Source of the DNA: Convolutriloba macropyga
Lineage: Eukaryota
Direction: 5' to 3'
Length of the DNA stretch: 64,000 nt
Assembly (NCBI RefSeq): GCF_964194025.1
Contig: NC_134472.1
Coordinates: forward strand, 14,942,001-15,006,000
Under the pieces are notes generated by a model, which was not told where the DNA came from, did no database searches, and was given only the letters and a program-made list of their open reading frames with translations. The translations under genes were made by a program, and so were the position numbers. Of the stretch, positions 1-64,000 are shown piece after piece (within the stretch, counting starts at the first letter, position 1; the number at the start of each line of letters is the position of its first letter).

Positions 1-979
1 GGTAGTCGGATTGTCCCAAAATGTATATCAGCCTGAGAGGATCATTAGGTGTACCTGACATTAAAATTTCATAAGCGTCCGCTCAATATAACTCCCACAT
101 TTGCATGGCACCAAGTTCTGCTACCCCCTTATCTTTGTCACTTCAAAATAGCATATTTGTTTGCTTCAAATTGAATTTCCAATTCTGTTCAAAGAATCTA
201 GTTCACTTCAAATTTTCGCTCCCTAGTTTACTTAAATCACTCACTTCGACTTTGGCCTGATGCACAAATACAACTTTGCTAATTCAACTAAATATATCGA
301 CAGCTCAATATGCGTTTGTTGATTAATTTGTTTGTTTAAGATATATCACTCAAAGCACCTCTCTGGCTCCTTCGAACCAATAACCTTTAATAACAGAAAG
401 CTAAACTCAAATACCTATCTTAATTTAAATAACTTGACCTAAATTATAGAACTTACTCTCCCTCTCTCATGTCGTTTTACAAAAATCAAGGACTACTACA
501 GCATTTAGTGAAATTTTGGAGTTCCATAGCCAATTGATGAGTTCTGTTAAAAAACGTGACTTGTTTACAAAAAATGTCTCAATTTTTTTCATATAAAATT
601 CGTGTGCCTAGTGTGAATTAAGAATGACTTTTAAACTGACTGCATTTTGCAAAAAATTGACTTTCGTTTTTTTATTGGAGTCTATATAGTACTTTTGTTT
701 TTTTTTTACTTCCTTCTCTGCTCCCCCACGCCACGCTTACAATTCCCGTCCCAAACCCTCACGCAGGCACAAGCTAGCCGCCTCGTACCAAAACCCCCAA
801 CCCTCCCCCAAACTAACTGTCTTATCACATATATATTTATTCAGTCCTGAAGATATTTAAGGTCGCCCATAACGTACACGTTATGTTAAAAATAAGAATG
901 CAAAAGTTTTTGTGTTGAATTTACGATGGATCAATATCCGTATGGGTTTTTTAACCAATGACTTTTTTATTGTCATTGC

Positions 980-1709
980 TCAATTAAGCGCTAAAATATG
1001 TAACATTTACGCTGAAAAGTAGTGTATCTAGGATCACTCTTAGAGACGCCATACTTGTTAAGGATGTGCGCTTTGAAAAAACAATATTTTTTACCAGCTA
1101 CGCTTTGAAACGTCAAAGTTATGTATGATGTGCTTAGATAGGCAAAATTAATAGGAAAGCAGAATTGGGATCTCGAAATTTAGAGATAAATCGAAGATCT
1201 ACACTTACAGAAGCCAAAACTATGTATAATTCACAACTGGAAACGAGATCTTGCAGCCAATTTATAACAATGAAGTGAATAAAACTAATGTACTGGAACA
1301 CCGTGTTTTAAGAGGCGACAAGCATGCAGGACGGCAGGAAGGCGAGTCTCGCAGTCAGAGTTCTAAGCCATGAAAAAAATGCGAAAAGCAACTTTTAGAA
1401 GTGCTCAATTATTATATGATCCTAAGTCTAAAAGTGAATAATGTAAGATTTATGCTTAGAAAACCAATATTATACTAGATTTACACTTATAAAAGCAAAA
1501 TGACTTAAAATTTAGTCTCAGAAACGCAAAATTATGCAACGCAAAATTGTACGATCTACGCTTAGAAACGCAAATTTACGTAAGATCTACGCACAGAATT
1601 GGCCATACCTTCTGTTTGACGCCTCAAGAGTAGATCTTACTTAAATACATTGATTTCTCGGCCAATCTCACATAATTTTGGGTTCTTGGCGTTGACACCT
1701 CGGCCCGGA
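980..1709. repeat. Degenerate repeat element with AGATCTACGCTTAGAAACGCAAA-like subrepeats
   Basis: Recurrent agatctac/gcttagaaac motifs. The right end acctcggcccgga resembles the CCCRGGTYGAGGT TIR. The left boundary is uncertain. Confidence 0.4.
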
Positions 1710-1963
1710 TTTCAGAAAATGTCTCCCGTAGTTTTATTTTTATTGTTTAAAATATCTGGTGTTCCAAACATTTATCTTAAATATAAAAACATAACCAAAA
1801 TATTGTTTTTTAGGGGGGGGGGGGGGGGAGGGGATTATTATAAAAAAACAAAAATTAAGGCAAATGGAGGTTACTCGGTTCATTATCGTTCATCAATGAG
1901 TATAATTCGCGTTTAAGCCAAGTTGTGCGTTTTCAATTGTTTACTTTTTTTATTTGGTCATAG

Positions 1964-2749
1964 GTATTGTTCATCACAAACAATTCATTAAAATCCCGCA
2001 GTCAATACGCGGAGAAGTTCAGGAAACTCGGCTTCGGCCCTGTAAATCCTGCAAATATTGTTACATCTGGCTCTTCGGCTGCGTATTATGCATACAAACT
2101 CATGAACCAAAAAGCTGACCAATCGAAAACCACCGTTTTCTACGTAGGCATGCCAGCTTTAGGCGAAGAACTTACAAAAATGGGTATGAAATCGATCGGA
2201 GCTTCTGATGTTGACTTGCCAAGCATGATAGCTGATTGGCAGTTTTTCAAGAAGGATCCATCAGTTGGCTGTGTTATAGTGGGAGCCGATTTGTTCTTTA
2301 ACTACGCAAAAGCGACAGCCGCTGCTTGCTATCTTGTGCGTGATGATGTCGATTTCATTGGAACTAGCATAGATACAAGACTTCCCACTTCGAATCCTGA
2401 AATTGTAAACTGTGGAACCGGTTCTATCATCAAAATGGTGGAATCCGGCTCAGGTCGCGATGCAACATACGTTGGCAAACCAGAACCCAACATGTGGGAA
2501 CATGTTGAGTATGAATTTAGAGGTACAAATATTGACCTATCACGAACAATTCTGGTTGGCGATACTTTGTCCACTGATATCCTGTTTGCAAACTCAGCAA
2601 AACCGAATCCAATTGCAAGTTTATTGGTTGAAACTGGTAATCATAAACTGTACCACGTTGAAGAAGTTGTATCTCGTGGGGATTCTAAATCTGTACCGAG
2701 TTTTGTATCCAAGTCTTTAAATGACGCACTGATTCCGGTCTGTAAATAA
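1964..2749 (+). CDS. Terminal coding exon of a HAD-superfamily IIA phosphatase (phosphoglycolate/pyridoxal-phosphate phosphatase, NagD-like)
   Basis: Motif II (VLFITNNS), cap-domain CGTGS, motif III GKP and motif IV VGDTLSTDILFA are present. A pyrimidine tract and TAG acceptor at 1961-1963 directly precede the frame. The N-terminal DxD motif is absent, so its exon is presumably upstream of the window. Confidence 0.88.
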   Translation, partial: VLFITNNSLKSRSQYAEKFRKLGFGPVNPANIVTSGSSAAYYAYKLMNQKADQSKTTVFYVGMPALGEELTKMGMKSIGASDVDLPSMIADWQFFKKDPSVGCVIVGADLFFNYAKATAAACYLVRDDVDFIGTSIDTRLPTSNPEIVNCGTGSIIKMVESGSGRDATYVGKPEPNMWEHVEYEFRGTNIDLSRTILVGDTLSTDILFANSAKPNPIASLLVETGNHKLYHVEEVVSRGDSKSVPSFVSKSLNDALIPVCK

Positions 2750-3460
2750 TTTTTATTGAAAAGCTACCAATTATTGATTTAACTAGTACCTCTGAATCTT
2801 AATTATTATTTCACAGCTAAAGCTGGAACGTATAACCTTGACGGTATAACTTAACGTTTATCAAATGTCATTGCATGATAATTTAGCAATATTTTAAATC
2901 CCATTGTTTTGTGTATGCATTCATTTTAGATTTTCAGCTGTATGCAGTAGTGAGCTCAACGAACGATGCGCTGATAACTCGTTTTTTGATTAAACAATCT
3001 GAAAACAGTTTGATAAATTAGCAGTTTCGTACTGATTTTTAGAACAACAGTAACTGCCATTGTGATAATAATATAAGCAAACATTATCAGTGAGGCTTGC
3101 TTGTTTATATTAAAACACTTACATACAACCATGCCATTCTGGGGCTGAATTTGATATTAGCGGATTTTTAAAGGACATCACAGAAACGAATCTTAATTTG
3201 ATCCAACAACGTTGGCTTAAAATATATGGTACCCTAGTTTTTGTCTGTTTGGTCAGCCTTTTATAACTGAACATTGTACAATGTAGAGATAGTTTGTTAC
3301 CAGTGAAAAGGTCTTTCATAGAACTCAGTACAATTCTGAAGTGATTTATTTAAATTTTGAAAAAGAAAGTCCAAAAATTTTGTGCCTGGAGCTGGCTTTA
3401 GAGTTGTGAGAATCTTTTTGATCATTCGCGTCAATGTTAACAAGACTATTGAAAATACTA

Positions 3461-4264
3461 TCCGGTTCGAATAGTTAAGCTGTAAGAAATTGCAGGTTTC
3501 TTACAAGACGATGCCTCGCCTTGCAAGTTTTTCCTAAAAAATTGTAAGCTTTTACAAGTTAACCATTCAAATGACAAGTTCTTTCAAGCTGACTATTCGA
3601 ATTACAAGTTCTTACAAGATAACGCATCAAAATTACAATCTCTTCGAAGTTAACCTTTCGATATCCAAGGCTCTTGAAAGTTAGCCATCTAACTCCCAGT
3701 GTTCTTTAAAGTTAAAAATGTGACTTAAAACAAATGCTCATACATGAGATCTTAGAACAACAGTTGTTAAAAAAACCATTTTGCCAAAATTGAAGCAAAA
3801 AACAATAGAATGTAAACCGAGATTTAAAGGAAAATAACATAGACTCTGGAAAAGTGTATCTGAATCCATGGAAAAAGGTATAAAACGGAGGACAAAAAAT
3901 TTATGTATAAAACTCCAAGAAAGGTAAAAATTATTAGGAAAAACTTATAAAAACAGCCGAGAAGAATATAATTGTGATCTACTATTTATTAACTGAAAAA
4001 AAAGCTACTGAAAAAAACCATTTTATCTAATTAGGTTGCATTGTTTTATTTTATCCAAACTGACAAACAACTCGATTGCGTTTTCTACGGTAAATGACAT
4101 AATGAGTTGAGCTCGATTGGAACGAACTTAAAAAATACAATTTAGCAGTTCGACTTGCAAGTTATTGCAAATTAATAATTAGCTTTGCAAACTCTTGCAA
4201 GTTAATCATCTTTTGCAAGAAACTCGCAAGTTCCGAGTATTTAAATTTTCGGCCTTAACCCGGG
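3461..4264. mobile_element. Non-autonomous TIR DNA transposon (CMC/EnSpm-like), TSD TA
   Basis: ta|tccggttcga ... ttaacccggg|ta, with inverted subterminal caagttcttacaagttaac-type arrays at both ends. Confidence 0.6.
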
Positions 4265-5850
4265 TATTAGGTCAGAACATGACGTGCAAACTCACTTTAG
4301 CGTTCTTGTAAAATCTGAAATTTCGGACAGATATCGTGCACTTCCTATGCGCACGATATCTGTTTCACATAGGAAGTTTTGTTTTGTCTGATACTCTAAA
4401 AAGCGTGTAGGTTTTTTTTCTTTCATGAATAGGAAAAATTTCTGATACAGTATGCAAGTATGGAGATCTTTAGATTAAAAAAATTAACTGCTTGACTTTA
4501 TCTGCGAATAACAGACATTTTCATATAAATCTGCAACCCATAAAAGTTGTTACCGCTCTCAAGAGCAAGAAAAAAATAGGATTTCAATGAAATGTTTTCG
4601 CGGCCGAAAGTTATATTTATTTTTTGAAACAATAGTGTTCACGATTAAAAGGTCTCTGTATTGTCACCGTATACGAAATTATAACAATTAAAAATTTTTT
4701 GGATCAAAGTTGTTTTCTATCCGAAACTAGAGTTTTTAGCTTTTCTCTGGAGCCTTTGTTATAACAGAACTGGCTTATAAAATGGGCTGCAGAGAAAATT
4801 TTTTTCAAAATTAAAACTGCCTCCACTTCTTGTAAAATATGGAAATTTTAACATGCTGACCAAGCAAAAAAATAATTTCGTTATTACAGTTGTGGAATTG
4901 CTATCGGTAGTCGAAGCAATTCTGAATTTTGCCTGAACAGAGACAGACGGTCTTACAAAAGACACGAAAACAAAACAAAAAAAAACCAACTGCAAAGCAA
5001 ATGAAGCCTCAAAACCAAGGAATCAATAGCACGTACTCTATGGAGAACAAACTATTTGAAAAACTTTGGACTGATTTTGCGACATATATACTGGCACCTT
5101 GCAGCAAAGACGCATGAGCACACGTCAAAAATCCAGAGAGCAAATTTGTGAATTCGGGAGCAATATCACTCCACGTAGAAACGATATTAAACAATATCAT
5201 CTTCCAACAAGACTCAAAGCGGAGGAAAGCGACTAAAATTATGCTCTTTTTTGAGCTTTTTTCTCGCAATATAGACGTAGATGAGTTTTAGCTTGATTTG
5301 CTAGGCACGTACGTTCTAATAGCCTAAGTCAGGTAATTACAGCAAGTGTTTGCTCTGCAAATTTTGCTCTCAAATTTTTGATCAAAATTCGCACTGGGAA
5401 TCACTAAATAAAGATCGCTCATCAAAAATAGCGATTGACAGAAAGCATGTAAAATGCAGAAACACGATTAATGCAGAAACGCGGATGGAGAAACGCAATT
5501 AAAAGATAATTTTCATGTTTCGCTCTCTTTTGTTAAATAATCGTTTCATGTAAACAAAAACAAACTCTCCCTCTGAATACAAAGAATATCAGTGATGACC
5601 GGTGGCCTCGTCACAGAATTTGTGCAAACTCAGTGATCAATATAGTGATGCATAATAAAACTGTTTTGAAAAGCTGACATCGATGCTCGCTATCGAAACA
5701 AAAATTTGTTTTTGTTTTTTTTGTTTTCTGCGATTTTCACAACAGGAGTATATGGGGGGAATGGAGAAGCTGAAAAAAAATGACAATATTTGTCATAGGA
5801 ACAAACTGGAAATTTGGAATGTTTTTGATCAACGGTTAATGCGGAGTTAT

Positions 5851-6108
5851 TTAATCTTTTCGGTCCAGCTGTTTGTTGATTAGCCAAATGATATTGGGAA
5901 TAGTGTTTCTGAAGTGCCTGATAACATAGAGGATAACAATTGCGTTGATGACATTGAACAACCTCATCCACACCTGGCCAATGTTTTCCAACTGGTCCAG
6001 AAGGAGGAAGAATTTCTGAACAGACACTGCCATCTCCGAGTTTGAGAACGAAATTTCTGCAAAGTTCAACTTGACAATAGCTGCTACCAAAGAAACGTTT
6101 AAATATTC
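5851..6108 (-). pseudogene. GPCR fragment, TM7 + helix 8
   Basis: IGQVWMRLFNVINAIVILYVIRHFRN resembles a degenerate NPxxY followed by the helix-8 FR motif, then a stop. Confidence 0.55.
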
Positions 6109-6109
6109 A

Positions 6110-6650
6110 TGCTACTCGGCCGTTTGCACAAAATTCTATCAGAAACGTGCAAAGTACTGAAATTATGCAAGGTAGATGCTGAATGCGTTGAAATTTTTTT
6201 TCAGGCGCTGAATGTGCAGAATGAATTTATTTTTAGCACTTTTCACAACAATTCTCTCAAAATTTCAGCTGAATTTTCAGCACATCTCTTACATAATTTC
6301 AGCACTAACAAAAATCCTGATCTCAGTACTACAACACATTTCTTATAGAAACTCAACATAACTTATAACACATTCTTTACATAATATCACTACTTCATAA
6401 TTCTTTCATAAACTCAGCATTTAAAAAATGAGAGATTTGCTGCGCTTTCAGCCCATTCCTTACATTGTTTCAGCGCTTTTCTTACTAAAATTTGGCACAA
6501 CTTTCGACACAATCCTTGCATAAATTCAACAATGCAAAATTTCCGCAAATTTTCGGTATATATAGTTCAGTGCATATATTGCAGTACTTATATTAGTTCA
6601 GCAGTTCGGAAAAAAAGGAGAATTTTAGAGCTTTCAGCACATTCCTTCCA
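6110..6650. repeat. Interspersed repeat with ttcagcac/gcgctgaa subrepeats (similar tracts at about 10250-10500 and 40200-40760)
   Basis: Many short ttcagcac(a)ttc motifs. Non-coding. Confidence 0.45.
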
Positions 6651-7373
6651 CAAAAATATTACGTCCAACTTGATTGCTCTCTATTGCTTATAACGTTGGT
6701 CGACTTTCGCAATTCTGAAGAGCCGCTAATCATTCAGAAGTCGGCGCTGTTTTTTAATGATAATTCATATTTTTGAAAAATAGAACAATTGAAAAGTGTG
6801 GCATTTTCATCTTTGCTAACGGATGGAAGAAAAGTACACTTATTCGGTTTCATTGAATCAAAAAGTGTTGCAATATAATCCAGCTGCAAAAACTGCTTTA
6901 TCTTAAGATTTGTTAAAAATTCTTAAGTCTTTTGGAAGTTTTCGAAATTACTGAAAGTACTGAAAATTTGAACTTCGGCCAATTTTGAGTTTCCTTAAAT
7001 AAACATATCCCTGATAAAAAAGGAACACTAGACAACTATTGTAAAATGTATGAATGTTCCAGCGATCGCAGCAGTCTCTGATGGGACTTTCGCGTGTTCA
7101 ATTTATTGTCTGATCAAACTATTATTGTGCGACTAGTATCCAATACGGTGAGACTTTCGTGCGTTTGAAGGAACAGAAATATGAGCACTTTTGGTCACTT
7201 CTGATCAGATATTTCAGACCATGTATTTCCGTGGTCTGCGCTTAAATACGGCGTGAAGCGAGATCTTTTGGGACTGGACTCCTCAAAATTTGCATTCAAT
7301 TTTCAGCATTCAATTTTAAAACACAATTATGCTCATTAATAATAACTCAGATAAAACTGTAATAATTTTCTCA

Positions 7374-7667
7374 TTATGGACACATTAGATTATGAGTTTT
7401 ATAATAAAATACAGAAAAATTGATGAAGTTGAACTTGCTATTTGCGATTGTGTGCACGAACATAATCGCTACCCAGGGAAGCGAGAAGATTATGTAACAG
7501 ACACTGATGAGTCCAAAAGCATATGCCAGAGTACTGCGTCTGTTGTCAACAGCTGTTGGCGCTGACTGCAAAATTTCACGCCAAATAATTGCATTCTTAA
7601 ATTTATTAGCTCGTTGGAGAAAAGAATTTACAAAATTATTAACGGCCCTTAGCCAACAAAAATTCAA
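7374..7667 (-). pseudogene. GPCR fragment, ICL3-TM6
   Basis: RRSTLAYAFGLISVCYIIFSLPWVAIMFV: basic residues followed by a TM6-like helix with the conserved Pro. Confidence 0.6.
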
Positions 7668-10525
7668 AATGTAAACTCAGTTCGCTCTAAAGCGTTTCTC
7701 ATGAGAAAAAAATTGGTAGTGGTATATCAAATGACAAGATATTTTTGCGTCCGAGAGAAATGAAGTGATTTTCGCTGTTATATCATTTTCAAAAAATTTT
7801 CTTTCTTATGAGGAAGAAAGTAGAAGAGAGAAATCCTTTCTCATAAGAACATTTTTTCGTAAGATTACTGGTTCTTTTGAGGACGAATTTTTAATGAGAA
7901 AGAAAATACAATTTTTTGTCTTCGATTGAACTCGGGTGCCATGTGTCACACCATGTTTGAATGATTTGTTTTTTATTAAAAAATGTGTACTGTTATATCT
8001 ACTGCCAATAGCTCAAACATCTCATTAAAAAAATCCGACTAAAATTCAAGAAATTCCCTATAACAAACTGTCCAATTGCGTCACAATTAAACGGTCAGCC
8101 TGCAAGATTTGGGATTCTTTTGCGAGATACTGCAATATTTTTCCTTTACCGTAATATTTGCAAAATTCTTGCAATAAATTTTCCAATTCTTCTTCTGGCA
8201 AAAATCTTCTTGAGGCAAGATTAGCGCATTTTTGCGAACTGTTGTGTTACCTTTTCAATAAATTATTTTCGAGATCAAGGTGAATGCAAGCAAAATTAGC
8301 TCTGTTAAATTTAAATTATTTGCCACGCCAGAATCTTGCAAAAAAAGCTATTCTACCAATCTAGATGACGGGGAGCATGCTGGGGGAATCGTTTTCTCTT
8401 TTTGTGCTTCATATAATATGAATTAATTGATAAAGGAAGCTTTACCATCTTCTGTATTTGATAAAAATATTTTAACTGCTCCTCCCGTTTTTTTTTCACT
8501 TATCGCAATCAATTTTAAACTATTTTAGGTTTCGTTTTACTTTAAGAATTGAATTTCCGACTTGAGGTTTTAACTACTTGTCATTACTTGGATGGAAAAA
8601 TTATCTGAAGTTTTGCAAGAAATTGCTAAAATATGGTGAATTTCTTACAATTTTTTATTTGCAAAGAAACACATAATATTTAACTGAAACGCAGAAATAT
8701 GGCTATAGCTTTCTAGGGAAAGTGCTGCAGTCCGTAGAAAAATCATAAACTTCAGCTCACTTCCAAACTATTCTTGTTTCCACTGAGCCTCAAACTAAGC
8801 TGTACTGTTCAAAAGTGATCTCTTTATACACTATGCCAGTGGTTTCTGAAATTATTACATCTTAATTAATTGATTTAATTTTACAAAGCTGTTTTGTGAG
8901 TAAACACTTTACACATTGATACTCATTTTTTTAAATCAATTTAATTCATTATAAATTAAGGAATCAGTGCAGAACAGCGCTAGAATATGCCAAACAATTT
9001 TCATACTCGCGCTGAATTTTGACCGTAATTCTTACTATACAAACACTTTTTTCATCGTTTTAAATTGTAGACAATTAGATTTAATTTTTTTGAAAAATTA
9101 ACCGCCTTCAAGGCATTTCAAGGAAATCAGAGTCACTCTACACAATGTCAGCCCTCTCTACGCATTCATTGCAGCCTAATGAGCTGTAACACTAATAATA
9201 TCTCGACCCCGTAGCAAAGAAAATTACGTGTACCGTTAAGTGTTATCGCGGTGTCTGAATGCTCAAAATTTCAACTATCCTAAGAAACTGTAATTTAATT
9301 AGGCCCATTTGGAATCAACACTGACAAAGAATTGGTAGTTAGGTTATGTTTTCATCTTCATGAATGCATTTTTTAGAATACTCTATAATCGTCATGTTCA
9401 ACACTGCTAAAAATTTTAAGGTCTACAATAACTATTTTTAACAGTGTTGCCTATCGCATTCAGCACATTCAGCTGGTTAAATAAAAGTATTTATAGCCAA
9501 ATCAAGAAGCATATTAAATTTTTGTAATTATTTTAATTTCCAATTATGAATACAAAAACAACAATATGAAAATCTTATTGATTGAACCGCTTGAAACAGA
9601 TAAAAGCTTCATGGGTTTTGCCAATAAAATTTTTGTATAATAGCCAAAATAACCATCCCTTAAACTACTGTGCCAACGATCCCTTAAGCTGCCTCTTCTC
9701 ATTTCTTTATTCATTTTGATTTAAAATTATTTGTTTTGTTTATAATTTTTTTAGAAGAATTATATGTAGGTAACCCGGAGGTTGGTGGCAGAGTAAATCA
9801 ACGCTGAATCAGTATAGAGACACTATGTTTTTTAGGTTTGTCAGTACTCTGTTCTTGTCCCAATTTACACGGGCCAGTTTTGATTTTTGAGCAAAATCTT
9901 TTGCATGAAAAATAATATGGTCAGCTTAACTCCCGCCAATAAGGTTTTATTTATATGCGATTCGAACTTCCGCGTGGGTGCTTTTAAATTTTATTTTGAG
10001 CAGCAAGTCGTAACCACTAAGCTAAATGGGCTTTGTGGCAATTGCCTGCAAACCAGCTTATATGTAAGTAGTGTGTATACACTTCTATAGTAATTACCAG
10101 TTATAAGCTACGATAGTATGACAATACTCTGCTCAGACTGAAATATCGGGCATGAGTAATTTTCAGACTGTACAGGATAGCTTTAGCCTCGGCTAACTCC
10201 ATGATCTCAATATAATCATAAAGAAAAATAACTGCACATAAAGAAACTTAAATTATTCTGGAGATGCAATGTTTCAGAACTGAATTAAGTTTTTGCACTT
10301 GAGGTGTGCTGGATCAGCGCTGAAATGCTCTGAGACTAAAGTCCGGAGAGCCACTTTACAATGTGCTAGATATCGAATTAAGATCAAATTGAATGGTGAA
10401 AAAAATAAGAATCAGTAAAAAGCGCTACGTGCTCTGAAAAACTTTTTAAAATGTGCTTTACTTTGAGCTGAAATTTTTGATATCTAAGCTTTTTTCTTAA
10501 ATCTTGCTTGATGTCCTAATGATGC

Positions 10526-10861
10526 TCAGTCATCAATCTTACAAGACAAACAAATAAAAAATAGTAACAAGTTCATCACAAAAGTATGCTGAAACCATGC
10601 TTTTATTTTCCTTAAATTAAACCTATCTATTCGGAAAAGATTTTTAAAAAAATATGCCCGTGATGCAGTCGCCGTTTTCGGTGCTGGGTCAATTTCGAAA
10701 TCGGTTTCGCGCTCCCCAGTTTTTTCACGTTTTCTTTCCTCTTCTGGTTTTGCGGGTCGTTTTCTCAGCTGCCTAAATGTTTCCGCATAAGCCACCGAAG
10801 TGACAGTCATAGCTGATACTTTCACGAGCAGGAGCAGAATACTTCCCAAACTGAATCTCAC
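10526..10861 (-). pseudogene. GPCR fragment, TM5-ICL3
   Basis: LGSILLLLVKVSAMTVTSVAYAETFRQLRKR: a hydrophobic helix ending in Y, then a charged loop. Confidence 0.5.
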
Positions 10862-11286
10862 CAGGAAACAGTGCTGAAATTTAAATCATCTTTGTGAAAT
10901 CGACTTATATCGGAAAAGACACTGCAATTAATTGATTTCGCAATTGCCCGGTCTTTTTTGGACAATATTTGGCGGTTGAAAGACTGTGCGTCGATTTATG
11001 AGAACGTTATGGTCGATTGTTTTACTTTTAACAGACTTAAAGTGGACTTATTAAGGAAAAAATGAGAAACAACTTCCATGGTCGATAGTGTATTGTCAAC
11101 AGATATTCGGAATGAAAAGACGTGGTTCTGATCGCTACTGTAGTCCTGGACCATATAACTAAGGTAGATCCACATTGACTTTTTAACCCCTTACATAAGG
11201 TGACCTATCAACCTGGAACCGTACCTGTTATCGGTTAACTTCTCCTAAACAAGGTCAAAACCCACATAATTAAATCGCCTATGTAA

Positions 11287-11808
11287 CCCGGGTCGAGGTT
11301 TAGTAAAAAAAGTGTAAGATTAGCGGTAAATAGCGGTGAAAAAAAAACTTTTTTTTTTCACCGCAAAGCGCCGGCATCTTTTAGCGTTGAATGTAGTGAA
11401 TTTTTGCAAGATTTGCTTTTTTAGCAGTGAAAAACTGTTTTTCACCGCATTCTCCGGATTTCTTACTAAGAAACTGCCGTATACGGGTTCGAACCTCTCA
11501 CCTCCTACATGTCAACAACTTCTCATTCCGTTGCTCCATCTGTCACTTACATCAAGGATATCTCCTGTGAATTTAAGATAAGGTTTGAAATTAGTGGTGA
11601 AAAATTGTTTTCCGATAAAAAGTTTTTTTCAACGCATTCTGCTGATAGCGGTGAAAAATGTTCTTTCACCGCTTTAGCGGTGGAAATAAAATCGCCACTC
11701 AAATTTTTTTTTACCGCAATATACGCCTAGTGCGCAAATATTACACTTTTTACTCAAACTCACCGAATATCTTACATGTTTTAGCAATTTTTAGCGGTGA
11801 CACCCGGG
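11287..11808 (-). mobile_element. Non-autonomous TIR element copy A, TSD AA, containing a tRNA-like A/B box
   Basis: aa|cccgggtcgaggt ... cacccggg|aa. Internal gcggtgaaaa repeats. Homologous to 12193-12800 in inverted orientation. Confidence 0.8.
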
Positions 11809-12192
11809 AATGATTCGTGCTCAAAATTGCTGAGTTATAATCTAATATATGCAAATTTAATAAATGCAAAAATCTAATATATGCTGAGCATTAATAACTC
11901 TTAATGTTTGAACAATCTTCGAATTGAATACGGCCTTTTCTCAAAAAAAATTATTATGTGCTTTTGTTTTTTGCCTTTTGTTGCATTCAATTTATTCACA
12001 TCCCTTCGTACACCACAATTACTGGGTTTGGGCTTAAAATTGTTCCTGAGTGAGACACATGTTCTGACCAAACTAATCGCCTCAAAACTGGTTATCCGAA
12101 ATTATTCAAAAACGGTCCTTCACGCAAATAAACGGATTTCTCTACTATCCACAAAAAAGTTTCGAGTAATTGCAAAAAAAAAAAACATTCAG

Positions 12193-12800
12193 CCCAGTTC
12201 GAGGTGTCACCGCTAAAATTTGTCAAAAGATTTAAGGTTTTCAGTGAATTTGAGTAAAAAGTGTAAGATTTGCGCTCAAGACGATGAATGCGGTAAAAAA
12301 AACTTTTAGGCCGTGAAATTTTATTAACCGCTTAATTTGTGAAAGAACATTTTTCACCACTGACAGCAGAATTCGGTGAAAAAAAATCAGAGCTACGAGC
12401 AGAAATCGGTGAAAAAGGATTTTTCACCGCTACCAGCCAAATGCGGTGAAAAAAAATTCACAGGTAAACAGGCAAATCTTTCAAATATTCACCGCTAAAT
12501 TCAATCCTTATCTTAAATTCACAGGAGATGTCACTGATGTGAGTGATAGATGGCGCAACGGAATAGGAAGTGGTTGATATCAAGGAGGTGAGAGGTTCGA
12601 AACCGTGTACGGGAGTTTCTTGTTAGTAAGAAATCCGAAGAATGCGGTGAAAAAAGAATTGTCGCTAAAAACCGCAAATTTTATAAAGATTCACCGCATT
12701 CAACGCTGAAAGATGCGGGCGCTTTGCGTTGAAAGAGTTTTTTTTTCATTGCTATTCACCGCTGGTGTTACCTTATTTTTTGAACAAACCTCGACCCGGG
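12193..12800 (+). mobile_element. Non-autonomous TIR element copy B, TSD AG, containing a tRNA-like A/B box
   Basis: ag|cccagttcgaggt ... acctcgacccggg|ag. Reverse complement of copy A. Confidence 0.8.
12551..12604 (+). promoter_or_regulatory. tRNA-type RNA polymerase III internal promoter (A box + B box)
   Basis: TGGCGCAACGG (12551-12561) and GGTTCGAAACC (12594-12604) occur at tRNA-like spacing. The equivalent on the minus strand is at 11485-11538. Confidence 0.6.
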
Positions 12801-14449
12801 AGTTGTTCAGTATTTGAAAGTTGTTTCAATACTAAATCTATGTTTTTAGTGTAGATAATTTTGATAGCTCAACTTACTTTGAGTAACAAATGCAGTCTAA
12901 AGTTCTACTGAAAATGAGCGGAGAAAATTTCAACGTTTTCTGTGAGTCATACACTTGTCGTTAACTGATGCAAAAAAATGAATTGAGCCCGGAATGGTTA
13001 CTGTAATAAAGTTATTACAAATTGTTTAAAATTAGTTTCAACTTTCAACGTTAGTGGCGTAGGAAATTTCGATTTTCTGAAACAATAATCGAAATATTTT
13101 CTTAATTGTGAATTAATAGAAAACCAGAAGTTACTACATTAATTTTTTTGAAGCAGCATGAATTCTAAGTTTGAATTGTCGAAAACTTTTTTTCTAAAGG
13201 ACGCAATTGCAAAATTTTCTAATATAACTGATTTTTTAGAATTTTTCAGTTGTTACAAAAACAAATGAAAAGTGCCGTTCCGCCTCAAATGTCATTTTTT
13301 TATCAAAGTCAATTGTGATAATTCAGCTCATTTTGAGCACCTTTTATTTAGCAAATCCGTGTACAATTTTTCCATCCAAGCACTATAAAGCTGTCAAACT
13401 AGAATAATGAGACAAACAGCAGTCTGAGTTAAATAAAGTCCAGAATTTAAGAAAGTAAAATGGCTTGGAACAAAACAAAACGAAGGAGGTTCTCATGATC
13501 TGCCACTACCGGGGTCAGTGGCAGATCATCAGAACTCTTGATAGATTGCCTTTAGAACAGTGTTTTAGAATATTGCTTTTTTGTGAACATTTGTTTGATA
13601 AGATTTTGATAAAAACACGCTAAAACAATTTCGCCTATCTTCATCCGTGGGTCGGATTTCAAACAACTTGTGGCTGAAGACCATCCAGAATAATGAAGAG
13701 ACAGCGGTTGTAAAAACCAATAAGAAACCCAATTAACCGCTGCAGCGGGGGTATTAATAGGCCGCAATTTGATAAGAAGGACCCCGAGGGGAACTGAACT
13801 TAACTAAATATATTGTATTAGAACATTTAATAATTTAAATTTCTCACTCTTGTCTCCTTTCCGAGCGGTTTAATATTAAGCAAGGCCATGTCTCCTCCAA
13901 TAATCGGAACTTAATAAATGTCTCCATGGACAAATCCCTTCCAATTACCTGTTAATCTATTTTTTGCTCGCCGCAACAGGGTTCATAATTTACATAAATG
14001 CTGATTGAAAAGCATCGCGAGAGGAGTCTTAATTCTATTGTGTTTTTGAACGGGTCAAATTCAAATTTTGTCAAAAAAATCATTGACGGGTCTTTCTTAC
14101 AGATACTTATCGGACCCAGTGTGTAATTTTGCGACAGGTTTTTCAAATCTTTACTTGTATGCAAGTTCCCTCAATATTAGCCGAAAGGCAGGCACTGACG
14201 CAATTGCATTTCAGGGCAGCTATAAAGGAACGAGTTTTTAAAATATGCAAATAGTTATTTGACAAAAATTTTCTTACTTTTTAAACATTTCATAACAAGG
14301 TCTTCCCTTTTTCGCTTTTCTGATCTTCGGACGTAATCGTCGAGGGTCTGTGAGGGATAGAATTCATCGATCCCATACTGTGATTATAGATTACAAAATG
14401 ATTGCAGTTAGAGCAATCGCGAATAATAATTTCGCACTACGCGTAACGC

Positions 14450-15600
14450 TAAATTTTTGTCGGACTACCCGCATCAGTTTATTTTTGGGATGCGGATCAT
14501 GAAATGTGTGGAAGTCGGATATTGATGTGGATCAGTGAATTGATGCAATAGCTGACCTTCGGAACCAAGCAAGTAAAAGTTGTAGCTTATCGCGGCGTAG
14601 AAAGGTTCTACAAGTAAAGTTTTTATCCACCCAAGGACCATTACGGGGCTAAAATTTTGCGTGCAAGTACAAAACAATCTCAAAGTGTTGAAGAATCTCG
14701 CTTTCAATAGAGAAAGCATTCAAGAATTTGTAGTGGGGAAGAAAATCTGAGGTGTGAAGCATAGCCGCAACAAAGGCTCTTTTAAGCAACTGAATTGCTC
14801 CCCTAATCTCTTTAATAAAGAACCACCAGCGTCGTTAAATTTTTTCATGGTATTTTGTGACATTGTGAAGTAACAATCTCACGGTACTTGTTTTTAGGGG
14901 AGCAACGATTGGGGGTTACTCCAGCAACCCAACTCCAAACTAATAACAACTATAAGGGGCTCAATTGACGAATTGTTAAATTTTAAAGTGATAATGAATG
15001 TTTAACCTAAATCTAACGGTATATACAAGGGTTAAGAAAGCTTACTGGCAAAATAGGCTATTGGGTGATCATGGGCAAGATTAGACTGTAAATTTGTCAT
15101 TTTTATTCGAGAATGTGAATTTCGCAGAAAAGGAGTCAGCATCTGAACAAAAGTAGCAACATCTCGGAACATTGAAGTAAAATTGACCACAAAAACGGGG
15201 ATAGACCAATTTTCACGCTGGACCCTGCGTTTTGTCATTCGGATTCATCGCTCACCGGTTCTGCAGGAAATGAACACTGAATACCCAGTGGAGTGTTGGC
15301 AGTAGCCGTTTGATTTTTGGAGCGTTGACGTAACTTTTCAAGGGCTTTTGGTATTATTCTTTAACTTGCGGGCTAGACTGGAGCTCGGTGAGTCTGATAT
15401 CCCGAGCGTTGAAAACCGGCAAATATGCTTTTTGAACGGCCAAAAGACTTTGAAATCGAAAAAAATTTGTTAAATTGGGACAATTAGTGAGATAAAACCC
15501 ACCGCACTCAAAATTAATGAATACCGAGTTTTTAGTTGCGACACCCACAACCTCTTTAATACTTTTGAAACGCAATCAACACGCAAAGGTATTGCTTGGA
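14450..15600 (-). mobile_element. Highly degraded LTR-retrotransposon pol remnant
   Basis: Short peptides on the minus strand in pol order: SLLAVQKAYLPV and TATANTPLG (RT-like), HPIAYFASKLS (RNase H-like), KF*PRNGPWV (integrase GPY/F-like). Confidence 0.35.
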
Positions 15601-17604
15601 CACTAAATTTTGCGTGCAACTAGTTGGCGCCCTACCTTTTCCAAATAACTTTACCCGATAAATTTTTACCCCTTAATCACCAGATATGACCTGTTGAATT
15701 TTAACTCCCATTAGAACAACCACGAGCTCGTTTTCTATAAAAAAATAGTGAAAAATTGTGAGTAGAAACACTTTTGAATTACAATTGTTTTTGTTGCAAC
15801 CCCGACACCTCAAAAAGATATTGTGACCCCGAATTAACATTTGGAGGTAATTTGTTTTTTCGAAAACAGATTTTCATATAGGGGAATTGCGAGGAATGGT
15901 TGAAAACACCTAGCGCTCAATGGTTGCAAATAGGTCTCTTTTTGGTTGTTATTGAAAACAACCTAAATTAAAAGTAAATATCGTCTCCAGTCTAATTTTC
16001 TCAAGTATTTGAGCGAAGCTGATATGAATTAGTTGTTTACTTTGACATCGTATTGCTTTTTAACCAAACAAAACTCTCACGTGGTGTGTGAGCATGTGAT
16101 AGTTGAGATGTTGAGTTGGTCGACATTTAAATCTAAGGTTAATATATTTCTTCGAAATTAAACAATTAATTGAAGTAAATAGAACGATTACTGCGCGAAC
16201 GGAGAGCGACAAGCAATTTTTGTATCGAGAGAAGGATTTTTTACACGGAAATAAGTTGTCTATTGTGAAGAGACCATTTGAGATTAATATTGTTATGCCG
16301 GATCAAGACAATTTTGCGAGGAAATTGGAGTTTCTGGTTTGTAAATCACGGAGTAGTATGTCATATTAATCTGTCTGCGACTGTTTTTTTTCAATACCGC
16401 GATTAAGTTCTTCCCTATCTGAATTTGATTCAATTGTGGTTAGAAGGGGTAGTTTTTGAAGTTACTCTTGACAAAGTTGGAGTGGGTTAATAAGTGTCGA
16501 CAAGAGTGAGGAGTGGAAATAATGATAAGTTAAAAGAAGTACCAATTTCAACATTCTGTAAATTTTAGTAAAAGCTTTTTTGACCGATCTTCTAGGCGCA
16601 AAAAATCAGCAACATATAAAAAAAATCAGAAGACGACACTAATTTTTTTGAAAACCGCGAAGATTAGAAAAAATTGAATAGCTTAAGCCAATGGGATGAT
16701 TGGACTAGTTTTTTAGTCACTCTTTTGATGCCACTTTCATTACATCAGCAGCGTCGAGTGGATTTTGTCGGACTGAATTTTACTGCATCGAATTTACGCA
16801 ATTGAGGAGTTAGCAAACAGCAAATCAAAGCAGAGAAGAATTTTTTTAACACGAGAGACCGATCAGAACTGTTTGGTAAAGTTGGTAGTCATTACATTGC
16901 ATAGCAAACGCCAGTATTTTTCTTTTCATTCGACTAATTTATTGCCACCACTGTTTTCTCGCGCTCTTCATCTAGCTTGATTAACAACAAAACAAATAGG
17001 GGTTTCCGCATGCACATTTCAACTGTTTTAAAAATATGCAGTACTCAGGGGGAGAAAGAATATACGTTATGGATTAGTTGTGCATTTGTTTTTTTTGTCG
17101 AATTTCAAAAAAAATAAGTCGAATAGTATCAAGAACGTCGAATATCTAAGGACAAAAATTTTCTTTCAATTCGAACACTTCGTTGCTGGATCATTTAATA
17201 CAAGAATAAAAATCATAGAAAAGAAATAAATTTTTATTAGGCGAAAATGAAATCCAGTATTTGTGTGTTTGCTCCTACTTTAATCAGAACTATTTTCAAA
17301 AGTTGACTCTGTCTTGAATATGTCTTGAAAAGGCATCCAATCCTAAAACTTTTAAAACATGGTTATGTTGTACACATTTTTATTTTTTCAACTTGAACTT
17401 ATATGTACTGCAATATAGGAAAAGAAAAATTTTCAAGATGTTTGAGACGCAAGAAACGGGGTTTGGGGCGGTTTTCCCAAGTTTACAATTGATATTGTAC
17501 CTTAGGGTCTTTTGGCGGATTACAATCTGATGCCGGGTTTCAAATAGGTAATGTCCTACCGAATAAAAACAAAAAAAACATAAATGGTAAAACATTTTCG
17601 AAAA

Positions 17605-17779
17605 ATAGAAGTATGATTTTTGGTATTCGTACTTGGGTCATATATGACTTCTTGGTAATCATACAAGGATCATATATGATTTCTTTGGTTTCATAAAAGG
17701 ATCATTCTAAGAAATCAAGCATGGACAGTATGAAATCATATATTATCCTTGTATTAAATCTATGAAACTTCAACCCGGG
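17605..17779. mobile_element. Right end of a TIR element with GATCATATATGATTTC subrepeats
   Basis: Ends in aaacttcaacccggg. Shares its repeat motif with 18224-19043. No left end was found. Confidence 0.5.
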
Positions 17780-18223
17780 AAGCCTTAAATGTGTTACGAT
17801 CCTAGCTCTTACCTAAACTTGCAATTGGACGATCCTACCTAAACTTGCCATTGGACTTGCCCAGTACTGTTATTTACTTGGCGTTTAGTAAGGGTATGTT
17901 CATTTTTCAGTTTTCCTTGTTAGGGGGGTTCAACCTCTTTTTTCAACCTTGGAAACAAAACTGGACTGCATTTTGAAGAAAAAAATTTATAATTTTACAA
18001 ATACATTTTGTATAGTTTTTGCTAAGTGAAGTAAAAATCCACTTTGATCACGCAAATAAGATTGTAGCGATAAAGATTTTGATAAAGCTAATTCAGGAAC
18101 TATCTTACCTCACAGTACGCAAAAGGTTTCTCGTAAGCGCATCATCAACAAATGTTTCTTAAGCTTTTTTAGTTTATAAGTCAATCAATCTTTTTAAACT
18201 TGCTTGGCCTTATTCTTACACCA

Positions 18224-19043
18224 CCCCGGGTTGCTCATCATACACAATTCTTAGTAGTCATACTAGGTCATATATGATTCCTAGTATTCATACAAGGTCA
18301 TATATGATTTATATGATTTCTTAGGAGTCATACAGGGATCATATATGATTTCCTAGAAATCATACAGGGATCATACAAAGAATTCAAAACCTAAAAACTG
18401 TATGACTTTCATTGTTTTTGATGTTGAAAAAATTTCCTGGAAATCAGACAAGGTCACATATGACAGATTAAACATTGATTGGTTTCACAAATTTCCGTAT
18501 AATGTAGTCAGAGGACATAATAAAATTTTATATCGCATTTGCATTTCATATTTGATTCTTTTTGTGGCCGAAAAGCATAACTTTCCAACTTAAATACATT
18601 CAGAAAACAAATTTGAGGTTATATGTAAAAAAGTTTCCAAAATATTTTTTTATAAATGAGCATTTATAGGTATAAGCTGGCTTCAGAGAATATCAGAACT
18701 TTATTTATGTAATTGGACTTACTCATTAATTGCGTGCCCAACTTTGCAAATGATGCTGTACGTTTGGGTCTATTGGTGAATCACAAGGTGAGTCCTTGCC
18801 GAATGAATTTTTTAAAAAGACATAAAGGGTTTAACAATTTATGAAAAATAGATGTATGATTCTTGGTATTCATACTAGGATCATATATGATTTCTTTATA
18901 GTCATACAAGGTTCAAATATGATTTCCTAGTAGTCATGTATGATTTCTTAGTAGTCATACAAGGATAGTACTAGGAAATACGTTATGATTTGTGTGATAC
19001 CATATACGATCCTTGTATGACTACTCAGAAGTGGTGACACGGG
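18224..19043. mobile_element. Non-autonomous TIR element with (A/G)GATCATATATGATTTC arrays
   Basis: Starts (c)cccgggttg and ends gtgacacggg. Tandem arrays at 18240-18380 and 18850-19025. Possible CA TSD, ambiguous by one base. Confidence 0.55.
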
Positions 19044-20114
19044 CATTCAAATTATTAATTGAAAAAGTACAGTGCTGCAAAAAAGTTTTAAAAATATCAT
19101 CTACTTTATTGAAGACAATGTATGTAAGTATCACTTCAAAAGGTGCGCAAAAATTGATCTGCATGAATTGAATGAGAAAGCAGAATAATGAATAATTTTT
19201 TCCCATATTTGAGTAAATTGACAATATCGAACTTGTGAGATCAAGCGAATAGTTTTATTTATCAACGCAATGTCACTCAATCAATCAATCATGGGAAATG
19301 CGGTTTTGATTTATTTGTGATAACTCTATTTGTTTGCTCCAAAATGAAATTCTGAGCAACAAAATATAAACAACCTACAATAAAGTGCAACATTGTTACT
19401 CAAGTTTCCATTGTTAATCAGTTCCTATGCACAAAAATTGTGATTGAAAACGTTCAGATCGGTATCAGCAAATTTACCTTGATATGGTATTGTGTCAATT
19501 TTATTGCAATTTATCGATTATCTGCCTCAATCGGGTTTGCGAATTTGATATATCGCAAACAGTTGATCTTCTGTAAAGAATTCAAAAATAGGCCTCTAAT
19601 CGTTTCCTGGTAGATCAAACTTGAGCAAAATTATTAATGCCGCGTACTATAGCACCGCATAAGTATTAGAAAAAAAAACGAAGTACTAATTCTTGAAAAA
19701 TAAGACGTTTTAGTATTTCTGAAGTACAGTGTTAAGGCTTTTATCAAAAATTTTTCGTTGCCGTACTAAGACCCAACCAAATTGAATTTGAAGCCGTTAT
19801 TAATATCAGAGCCAGACAAATGCTGTCAACCTCTCTATAATGATTAGTAAGCTTACAAAATTTTTTCTAAATTGGGCGACCTTGGGAGGTAATAAGTTGA
19901 TCAATAATTACGAAAGGCAACGGATATAAATGATTCGGTTAAAATAGCACCTAAAAAAACGTTGTTTGAAATTTGTCGAGGAAAAGAAACAGACAAGACT
20001 TATCTCAATAACTTGATCAACATTTATAAAAAAACTTTTAAGTAATTCGTTGTGCTCTGGACGCAATGGTTCACACTGCGTGCAGTATTGCAACTAATTT
20101 CTCATTGATGATGC

Positions 20115-20340
20115 TCATTGAACAGGATTTCCGTATTCAATTAGCGAAGATACGACAGCGTCAGTATTTTCTAGGAAGAGAACAGACACCAACAAGAAAG
20201 TGGCAATCGTATATGCCCACTTGCGATTCTTTGTGGACAGGGCTACTTCTGCGTCAAATGGTCTGCATATTAGAATGTATCTTTCCACTGCCATTATAGA
20301 AACAATCACTAGAGATAGAAATGGACCGGCTCTTTCCGCT
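20115..20340 (-). pseudogene. Rhodopsin-family GPCR fragment, TM3-TM4
   Basis: PFLSLVIVSIMAVERYILICRPF is the class A TM3 (D/E)RY-x-x-I-x-x-P motif, followed by a TM4-like helix. Confidence 0.8.
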
Positions 20341-20854
20341 TCGCTTTAATAATTATTTATCTATTTGTTCAAAAAAATAATGTCAGGATCAAGCAGAACA
20401 GAGCCCTCCATATTGAAAGAGAGCCATTCTTCTTGTAACATCATGCAAGATAAGATCTTTGGATAATAAGATCTATTTTTACAATTCACTGTTCACGGAA
20501 TCTTTATATATTGATTTTAAGTAGTATTTTGCAAAGAAAATGTGGTTGGAATGGTCACCCGGAGTTACAAATTCATTTTAACAGCTCAAATAATACAACC
20601 ATAAACTCTCACCTGTGATGCCCAAATTATCTATTGAGTGAAAGATACTTGCAAATTGAGGAGTTTAAAAATCATTATGTAGAACCCATGATTCTTGTCA
20701 TCACCTAACTTAGAATGCTTCTCGGCGCCAAGATAAAGATTGTGAAACTGTTTTCAAGGTCAATGCTTGACCTAAAGCAGATAAACTTGGTTCTTCAATA
20801 AATTGATCGATCTTTCACAATATTTAAATAGAATAAAATATTCACAAATGTTTT

Positions 20855-21317
20855 TCTTATGCTGCTTACTTTTATACTTGATCCAATTGCGTCGCGTTTG
20901 CCGTTTATTTGTTGGAGGTAGGAGCTTGCCTCGCGATTGCTAGTTAACTTAAGTAAAGCTTCGAGTTTTACTTTTAGTATCGGATTTCGAGCCGCGATTG
21001 ACCTTTTGAATTTCTTGACTCATTTTGAAGAGCGATTTGCAAAATTTAATTACCACTGAAAGCTATCAGCGCAAATGAAAGAATGAAAGATTTTTACATT
21101 TTATATCACAAGAGGAAATTAAAGTGATCATGAGCTGATCACGAACAGCGGCAAAACAGAAAGTTTGCTGTCTGATACATGAACAAAATTTAGATCAAAT
21201 CAAACTCTTCAAATAAAAAAATTTAAAGTTGTAATAAACTGAATACTGCACTGAACTAAATCAAATTGAACTAAATACCGTACTGAATATTTACACCAAT
21301 ATTCTGTCCCTGTGACA
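20855..21317 (-). repeat. 3' LTR of Gypsy element 1
   Basis: Begins TGTCACAGG on the minus strand next to the polypurine tract. Both ends align with 27103-27346. Confidence 0.8.
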
Positions 21318-22738
21318 TTTCCCCCTTTGTGAGATATGATATAGTTTATATTAAACAAAATCAGAACGTTAGTACTTAATCACCGGTTAAATAATTTTAT
21401 AATATTATTTTATTAATTAAACATTTAGTTTGTGTCGGATTCTAAGAAATTTTTAATGAGCTTCATCATCTTGGCATTGTTCCGCCTCATACACAGTTAT
21501 TACTTTATCTGTAGGTATATTCAGCTGGGGATCACAAGTCCATTTTTAGGTCGGATTGGGCTGTGATGCCATAACTATGAATGATGTGTCTGTAATTGGC
21601 ATTTCTGTTGATTAACCGTGTGCAGATTGTATGTTTTCAACAACCGTTTGAGTCTGCTGACTCAGTGATTTTTGGTTGTGCTTATTTAGCGTTTACCACT
21701 TCTAATTGAAGAAGATTCAGAGTCCGACGTGTCGCCATTTTATATTGGCCTCTTAAGTTTCCATAGAATGGGGTCAGTTGCAGTGCAGATAATTTTATAG
21801 TTGGTTGGACTGGAGACGCTGCAATTTCATGTTCGGGACTGAATTTGAGAATTTGTGTTAAATCGAGTCTTTATTTAAATGCGTCATCGTATTTGGGATT
21901 GCGCTTTGGTAACCGCAATTTCAAGGCTCGTGCAACATTGCTTGTGGTAGATATACAAGGTCTAGCGGAAGAGACAAAACGATCATCGTCTGCTTGTTTT
22001 CCGGACCTCATAGTCTGTTTGCTTCCAAGATTCATCCTTAGATAATCGTTTTTATAGTATTGAAATTTCCGTTCCAGTTTTTTTTGTCAGTTATTTTGGG
22101 TAGTCTTTGTTCTGCTTTCTGTCCCAAATATGTTGTTCTTTCGTGTTTTGTGCCAAATTTAAAATTGTCAGAGTTTCTGAACTTGACCTCCACTTTATTT
22201 GGCTCCTTGATAACACTTGTGATGGAGCTAATTTACCCCACATCTAACAGGTGCTAATGCTTCATAAAGTCCGTCGAAGTTTTGTTTTTGTCTTCTCGTT
22301 GCTCGGACTTTTCGGGGTGTTTTTACTTGCACACTACGCTATGTCCTGGTAAATGGTCCTGAGACTCCTTCCGACCAAATCATTGGACTTTCTTTGTCCT
22401 GTATTATCTGTTGCTGGGCGTGCTCGTTGGCGTTCGTGGTGCAAACAACTTTTTACACTTCCAATTGTCCAAATAAAATTTAAATATTTGATTTTAGTTA
22501 AGATTTCTACTGTTTTGTTCAGTTGTCATATTAAATGCTGGTGTGTTATACTTTCGACCAAAATGCCCCTCAAATGGTGATATATTTGTTGTTTTTTGTT
22601 TTAATATCTCTAATTTGTGTAAAATTGTATGCATTGCATGTTGTTAAATAATTTTTTTTAGAGAACTTTCAAGCGTGATAATTGTTTTTTTATAGTTTGA
22701 ATGAGACGTTCGACAAGTTTAATCTAATCTAATGGATC

Positions 22739-22888
22739 NNNNNNNNNNNNNNNNNNNNNNNNNNNNNNNNNNNNNNNNNNNNNNNNNNNNNNNNNNNNNN
22801 NNNNNNNNNNNNNNNNNNNNNNNNNNNNNNNNNNNNNNNNNNNNNNNNNNNNNNNNNNNNNNNNNNNNNNNNNNNNNNNNNNNNNNNN
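22739..22888. other. Assembly gap (150 N) inside the Gypsy integrase
   Basis: N run with collinear integrase peptides on both sides. Confidence 0.98.
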
Positions 22889-25800
22889 ATTATTGATAAT
22901 TGGGCTGGATGCTTGATTTACAATTTCTATTGTGGGGTATTTAGAATAAATATCTATGCCTACTAAGAAGTATTGTTATACTTTTTTTCGTTCAGAATAG
23001 GGCCATCAAAATCTATTTGTAATTCTTCAAAGTACAATTGATTAGTGCTGACCATTTGCTGTGCCGAATAACTGGTTTTCAGTTTTTACCATTATTCAGT
23101 AGCTTTAGCTAGTATATCGCCGTGGACGTAGGGGCACCAAATGTTATGGTCTGTCGATAGCATCGGGAACCTCCCCGGATGTGTTGAGTGGATGTCGTTG
23201 TGTGTTGAGAAATGCATTCTTATTTGACTTAGGAACGGCAATCCTTTCATGCAGACAAAGGCAGCTGCTTTTTACGCTCATATCCCTCCAGTGTGAGTGA
23301 AAGCATAGGATTATTTAATCAAATCTGGCTTCGTCATTTCATATAACACAGTCACGAATTTACTGAAGTTTTGCGTCCTATCCTGTCAATATTGCCTGCA
23401 GTTTTTTGCTGAATTTTCTTTTCATTGTATCCAACAATCTATGATCTTCTGCAGTTTCCAGTTCATTGGTTGAGGGGGTGGCATCGGTTGTTGATGTGCT
23501 TTTCGTATCGGAGGTCGTATTTGATGGCGATTGTCAGAAAATGCCAGAGGATTGTAATTGATGGCAATTTTCGGAGAATGTTACTCGAGTTTTGGTCGGT
23601 TTGATCACTTTCCACGAGGCATTTCTGACGAGGATGTTTTCTGATTCAATTTTGTTTAAATTCTTCAGTTCGGTTTAAGGGCAAAAAGCGAGTAATTTTT
23701 GAGTGCTTGGTATCTATAGTCGGAATTTTTTGCGCTTTAGATACTTTTCGGTGGTTAGTTTATATGGTATCAAATATGGAATTTATTGGACCTAATTGTA
23801 CAGATTGTCCACATTCGTTGCTGCATGATTTTTGCAAGGCATTTGCAGAAAATTTGTTTATTGAATGTGAACTTTTACACGGACATAGTGTTAAGTGCAA
23901 ATTGGGGGTTTGAATGTGATAAAGGCGGCGCGATTGAGGTATTTGAATTGTATTTAATGCGATCAGATGGTATTCGATTTTACGAAGCAATTGACGATGA
24001 GGATTTTGAATTCGGCAATTGCGATGCAACTAATTTATTCATTAATTGTAAAACATGGCTTGCAGTGATAAATGTTAGTAGTGCAAAAGCTTAGTATAAT
24101 TTTGTAATGGGAGTATTATGCATTATTATGATGCTGAAATTTCGGAGAACTGGTGATTTAGGTTTAATCATCTGTTCAAATGAATGTCGAATTTTAGAGA
24201 TAGTTGCAACTACAAAGTTTTCATCAGAACTTTGCAGAATTTTTCTTTTCTTTTGCAAAAGGGAATAGGGAAATATAACTGACCAAACCTATTTTCGCTC
24301 CTGGCATGTGCTCTTTTGAAAAACTTTTAAGATACTAGTCTATCAATCCATCGTGAAAGTCTGCTCTTGTAGGATTTGTTTGAATCTTGTTGTTTGAGTA
24401 ATGACAATAATGCTCTATGGTCAGTATTCTGTGAATTCTTTACCATTAAGGTAGTATTTGAAGTAGTCAATGGACAATACAATTCCCGGCAACTATAGCT
24501 CATTTACACTTTATCGTTCCTCTGCGGTCTTCAGAAAACGAGAAGCGAAAGCAATGGGTTTCCATCCGTCAGGAATGTAATCTTCAAATGCATTGCCAAG
24601 TCCAGAACGTGAAGCATCACATTTTACTCTAACATCGAATTTTTAGTGATAGTTTTTGGTTGTTTTTTCGCTATTTTTGTCTTTATTTATATTAATTTGT
24701 TTGTTGTGCGTTTCAGACCTTTCAAATTAAGTAGATTTTTTAAGTAGTGGTCTTAATTGATTACATAGTAGTGCGAAATGTGGTATAAATTTACTTAAGT
24801 AATGAGCGAGAAGTGATCCGAGAAATGATCTTAACCGAGAATTGATCGTAACCGAGTACTGAACAAAGAAATTATCGTAATCGTTTATGTGTATTTGGAG
24901 GTGGAATTGCTAAAAAGGAGCTGTTTTGTTTTCGGGCTTTTGGGTGGCAAAATACCTGTCTGAGTAAAATTATATCCGAGTCACACAATTTCTGACTTAG
25001 CAAAATGACATTTTTGGAGATTGGTGCGCAAGTTGTCCTCACTTATTTTGTTTCGACCGTTAATGACATAATTAATATGGTCGGATTCTGATCCGGTTTT
25101 AACTATTAACATATGGTCTAAATGCAATTTGTATTTTGGAGGCTCATAAGTGTTTAATTCATTCTTTTTGAAATTCTGTTGGCATGTCAAAGACGCCGTA
25201 AAAACAGTTTGAAAACTCTATGTGCCTGTTGATTCACCACAAATAATATTAAAAGTACAATGTTTTGCTGTATCTTTATGTAATTTTAATTCAATGTACG
25301 TATATTAAAGATCGATAATTGAAAAATATACTTGTTTTGACCTGTGTATCTGTTAAAAGCTGGGAAATGGAATCAATTAACATTTCTATGTTAAGCGCTT
25401 GATATTTATTTTTATGAAAGGATTCGTTGAGATTTTTAGAGTACAGAGCTAGTTTTATGGAATGAGATTTCTTTACTGCAATCACGATAGGTGAAATCAA
25501 ATTTTCATCATATTAATTTTTTTCATTGGCCCTTTTTTGCATTCTGTCAAGTTCAGCAGTAACTCTAGGTTGTAATTTAATCGGAACGCGACGATCTTTT
25601 GGGTGTTTTGCTGTGAACTTTTGATAAAACTTTAACTTATCGAGCTATGCATTGGATAATCCAACTCTTCAAACTAATTCAGGAATTTGCGAAGCTAAAA
25701 CCTGTTTTTACTTTGCATGAAGAATTACCTATATTGCGAACGCATATACCCTTTTTATTGTTGTTAGACAACTGCTAGTCCGAGGCTATTGGGGGGTCCT

Positions 25801-27102
25801 GTCCCATGATGTTCTGGTGACCATCGTCTATCAAAGTGAGATATGCATCCTCACAAGACCAATCGTTGTATGTGACAGTTGTGACGAGTTCTCTTAGGGC
25901 ATTAGTTGGATCGCTTGAGAAGTTTTTCAAGTCCTTCATATCTATTGAAGTGATCCATTGGGCTGTTGTGGTAGTCTTGAAGACGGTACCGGCTAAGCTT
26001 TTGGTAATGATGCTACAGACATTGCCGGAGTCGATCATTGAGATTGAAGAAATATTAATGAACTGTGTTTTGGCGTTGAGTGTTTCTAATTTGTTTGCCG
26101 TCTCGATTGAGAAAGCTTCAACATAATTGTCCAAATCAATATCATAGTTTGAGTTGCACTCTTGTTCGTTTGGTTCTCTGTAACTAGTTATGTAGATCAC
26201 TGACTGTTCATCTTTACTTTTATCAGGCGTTGATTCAATTCGATTAACATTAGTTTGTTTTGATTGTGTTGTTTGGAACTGTGGCTTTTTTGGTTTTTCT
26301 GCAATTCTTTGCAAATTGATTGGAAATTCCACAGTTATTGCATTTTTCCTTTTTGCAGGGCAAACTTGGCGATGGTCATAGGCACAACGTTGCCCACAAT
26401 TGGTGCATACCCATGTGAATTGCTATTTCCAACGCTTTAGTGGGTGTTACTGATTCCTTGGACAGTTCGTTTTGCGTCTCAAAGTCTGGCATGTTCAAAA
26501 TGAGTGTGTCGCGTTTGAGTGTAATCTCTTCGTCACCCGTTGAGGAAACTTCCGTAGAAACTTTCTGTGGTTTTGAGGAGAAAAAGAAAAATCTATCGTA
26601 TGTAATGTTAACGGTCTTTATGAAAGAATCGTCCATGAGTTTCCATAATTTATTTCATTGATTCCTTTTCGCTGAGAATTTTTGGGTGTTTACATTTGAA
26701 AGTTCTACGACCTGCTAACCCAATGCAGAGGTAGAGTAGATAATTAGATTTTTGGTCACAGGTATCCCACGGTTGGACCCAGCAAAGTAATCCGATTTCA
26801 TTGATTTTTTTTTACTTTGTTCAGCCAATTTAATTTAAGTTGTTGAATTCAGATCTTGAGGTCCGTTTCCATTGCTTCAGTATGGTTTTCAACTTCCACC
26901 TCATTACGGGTTCTAGTGGGTAGACAAATCCTGAAGTTGGTCCGCTTGGAAAGGTTTCGAATTGGATTCCTTCTTTCGCTAGTAGAGCGAGTTTCCATTG
27001 CTGAATCTAATTCTCCCACAAGACAGATGGTGTTGTGGTTGCCTTCTCCCAGAAGCATCTACGTGAAAAAGTGGTTTCTTGCATCAACTGCTGACTGCGC
27101 AA

Positions 27103-27346
27103 TGTTATGCGGCTCACTTTTATTCTTGATCCAATTGAGTTGTGATCACGAACAGCGACAGGAACTTTCAATTTGTTTATGATCTGAACAGACACCTTCC
27201 TGCCTGATACATGAAGAAAAGTAAGATCAGATGGAATTCTCCAACTAAAATAATTTAAAGATAAAAGCAACACAACACTGCACTGAATTCAATGAAACTG
27301 AATTAAAAATGGTAATTAAAATTGATGCCAATATTCATTCCGTACA
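27103..27346 (-). repeat. 5' LTR of Gypsy element 1 (internally deleted)
   Basis: tgttatgc...gtaca. Lacks over 200 bp that are present in the other LTR. Confidence 0.8.
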
Positions 27347-28932
27347 GTTTTTCAAAATTATCAAATGATTTTTATCAAAAACTATGCGTTGCAAAAATCT
27401 ACAGAACTTTGGATGGAACCTCATTATCATAAGACGCTGTAAACAACACAAGGTAATTGTCGAAACACAAAGTGAAGACAGAGCGAACAGTTTGCACAAC
27501 TGATAATCTCATTGTATTGACTAAACGCATGAGTGAATAATTCCAGTGGTGAGACAAAATTGAACCTGCCTGCCTTCATATAGAAAAAGCCTGCAATGCA
27601 GTCAGAAGACCAGACATGATTTAAAAACTATGTAAAATTGAATAACAGATGATATTTTTTGGATAAGAAAACGTACTCATTTCTCAAAATTGTTTTTATT
27701 AGGGTCAGAAAACAAGAAGAAGCGGCTTTCAACCAAACAATTGGTGTCGCTCAGGGGCGCCTTGAGGTGGCTTCCTAATTTATGTCGCAGACCTACCAAA
27801 CACTGCAGCTGAAATCTCAATACATTGTGATAACTTTGGGATGTATTTCAGATCACTGTTCAGTCAAATTATACAAGCCAAGCTTCAAAAATCACTAGAC
27901 AATAATGTTAAAATATGTGACAGGCTCGAGATCAAAAGAAACTGCACCAAAACGATGTTACTCTCTCAAAAATCACATTGAAAAAGCAAAGTGTTTTTTA
28001 TCTGCATATTAGTAAGAATTTTTGTATCCAAAACGATCAGATTTTTTGGAATGACAGTGATACAACACCTCAAATGAAGTAAAAACTGTTTAAAGATTGT
28101 AGCCAGAGCAAACGAGTGAAAATTCAATCTGTTGCTTCTTGAAAACTGGCTTCTTGAAAACTGAACAGGAAAACCTAATTTTGTACATGTCAAGGGTTAT
28201 GACTAGATACGTTTTTATAAGCCAACGACTAGTGGCTTTCTAATTTGCAGCAGTTCTATAAAACTTGCAAACAAAACAAAAGAAATACTCAGAAAGTTTT
28301 GAAAATCCGCTCTATACAAAGTTCATCAGCTATATTAAGAAAGACATTTTGCAAGCATAAAAAACTTCGCATCCGATTGGTAAAAGACACAGTCAAGCAA
28401 CCAAAACTGAACAAAACAGCATAAATTTTAAATAGCAACGGCAGAAATCCGACGTGCAAACGATCTTGCAAAAGCACATCAGACCTTGACGTTGGGCGAA
28501 TGAAAAAACCGAATTCAATACTTCCAAAGACACTTTTGTTTTGTTCATATCTATTCTCTAAAAACCAGAGATCATCTAATATGTCCCAGAAAATCCTTTG
28601 GATCAGAAATGGATCAGAAATCCTTTTATCAAGTCTGGGATCATCAGGTTGCCTAATCTTCATATCCGAATTTGCCGCCGCTTCCTAGGCTTTAACTTTC
28701 ATTTTTGGCGTCTACAAGCTCAATAAACTTCCTCCATTATATCTGCGATCAAACCTTCTCTGAGGACTCTTCTAATGAACAATTTTACGGCAATCTTCTG
28801 CCTCATTTTGGATACAGCCAAAAAACAAATAAACCGATTCACACCGTGTGAAAACACCACCTCTCGCGGAGGGCTTTTTCGTGTATTGCGCATCCACATC
28901 ATTATATTCTCCTCAGTAATGAAATCTGAGAC

Positions 28933-29970
28933 AAAAAAAACATAGCAGCGCAAGTCCTGACGTACAATTCAAAAAATTTTCATTGACTAAACAGAAAAAG
29001 TTGACCTAGAATTGACTATGAGTGCATTGAGAAAAACATTTTAAAAAAATCAGATAAAAAGAATAAGAAAGAAAAACAGAAAATCAACGTCAAAAAGCCG
29101 CATGTGAACAAAGAAACCACTAGCGAGATATGAAAATTTAATTCAAACAAAAAACTAGGCCTAGAGTGTGCTGTGAATGGATTGGCAAAACCATTTAGAA
29201 GAAAATCTGATCCAAAAAATTGAAAAAACAGTAAAAAATCAGAGTGAAATTGCCGCATGTGAACAAAAAACCACTACCAAGAAACTGAATTTTTGTTCAA
29301 ACACCGTTTTCTCACTCTACTTTAAAATAAAAGCGAAAAAATTAACGCCGCAAAACCACTCGCTTTTTCGCTCCATTTCCTGTTTCGGCGTGACCAAAAT
29401 CACTACACCAATTTGACTTCAAAAATCATTAAAATGTGTAAACAGATCTTAAAAAAAACATAGCAGGACAAGTCCTGACGTACAATTCAAAGAATTTTCA
29501 TTGACTAAACAGAAAAACTAGACCTAGAATGGACTATGAGTGAATTGAGAAAACCCTTTTAAAAAAATCAGAAGCAAATTAAGAAAAAAAACAAAAAAAC
29601 TAAGTCAAAATGCCGCATGTGAACAAAAGAACCACTAGCGAGAAATGAAAATTTAATTCAAACAAAAAACTAGTCCTAGAATGGGCTGTGAATGGATTGG
29701 GAAAAACATTTAGAAAAAAATCCGATCCAAAAAAATTGAAAAAACAGTAAAAATCAGAGTGAAATTGCTGCATGTGAACAAAAAACCACTACCGAGAAAC
29801 CGAAGTTTTGTTCAAACACCATTTTCGCACTCTACTTTAAATTTAGAGCGAAAAAAATTCACGCCACAAAACCACTCTCTTCGCTCCATTTCCTGTTTCG
29901 GCGTGACCAAAATCACTACTTCAATTTGACTTCAAAAATCATGAAATTGTGTGAATAGATCTTAAACAAA
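28933..29970. repeat. Tandem duplication, about 518-bp unit x2
   Basis: catagcag..caagtcctgacgtacaattcaa at 28941 and 29459. The units align throughout. Each contains two gc(c)gcatgtgaacaaa..accacta subrepeats. Confidence 0.9.
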
Positions 29971-31388
29971 AAAGACAGCGCCCCAATACAATTCAAATTC
30001 TTTGAATTTTAAAAAAAGACAGCGCCCCAATACATTTCAAATTCTTTGAATTGTAAAAATTCTTTGAATTGTAATAAACATGACTTCCTGGTTTCTTTGA
30101 TTTCATATTTGAATCATGTTAAGAAGTCAAACAGTTTTTCGTAAAATTTCGCGATGGGAGAAATTGAGCATCTGTGAACAAATTTTGTTGATTTCATAGC
30201 CAAAAGTAAGCACACGAATGCGAGTTTAAAACTTAGAATGGTTTCGTTTGTAAGCCATTGCAATAACTGCTTACGATGATTCCAATCGGATAGTTGAAAA
30301 AATACTAATTATATATATTGAAACGGTTCCAAAAAGTTGAGTTCATAATATATGATGATGCAATATATTTTCTCTCAGATCTCAAGACGTATGCATTCAA
30401 TTTTTCATTGTCTTACCTCTTCAAATCTTCCTTCTGAAGTTATGACAAAAGAAAACTTAAATTATAGAGGGAAAAACGAGTTTCGAGTCGGATGAACAGC
30501 AAAACATTCAGTTAGACCAAAATGATATAAAGGTGGTGCTATAAAGGTGGAGTATTAAAACTGCAGTGAAAACACAGTAAAACTAAGGATTCATTTGTTG
30601 ATTCAGAACTTTTGGGTGACAATTGGAAACTTTACACAAAACGCGAAAAGTCTCTTTTTCACCATTGTTTCGAATCAGATGCTTCATAGTGGATGAAAAA
30701 CTTTACTTGGTTAGAAAACGTGCCCAAAACATTCTGTGTGCATTCTGCCGTTCAAAAAACATGAACAGCAGAATGCATATGCTCTTTTTTTATTAGAATG
30801 CCTTTTAGCTTCTCAAACTTCAAAGGCAGCTCTTCGGAGAACTACAAGAGGCATATGTCGAGAGCAAATGAAGTTTCCCAGGTCGAGGTGTCCAGACCGA
30901 ATTGAGCTCTGATCAGACTATCTTCGAGCGCACACATAATCTCGGTGCGTTTGAATTACATGGTCTGGAAAAGGCTTCGAGCCCACTTTTGTCTCGTCAA
31001 TGGTATGGAACTTGGCTGATCACAGGCAGTTTCAGGCACACACTATTCTGATCAGAGGCCGATTCAAGCGCACACTTGTCTGATCATTGGCCAAGTCGAA
31101 CAACATTGAAAGTCTGATGGGGTTAACCAGAACCAAACCGTCCAGCTGATAGCAACTGCCGGTCCCCTTATAAAAAGATTTGGAATTACTGTAGATAACG
31201 ACGTTTTTATGCAAAGCTATGTAAGTTAATCTATTCAGCTAAAAAACACGAATTAATGGTTTTGCTCAATACTTTTTACAGCACTTGGGCTTTCTTTTCA
31301 TAAGCAATTCTTTTAGAATGGGCTTTTCGTACTTTGAATATATGGTTGGAAACACCAATTTTCATGAAAAGAACATATTATAGTTATA

Positions 31389-34300
31389 TAATAATAATAA
31401 TAATAATAATATTGAATTCAACCAAACATGGTTACAACCAGCTTGGTAGTCCCCAGATTAGGGGAGAAATCAAGTTTCAATAATTAAATTTTCTCGAAAA
31501 CTTTCCATCCTGAAGGGTAACTTTTATAATTGAATCTTTTCAATGCCTCCCCTTCCAAAAAGTTCTTCAATTCTCTTCGAAACTGACATGGATTTTTGTG
31601 TGGTGAATAGTTAGCGAAACTGTTAAGTTGAGACAAAGAATTATTGAATCGGACTACTCTATTAAAGTAATTATTTTCAGAACGTTTCCGAAATGTTTTT
31701 CTCGCTTCAATAAAAATCTTTTCGCTTGATCTGGTCTTTGGACAACCGAAAGTTATTGACCAGTGGACTGACGCATTCATCGAAGTTAAGCCCAATAAAA
31801 TCTTGTTAAGCAGAATTAGGTCGTTAAGAATTAGAAAATAACTGACTGGCAATAGGCGATTTCGAATTAGGCTCTCAACGTATTCTTTGTCACCCAGAAC
31901 AGAACGGCAAGTTATCCATTTTAAACATGATCTCTGCAGTCTTTCCAAGCGTTGAAGATACTGTGGTCCTGGGTTCCAGACATTTGACGCATAAAAGACC
32001 GCAGAGAATATATATGTTTTCACCAACGTGCATTTGACAGTTTCTTTTGTGGTGCGGGGTATAACTCTTCTTAAATGATTCAGTTTTTGAAAACCTTTCT
32101 TTACCGCCATTTCGAGGTGACAATTCCAAGTCATGCTGGCCGTGAAAATTAATCCGAGATCTTTAATTTGTTTTTCATTTTTGATGGCAATTCCTTTTGC
32201 AAATAACTCTGTAGACGAATTATATGTATTTTTGTATGAGAACTCGAGAATGCTGAATTTGTCAAAATTGAAATTTAGTTTGTTTGAACCAGACCATTCG
32301 ATAGCTCTATTTATATCAAACTGAAGTTCTTCACGTTCTGAAATCTGTCCTATTATTTTCGTATCATCGGCATAAAGGAATGTTTTATTATTAAGTTGAT
32401 CAGGTAGGTCGTTTATGTACACGGAGAACAAAAACACAGCAAATATTGATCCCTGGGGACCCCCGCTTGAGATTTTTGAGAAAGTCGAGTAACTGTCTGC
32501 AATTTTTACTCTCTGCTGCCGATCAACCAGATAGGAAGCAAAAAATTTCAAAAACTTTTCATCAAACCCAAAACGAGCGAGCTTTTGAAGCACAATGTAA
32601 AAATTAATCGTATCAAAAGCTTTCGCAATGTCCAAGTAAACTGTTATCGGGGTTGAATTTTCGTCTAAAGCTTGACATAAGTTATCACAATATAGTAACA
32701 ATTGGGTAACTGTTGAATGTTTTTGCCGAAAACCATGTTGAGCAGTGCAAAGCTTCCTTTCGAATGTCTTCTTAATTTGTTTGTACACTATTCTTTCAAA
32801 AACTATAGAAATTGCACAGAGCATTGCAATCGGTCTGTAGTTTTTAATTTCCATTTTGCTACCATTTTTGTGATGAGGACGCACGTGTGTGTTTTTCCAG
32901 ACTTTGGGAAATTGGCAAGCGTTAATAATGCAGCTAAATATATACAAGATACTATTTATAACGTACGGCGCAGAAGCTTTAAGGAGTGATGGTGTTATTT
33001 GATCAAAAGAGTTGGCACCACATTTAGTTTGTGATATTTCATCTAGCACATCTTTTGCGTTGAATGTGATATCGTCTAGAAAGATCTCTGGTTGAGCTGT
33101 TTCAGGCACAACAATGTCAGAATTATCTTCGATAAATACTGAAGAAAAATGCTCGTTGAAACTTTCCGCAATTTGCTGAGAACCCATTATATCTTGGCCT
33201 CGGTATTTCATTTTCTCGGGGAAAGTTTGTTCTTGGTTTAGTCTTCGCAAAAATTTGTATGCATCATTGTTTGTTGAAATACAGAAACCCTCAATAAAAT
33301 ATTGTTTGTCCTTAAGCAAGGATAAATTTAACTCCATCTCTAAACTTCTAATTTCCTCTGCTCTTTTGTTTGTTTTCCTTAGCGTCTTCAGCTTGTTTTC
33401 TATGTGTACACTATGGGAAGACATATACGATGGTGCGTCAAGCCGGCGTTTTGTTATACGAGGTATTGACTTTTCACAAGCATTGTAGAAACTCTGATAA
33501 AAGCAATGTAGCAAGTCATTGGGAGATCTGTTTGACATAGTGGGGATTTCAAAATGAGAGATGAATAAGTGCCAATCAGCCTTGTTGATGTTGAGTTTCT
33601 GGAAGAGAGGCTTTTGTTCTTTTCTTGTGAGTCTGACAGAAATTTCTGCTATGAACAATTTGTGATCTGAGAAGGAATTAGCCTCAACCACGAGATTACA
33701 TTGCTCCAGATTATTGCATAAAAAGATGTCGGGACAACAGCTGGAGTTGAGGATTGAGCAAAGGTTCAGAGCATCTATTTCTTTCATGAAATCTTTTTCA
33801 TATTCATTACTACTAGAAAGTGTATTCCAGTCAGCATGTGAAAAATTAATATCACCATTCATAATTATCAGTTTTTTCTGAGTACTGGAGTCAAAAAGCG
33901 ACTTCAATTTAAATAATGCTATACTTATTGAACTTCGTAAATCTGTATCAGAAACCCGGTATTTGCTGTTTTGTGGAGGGTTATACAAGGTGATGATTAT
34001 TAATACAATGTCGTTCAGAAAATAAACAGAACATGACAAAAAATCAAAGTTTGTTTCAATTTCTGCTGCTTTATTGAAACAAAGATTTGTTTTGTGAGCT
34101 ATAAGAGTACCACCGTGAGTTCCAACTTTTCTATCTTTTCTGGACTGCACGAAATATTGCCGATTTAGGAAAATTTCTGAATTTCTTACTTCATCTGTAA
34201 GCCATGTTTCAGTTAAGCAAAGTATGTCAATATCATGTTCCCTTAGTAAAATATCGAGATTCATTCTGCGATCAATTGTTAAAATTGACCGGCAGTTCAA

Positions 34301-34440
34301 TAAACCTATCTTCAGTACTTGTTTTTCCTCTAGTCATGATCGTGAATTTGTTTGATGGCCTATCTTCTGACATGTCTCTTCTACTGAGAGAGTTATGTCT
34401 ACGAGCTGGTTTATGAGAGATATGTTTATGTTCAAAATCG
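31389..34440 (-). mobile_element. 5'-truncated non-LTR retrotransposon (CR1/L2 group)
   Basis: APE + RT ORF, short 3' UTR with a CCCC-taatct-GGGG hairpin, and an (ATT)n tail at 31389-31411. The last codons of a probable ORF1 lie at 34337-34440. Confidence 0.92.
31484..34333 (-). CDS. LINE ORF2: AP endonuclease + reverse transcriptase (uninterrupted)
   Basis: NCRS, LTETWL, YNPP, GDIN, SDH (APE); NYRPI, QHGF, LDIAKAFD, PQGS, YADD (RT). The frame is open from the stop at 34334-34336. Confidence 0.95.
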   Translation of the reverse strand, partial: LEEKQVLKIGLLNCRSILTIDRRMNLDILLREHDIDILCLTETWLTDEVRNSEIFLNRQYFVQSRKDRKVGTHGGTLIAHKTNLCFNKAAEIETNFDFLSCSVYFLNDIVLIIITLYNPPQNSKYRVSDTDLRSSISIALFKLKSLFDSSTQKKLIIMNGDINFSHADWNTLSSSNEYEKDFMKEIDALNLCSILNSSCCPDIFLCNNLEQCNLVVEANSFSDHKLFIAEISVRLTRKEQKPLFQKLNINKADWHLFISHFEIPTMSNRSPNDLLHCFYQSFYNACEKSIPRITKRRLDAPSYMSSHSVHIENKLKTLRKTNKRAEEIRSLEMELNLSLLKDKQYFIEGFCISTNNDAYKFLRRLNQEQTFPEKMKYRGQDIMGSQQIAESFNEHFSSVFIEDNSDIVVPETAQPEIFLDDITFNAKDVLDEISQTKCGANSFDQITPSLLKASAPYVINSILYIFSCIINACQFPKVWKNTHVRPHHKNGSKMEIKNYRPIAMLCAISIVFERIVYKQIKKTFERKLCTAQHGFRQKHSTVTQLLLYCDNLCQALDENSTPITVYLDIAKAFDTINFYIVLQKLARFGFDEKFLKFFASYLVDRQQRVKIADSYSTFSKISSGGPQGSIFAVFLFSVYINDLPDQLNNKTFLYADDTKIIGQISEREELQFDINRAIEWSGSNKLNFNFDKFSILEFSYKNTYNSSTELFAKGIAIKNEKQIKDLGLIFTASMTWNCHLEMAVKKGFQKLNHLRRVIPRTTKETVKCTLVKTYIFSAVFYASNVWNPGPQYLQRLERLQRSCLKWITCRSVLGDKEYVESLIRNRLLPVSYFLILNDLILLNKILLGLTSMNASVHWSITFGCPKTRSSEKIFIEARKTFRKRSENNYFNRVVRFNNSLSQLNSFANYSPHKNPCQFRRELKNFLEGEALKRFNYKSYPSGWKVFEKI

Positions 34441-37400
34441 TTCTCTGATCAGACTATTTGGAACGCACTTTAGTCTACCAAAAGGCAACTTCGAGCGCAC
34501 TTTAGTACAATCAGAGGCGATATCGAGCGCACATTAGTCTGATCATAGGCAATTTCAAGCGCACTTCAATCTGATCAGAGGCAGGCAATCTCGAGTTCAC
34601 TTCTTTCTGATCAGTGGCGGATTCCAGCGCACACTAGTCTGATCAGGGATGGTGAGTTGGTGACTTTTGAGCGCACAATAGTCTCATAGAGGACAATTTA
34701 GTCTGTCGGTTGGTCAGATCAGAGGTCGCTTTTGTCTGATACGGTCTAATCAGAGGCCATTTTGGTCCGGACCTCAACCTGGGTTAGGTTGACTCTGCTT
34801 GAAGTCACTGAGAACTTCTGGTGGTTATCGAGAACCGTATAACGGTACAAGATCTTAGGTCACAACTTCAAAGTGACGTCTGAACAATCAAGTAAGGCAA
34901 CTTGCTCGTCAAAGAAAGTCAATTTTTGCCGCAAGTCAATGAAAGTCAATTTCTGGGTATGCATTTTAAAACGTGCATATGCCTGTTTTAACTACCTTTT
35001 CAAAGGAATTTTTAATTGAAAAGAACAAAAAAAAGTTGTTTCAGCTATGCAACTATATTTCACTCCGAGTTTCGATTAATTTCAAAAACATTCGGCTATT
35101 GTCTTGCTCAACCTGGGTGAAATCGGGAGTTGGGAGGAGAAAGAGTCATACCCGCATTTCCATAAGTCGGCCACTGCGCTATTCTTTCTAGATAGTAAGC
35201 AATCGCCGTGATTTTGAGATCAAGAATCAGCCCTGCGCGAGCTTCAATACAGTCCACTAAAAATGGTAAGTTCATCATTTGGGATATCATAAAACTCACC
35301 AAAATATAAACATAAGAACCTAAAAAAAATTAATGTTTAATGTTTTTCGTTGTGCAGTGACCTCAGTTCGATTAGACTTTGTTATCGAATCAATTAGAGT
35401 GAAATTCTAATCTAGCGCAGTATAATTCTTTAAAAATCTCTTCGAGATTCCGCATTATCTCGCCCATTGAGATTTTAATAGTTGTTAATCAGCAGTTAAT
35501 TTTTCTACCAGCAATTAATTATCCGAGCAGTCACTTTTTCATTAAGTTTTTTTTCAAATCAACATCAGTAATATATTAAAATCTTTTGCGGAAATCTACA
35601 TTCTACCGGTACCAAATTTTTTATTAAATTTACTCGTTTTTATTGCCAGATTTCACTTTTCCCATGTTAATACATTGTGCGTGTGAAACATACTTTCAAA
35701 CTTTGTGAACGAAAAGCGGTTCCTTATATGAAAATTCTTGTCAGTGTTTTTCACTTCTAAACTGGAATTTGAAAAAAGAAAATTGTTTTCCACCGCAAAA
35801 TATGTTTGACTGAAGCTCGTTGCGCAAAAAGTTTTGCCACCGAATAATTGCAGTACATTCCCTCATTTTAAAGTTGTTAAAACATACCATCGAAACATTG
35901 AGCGGCAAAAGTATTACAAGGATTACAATTTTGTGAAATGCACCTGCAGACGAACTTAAGCAAAAGCGCAACCCATAGTCTTTAGAATTAGTGTCAATTT
36001 TTTGCCAGTAGATGCTCGTAATGAAAACCTTGCAAAATTCAACCGATGAGCTGAATGGTCACAATTAACGTATGCTATACCACCATTTTGTTCAGTCAGC
36101 TCAAGCAAAAATGTGTGATTCTGTCTCTAGAAATTGTAAGCGCTTGACTTGGTCGATAAAAACAAGTATGGCACATTTCGCACATTTTTTTACGAGTATA
36201 GAGATTTATTTATTGCATCAAAAAATATCGTTTCAAACATGATCAGTGGTTTTCGCAACAATTTTTATCATTTCGAAGTTCTAGTGAAAGAAAAGGCAAA
36301 ATACCATCATTTTGGCAATAAGGTTTTTACTCAACATGTTTTCTTGGCCTTTATAAGAGCGTTAGACGTCCTTTTTAGATGCAAATTATCGGCATGTCGC
36401 AGCTTGGAATTTTTATTTAAGAAATTGTTGCTCACCATTCAGCAACTATTTTCTGATTGAGGGATTCCTTTCATGATCTCACTCACTGGGTCAACATCTT
36501 TTTTAAAATTTTAGCGACATTTTTTATTTAATTATGTTTTAATAGGTTCTGAAAAATTTATATAGATAGATGAGCTAGGAATAAAAGGAGCATAAAGTTT
36601 CATACTGTCTCACCAAAAGTTGTTTTAATTGTATTAAATAGGATGTTAGCCACAATTAGAAATATTTTTAAAAATATGCTTTATGTCAAATTTTCAGCTA
36701 TTTGTTACAGATTTGGTTAGCAATAAAATTTGGGTGAAGAAAAAAACGCAGTTAGAGTGGAATGTAAAAGATGCATTTAATTTTACGTAAATTTTACCAC
36801 TTTTGCTGGCCAATAAGTTAAATTCTTTAACCATAATGTAGTAGATTTTATCTCTGAGGATAAACAATTGTTAATGAACTCTTTGATCCAAATCTTGAGC
36901 TAAAATTTTTGCAAAAACTATTTAAATTTCATTTTTTTTCATCAAAAATGTCACGAAATAATCTTATTTAGTCCACTTCGTTTAAATTTGCCATATTAAC
37001 ACACCTAAAAGCTACTGAAAAAAAAAATTAACCCGCGATAATTATCCAAAAGGAATCATTTATTTCTGATATATGGATTTTTTTTGTCAAATATTTTAAA
37101 CCCATTACAATTACGTATTCCGAAAAGAGACCTATCTTCCGGAAGATTTTTAAGGAAAACTATCAAGTTTTTCAGAAGCTTACGACCTTTATGACTTTTA
37201 AAGAACAAAAAAATATTTGATTTCAAACTAAACATGGGATTATTGAGCCTGTTGATTTTTTCTTTTTTTTTATTAGCTTGTGGCTTTAGATTATTAGAAT
37301 GGGCTATTAAAAATATTTTAAAATGAATTAAAATTTCAAAAAATTAACATTACTTTTAACTTTGCACTTTGCTATTCTTTTTTTGTCTGCTTCATGCCTA

Positions 37401-40400
37401 GTCATATTATTTAGAGACCGTGCATCACATTATTGGTGTTGACGAAAATTTAAAAAAATGTAATAATTAAATGAACAAATATAATGTGTTTTTTGCTTTT
37501 CTTATTTCTTTAACTTCATCGACACCGTTTTTTTTCAATTTATTAAATTAAATTTCAAATTTTGTCTACATTTGTCGTTTTTCGTCAATAAATGACATAT
37601 TATGAATAAAGCCAAATCTCATTTTTGTGGGGGGAAAATGGACCTAAAAATTGATTTCAAGTGACATCTAATGTTTTTATGACTTTGAAGTTCACTGTTT
37701 TCGAAAAACACAAATGTATTTTTTAATTTTGTTTTTTTTCCTCTTCATTTCAGTCTACATTTTACCTATCTCATGTCACATTATTGGTGTTCAAAGAAGG
37801 TGCAGTTTCTTGTATCTTGTTTTTTACGGAATAAATTACATTTATAGCGGCTTCGGAGCCGTTTTCTTGAAAAGCTTTAATGAATTTTTTTTGTATTTTG
37901 TCAGTTTTTGTCATTGTTTCTGTAGACGTACAACATTCTAGTGGCTTTATGATATCTTTCAGTGTCTACATTCGGAGGTATCAACGAACATTAAACTATG
38001 TGAAGATTTCAGTTGATATCAAAAGGTTTTTGTTATTTGAAGTAATTTGTTTACTAAAATTTTATACGTATTTTATAACTGTGCCGTTTTGTTCTTTTTT
38101 CTACTTGCGACCGAGTTTAGGTTTGATCTGGCGCTATTTTGATTCTATTCTTTTTTTCATAAAAGTAGACATTGAGTTTTGGATATTAAAAATGTTGTTA
38201 TTTGATTTCCATTTTTGGGTCTTGTCTCGTAGTCTCAAAAATGGCAGGTTTCGTTGGCCCACTGAAGTGGCATTGTTTACTTCACTATGGTATTTGATTT
38301 TTCTAATGGTGGTTTACGTATTTTGTGGAATCTTGACAATTTGAGACATTGCCGATGTCCTAACAAAAGATTTTCATATCCTATCACAAAAAGTTCACAA
38401 TTAATTTAAAAACTTACAGATAAAACCGATTAATATTGACATTTAATTTTAAGAATGAAATTTGAATCTGCACATTTAATTTGAAACAAATTAAAGCATT
38501 ATATTCGAAATCTACTCAACCACTGTGAGGTTATACATTTAAGAAATCGAAGATTAATTAGCTTGCAGTCTGATGCATTTTCAAAGCAAAACAATCAATG
38601 AATTTTGTAATTTCTGGCCTCACCGAACAAAAAGAAAAATAACAATGGTAACTGAAAATATGATGAACTTACAAATAAAAAGATTCCAAGTACTTGAGTA
38701 TCATTATTTCAGAGTGAAATGATATTATTATTATTGTATCACGCCTGATATATTTGAAGCAAATCGTACATGACTAAATTCGTCCTCGACAGAAAAATTT
38801 TGGTAAGTGCTCAATTTTATGTGAAAAATGGGAGATCCGGAAATTTTACTGAGTCTTGTAACTAAAAGTTTTAAATTTTTGTTAGATGTTAACACGGTTA
38901 AACGGTTAAACTAGAATAGGACTTAAAATGTGATGAACACCGCTCAATCAAAATATCTTATGAAGACACATTTTAATACGTTGAGTCAAAACCTGATAGT
39001 CATCTCAAGTTTATATGTGGAGCAGGGTTGCTGTTTGACTAAAAATCGTGGCGTCGGACTCAAAAATTTTTGAGCGCGCTCATTTAATATATACAACTAA
39101 TTTCTAATAATTCACGTTAATGAAAAGAAAACAACGATAACTGCACTCTTATTTCAAAGGTTTTAGGTTGATAACTTCACTCGAAGAAGTCTGAGAAACG
39201 GTCGCAGGCTCAGTTATGACAGTACACATTACTAAAGACACATTTGAATCCCCAAACTGCTCTCAACAATATAAAGTCAAGAAGAGATTGTTTTAACTGT
39301 GTTTAGTGAAACATCGCTTGTCTTACAGAGAAGACGGAGAAGTCAGAAAGAAAAGAGATTCTCCACTCTCTACACGCAGACTCACTTGTGCCTAACGATT
39401 CGAGCGAACTGGAGGCGGCCTGTCGCATGGACGTCTAAAGAACTGGTCTAATCAATGTCCTATTACAAATCCTCAAAGTTATGAAAACAAAAAAACCGGC
39501 GGTGGTGTAGATCTTTAGATAGCTACCATTGGGAGGGGCATCGTCAAAATTCAATTCTGTCCCGTCATCGTGCTTAATAACAGTGTTTGATCTAGTTCGT
39601 TTTGACACGTTGATGCACCAGACCGAAAGTTGGTATGTCAAAACCAATTCTAACAGAGGCGCAGAAGAGGTCGATGTCTTAACACAAATACCTTCATATC
39701 CAGAATATCTCACGTTTTTCAAAACATTCCTGTAATTCTGGACGTCTGATACATCCTGTTGATAATATTAATTAAGAAAAATACATCAAATAAAAAATAC
39801 CCACAAAAGGAATTAAGCCCCGCTTGACTGTTAAACAGCTGCTTAGCCTAATTAGCGCGTTACGCATTAGGTCAAACCTCGCGGGCTATGGTCATGCCTC
39901 AGTGATCCATTGCCCTTAATCACAACCCAGCAGATTATCACCTTAATCAAAACAAATTATCACGACGGCAGTTCGCTGTTAATATGGGTTTTTTCCTGGG
40001 GCATTATTTCTTAAGATCTCATCGTTGTAGGTAGAAAAAACAGGTTTGAACAGCGCGACAGTTTCAGAAACATTTTTTGAATGATAATTTTTTTCCATAT
40101 ATTCTGTGTTGGTGGATGTTTCATGTGCAAGACCTCTTTGGCTGCACAGCTCAATCTAGGTTATTTATATTTCTTGAGTCAAGAAATTCTAAAATTTATG
40201 TAAGCAATGCGCTGAAAAGCGCTGATTTTCCAAAAACATAAGCGCAAAAACATTACATATCAATGCGCTGAAAAGCTCTAAAACTTTGCGAGAACTGTGC
40301 TGAAAACCTCTGAATTTTTTTTTAAAATAGCGTTGACTGAGACTTGAACCCTACTCTCCGATGCCGCACACCTCAGTTTGTTCATCGCCTCAACTATTCT

Positions 40401-40849
40401 GGAATATTTTCGCATCTATTTTGTTTTTATATTAACAAACAATTTACAAGAAAAGTGCTGTAATTGTGTCAGAAAAACGCTGAAATGTCAGTGAATTTAA
40501 TAAATAATTTCAGCACTCTATGGCGCATTTCTTACGAAACGTTATTCGTTAATGCATAGCCAGCTCAAAAGGTACGAAACTTAGGAATCGGTGCAAACAG
40601 CGTCAAACTCCACTTTTTTGAAAAATACGTTGAAATTTAAATGCATTTCTTAAAAAATGTGAGCGCATTTCAGTGTTTGATTATGTAAGATTTTTGCGTT
40701 GAAACTTTCGAAAAATCAGCGTTTTCCAGCGCATTTCAGCATCAGTTTGTAAATTGCGAAAGGAACTTCAATTAATGTGATGCTGGTAAAAAAAGGCAAC
40801 GGAAATTTTTAAAGTAAGGTTTAGAAAAGAACATTGATGAAGTGGTAGA

Positions 40850-41150
40850 TACAATATCAAAGACCATAAAGATTACCTTGGTGACCAGACATTATATCCT
40901 TTCCGGTAGTTATAGAAAACTGTTTTGTGCGACTAGCCTCTGGTTGCATTTTCAGGTCAAAAACCTTAGAAACCACATAAGAGATCAAATATGATGTCTT
41001 AGATACCATATCAAAGACCATATTTTAAGCTTAGATAACATGTCTAATGAAATTACCATTGTCGCGAAAATAATGAGAACTGTGCTGTTCTACGAAAACA
41101 GATTTGCTTCGAAAATCTTTGAAAAACATATAAAAGATTGTATATGGCTT

Positions 41151-41242
<92 letters not shown>

Positions 41243-41356
41243 TCCTTTTATATATCTTCTTTGAAGCCATAGCAAGATCATACAAAGGATTTTTCCTTGA
41301 CTTGGATGGAACCATATATTGTCTTCGATAAGGTATCTAAGAAAGCTCATCCCGGG
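40850..41356. repeat. Repeat element with gaccatat motifs, ending in cccggg
   Basis: Recurrent (a)gaccata(t) motif and a right end gctcatcccggg. The left boundary is unclear. Confidence 0.4.
41153..41239. repeat. (TA)n microsatellite
   Basis: About 43 TA units with two TG interruptions. Confidence 0.98.
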
Positions 41357-41813
41357 TATCGCATCAAGATGCGAAAAACTCAACAACTTTCCTCTTTAAG
41401 CAGTTCCTTTTTTGATCATATATAACAATTGATGAGTTTGTGATGGCATTTTTTACAGATGACAGATTATAAAGAAAAAATCCCAAATGTCACTTTTCAA
41501 AACCAACATGAGAAATCCTGAAAGAGTCTTTGTATATTACCAGTTTTTGCTCAATCTTATTTTTAAAACACTAAATTGTGCCCTGGCTTCCAAAAGTCCT
41601 AAGGATTCTTGCTTGATATCTAATCAAAATATTGCTTGTTAACTTTCATGCAAAGATCTTGTACGTCTTTACACATCATGACAAGTTCCTGTCCAGTCTT
41701 TTACCAAGATCGTATCAAGAAATATCACTTTTTATATGCTTTTTATCCATGTGGTACATTTCGCTGAGTGCTTAGTCGAACTGCAATTTCGCCGAATTGT
41801 ACGTATTATTTGT

Positions 41814-42073
41814 TGTCATCAATACATCATTGATGCCCAATTCATTAGAGAACATCTATGCACTACTATAGATCTTTGCCCGAAACAGACCTTGAATGGT
41901 TAAGAGAAGAAGTGACAAAACAAAAGGAATCAAGGGAAAGCAGTCGAAATTCAACACACAAAAACTAGAAAAACTGAGAACTGATTTATTTATCTTAAAC
42001 GTTTGTATCATCCAATATTAATTCAAATAAGCAAAATGATCTTCTGAGTATACTTAAGGCGGTCAATGTGACA
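41814..42073 (+). repeat. 5' LTR of BEL/Pao element
   Basis: Direct repeat of 49277-49536 with about 17 substitutions counted by eye. Confidence 0.95.
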
Positions 42074-42579
42074 TTCTGACGCCCAACGAAAAAGACAAAG
42101 GATCTAAAACTTCTTCTCGAAGATTTCTTTTCTCGTAAAAAGGGTAGAGAAGGAAAATTTAGAAAAGACCCATCCCTTCCCATCCAACACCCGGGAGAAC
42201 ACCCATTCCATCACGAGACGAGCTTCATATATTTAAATGGGCTTTCTTATTTCATTATTGCAATTTATCTTTCCCTGTTATTTTTTCGCCCGTTTGATTA
42301 TTCACCCCTTTCTTGCGACCGGATAATTTTTTTCCGGATATGACCAAAATTTAAGGACAAAATTTCGATGTTTCAACAATATTACCTTCTTGCGTTTTCC
42401 AGTAACTCCGACCGCGTGCTTTAATATCAGCTCCCGATTTTACGAAACGAGCGTAACACACACGAGCGCACATTTCAACATCATTCTCTTTGTTTTATGT
42501 CCGGAAAACAACGACCTTATTCTGAACTATATATTTACTCCCAAATGGAATGTAGAGTCGGCATTGGTAGAATATTCAG

Positions 42580-43025
42580 TTAGGTTTCGATTTTTCAGGT
42601 AGGTTTCTCTGGTGGTATCAGGTAGGTTTCAGTGGTATCCTGTAGGTTATCGATTAGGTATCAGGTAGGTTGTCGGTAGGTTGAGGTAGGTATATGGTAA
42701 GTTTTTAGGTATTCAGCTAGGTTTACCGATAGGTTTCTCTGGTGTTATCAGGTAGATATAAGTGGTATCAAGTAGGTTGCAGGTAGGTTCCAGGTAGGCA
42801 TATAGGTTTTTTTTAAAGTAATCGGTTAGGTTTCAGGTAGGTTCCTCTGGTGGTATCAGGAAGGTTTTCGTGGTATCCGGTAGGTTATTGAGTAGGTTTC
42901 AGGTAGATTGCAGGTAGGTCCAATAGGTATTTGATAGATTTTTAGGTATTCAGCTAGTTTTTTTGGTAGTTTTCAATTTGGTTTTTAGGTAATCAGGTAG
43001 GTTTTCCAGGTAGGTTTTGCAGGTT
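42580..43025. repeat. Degenerate AGGTAGGTT(T) minisatellite in the BEL 5' leader
   Basis: Dozens of aggtaggt motifs with a higher-order unit of about 120 bp (ctctggtg(g/t)tatcagg recurs three times). Confidence 0.85.
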
Positions 43026-43146
43026 CTAACAGACTTGCTGACAAAGTTTCATAGAGCTTCGAAGAAAGAAGCTGTCTATGTTAGACCGGTGAAATTCAAT
43101 GGTTTTTACTAGAACTGGAAAATCCACAGGAAGTAACAACCAAACA

Positions 43147-46100
43147 ATGATCTCCTCAAATTCGCAGACACAATACTCAGACGACAACACCGAAAGTCAC
43201 GAGCAGGTCTCTGAAGATCCCCATTTAAAACGTCTGACCAACTTAAAGTCGATGTAAGAAAGTGAAAGCGAGTCTTGCATCGAATTTATTACATCCGGCA
43301 TTGACTGCGGCGAGGAATCAGAAACAGTCGAGGAAACTCTCCTTGAAATCAAGGAACTTCAGGAGAAAAACGAATTTACAATTCAAGAACTTTTAGACAA
43401 AGCACCATCATCCGATGCAGAAACTCTATGCTCTCGTATGAGCAAACTCAAATTCAAGATACGGAAGACTACTTCGGCATACCGAAAATACAAAAAGGAG
43501 CTTTTGTCCGCACCACAAAGCAACCAAACAAATAACATCCCGAGGGTGACCTTTGACAACAGCAGTTATCAAACCCATACTGACGCATCCCTAACGACCA
43601 ATATTATCTCAGCACCCGCTGAATACAGTTCTCACAGTGAATCCTTCCCTAACAACGCTGCACCCAGTAGCTTAATGGGAGATTCAAACACAATTTTGCT
43701 GCCGGCGAATTTGTCGCAAAAACTCACCACCACATCTGCTGACGTATCAGACACCAGCACCCTCAACAATGCCTTGTCTGTAGTTACCTTTGTTGGCTTC
43801 AATTCCTCTTCCGCAAAAATCGACGGCACATTTCCCTCATACCATGTTTCTCATCAGGCGGCCCAAACTTCCTCTTTGAATCCGCCAATCAGAACTTCGC
43901 AACCATCCTTTACACTTTCAACAGTTGGTATTGTGCCACAGACTCCTACCTCAATGTCTTCTTGTTTTCAGAAATCGGTTCCAAAGTTACAAGCAACAAA
44001 ATTTGATGGAGATCCATTAGGTTGCTTAAAATGGTTCAGTGTGTTTCAAGCAACAATTGATCGTTCTCCAATGTCCTCTGCAGAAAAAAAATGATTCATC
44101 TGCCATCGCTTCTTATTGGAGAAGCAAAAGCACTGGTTGACGGCTATGGCTGCAATGGCAGTCTGTACGCACCCGCTTTAGCACGTCTGGAAGAACATTT
44201 TGGTAATCCGAACAGGATTGTCAATGCCTTCCTCGAAAAACTGTCACATTTTAGACCCTCTAACCAATCCCAGACAGTTATACGCAGTTCTCTGCTCTCC
44301 TTTTAACCCTTGTGGACACATTTCAGCAGCTTAGATTCACACATGACATACATTTCACTACAAATGTCAATCAAGCCTTAAACAAGCTTCCAACACCAGT
44401 CCGCTTGGAATGGATTAAGCACGTTTTGGAAAAAAGTTTACTTCAACCGTCTCTGAAAGAGCTTTCGGAGTGGCTTCTAATCTATGCAAAGGCTTGCAGA
44501 GATCTACCCACCTCTTGTGCATCAGCTCAACCTCCAAGCACTCATTCAAAGGCCTCTAACAACCTTTAGGAGCAATCGAAACAGCAAAACCAATTCAATC
44601 GTCCGTCCAACAGATCACACCAGGATCAACGCACAAACCCGTCAATTAGCTTTCAACCAAGCTCTGCAAAAGGTGTCGTTTGTCCAAACAACGGTAGCCG
44701 TCAGTATTTATAGAAAATGTTCTCATTTCCAAGATCTTTCTCCACTCGATAGACGAGAACACGTGAAAAAATTGAAACTATGTTTCAACTGTTTTGGTAG
44801 TCACCATGTATAACAATGCACATCAAAAAATGTTTGTCGCTCTGCAGACTGCAGCAGAAAGCACCACACAATTCTCCATAAAAGCTTCATTGCAAACAAT
44901 CAAGCAATACGACCCTCTTCAACAGTTAAATCGGTTTAACTGCATGGCACAGGTCAAGTTGCTTTCTTACCAGTTCAACTGTCTAACGGGGAGAAAACGT
45001 TTGAGACATATGCTTATCTCGACAACGGAAGTTGCCAGAGCCTCCTCCTCCAATCCGCAGCTCTGATTCTAGGTAATTATATGAACACTTTTGGCAAGAT
45101 GCCTATTAGTGGCTACCACACAACAAAAGAAATAGATTGTTCTCCAGTGTCTTTAAAAATTAAACCTTATTAGTCTAATAATAGACCAATCCTTGTAAAC
45201 GAAGTCTTAGCAGTACCCAATTTTAATATGAAACTTGTTAACACTAATGAGCTGAACAAGCTTTGCAAGAAATTTGAACATCTCAATCACATTTCGTTCC
45301 CTAATGTTGAAGAAAATAAAGTCTCAATAATCATCGACATCGACAACCTGGAACTGATCCATTACAGTCAGGTAATTAAAGGCCCAAAAAACACGCCCTG
45401 CGCTGTAGAAACTCCTCTAGGATGGACATGTGCAGGTAAAACTAGCTTCACACCAGACGAACAGAATCCAGTGTTCAAAGCACAAATCAACTCTAATCCT
45501 CATCTAGACAATGAACTTTTCACAAAAGAACAACAGTGGATGAAAATTGAGAACTACGGTATAGCTTCATCAAAAAGGGCTATGTCTAAAAATGATGAAA
45601 AGGCTCTGCAAATACTTGAGTTGACAACAAATTTTTCTGATGGTTACTGCGAAATCGGCCTTCTTTGGAAGGAAAACGCCAAGTTACCAAAAAACAGAAG
45701 GCTAGCAGAAAAACAGTTAAAGCAATTTAACAAAAAGCTCTCAACAAATCCAGATCTACAAAGTAAGTACGAGGGGACGCTCCAGAAAGATCTTTGAAAT
45801 GGTTTTGATGTCAAAGTTGATCCAGCTACAGATAAAGAAACAGCATGTTCTTATCTTCCTCGTCATCCCGTTTCAACTGAAAACAAACCCGGAAAAATCA
45901 GGAGAGTCAGCAATGCATCCAGCGTTTTTCAAGGTCAATCCTTAAATTCGAACCTTTTGAAGGGACTCGATTTAATGAGTAATTTTGTGGGAGTCATATT
46001 AAGATTCCGCGAGCAACAAGTGGCAATTTCAGCAGACATTGAGCAAATGTTTATGCAAATTAAAGTTGCTCCCTCTGATCGTTTGTTTCCTTGGTTTCTC

Positions 46101-48783
46101 TGGAACCACAATGACAAAATCGAAGAGTATGAATACACACGTCATATCTTCGGCGCAACATCTTCCCCATGCATAGCGTCCTACGCTCTTCGTCGTTCAG
46201 CACGTGACAATCAGGACAAATTTCCTCAAGTGTTACACGTCATTGAGCGTAATGTCTACATGGATGACCTATATATCTCGACAGCAAACGTTGAAAGTGC
46301 TTTAAATGTTATGAACAGCACCAAAGAGTGACTTTCACCTGGTGGTTTCAACATCACAAATTGGAAATTTAATTCAGACGAGTTCTTGAAAAACGTCGCA
46401 AACGAAAACCTTTTGAAGCCTGATCTACCATCAAATCAACCTCAAAAAGTTTTGGGTTTACCGTGGAACGCGAGCACTGAGGAGTACATCATTGACAAAA
46501 GGCTTTTCCAAAGGTCCCCCAATGATCAATTGACAACAAAGAGAAAACTTTTGAAGTTCGTCGCTTCAATTTTTGATCCACTTGGCATTATAGCCCCTTT
46601 AACAATCAGAGTGAGGAAATTATTGCAAGCGGCTTGGAATAAAGGTCCACAATGGGACGCAACTCTGGACGTTCCGCAGTTCCCAGACTTTCTCCAATTC
46701 AAAAACGAATTTCCATCTGAAAAGAATATCAGCATTCCACGTGCTCTCTTCCGTAGAAACACAAAAATTCAGTCAACTGCTCTTTACATGTTCACAGACG
46801 CTTCAGAGTACGCTCTATCAGCCGTGTCTAATCTAAGAACTGAGTACGTTGATAAAACAGTTGATGTAGTGTTCATGATGTGTAAAGTCAGAGTAGCTCC
46901 GATCAAGAGGATGACTATTCCAAACCTGGAGTTGCAAGCGCCAGTGTTTTGCGCGCAATTAGCTCAGTTTATCAAAGAAGAGCAAGATTTGGAAATCGGA
47001 AATTACTTTTTCTGGTCCTATGGTACAACTGTACTCCATTGGTTGAGAACTCACGAAATGCGGCATCAAATTTTCGTTGACAATAGACTAGCAAAGATTC
47101 TCGACGTCTCATCACCTCTCAATGGGCGCTGCATCGCTTCTTCTGATAATCCCGTTGATGACGGCTCAAGAGGCTATGAGGTTCGACAGATGAATGCAAC
47201 TTCTCGTTGGTTGAGTGGACCATCATTTCTCCGCTCCGAAGAGAAAGAGTGGCCTTGTCAAGATCTCTTGAGGCATCACCCACATGAAGCTTCATGCACA
47301 GTACTCTCAATACAGCCACTGGAAGCCCTTAAACGGTCAACTGAAGGGTGTGTAATAGATATTACACGTTTTAGCAACTGGAGTCGGTTGATAAGAGTGA
47401 CTGCGTACTGCTTCTTTTTCCGCGACCTTTGCAAGAAGCGAAGCACACATTTGGCCCACTCTCATCATACTTTTGCGTACAGGTATCTGATCCAGGTATC
47501 ACATATTGAAAACAGACGAAATATCTGCTCTGTGTAAAGGAAAGGAAATTTCAGCATCAAATCGTTTGAAAGACCTTTGTCCGTATGTTGACAATAATGA
47601 TCAGCTCTGCGCCAAAGGTCGGTTGTCCAAGGCAATGGTTTTAGAGACTGCCCGACACCCATTCATTCTGGATGGTCTAATCCCAATTGTGAAGCTGCTC
47701 ATCAAGAATTTTCACATTACTAACACTCACTCAGGAGTTGAACAAACACGCTGCCTCCTTATGCAATACTATTGGATTTTGAAATGCCGAGCTGTCGTTA
47801 GGCAGACAGTCCGCCAATGCATTCCTTGTCGGCGAATGATACAGGAAATCCAGCAACTTCAAATGTCTGATCTACCATGCCAGCGGTTACAAGTGAGCAC
47901 CACTTTGTCTTTGCAACGACAGGACTCGACTTCATAGGTCCTTTCACCGTATCTCAATGCGGCAGACACGCTACACGCTGCGTACTTCTGTTCACCTGCT
48001 TGGTGGTAAGAGCATTTTACTTGGAGATAGCAGAAAACCTGTCTACAGACTCAACAATGAATTGCATACGCATATTCTTTAGTCGCCGCGGAAAGCCAAA
48101 AAAATTTCTTTCCGACAACGGGAAATCTCTTGTCAGCTCTTGTTTGGAACTAAAGAAAGGTATCGAAGCACTCAGAGCAACAAAGGAATTTGCCTCAAAA
48201 CTCTATATTCTTAATATTGAAATTGAATGGGAGTTTAATCCTCCTCTTGCACCACATTTTGGCCGCAGTTGGGAAAGGTCAATTCAAGTGTTCAAATTGT
48301 TTTTGTACAAGGTCATTGGATCAAGAACACTAACACATGAAACGTTGTCTACCTCTACTTGCGAAATTGAATTTAACATGAACTCTCGTCCCCTCGCATA
48401 CACTTCGAGTGACATTAATGATCCACTTCCCCTAACACCAAACCATTTTCTTTTGGGCAGACCCACTGTTAATCTTCCACCTGGTGTTTTTTCCGAGAGA
48501 AAGATTACAATCTCAAAGTCTTGGAGAACTTCATAACACTTCGCCGAACACTTCTGGAACAGATTTCTTAGAGAATATATCCCAAACCAGCAGAAACTTT
48601 CGAAAAGTAGACGATCTTGTTTGGGTTTTAGAGGATTTCACGCCTCGAGGTCTTTGGCCGCTGGCCAAAGTCATTGAAGTACATCCTGGTTCGGACCAAA
48701 TTGTCAGATCCGTTAAAGTAAAAATCGCATTTGGGGAAAAAGTTCGCACTGTTATTAAATTAAGCAAAGTTCTAGCTGACTAA
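43147..48783 (+). pseudogene. BEL/Pao gag-pol polyprotein, many frameshifts and stops
   Basis: KFDGDPL (gag), CFNCFGSHH..C..C..HHTILH knuckles, YLDNGS protease, YMDDL RT, FTDAS RNase H, GLDFIGP/SDNG/WERS integrase, and the RGLWPLAKV C-terminal domain. Confidence 0.93.
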
Positions 48784-49276
48784 TTTTTATCATTGATTCC
48801 AACACTAATTTACAAAGTTCGCCTCTTTGTAAGTTCTGGTATGAGGAAAAGAACAATTTTTCCCTGAAAATTTGTACTCAACTTCTGCTTTTTCTGCGCG
48901 GGTAGAAAAATTGCTACACCGTAGCAACTTGTTACTCCTCTCAAAGCGTTCAGACATCTATATTTTGACCTCCTCATTAAATTTTCTGCGGACTTGCAGT
49001 TTTGCGAAATGCTTACCTTTTTTTTGTTTCATTTATCGGTTTGTTACGCTTTTTAACCGCTTATTCTCACACATTTCGTTTATCTTCTCAAAAACGTTCA
49101 TTGAAATCCGTAAATTTGTCTAAGTTGGTTTTCTTGCGTAACGTCAGTTTTTCGTTTATCTCGAAAGTTGTTTCTTTGTTAATGGTTTACCAAGTTTGTA
49201 TTTTCAACCAGGAATTGTCTTTAATTTTATGGACTTACTTTACTATTCTTTGCAATCCTGCAAATGGGGCCGGCTA

Positions 49277-49536
49277 TGTCATCAATACATCATTGATGCC
49301 CAATTCATTAGAGAAAATCTATGCACTATTATGGATCTTTGCCCGAAACAGACCTTCAATGGTTAAGAGAAAAAGTGACAAAACAAAAGGAACCAGAGAA
49401 AAGCAGTCGAAATTGAACACACAAAAACTAGAAAAACTGAGAACTGATTTTTCTATTTTAAACGCTTGTATCATCCATTATTAATTCAAATAAGCAAAAT
49501 GATTTTCTGAGTATACTGAAGGCGGTCAATGTGACA
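49277..49536 (+). repeat. 3' LTR of BEL/Pao element
   Basis: Direct repeat of 41814-42073. Confidence 0.95.
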
Positions 49537-49679
49537 TTTGTCATTGATTTTAGATTGCAGGGATTTAGATTCGTTCATCTTATCTGAGGATTCTATTCTT
49601 GTAGTTATCTAATCGGATGGACTGTCGGACGATCTTTGCATTTAATGGAATGTCTTCTGTCCCTTCGTCCGTGCGAAAA

Positions 49680-49988
49680 CTAAACCATGTCCTTGAAGAA
49701 AAGATTTTTTGCTATCACAGAGGTAAAAACACAAATTTTATTTTTTGTCTGAAATAATGACCGTATGTTGACGTGTGGGTATTCGCACACGTAGTAGAAC
49801 AGAGCTCTATATTTTTCAATTTCATCAAAAGTTTTCACAGCAGCAGATGCCAACTCGATGCCACTTTGAAGCCCAATCAAGTAATACTCACGTGACCTCA
49901 ACTCAGGAACTGCCAAGAATGAAGCAAGCACATATAGACTCAGAAAGCACACCGCACAGTTATTTATAATCTGAAAATTTTTTATCAA
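49680..49988 (-). pseudogene. Probable GPCR fragment, TM1-TM2
   Basis: NCAVCFLSLYVLASFLAVPELRSREYYLIGLQSGIELAS: a TM1 helix, an LR-x-x-x-Y ICL1 and an LxxxE (for LxxxD) TM2. Confidence 0.5.
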
Positions 49989-50247
49989 ACTTTAAGAAAG
50001 GAGTCTAGTCAACTAGGCAGCTGACTTTGACAATTGTAGCACGAAGTAAAAAATTTTGAATGCAATTGTGCACGAAAATCTCTTTTCATCTCAACTCTTA
50101 TCGTGAAGAACCAACGAACAGGTCAGAAATTTTCAGCTCTTGATTCCTAAAAAGTAGAGCCCTTGTTCAGGCCTAGTTTTATTAATAGACCCAGTCGAGC
50201 TTCTTAGTTTAGGTCCAAAAAAAATCTCTTTTTTGGTCGAGTAAATG

Positions 50248-51171
50248 CCCAGGTTGAGGTCCTCGCTCAAAATGATCTATGAAAATACCCATCCAGACTA
50301 TTTTTGCTTATGAAAATACCCAGGCAGACCAAAAGTGCCTATGATCCAGACTTTGCCTCGTTCAAAACTTTGGTGCGTTTATGTGCTCGTTCAAAAACGC
50401 TTATGAAAAGACTTGTACAGACAAAAATGCGATATGATACAGACTTTGGCTCGTTCCATTTATGAAAAGACTCAGAAAGACCGAAAAAGTTTATGATCCA
50501 GACTTTGGATCGTTCAATTTATGAAAAGACTGGAGCTAAGAAATACCGACAAAAATGGCGTACGAAACGTCTGTATTTGTCGGTTTTTGTCGGTTTCATC
50601 GGTTTTGCATGTATGAAGCGTCGGTTTTTTCGCTATTGTAGAAATAATCCGTATTGGTTGTGAGGAGTGTCGGATTAACGGGAATTGCAAGTTTCAAGTC
50701 AGGAAGCTTCAGTTTACGTAATAGAGTCATCGTCCTATCACCGTAAAACGTAGTTGAGACAATTTTCCGACAGTACTGCTATAAAAAGATGTTTAAAAAG
50801 TGTATGGTGCAGACTTTAGCGCGCCTATGATAAAGTTTCTAGCTCGTCTATGTCGCAGAAGTGGTGCGTCTATGGGACAGTTTTTGGCTCGTCTATGTTG
50901 CAGAGTTGGTGCGTCTATGCTGCTGACTTTGGCTCGACAGTAAGTACCTGGTGCGTTAATGATGCTCGACTTAAACTACATGGTGCGTTTATGATGCTCG
51001 ACTTAAGTTACCTGGTGCGTTTATGATGATCGACCTTAAGTGCGTGCTCGTTTATGCTGCTCGTCAAACAATAATCCTCGACCGTGTATTTTTTGAACGC
51101 ACCGTACCCCCTGTGTGCGTTCAAAAATGGTCTGCATCATGAACGAGGACAAACGAATACCTCGTCCTGGG
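50248..51171. mobile_element. Non-autonomous TIR element, TSD TG, with tatgaaaa..cagac and ggtgcgtttatgatgctcgac arrays
   Basis: tg|cccaggttgaggt ... acctcgtcctggg|tg. Removing it restores ggtcgagtaaatg-tctttccata, which matches the neighbouring copy at about 51222-51246. Confidence 0.85.
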
Positions 51172-51899
51172 TGTCTTTCCATAAAAATTGATGGTTGAGC
51201 AGGGTGTTTTAATGCTCTTTTTGGGTCGAGTAAAAATCTTTCCATACGTCATAATTTTTTTCAACAAATTTGGAAACAAAATGGTTTGCTGATGCAAATA
51301 CTGAAGCAGCAACGGGACAGGAGCAAGACTAAACACCATTCTACCACTACAATGTAACTTAAAACTAAGTAGGAAAACTGCCAAAGGTCTTAAGAAAGAT
51401 TTGAAATTGTTAAGAAAAAGCTATTACCGCAGCTTGACCATATCGCCACATTCGATTGAAAAAAACTAGGTTGTTTAGTTGTTTTAACTTTCTTCCATGA
51501 GTCATGATGAGAATGTGACATTAATTAGTTGTTTTACCTTCCAAAAGGATGAATTATTTTTCCTTGAAAGGTGCAGATTTTTTGAAATATAAAAGGTTCT
51601 CCAGAACTGCAAAAAATGGAGTAGGACACATGCTGACGGCCTCATAAGCAAAAATGAGCGATAAAAGTGCACACATAGATCTAACTTGGTCAAAAAAAGG
51701 CTCAATGAAAAACATTTTCTTGAGTTGTGATTTGGCTTTTGATGACGCATTCTTTACTCCGCAATCATTTTGGTCTAGTAAAAAACTTGTTGATGAAAGC
51801 TCCAGCGTAAATTTTTGAGTCGGCTAAAAATTCAGGTGATTCGTAAAGTTTAGAAAAAATCTTTTCATTAGTTTTTGCTTCAAAATTGAGTCAGATAGG

Positions 51900-52184
51900 T
51901 GTGATACTTCTGACTGTGGATGTATGTATATGAGCCACGAATATGCTTTAAATTATTTGAATTGGATTCGAGGCGCGAATCCAATGTATTACTAAATTGT
52001 TGGATTACCACTTTTAGTTTTGCTTAGCAATAGAGCTACGAATGTAGACCTAATCTGACGGTGTGGAAATCCTCCTCAAATCCAGAAAGGATTCTTCTGA
52101 CTGCAAAACTATGAAGATTGAGAACAACTGAATTGAATGAGTTTTGTTAAGAGAATGAAATATTAACAATAGTGGCAATTAACA
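51900..52184 (-). repeat. 3' LTR of Gypsy element 2 (inner boundary uncertain, 52184 or 52209)
   Basis: Direct repeat of 57653-57933. Confidence 0.88.
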
Positions 52185-53168
52185 GAAAATTTTGCGCAAT
52201 AGTGGCACAAATCCAAATCTAAATTAAATAATGGACAATTGAATGAACAATTTAAAATAAAGTTTAATGAATGCAAGGAATTATTCGGTTTTTAATCACA
52301 GTTTTATGCTGTTTTAAATCTGATTCCCGGCGTCAAAGACGCTCATGCCAATTTCCCTTGCACAACCTTCATATTCATAGTCTTCCGGGGACCATGCACC
52401 AACTGGTGGAGGTGCGGGAGGACTGACGATAGGTAGTAGCTCGAAAGACGTTTCAGGAGCAGATGATTGAAGCGCCTCTTCTTGGATAACCGTCTCGATG
52501 ACGGGGTTGGTAGCTTTATGTCCTTTCAGCAGAGTATTCGCTAACCGAACATACTGAACTTTCAAAACCAAAGTAGTCCGGAGCTTTTCGGTTTTTCTTG
52601 GAATTTGATGTGGAAGGCGATGCTGTTGACGAGGTGACCGATGGCGCAGCAACTGAGGAGGCATTGGACGTATTCAACGTGGGCGAGGATTGCCGCGATC
52701 GATTTCTTCCCGTTTGGGGCTTTTTGGTTTTACGAGACGACATGGCCTTAGAAATGTTGCTGTTAGCAGACAAGACTCCTGAAGCAGCATCGGACTGGGT
52801 GGCTCAGTGTCGAATTTTGATTTCCCCCAATAGTTTTTCTTGAGGTCTTTAGTTTGTTGCGCTATCTTCTCTTCTGCTGTCTTTTCATACGGGAGGGGAC
52901 GTCGCTGGGCGTACTGCCAAAGGTCAGCTTTGCGTTCGGCACGGGTTCCGAATTTGGCTGTGTCATTATTTCTCACCCCGACTTTAGGGACTCCGGGTTC
53001 CTTAATGACAGTCGTCGTGGGTGAGGTTTTCACGACCGTACTACCCGGGGCCAACGTTTCCCAGAGTCCTCGGAGATCCCTCTTTGATCGTTTGGACACT
53101 TTGCGAGCTAGCTTGGTGTCTATCGATTTTTCCGACCGCGGTATTGGTTGTTCAGTTTGGGATACCGA

Positions 53169-54059
53169 TTAATTTCTGTCCTCCTTATACCTGCGTCCTG
53201 CATCCACCTGGGCCTTTTGCATCGCCCCTCCTATCAAGATATTACTGCGATCACGGGTCACCCATCCGTTATTGTCGAGGTAGTCCTCCACGGGAACAGT
53301 GCCTGCGTCTATATAGTGTTGGAGAATGTTTTCATATGATAAGTTTGATGACTTTGGTATTGTACTATTATTACTTAGTAATGTGTTTGGCTTTCTTCCA
53401 AAATAAGCTTGGAAAGGTGTTAAATTTGTTGTCTTTTGTTTGCATATACGTAATTGATATACTATTGACTTTATTGCTTCTTTAATTGTGAATGTGTTAT
53501 TTCTATTATCTAATTTCATGCAGCCTAAACGTCTTTTAATTGTTTGTATCAAACGCTCTACTAATCCAATAGCTCTAAGGTCATTAGCAGGGGCAGTGAT
53601 TATGTTAATACTATTTTGTTTACAGAATTTCTTGACGTTATATCCAATTAAACAACGTGCTTGATCTAACCTAATGTTTCGGGGAACACAGTGTATTTGA
53701 ATATATTCATCTAAAAATTTAATTACATTAGGTCCATTAGCTTTATCAAAGACTTCTACAGTAGGGTATTTGGAAAAACGGTCAATACATGCGAGAAAAT
53801 GTATATCTTGGTCGTTTTCATTCGTAATAGGGCCGCCGAAATCAATTTGTGTTTCTTCATTAGGCTCTGAACAATTTAATAAAGACTTCCATTTCGACGC
53901 CGGAACGACTGGTTTGAGGTTTTTACCAATATCAGTACAAGGCTTCCACTGGGCAGCCTTGGTAAGGATCTCGCGGTGCATGTACGGCCAGAACGCATAC
54001 TGTCCAAGGGTAAAAATACCCCAGCTGCCGGGATCAGTGAGTTGAAGACTCTCTAGCAC
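53169..54059 (-). pseudogene. Gypsy integrase core
   Basis: D-D-E residues in QIDFGGP / RLDQAR / GLVER. Confidence 0.9.
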
Positions 54060-55243
54060 AGCGTCCTGGATTCAGTGTGATAATGCCACACGTTCGTCTA
54101 CGCAGACGCAGCCGGACCGAACATGTAGGTCTCTCCAATTAGAGAAGAGGTAGGGGTTCACCTCCTTGCATCGTTGAGCGTCATTTTCGAGGATACAGTC
54201 TTGCACCTCTTTGAGTATTGCATCCTTGCTTGTGAGGACAGCCAGAAACCCTTCGGTGAATAACTGTGTCACGTTATTCCCGAACACCTCTTCTTTGGAT
54301 AGTTCAAGATTGGGCAAATTCTGGCCTTCATTGGAGGAGTGAGTGGAATTCACTGCGGAATTTGGTGTAGATTGAAAAATGACCCTGCTGTAGGTAGATG
54401 GAGTTTGGGGAATTGACCTCGGGTTAGTCATATTTTCTTGAGAAATTGAGTGTATTTATGATATGTTTGTTTTATTAGAATTATGTTGCATTTGAGTTGA
54501 GTTATTGTGTATGTTAGAATTTAAGTGGAATTGAGCTGCCTTTGCAGAATTATCAAGAAGCAACTGAGTTGTGTTACGATTTATGGCAGAAAGCAAATTG
54601 GAATAGTTTGTTGAGTGGGGGTGTGAGGTACGTGTGGAATGTGTGTGATTGACGCTGCTAAAGTGCTGTGATTGGCAGTTTTGCTGTGTGGTATTTACAT
54701 AAATTGCTGCAATAGCGTCACAAATGCGGGTAATTGCTGCCACCGCAAATTCCTCATCATATTTGTTTGTAACTTTTGCTTCTTGATTTGGTTGGCGGGA
54801 AATGTAATCTACCAGCTCCATTTTTGCGCCTGGTATATGTCCAATATTAAAATTAAAGGTTAACAGACGATCTACCCAACGGGTTAAACGACTATTACAT
54901 GATTTGTTAGATCGGTGTTCTTTCATAATAGAAAGTAGTGCTCGATGATCCGTAATGATTGTGAATGATTTGCCAAATAAAAAACGTTTAAATTATTCTA
55001 CGGACCACAAAACCCTAAAAATTCTAATTCATTAATGCTGTAACGTTCCTCATTTGAATTCAGGAAACCAGACGCAAATGCAACCGTATGCCAACTCGTG
55101 GTGAACGTTGTTCTAAGGCTGCTTCTAATCCTGCTCTGGATGCATCGCATTTGATCCGTGTTTCCAAGTGTGGATTATAATGTGTGTTTTCTGTTGCCTT
55201 TGCAACTTTATTTTTAATTGATTGGAAGTGAGTTTCAAGTTCA

Positions 55244-55962
55244 TCATTCCAGAAAGAATTTTGTATTCTTTGTAAGCAATGGACGAAGTGGATGACATAA
55301 TTGAGATAAGTTAAGGATGAATTCGCCTGGGTGATGAACTGAACCTAGAAATGAGCGTAAATGCTTTAGATTTTTAGGTGCTGATAAATTTAAAATTGCT
55401 GCTGTTTTAGATTCAAGTGGTGCGATTAATGACCTAATGACGTAAAATTTTGACCTAACCATTCTATTTTGGTTCTAGTGAAATGACATTTAAGTAAATT
55501 TATTCTCAGATTATCGTCGTCCAATTTTTTTAAACATTTGTAGACTAACTTTAATTGATCTCCTTTAGAGCCTCTACTGACTATAATAATATCATCTAAG
55601 AAACAGTGAGTGTTACTTAGTCCAACTATTGTGTAGTCCATCACTTTTTGTAAAGCTGCTGGCATGTCAGTTAATCCATAGAATCCCGTAATGAAGCGAT
55701 TTGTACCAGTGCCTTCGACGCTAATAATATTGAAGTTGCAATATCTAGCCGTTTCCGGGTCTAATATAATTTGGCTGTATGAGTACTTCAAATCCAGTGT
55801 TGAAAAATATGCTGTATCCTGTGACGCATTTGTTTTTAAATTTTGTTGAATTGTGTCAATTAAGTTGTCTATATTCGGCATTTGATGATTATTTTTATGG
55901 ATAGATTTATATAAGATTTTTGAATCTAAGGCTAGTTTAACTGTTTTGTCTCTTTTAACCAT
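55244..55962 (-). pseudogene. Gypsy reverse transcriptase
   Basis: VKLALDSK, FSTLDLKYSYSQ, GFYGL, CFLDDII, KCHF, LRSFLG. Confidence 0.9.
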
Positions 55963-56555
55963 GATAACTCTAGGTGAGATGAAATTTTAATCTGAACAAC
56001 TATATAATTTAATGATGTGTTTTTCTGCAAGTAATTTTTTAAGTTCGTCATCAACCAAAGGTTGTAATTTAACTGGAACTCTGCGTCCGTTTTGGTGTTT
56101 AGGTGTAAAGTTTTTATGAAACGTAGATTTAACTGAGTGTTTTAATTATTTACCGATTCTTGAGATAAGGCCTGGAAAATCAAACGCTATCTGTTTCTTG
56201 ATTAAGAATTGGTTTTGATTGACATTTGCAACTTGTTTTATCTGGGTGAGTGAAAAGCCAAGTTTTGGGAAGAGATCTCGCCAAATTATGGGTCTGTTGC
56301 CATCTTCCACTACTGTCACATTAACACCCTTAGCTACCCAATAGTTACAATTGATTGATGTTTTGATCACTCAAATTGTTTTGATTAGATATCACTAAAA
56401 CTTTTGTCTTGGTACTCCCGATGCAAATGTCTAAATTCATTGGCTCCAATTCTCTATTGTCATTATTAATGGAAATTGTAGTGACACAGTTGTCATCATA
56501 GTCATCATAGTCCGAATCGTAATTAGCATCATAGATGCTATTTTTTTGGAGCAAT

Positions 56556-57653
56556 CTATTCAATATGGTTAACTTGCTCTCCAACTGTTGCTGAAGTACG
56601 CACCGTGGCTGCCTCGGAAACAGATTTATCGACATTGTTTACTCTGGGTTTCGGCTTATATGGGTGTTTCGGTTTTCTGCAGACTTTTGCGAAATGGTTA
56701 GCAATACCGCAGTTTTGCAATTTTTTCCACGGGCAGGACAGTTTTGTCGATGAGCAGCGGACCACCCATAGCCACAGTTTGGACAAATTGTAGGTTTCAC
56801 GAATTGGTTTGTTGGAGGTCGCGATCTATTCCAAGATCCTTGTATGTTATTTACAGATGTAGTTGTGATCTCAATGGTTGTCGAATGAATGGTGATTCCA
56901 GATATCCTTAACTGGTTCTGTATGCCCGTCTCAATATTCATGGCAACTTCTAATGCCCTTTTAGCCGTTCTTGTCTCCTTCAGCAGGTCCCTCTGGATTT
57001 CGCCGTCATGCATATTGTCTATGAAAACGTCACGAATGATTGGTTCTTCATGACTTCCTAAGTCGCAGTTAGAAGACAATTCCCGGAGACAACCGTAGAA
57101 CTTTTCATCAGGTTCTCCTTTCAATTGTATCCTGGTTAGAAAGGTATATCGACCGAAAGTGATATTTCTTTGTTTAGTAAATACCTGTAAATCCCACAGA
57201 TCCTTTGTTGTAACACGATCAATCTGGATATTTGGGTCTGAGGAACCAAATATTCGTCGTCCTTCCATCCCCAGGCTGAGATTAGTCAAAGAGACAGCTT
57301 TGTTGTCGCAAAGCTTCCAATGTTTATCGCAGCTTAATATACCTGCAAGTTTTATTTTCTGACAACGATTCAACCACGCATTTTTGAGTTACTCGTTCCT
57401 AGTTTTTCGATCTCTTTCGCCCTGAGACGTACTGTTCTTGACATTATCCTTGTATATAGGCTCGGAAGGGAAGGTGACTTTGTCTGGGGGTATCTTCTCC
57501 TAGGGTGTCGATCGATATACTTTCTTTTGCCGAGATAGCCAATTTCAGCAATATCTGCCAGTGATCCCATCTTAAGGGTGGTTCTAGAGTTGGTTTCTCC
57601 CAAAAGGTTTCGATTCCAAGGAGTGAACGTTCTTTGACTACTGACTGCGCCAT
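56556..57653 (-). pseudogene. Gypsy gag (frameshifted)
   Basis: MAQSVVKERSLLGIETFWEKP..., LRELSSNCDLG..IIRDVFI, and zinc knuckles. Confidence 0.85.
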
Positions 57654-57933
57654 GTGATACCTCTGACTGTGGTAATATGTATATGAGCCACGAATATGCT
57701 TTAAATTATTTGAATTGGATTCGAGGCGCGAATCCAATGTAATACTAAAGTGTTGAATTACCAATTTTAGTTTGGCTTAGCAATAGAGCTACGAATGTAG
57801 ACCTAATCTGACGGCGTTAAAATCCTCCTCAAATCAAGAAAGAATTCTTCTGACCGCAAAACTAAGAACGATTGAGAACAAATGAATTGAATGAGTTTTG
57901 TTAAGAGATTGAAATATTAACAAAAGTGGGACA
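57653..57933 (-). repeat. 5' LTR of Gypsy element 2
   Basis: TGT...ACA, 281 bp, abutting the PBS. Confidence 0.9.
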
Positions 57934-58646
57934 TATGAACAAACTGAAAAGTTGACTTCTTAGTCGGCGGTAAACTTAATTTAAGTGAAATATGACTTTT
58001 AATAAGACAAGGGCAAGCTTAATATAATTTAGTACAAATCAACAGAATATGAATTAGAATATGGTACAACCGTACCACAATAGGTAAAAGAACTATTGAA
58101 AATCAGTTCATAAAATCAAGCGCACGGAGCTTTGTGTTGCAATCATTGAATAGAAAATGTCGGATTTTTGGTGTATAACTACTCGCTTTTCTTACTCCTT
58201 TTCTCATCACCATCTTTTAGGATAATGGATAAAAAGGATGTGAAATTTAGTGACAGTAAGCAAAATTAGTACTAGGTTTGCTTCAAAATTGGATATATCC
58301 CTTGTAATTTTGAACGGTGCTTATTTTCGATGGCGCGAGCAGTGAAATTCCGTTAATCCATTTTGCGCCGCAACAAATTACTAATTTCCACATGTCTTAG
58401 TAGTATAAGTAAATGACTAGTAGTAACACTTGGGGGGGGGGGGGGTCACGCACTGTAAAAAAACGACCCCCTCTAAATCGTTACATTTGGCCACTAAAAT
58501 TCTTTAGAAAAGCCCTTGGGCGCGATGGGACAAAATATGAAGACAAAATCAGAACATGAGTTTGGAGAAATTGTCAAGCAAGATCATTTTTTCAAATTAC
58601 AGTTCCAGTAAACAGACGTTAGGTAAAAATCGATAAAACTGATTCA

Positions 58647-58925
58647 ATGAGTACCCAAGTTACGAGAGACGAAATTGATGGGGGTATTACAAACTTGGTT
58701 TTTGATGATGGAAACCGAGAGAGACCTCCATGGCGTTGCTGTTCCAATACCGTAGTCCCTCGATCAGAGATTATATTTTTCGTTCAAGTGAGTATTATAA
58801 TGCTCATGATTAGTCTCTGTTTTGCCATGCTATTCTTGATATCGGAGAGTTGCGAAGAGAAATCAATTTGGATTGCATTGCTTTCGTGTCTGGTTGGTTA
58901 AATTTTACCAAATCCTAAATTATGA
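58647..58925 (+). pseudogene. Polinton small two-TM protein (premature stop at 58899-58901)
   Basis: RSEIIFFVQV...WIALLSCLVG*ILPNPKL*. The final TGA overlaps the ATPase ATG (ATGA). Confidence 0.6.
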
Positions 58926-59610
58926 ATAAAGTCATTCTCACAAACGATAGGATCTTCATGGCGGTTGTAGGCCCAAGTGGTTCTGGGAAAACTGACCTCA
59001 TATTCAACATGTTGCAAAGTAGGTCCTTCTACCCAACATTTCTCAAAATTTATTACTTTTTCAAAGAGTTCCAGGACACATTTACAGCTATACAACAAAA
59101 AATACCGCACATTGAGTTCATCAAGTATTCCAAATTGGATATAACGAAAAGCTTTCGGACTGTCTGCTCGTTTATGATGACTCATGCGAGGAAATTTTTA
59201 ACGACAAAAAGTTTGTGAAAATAGCAACGTCAGGAAGACACAGAAAACTTCATGTGATCTACATCAAACACAACTTATTCCAACAGAGTAAATGGTCGCG
59301 GACATTTGATCTAAACACAACTCATATAGTTTTTTTCAAATCATTGCGTGACATTCAGCAAATAGAATACCTCGGAAAACAGTTGAACTGTCTCCAATTA
59401 CTCAAGGACGCATACAAATTAGCAACAGCTCAACCCTATGGACATTTAATCATTGACCTGGATCCTAAAACAAGTCAAGGCTTACGATTTTTTTCACAAC
59501 TCATTGGTCCCGAACCATCAGTATTCTATATTCCTTCGGAGGAAGCTGTTATTACACCAATTACGAATGAAAAAGAGACATTTGCTTATGCTGAAGCGCT
59601 GGTGCGTTAA
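58922..59610 (+). pseudogene. A32/FtsK-like DNA packaging ATPase (frameshift near 59150)
   Basis: Walker A GPSGSGKT, Walker B LLVYDD (second frame), Arg finger GRH, and HNLFQQ. Confidence 0.9.
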
Positions 59611-59884
59611 CAGCAACCCCAAATCGAAAAGCAAGAGAATTTTTCTAGCCCAAGATATTGAATTCATTCGGTTCCTAAGCGATTGTGTAATGAACGTGCT
59701 CTCTGTTGTTGTCCCAATCAACAAGAAAGAACTACAACAATTCGAACCTCAACTACGACAACTTTCTGAAAAATATTTCAGTGCGCTGGAAAGAAGTAAA
59801 TTATTCCAGACAACGAGAGGGCATTCTCTGATTCAACTAATTGCCAGACCTTGTCTAGAGTATCTACAGAAAAATGCCAACTGA
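59588..59884 (+). CDS. Polinton small basic helical protein
   Basis: FIRFLSDCVMNVL..VVPI..LRQL pattern immediately after the ATPase. It overlaps both neighbouring genes. Confidence 0.55.
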   Translation: MLKRWCVNSNPKSKSKRIFLAQDIEFIRFLSDCVMNVLSVVVPINKKELQQFEPQLRQLSEKYFSALERSKLFQTTRGHSLIQLIARPCLEYLQKNAN

Positions 59885-60605
59885 GGAATTCGTGCTCATT
59901 CCTCGCAACATGTTTATAACTGAACAACCTCAACTGAACAACCCCGCAAATATTAAACAATCCACTAACAAAAAACAAGTCGAAACAACTATCGCTTCTA
60001 CAGAGAACTTCAAAACCAAAAGCCACTAGAAGCGGCCATACAGCAGAACACAGAGCTACAGACAGATGACGTCATGGTTTCCGATGAAGAAGAAAAGCAA
60101 CAAAGTATCCCAGACGACACTAAACGAAAAGAGTTTGATGAAATCAGTCAGAGTGTGATCGATGACATAGATTTTCTCGAAAAAAACAAAAGCAAAAATA
60201 ATTTTGAAGAAACTCAACGGATCACGCAACATTTCACTGGACTTTGAAGGTAAAATCCTGATTAATGGAAGGAACACCGACATTCCAGCATCAACTTTCC
60301 TCTACGCATTACAACAAACATCATCAAAACTTTTGCCTGACGATTATCAAGTATTGAATTATTTGAACCTTGCGCCACATCTCACTTGTAATACTTACGC
60401 AAAGAAGTTCATAAAAATTCCGAAAGAGCAAAAACTACGTCAGTTTCCAGATGGAGCAGCCAGTGAACAGAAACCTGCTATCGAGAGAGCAGAAAAAACA
60501 GAGACTGCCAGCTTTGATGAGGAAGGCTTCGCAGACGCAGAAGAAGAAATTAAAACTCCAACAAGCTGGAAAACTCCATTCAGCGGAAATCAAAAAACTA
60601 ATTAA
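59874..60605 (+). pseudogene. Polinton hypothetical protein (disrupted)
   Basis: Starts MPTEEFVLIPR overlapping the previous stop and continues in the 60204-60605 frame with an acidic C-terminus. Confidence 0.45.
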
Positions 60606-61503
60606 AGTTTACACGAAAGGAAAAGCAGCATTTGGAAGTGTTGCTAACATAAAAGAGGAAAGCGGCTTTTCCCACAAAAAAATTGAAAAATTCCTTCAAT
60701 CGAAGAACTCATACACTAAATATCGTCAATTCCGGAAAAATTTTCCACGATTGAAGGTAGTTGCTTACAGAATAAACGAAATCTGGTCTATGGATGTAGC
60801 CTATATGGACAAAATAGCCAAGCACAACAATGGGGTCAAATACCTATTGATTGCAGTTGACGTTTTATCACGCTATTTACGTGTTCAACCTCTCAGAACG
60901 ATGTATTCGAAGGATTGCGTTGAAGCCCTCAAACAAATGATAAAGACGAAACAACCAGAGAAAGTGTGGACAGACAAAGGCACCGAATTCAAGGGCGAGT
61001 TAAAAACATTTTGTGAAAACAAAAAGATTCATTTGTATACAACCGAAAACGAAACCAAATCTGCGTTTGCGGAAAGAAATATTCGATCACTTAAAAACAT
61101 TATTTACAGATACTTGGAAGAAAAATGGACTTGGAACTATATAAAGGAGCTTCCCAATTTCGTAAATATCATTAACAGTCGTGTTAACCGCGTTACAAAG
61201 TTAGCCCCAAATAAAGTATTCAAAAAACATGAACCATTTTTAATTTCGATTGTTTTGGACAACAATAAATATAAACCACGATTTGAAGAGAGGGACCTGG
61301 TACGAATAGCGAAACCAGACGACACCTTCAGAAAAGATTATACTCAGAATTATACAGACGAAGTTTTCACAGTACTAAGATTGGCTACAACAAGTCCACC
61401 TACCTACAATCTGATTGACATAAACAACGTTAAAATCCTTGGGATGTTTTACGAACCGGAATTAGTACAAGTTGATGCGTTAAACACTGGAGAGGAGCAT
61501 TGA
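60575..61503 (+). CDS. Polinton retroviral-like (rve) integrase; start uncertain
   Basis: WSMDV, VDVLSRY, WTDKGTEF and AERNIRSLK (DDE), plus the C-terminal DLVRI..FRK.Y..NYTDEVF..FYEPEL. The frame is uninterrupted. Confidence 0.92.
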
Positions 61504-62265
61504 TTTCTAACAGCAATGAGTTTACAATTGACTTGTTATCAAATGCATCAATGGACGTTTTTAATGGAAACACTAGGGCATCATTTCGGAACCAATTATC
61601 ACAACCGATACACTTACAGGGAGAATGGCAAGTAGCATTGACATCTCTATCTTTTCCATCAAACATCAACAACTTAAACTCTGGAGAAATAGTTGTTTAA
61701 AAGAACTCAATGACCAATCCAAATGAGTCAAGTAATCGATCCGGACAACTCAGAAAAATTCGGACTGGTATTTACAACAGATGGGAAGATCTAGTCTCGG
61801 AGATTGTTCGCATTGCAAAACGAAAACAGTTCGATCGAAAGTTTGACATGATAACGCAAAAGCTTGTGTTAACATTTGGGGAAATGAAGGATTGTGGTTT
61901 CAAGACGATGAAATTTCCAGCATTCTTGGTTTCAAGGGGACCCCGGACCCCGCACACAATGGTTTTGTTCACATTGGTTATAAGACAAACTTCGAAAATG
62001 GGACCCCGAACGCTCCTAACATGTGGGTGACTCACGTGCACCCATTCTCAAAATCATTGAATCGGAGAGACGTCTGAGAAACGGTAGCCTCAACACAGTA
62101 GCACCTATTGACCATAAAACTTATACAAACTTGGACTACAAGCGTTTACTTTCAAACAATACCCAGAGCATCAAAGTTGAGTTGAGAAGTGAAACTGGGA
62201 AACTGATCCCTTTTACTGGAATTGGTAAAGTTGTTATAAGTCTCAAATTCCAGAGAACAAGCTAA
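61500..62265 (+). pseudogene. Minor capsid (penton-like) protein, disrupted
   Basis: SNASMDVF..NT..SFRNQL..L.GEWQVAL N-terminus and GDSRAPIL..SIKVELRSETGKLIPF..LKF C-terminus, split across three frames. Confidence 0.8.
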
Positions 62266-62268
62266 CTG

Positions 62269-62703
62269 ATGGAAGCCTATTATAATAATCAAGCATCCAA
62301 TTCAATGCCCCATTTCTCAGGACATTATAGACAAAGAGGAAGTGGATTCGGCGCATTAGCTGCTGGCATTGGTCGTGTTGCATTACCCCTAGCCCGACGA
62401 CTTATTTGGCCAGCAGCAAAAACAATTGGAAGAGAATTGCTAGTGCAAGGTGCACCAGAGTTATTAGAATTTGCAACAAAAGAGAAATCAGCGAAGCAAG
62501 CTCTGAAAAGTACAGTTGCAAAAACAGCTAGAAAACAAATCGCACGAGTACTTCAACGAGGACGAAAAGAAATCTATCGAAGGAGGTCGAAGAAGAAAGC
62601 ATACAAAAAGCAGTCTCCACCAAAGAAAAAGATCATTTCGCGAAAAACGAAGCCACAAAGAAGTCGATCAGATTTCTTCTCAAAAGTAAAAAATGCGTAC
62701 TAA
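62269..62703 (+). CDS. Basic core/membrane-active virion protein (pVII/cupiennin-like)
   Basis: YYNNQA..F.G..RQRGSGFG motif, an amphipathic helix and a K/R-rich tail. Confidence 0.7.
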   Translation: MEAYYNNQASNSMPHFSGHYRQRGSGFGALAAGIGRVALPLARRLIWPAAKTIGRELLVQGAPELLEFATKEKSAKQALKSTVAKTARKQIARVLQRGRKEIYRRRSKKKAYKKQSPPKKKIISRKTKPQRSRSDFFSKVKNAY

Positions 62704-63985
62704 CATTGTTATTCCCACAGAGGCAACACATAGCTCATTATACTTGTTCGAGAAACCTCCCCTTCTTGTAACATTTGATCAATCGTTCGAGAAAAAAACA
62801 GGACCTTTGTACTCGCCCACTGGAGTTTGAAATAGTCGGTGACAGAAAAAACTTCATCGAGCTTCAGAAAATTTATCTGGAAATCAAATTTCGAGTTGTT
62901 CGAAATAATGGAAATGATTTACGCTTCACCACGGGAGATGCCAACAACAGTGACACGCCACATCTAGCCAATAATTTCTTACTTTCCCTTTTCGCCGATT
63001 GCATATTGTCAGCAAACGGCATCAAAATTTCTTTCGCCAATGGGCACTACGCACACAAAAGTTTCAAAGAAACAGAATTTTCTCATGGATCGGATGAAAA
63101 AAAACCTGGCTGAAATGTCAAGGATATGATTATGAAGCAGACCCAACAGGCGTCCGAGCCGCTACAATCACAGCTCGACAAGAAACTGTGAGAAGATCTG
63201 CTCAACTCACAATGTATGGAAAAATAGCTACCGATTTCTTTTCTTGCGAGAAGCATCTAACGAGTGGAGTAACGCTGCGAATTTCTTTCCGACGATCACA
63301 GGATGACTTTGCGATTGTGAGTGAAGACGGGGCTAAACACTATAAAATCAAAATCGATGAAGCAAATTTGTTCGTGCGAAAAATGACAGTCTCCGATATT
63401 GTGCTTGGTGCAATCGAGAAAACACTTCTCAAGACACCTGCAATGTACCGCTATAATGAAGTTATTTCGAAAGCTTTTCTAGCAACAGCTGGGCAACAGA
63501 GCTGGAAGCAGGAGGATATTTTCACAAAAGAACCTACTCGTAGACTAATAGTTGCCATGTGCCGCAGCGATGCGTTCATCGGTACTAATACGCTCAATCC
63601 ATTTTCATACCAGAAGTTTGATTTTAATGAGATAATAAGTTACTGTAATGGGTTCGCCACAGCTGGCACACCAATGTCAACAACTGATAATAAACGACTA
63701 TACTACAACTCAATGGCTGCACTAGCTTATGTAGAAAATGGTCACGGGATATCTCTATCTGATTTTCCTAACCATTACATTATGGTGTTTGATCTCACCA
63801 GCACTCAAGAAGCCACACATGATTTAATTCATCCCGAGCTAACAAACTCTTCATTATCTGTGGAACTCAAGTTCGGTGCAGCGTTGCCCCGCAACATTGA
63901 AATTTTATTTCTCGGGGAGAAATGTTCAATAGTTTATATCGATTCTTCGAGAAACGTTTCCAAAAGCGCTCTTCCTATAATCTAA
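62693..63985 (+). pseudogene. Major capsid (hexon-like, double jelly-roll) protein, frameshifted
   Basis: HSSL.LF..PP, LEFEI.G..FI.L..IYL, NNFL.SLF, YAHKSF.ET, NPFSYQKF, FDLT and ELKF..ALP motifs over three frames. Confidence 0.85.
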
Positions 63986-64000
63986 TGGATGAAGATAAAA

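Follow-up and report, generated by a model that had tools for sequence, protein, structure and literature searches.

The LINE copy and its junction

How is the second open reading frame (ORF2) of a LINE retrotransposon translated when no ATG precedes its first catalytic motif and a single in-frame stop codon separates it from an open frame upstream? This question is raised by a LINE copy on the minus strand of the window, by which we mean the whole stretch of 64,000 nucleotides of Convolutriloba macropyga DNA that was analysed (contig NC_134472.1, positions 14,942,001 to 15,006,000). An earlier note on this DNA had described a TGA at 34336-34334, CTAG next to it, 949 open codons thereafter and no ATG ahead of the N-C-R-S motif of the endonuclease, and all of these observations hold: the earliest in-frame ATG is codon 24 of ORF2 (34264), the motif lies earlier, at codon 13 (34297), and the near-cognate codons CTG and TTG stand at codons 7 and 12, respectively. 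The features of the locus, in window coordinates, are the following.

30870..31389, minus strand: downstream half of a repeat of about 1 kb, interrupted by the LINE
31390..34412, minus strand: LINE copy, putatively of the CR1 group, 5'-truncated; other copies part from the window sequence upstream of 34412
31390..31483, minus strand: short 3' UTR, folding into two predicted hairpins, with an (ATT)n tail (from sequence and fold)
31484..34333, minus strand: ORF2 of 949 codons, encoding an AP endonuclease and a reverse transcriptase (Pfam RVT_1, E 2.4e-25; Exo_endo_phos_2, E 6.2e-6)
34272..34373, minus strand: 33-codon ATG-started ORF in another frame, with a second ATG overlapping the TGA; likely incidental
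34330..34336, minus strand: junction TGA-CTA-G, the ORF1 stop in frame with ORF2 and predicted readthrough site, with a conserved TGA-CTA core
34337..34411, minus strand: final 25 codons of ORF1, encoding a polar linker and the end of the C-terminal domain; contiguous in full-length copies with the rest of the 306-aa ORF1
34413..34790, minus strand: upstream half of the same repeat of about 1 kb, with 32-bp subrepeats; not LINE sequence

The frame upstream of the TGA had been described as open for more than 30 codons. It is indeed open for 39, bounded by a TAG at 34456, but only the last 25 belong to the LINE; the other 14, including the stretch ILNINISLI, derive from the different repeat into which the LINE inserted, and whose upstream half is continuous with the start of its downstream half in 13 of 14 other copies. 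(By eye, this repeat has apparent terminal inverted repeats and is MITE-like, with 2138 first-look candidates in the genome.) Of 25 other scored copies, 13 have their start about 1273 nt upstream of the Asn codon of the endonuclease motif, as against 115 nt in the window copy. A single-ORF element starting at 34412 was considered and ruled out. Since only 25 codons of ORF1 remain, the window copy is unable to make an ORF1-ORF2 fusion itself and would not be a source of one.

Elsewhere in the window we noted tandemly repeated units of about 515 bp (29000-30100) and, by eye, broken frames resembling LTR retrotransposon and integrase genes at 43258-48536 (plus strand), 53169-57388 (minus strand) and 60415-61503 (plus strand).

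Copies of the window family

Searching the 1.18-Gb genome at the DNA level, with 40 of 478 candidates scored, yielded 30 loci of the window family, counting the window copy itself and a pair of local duplicates. The junction stop is TGA in 28 of them, which rules out a private nonsense mutation, and the full heptamer TGACTAG is present in 27, the three departures being one AGA, one TAA and one TGA-CCA. The spacing from the junction to the Asn codon is 39 nt in 29/30 copies. Full-length members of about 4.2 kb contain a 306-aa ORF1 in frame with ORF2 across a single TGA, the same frame being open for at least 321 codons upstream; the possibility raised earlier that ORF1 lies in a different frame is thereby answered in the negative. 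Given this conservation and the length of the open upstream frame, the TGA at the junction is not there by chance. The ATGA that overlaps the junction is found in 27/30 copies of this family but in only 5/24 representatives of the families described below, and the 33-codon overlapping ORF is likely incidental; a +1 frameshift out of it was ruled out because the overlap is not conserved across families.

The proteins are those expected of a LINE with a type IIC ORF1. A PHD finger was detected in ORF1 at E 1.7e-5 (locus L069) and 0.0026 (L034), an ORF1 profile weakly matches the L1 ORF1p structure 2YKO (E 0.0055), and the domain order predicted in an AlphaFold model, a PHD finger with an L1-like coiled coil, RRM and C-terminal domain, fits this type. 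The only Pfam families matched by ORF2 are RVT_1 and two of endonucleases, RNase H being absent, and no protease is detected; the endonuclease profile matches L1 endonuclease structures. As the element also has a 3' stem-loop, a short tandem-repeat tail and frequent 5' truncation, all features of the CR1 group, we infer that it belongs there, and the clade labels used here (CR1, L2 or Crack) are inferred in the same way.

Divergent families in the same genome

Protein and Pfam searches of the genome gave 210 loci with 182 scored junctions, which cluster at 75% identity into 37 groups, or 35 families once two fragment clusters are merged; 32 of the 210 loci have no scored junction, and in 19 of these TGACT(A/C) still lies nearby. 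One two-member family is represented by the motif-bearing L135 rather than by the indel-shifted L134. The alignment row L153 is a tandem endonuclease duplication, not an ORF1. In 24 of the 35 families, a fraction that is not a prevalence as the sample was drawn mostly with motif-bearing queries, the frame of the endonuclease is first interrupted upstream by a TGA, and the next codon is CTA (21 families) or CTC (3 families). Two further families, both single decayed copies, have a TGACTA shifted by an indel, and nine are without the motif.

The 24 motif families are highly divergent, with a median pairwise endonuclease identity of 35% (range 19-63%), and still the TGA-CT(A/C) is nearly always placed 9-16 codons before the N-x-R-S motif. 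Each of the six motif bases carries 1.5-2 bits of information across these families, and all 24 flanking positions carry less than 0.5. The codon after the TGA is CTA in 21/24 families versus 15.5% of the Leu codons in ORF2, from which it follows that the choice of CTA acts at the nucleotide level. The seventh base, in contrast, is free (A in 9, C in 6, G in 5 and T in 4 families); the conserved signal is therefore UGA-CUA rather than CUAG. Hence the UGA-CUAG context proposed earlier stands for the window family, and it is its first six bases that extend beyond it; the seventh G of the mammalian UGA-CUAG motif is not general. In 21/24 families no in-frame ATG lies ahead of the first catalytic motif, and the remaining three have a family-wide in-frame ATG between stop and Asn (at N-6 in 17/19 copies of one, at N-4 in 8/8 and 3/3 copies of the others).

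Two other junctions were also seen. In the family of L098, L101 and L387-L402, which has no ATG, an ORF1 of up to 337 codons is in frame across TAG-TCT-TCA, 19 codons before the Asn, a context that matches no readthrough motif recognised here. The single copy L422 (G000:C2:65161100-65163800) has 352 open in-frame codons leading to TAA-GTG, and one base further on a TGACTC that is out of frame. In addition, loci L085 and L086 are single-ORF LINEs with a 2A-like DVEKNPGP and zinc fingers before the endonuclease, i.e. of the StopGo type (PMC3894237).

On these grounds of sequence conservation, UGA-CUA is a real and deeply conserved recoding signal that splits an ORF1 and an ORF2 lying in the same frame, and ORF2 is very probably produced by programmed readthrough, as a rare fusion. 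The claim of an ORF1-ORF2 fusion with which the earlier note closed is in this respect strongly supported for the family, but not for the truncated copy from which it was drawn.

A different signal in one family of a sister lineage

As a control, 40 loci of a sister lineage were analysed, of which 32 had scored junctions, in 14 clusters, and 8 were left unscored. An in-frame TGA-CT(A/C) occurs in none of the 14 clusters, and ORF1 mostly lies in another frame, ORF2 has its own ATG, or both. One family of this lineage, L415 (G000:C3:81070000-81072700; copies L427-L444), combines an ORF1 of 319 codons, in the frame of ORF2, with the absence of an ATG ahead of the endonuclease motif, and its junction reads TAG-CAA-TTA in 14/18 copies that span the site and TAG-CAR-YYA in 16/18. 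By its letters, this is the type I readthrough motif, UAG-CAR-YYA, just as UGA-CUA is the type II motif (PMC3159437). Finding another known signal at this site in a different lineage supports readthrough, because readthrough predicts it and re-initiation does not. A loose genome-wide pattern for junctions of the UAG-CAR-YYA kind returned noise, with 2277 matches versus 2663 in the control.

Contigs from outside this genome

Outside this genome, loci were collected with a pattern that ignores frame and asks for TGACTA ahead of two endonuclease motifs, and the sample is consequently pre-selected for TGACTA and gives no prevalence. The pattern matched at least 119 metagenome loci, 41 from genome bins of prokaryotes and 1 from a viral collection. 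A qualifying endonuclease hit was obtained for 75 of these 161 listed loci and not for the other 86; the TGACTA is in frame in 48 of the 75, out of frame in 21 and broken in 5, and 1 has another stop. A single-protein search found no relative among 153 pattern stretches of metagenome contigs. Four of the TGA-CTA LINE contigs, L336, L360, L368 and L340, are from prokaryote bins, three of them in one Candidatus Poribacteria bacterium record, and these are likely host contamination.

Grouped into families, the listed matches comprise 36 in-frame versus 17 out-of-frame ones (p 2.8e-7 against one third, a value that treats related families as independent and, given their shared ancestry, overstates that independence). 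By hand count these families come from 22 assembly prefixes, and their endonucleases have a best identity of 28-48% to those of this genome. Again among the matches listed, at least 50 open upstream codons are found in 31/36 in-frame versus 0/17 out-of-frame families, and an in-frame ATG before the Asn in 5/36 versus 12/17; the seventh base is G in 12/36 in-frame families. The arrangement seen at the window thus recurs in 24 families of this genome and in 36 listed outside families, so that one six-base signal is common to some 60 divergent families. A shared local 3' RNA structure at the junction gave no general signal (mean z -0.06 over 60 families, +0.6 over 24), and the values for the window family alone, -2.2 and -1.7, are within chance for 60 tests.

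In a quick reverse transcriptase tree of 58 rows, built with no named reference elements, the motif appears in several lineages and the starred branches force at least three changes, which means either that the motif is old and has been lost several times or that it was gained repeatedly.

Alternative routes to ORF2

The most serious competitor of readthrough is termination at the UGA followed by re-initiation at a nearby AUG or near-cognate codon, with UGA-CUA being kept only because slow termination there aids the restart. Re-initiation is the accepted model for the LINEs studied, human L1 and SART1 (PMC2881922, PMC5972666), and it could make use of the CTG at codon 7 in the window family and of the in-frame ATG in the three families mentioned above, at N-6 in one. 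However, it needs no common frame, yet the frame is kept in all 24 families, and among the outside matches listed it is the in-frame families whose upstream frame is open. Moreover, 10/24 representatives have neither an ATG before the Asn nor a near-cognate codon up to four codons before it, the CTG of the window falls within the first predicted strand of the AlphaFold model, and the motif is absent from 14/14 clusters of the sister lineage, where ORF1 mostly lies in another frame and ORF2 has its own ATG. A stop-start of the SART1 type would fare no better, given that the ATG overlapping the stop, present in so few representatives, opens a short ORF in another frame and not ORF2. Taken together, we consider re-initiation an unlikely explanation.

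Splicing could in principle remove the stop altogether, TGAC serving as the branch point and CTAG as the 3' splice site. TGAC does fit the branch-point consensus, yUnAy, and AG directly follows CT in the window family, but this AG is not conserved, the seventh base being G in 5/24 families only, and a branch point has no need of a reading frame. Spliced RNA would also return to the genome in the form of new copies, yet the junction is retained in 30/30. In the sequencing contigs of three runs we found no GT..AG joint across the junction, and the sole joint that does cross the site skips 344 nt and has AC..AA ends. We thus regard splicing as highly improbable.

Finally, UGA could be a sense codon, through a change of the host code or as selenocysteine, which would agree with a stop that is TGA in 24/24 motif families but is scarcely credible for several reasons: seven other families and the window have full-length ORF2s of 946-963 codons with zero internal TGA, 176 TGG codons were counted across 15 long ORF2s, and one full-length ORF2 terminates at TGA (the counts halt at the first stop, and it is the full-length ORF2s that carry this argument); a host code change would leave CTA unexplained; and neither a SECIS nor any other Rfam match was found at E up to 1 over 30800-34900.

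Proposed mechanism

According to the readthrough model, most ribosomes would terminate at the UGA and release ORF1p, and a few percent or less would insert an amino acid there and go on into ORF2, setting a high ratio of ORF1p to ORF2p like that of gag to gag-pol in retroviral readthrough. UGA-CUA alone gives 1.5% readthrough in a human-cell reporter (PMC4132726). Consistent with a type II site, where UGA precedes CUA or CGG, the UGA-CUA is in frame and its context is conserved beyond what the protein would need. The resulting fusion would stay uncleaved, as Pfam finds no protease, and it could join ORF1p oligomers via its coiled coil, whereby the endonuclease, the reverse transcriptase and the PHD finger would be brought to the element's own RNA.

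The structure prediction accords with such a fusion. We modelled ORF1, the stop and the endonuclease as one chain with AlphaFold, using a 31-row alignment and entering the TGA as Trp (mean pLDDT 86, pTM 0.49). The recoded residue falls within a low-confidence linker (residues 302-309, pLDDT below 50), five residues before the beginning of the endonuclease, whose first strand starts at 312. The last 15 residues of ORF1 are 63% polar versus 40% further upstream (32 families), as for a linker. The Asn of the N-x-R-S motif aligns with Asn14 of the L1 endonuclease, which we take to be an active-site residue, and the first ATG of the window lies 11 codons past that Asn; a start there would therefore cost the enzyme both its first strand and the Asn.

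Fusions joined by a sense codon were also sought. Among the longer proteins no intact one was seen, and none occurs among the best 150 of 8749 representatives of ORF1-like proteins, 149 of which have at most 463 aa; both are weak negatives. The one longer candidate, a 635-aa ORF1-like protein, was rejected, for it reads as a deletion product that is without the end of ORF1 and the start of the endonuclease.

If the readthrough model is true, any annotation that places the ORF2 start of such elements at a downstream ATG or TTG is wrong, ORF1 and its PHD finger are part of the active enzyme, and a host that controls termination would also control transposition. In a wider form, the model would make readthrough a main and long-standing route to ORF2 in LINEs of the CR1/L2 group, yielding an uncleaved Gag-Pol-like fusion that assembles with ORF1p oligomers and has cis-preference and PHD chromatin reading built in, with both viral signals, UGA-CUA and UAG-CAA-UUA, adopted by different lineages; to this wider form we would give about even chances.

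Comparison with known systems

How ORF2 is translated from bicistronic LINE RNA has been called an open question in a review (PMC3894237). The two well-known solutions are the UAAUG stop-start of SART1 and re-initiation across the 63-nt spacer of human L1 (PMC5972666, PMC3894237, PMC2881922). The present LINEs would share with both a bicistronic RNA, a dependence of ORF2 translation on that of ORF1 and a low output of ORF2. SART1 and L1, however, make a separate ORF2p; the present elements have no spacer, and the AUG that overlaps their ORF1 stop is neither in frame nor conserved. In protein architecture our elements resemble the CR1/L2 elements with a type IIC ORF1, which have a PHD finger, then an L1-like coiled coil, RRM and CTD, and an ORF2 with APE and RT (Metcalfe and Casane 2014, PMC4120745); in the main text of that account, where "stop codon" has 0 matches, a conserved in-frame stop is not mentioned.

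As for the signal, UGA-CUA gates a downstream polymerase frame in the same manner at the type II sites of alphaviruses (nsP3/nsP4) and of tobra-, furo- and pomoviruses (Firth et al. 2011, PMC3159437); those sites usually have a 3' structure, which was not detected here, and here the host of the signal is a LINE with no protease found. In OPRL1, OPRK1, MAPK10, AQP4 and MDH1 the first six bases, UGA-CUA, are likewise conserved and the local context is sufficient (Loughran et al. 2014, PMC4132726). The mammalian UGA-CUAG genes gain short tails, whereas here a whole enzyme of 950 aa would depend on readthrough, and the G is not conserved.

A structural protein and a polymerase in frame across one stop are also found in the gag-pol of gammaretroviruses (type III, PMC3159437) and in Candida Tca2 (PMC7175516). 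Unlike the present elements, these are LTR elements with protease processing, and gammaretroviruses use UAG with a pseudoknot. The gag-pol stop of Tca2 showed no readthrough in a reporter (PMC7175516), which cautions against equating an in-frame stop with readthrough.

In the full-text literature we found no description of UGA-CUA readthrough in CR1- or L2-type LINEs; Repbase Reports and most subscription journals, which lay outside this scope, may note it. The text excerpts of PMC11203168, PMC3708506, PMC5009743, PMC13517186 and PMC13343379 hold no mention of readthrough in LINEs. Within the literature searched, what we propose is a known mechanism in an element group from which no report of it was found, and the nearest precedent comes from Paramecium tetraurelia. 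There, in the 12 elements of non-LTR Group 3, ORF1 and ORF2 are in frame across one stop, as in the present LINEs, and read-through has been suggested for them on sequence evidence alone (Guerin et al. 2017, PMC5405496). Group 3 differs from our elements in being a ciliate-specific clade, and three of its 12 junctions read TGA-TTC, TGA-GTG and TGA-GTG, not UGA-CUA.
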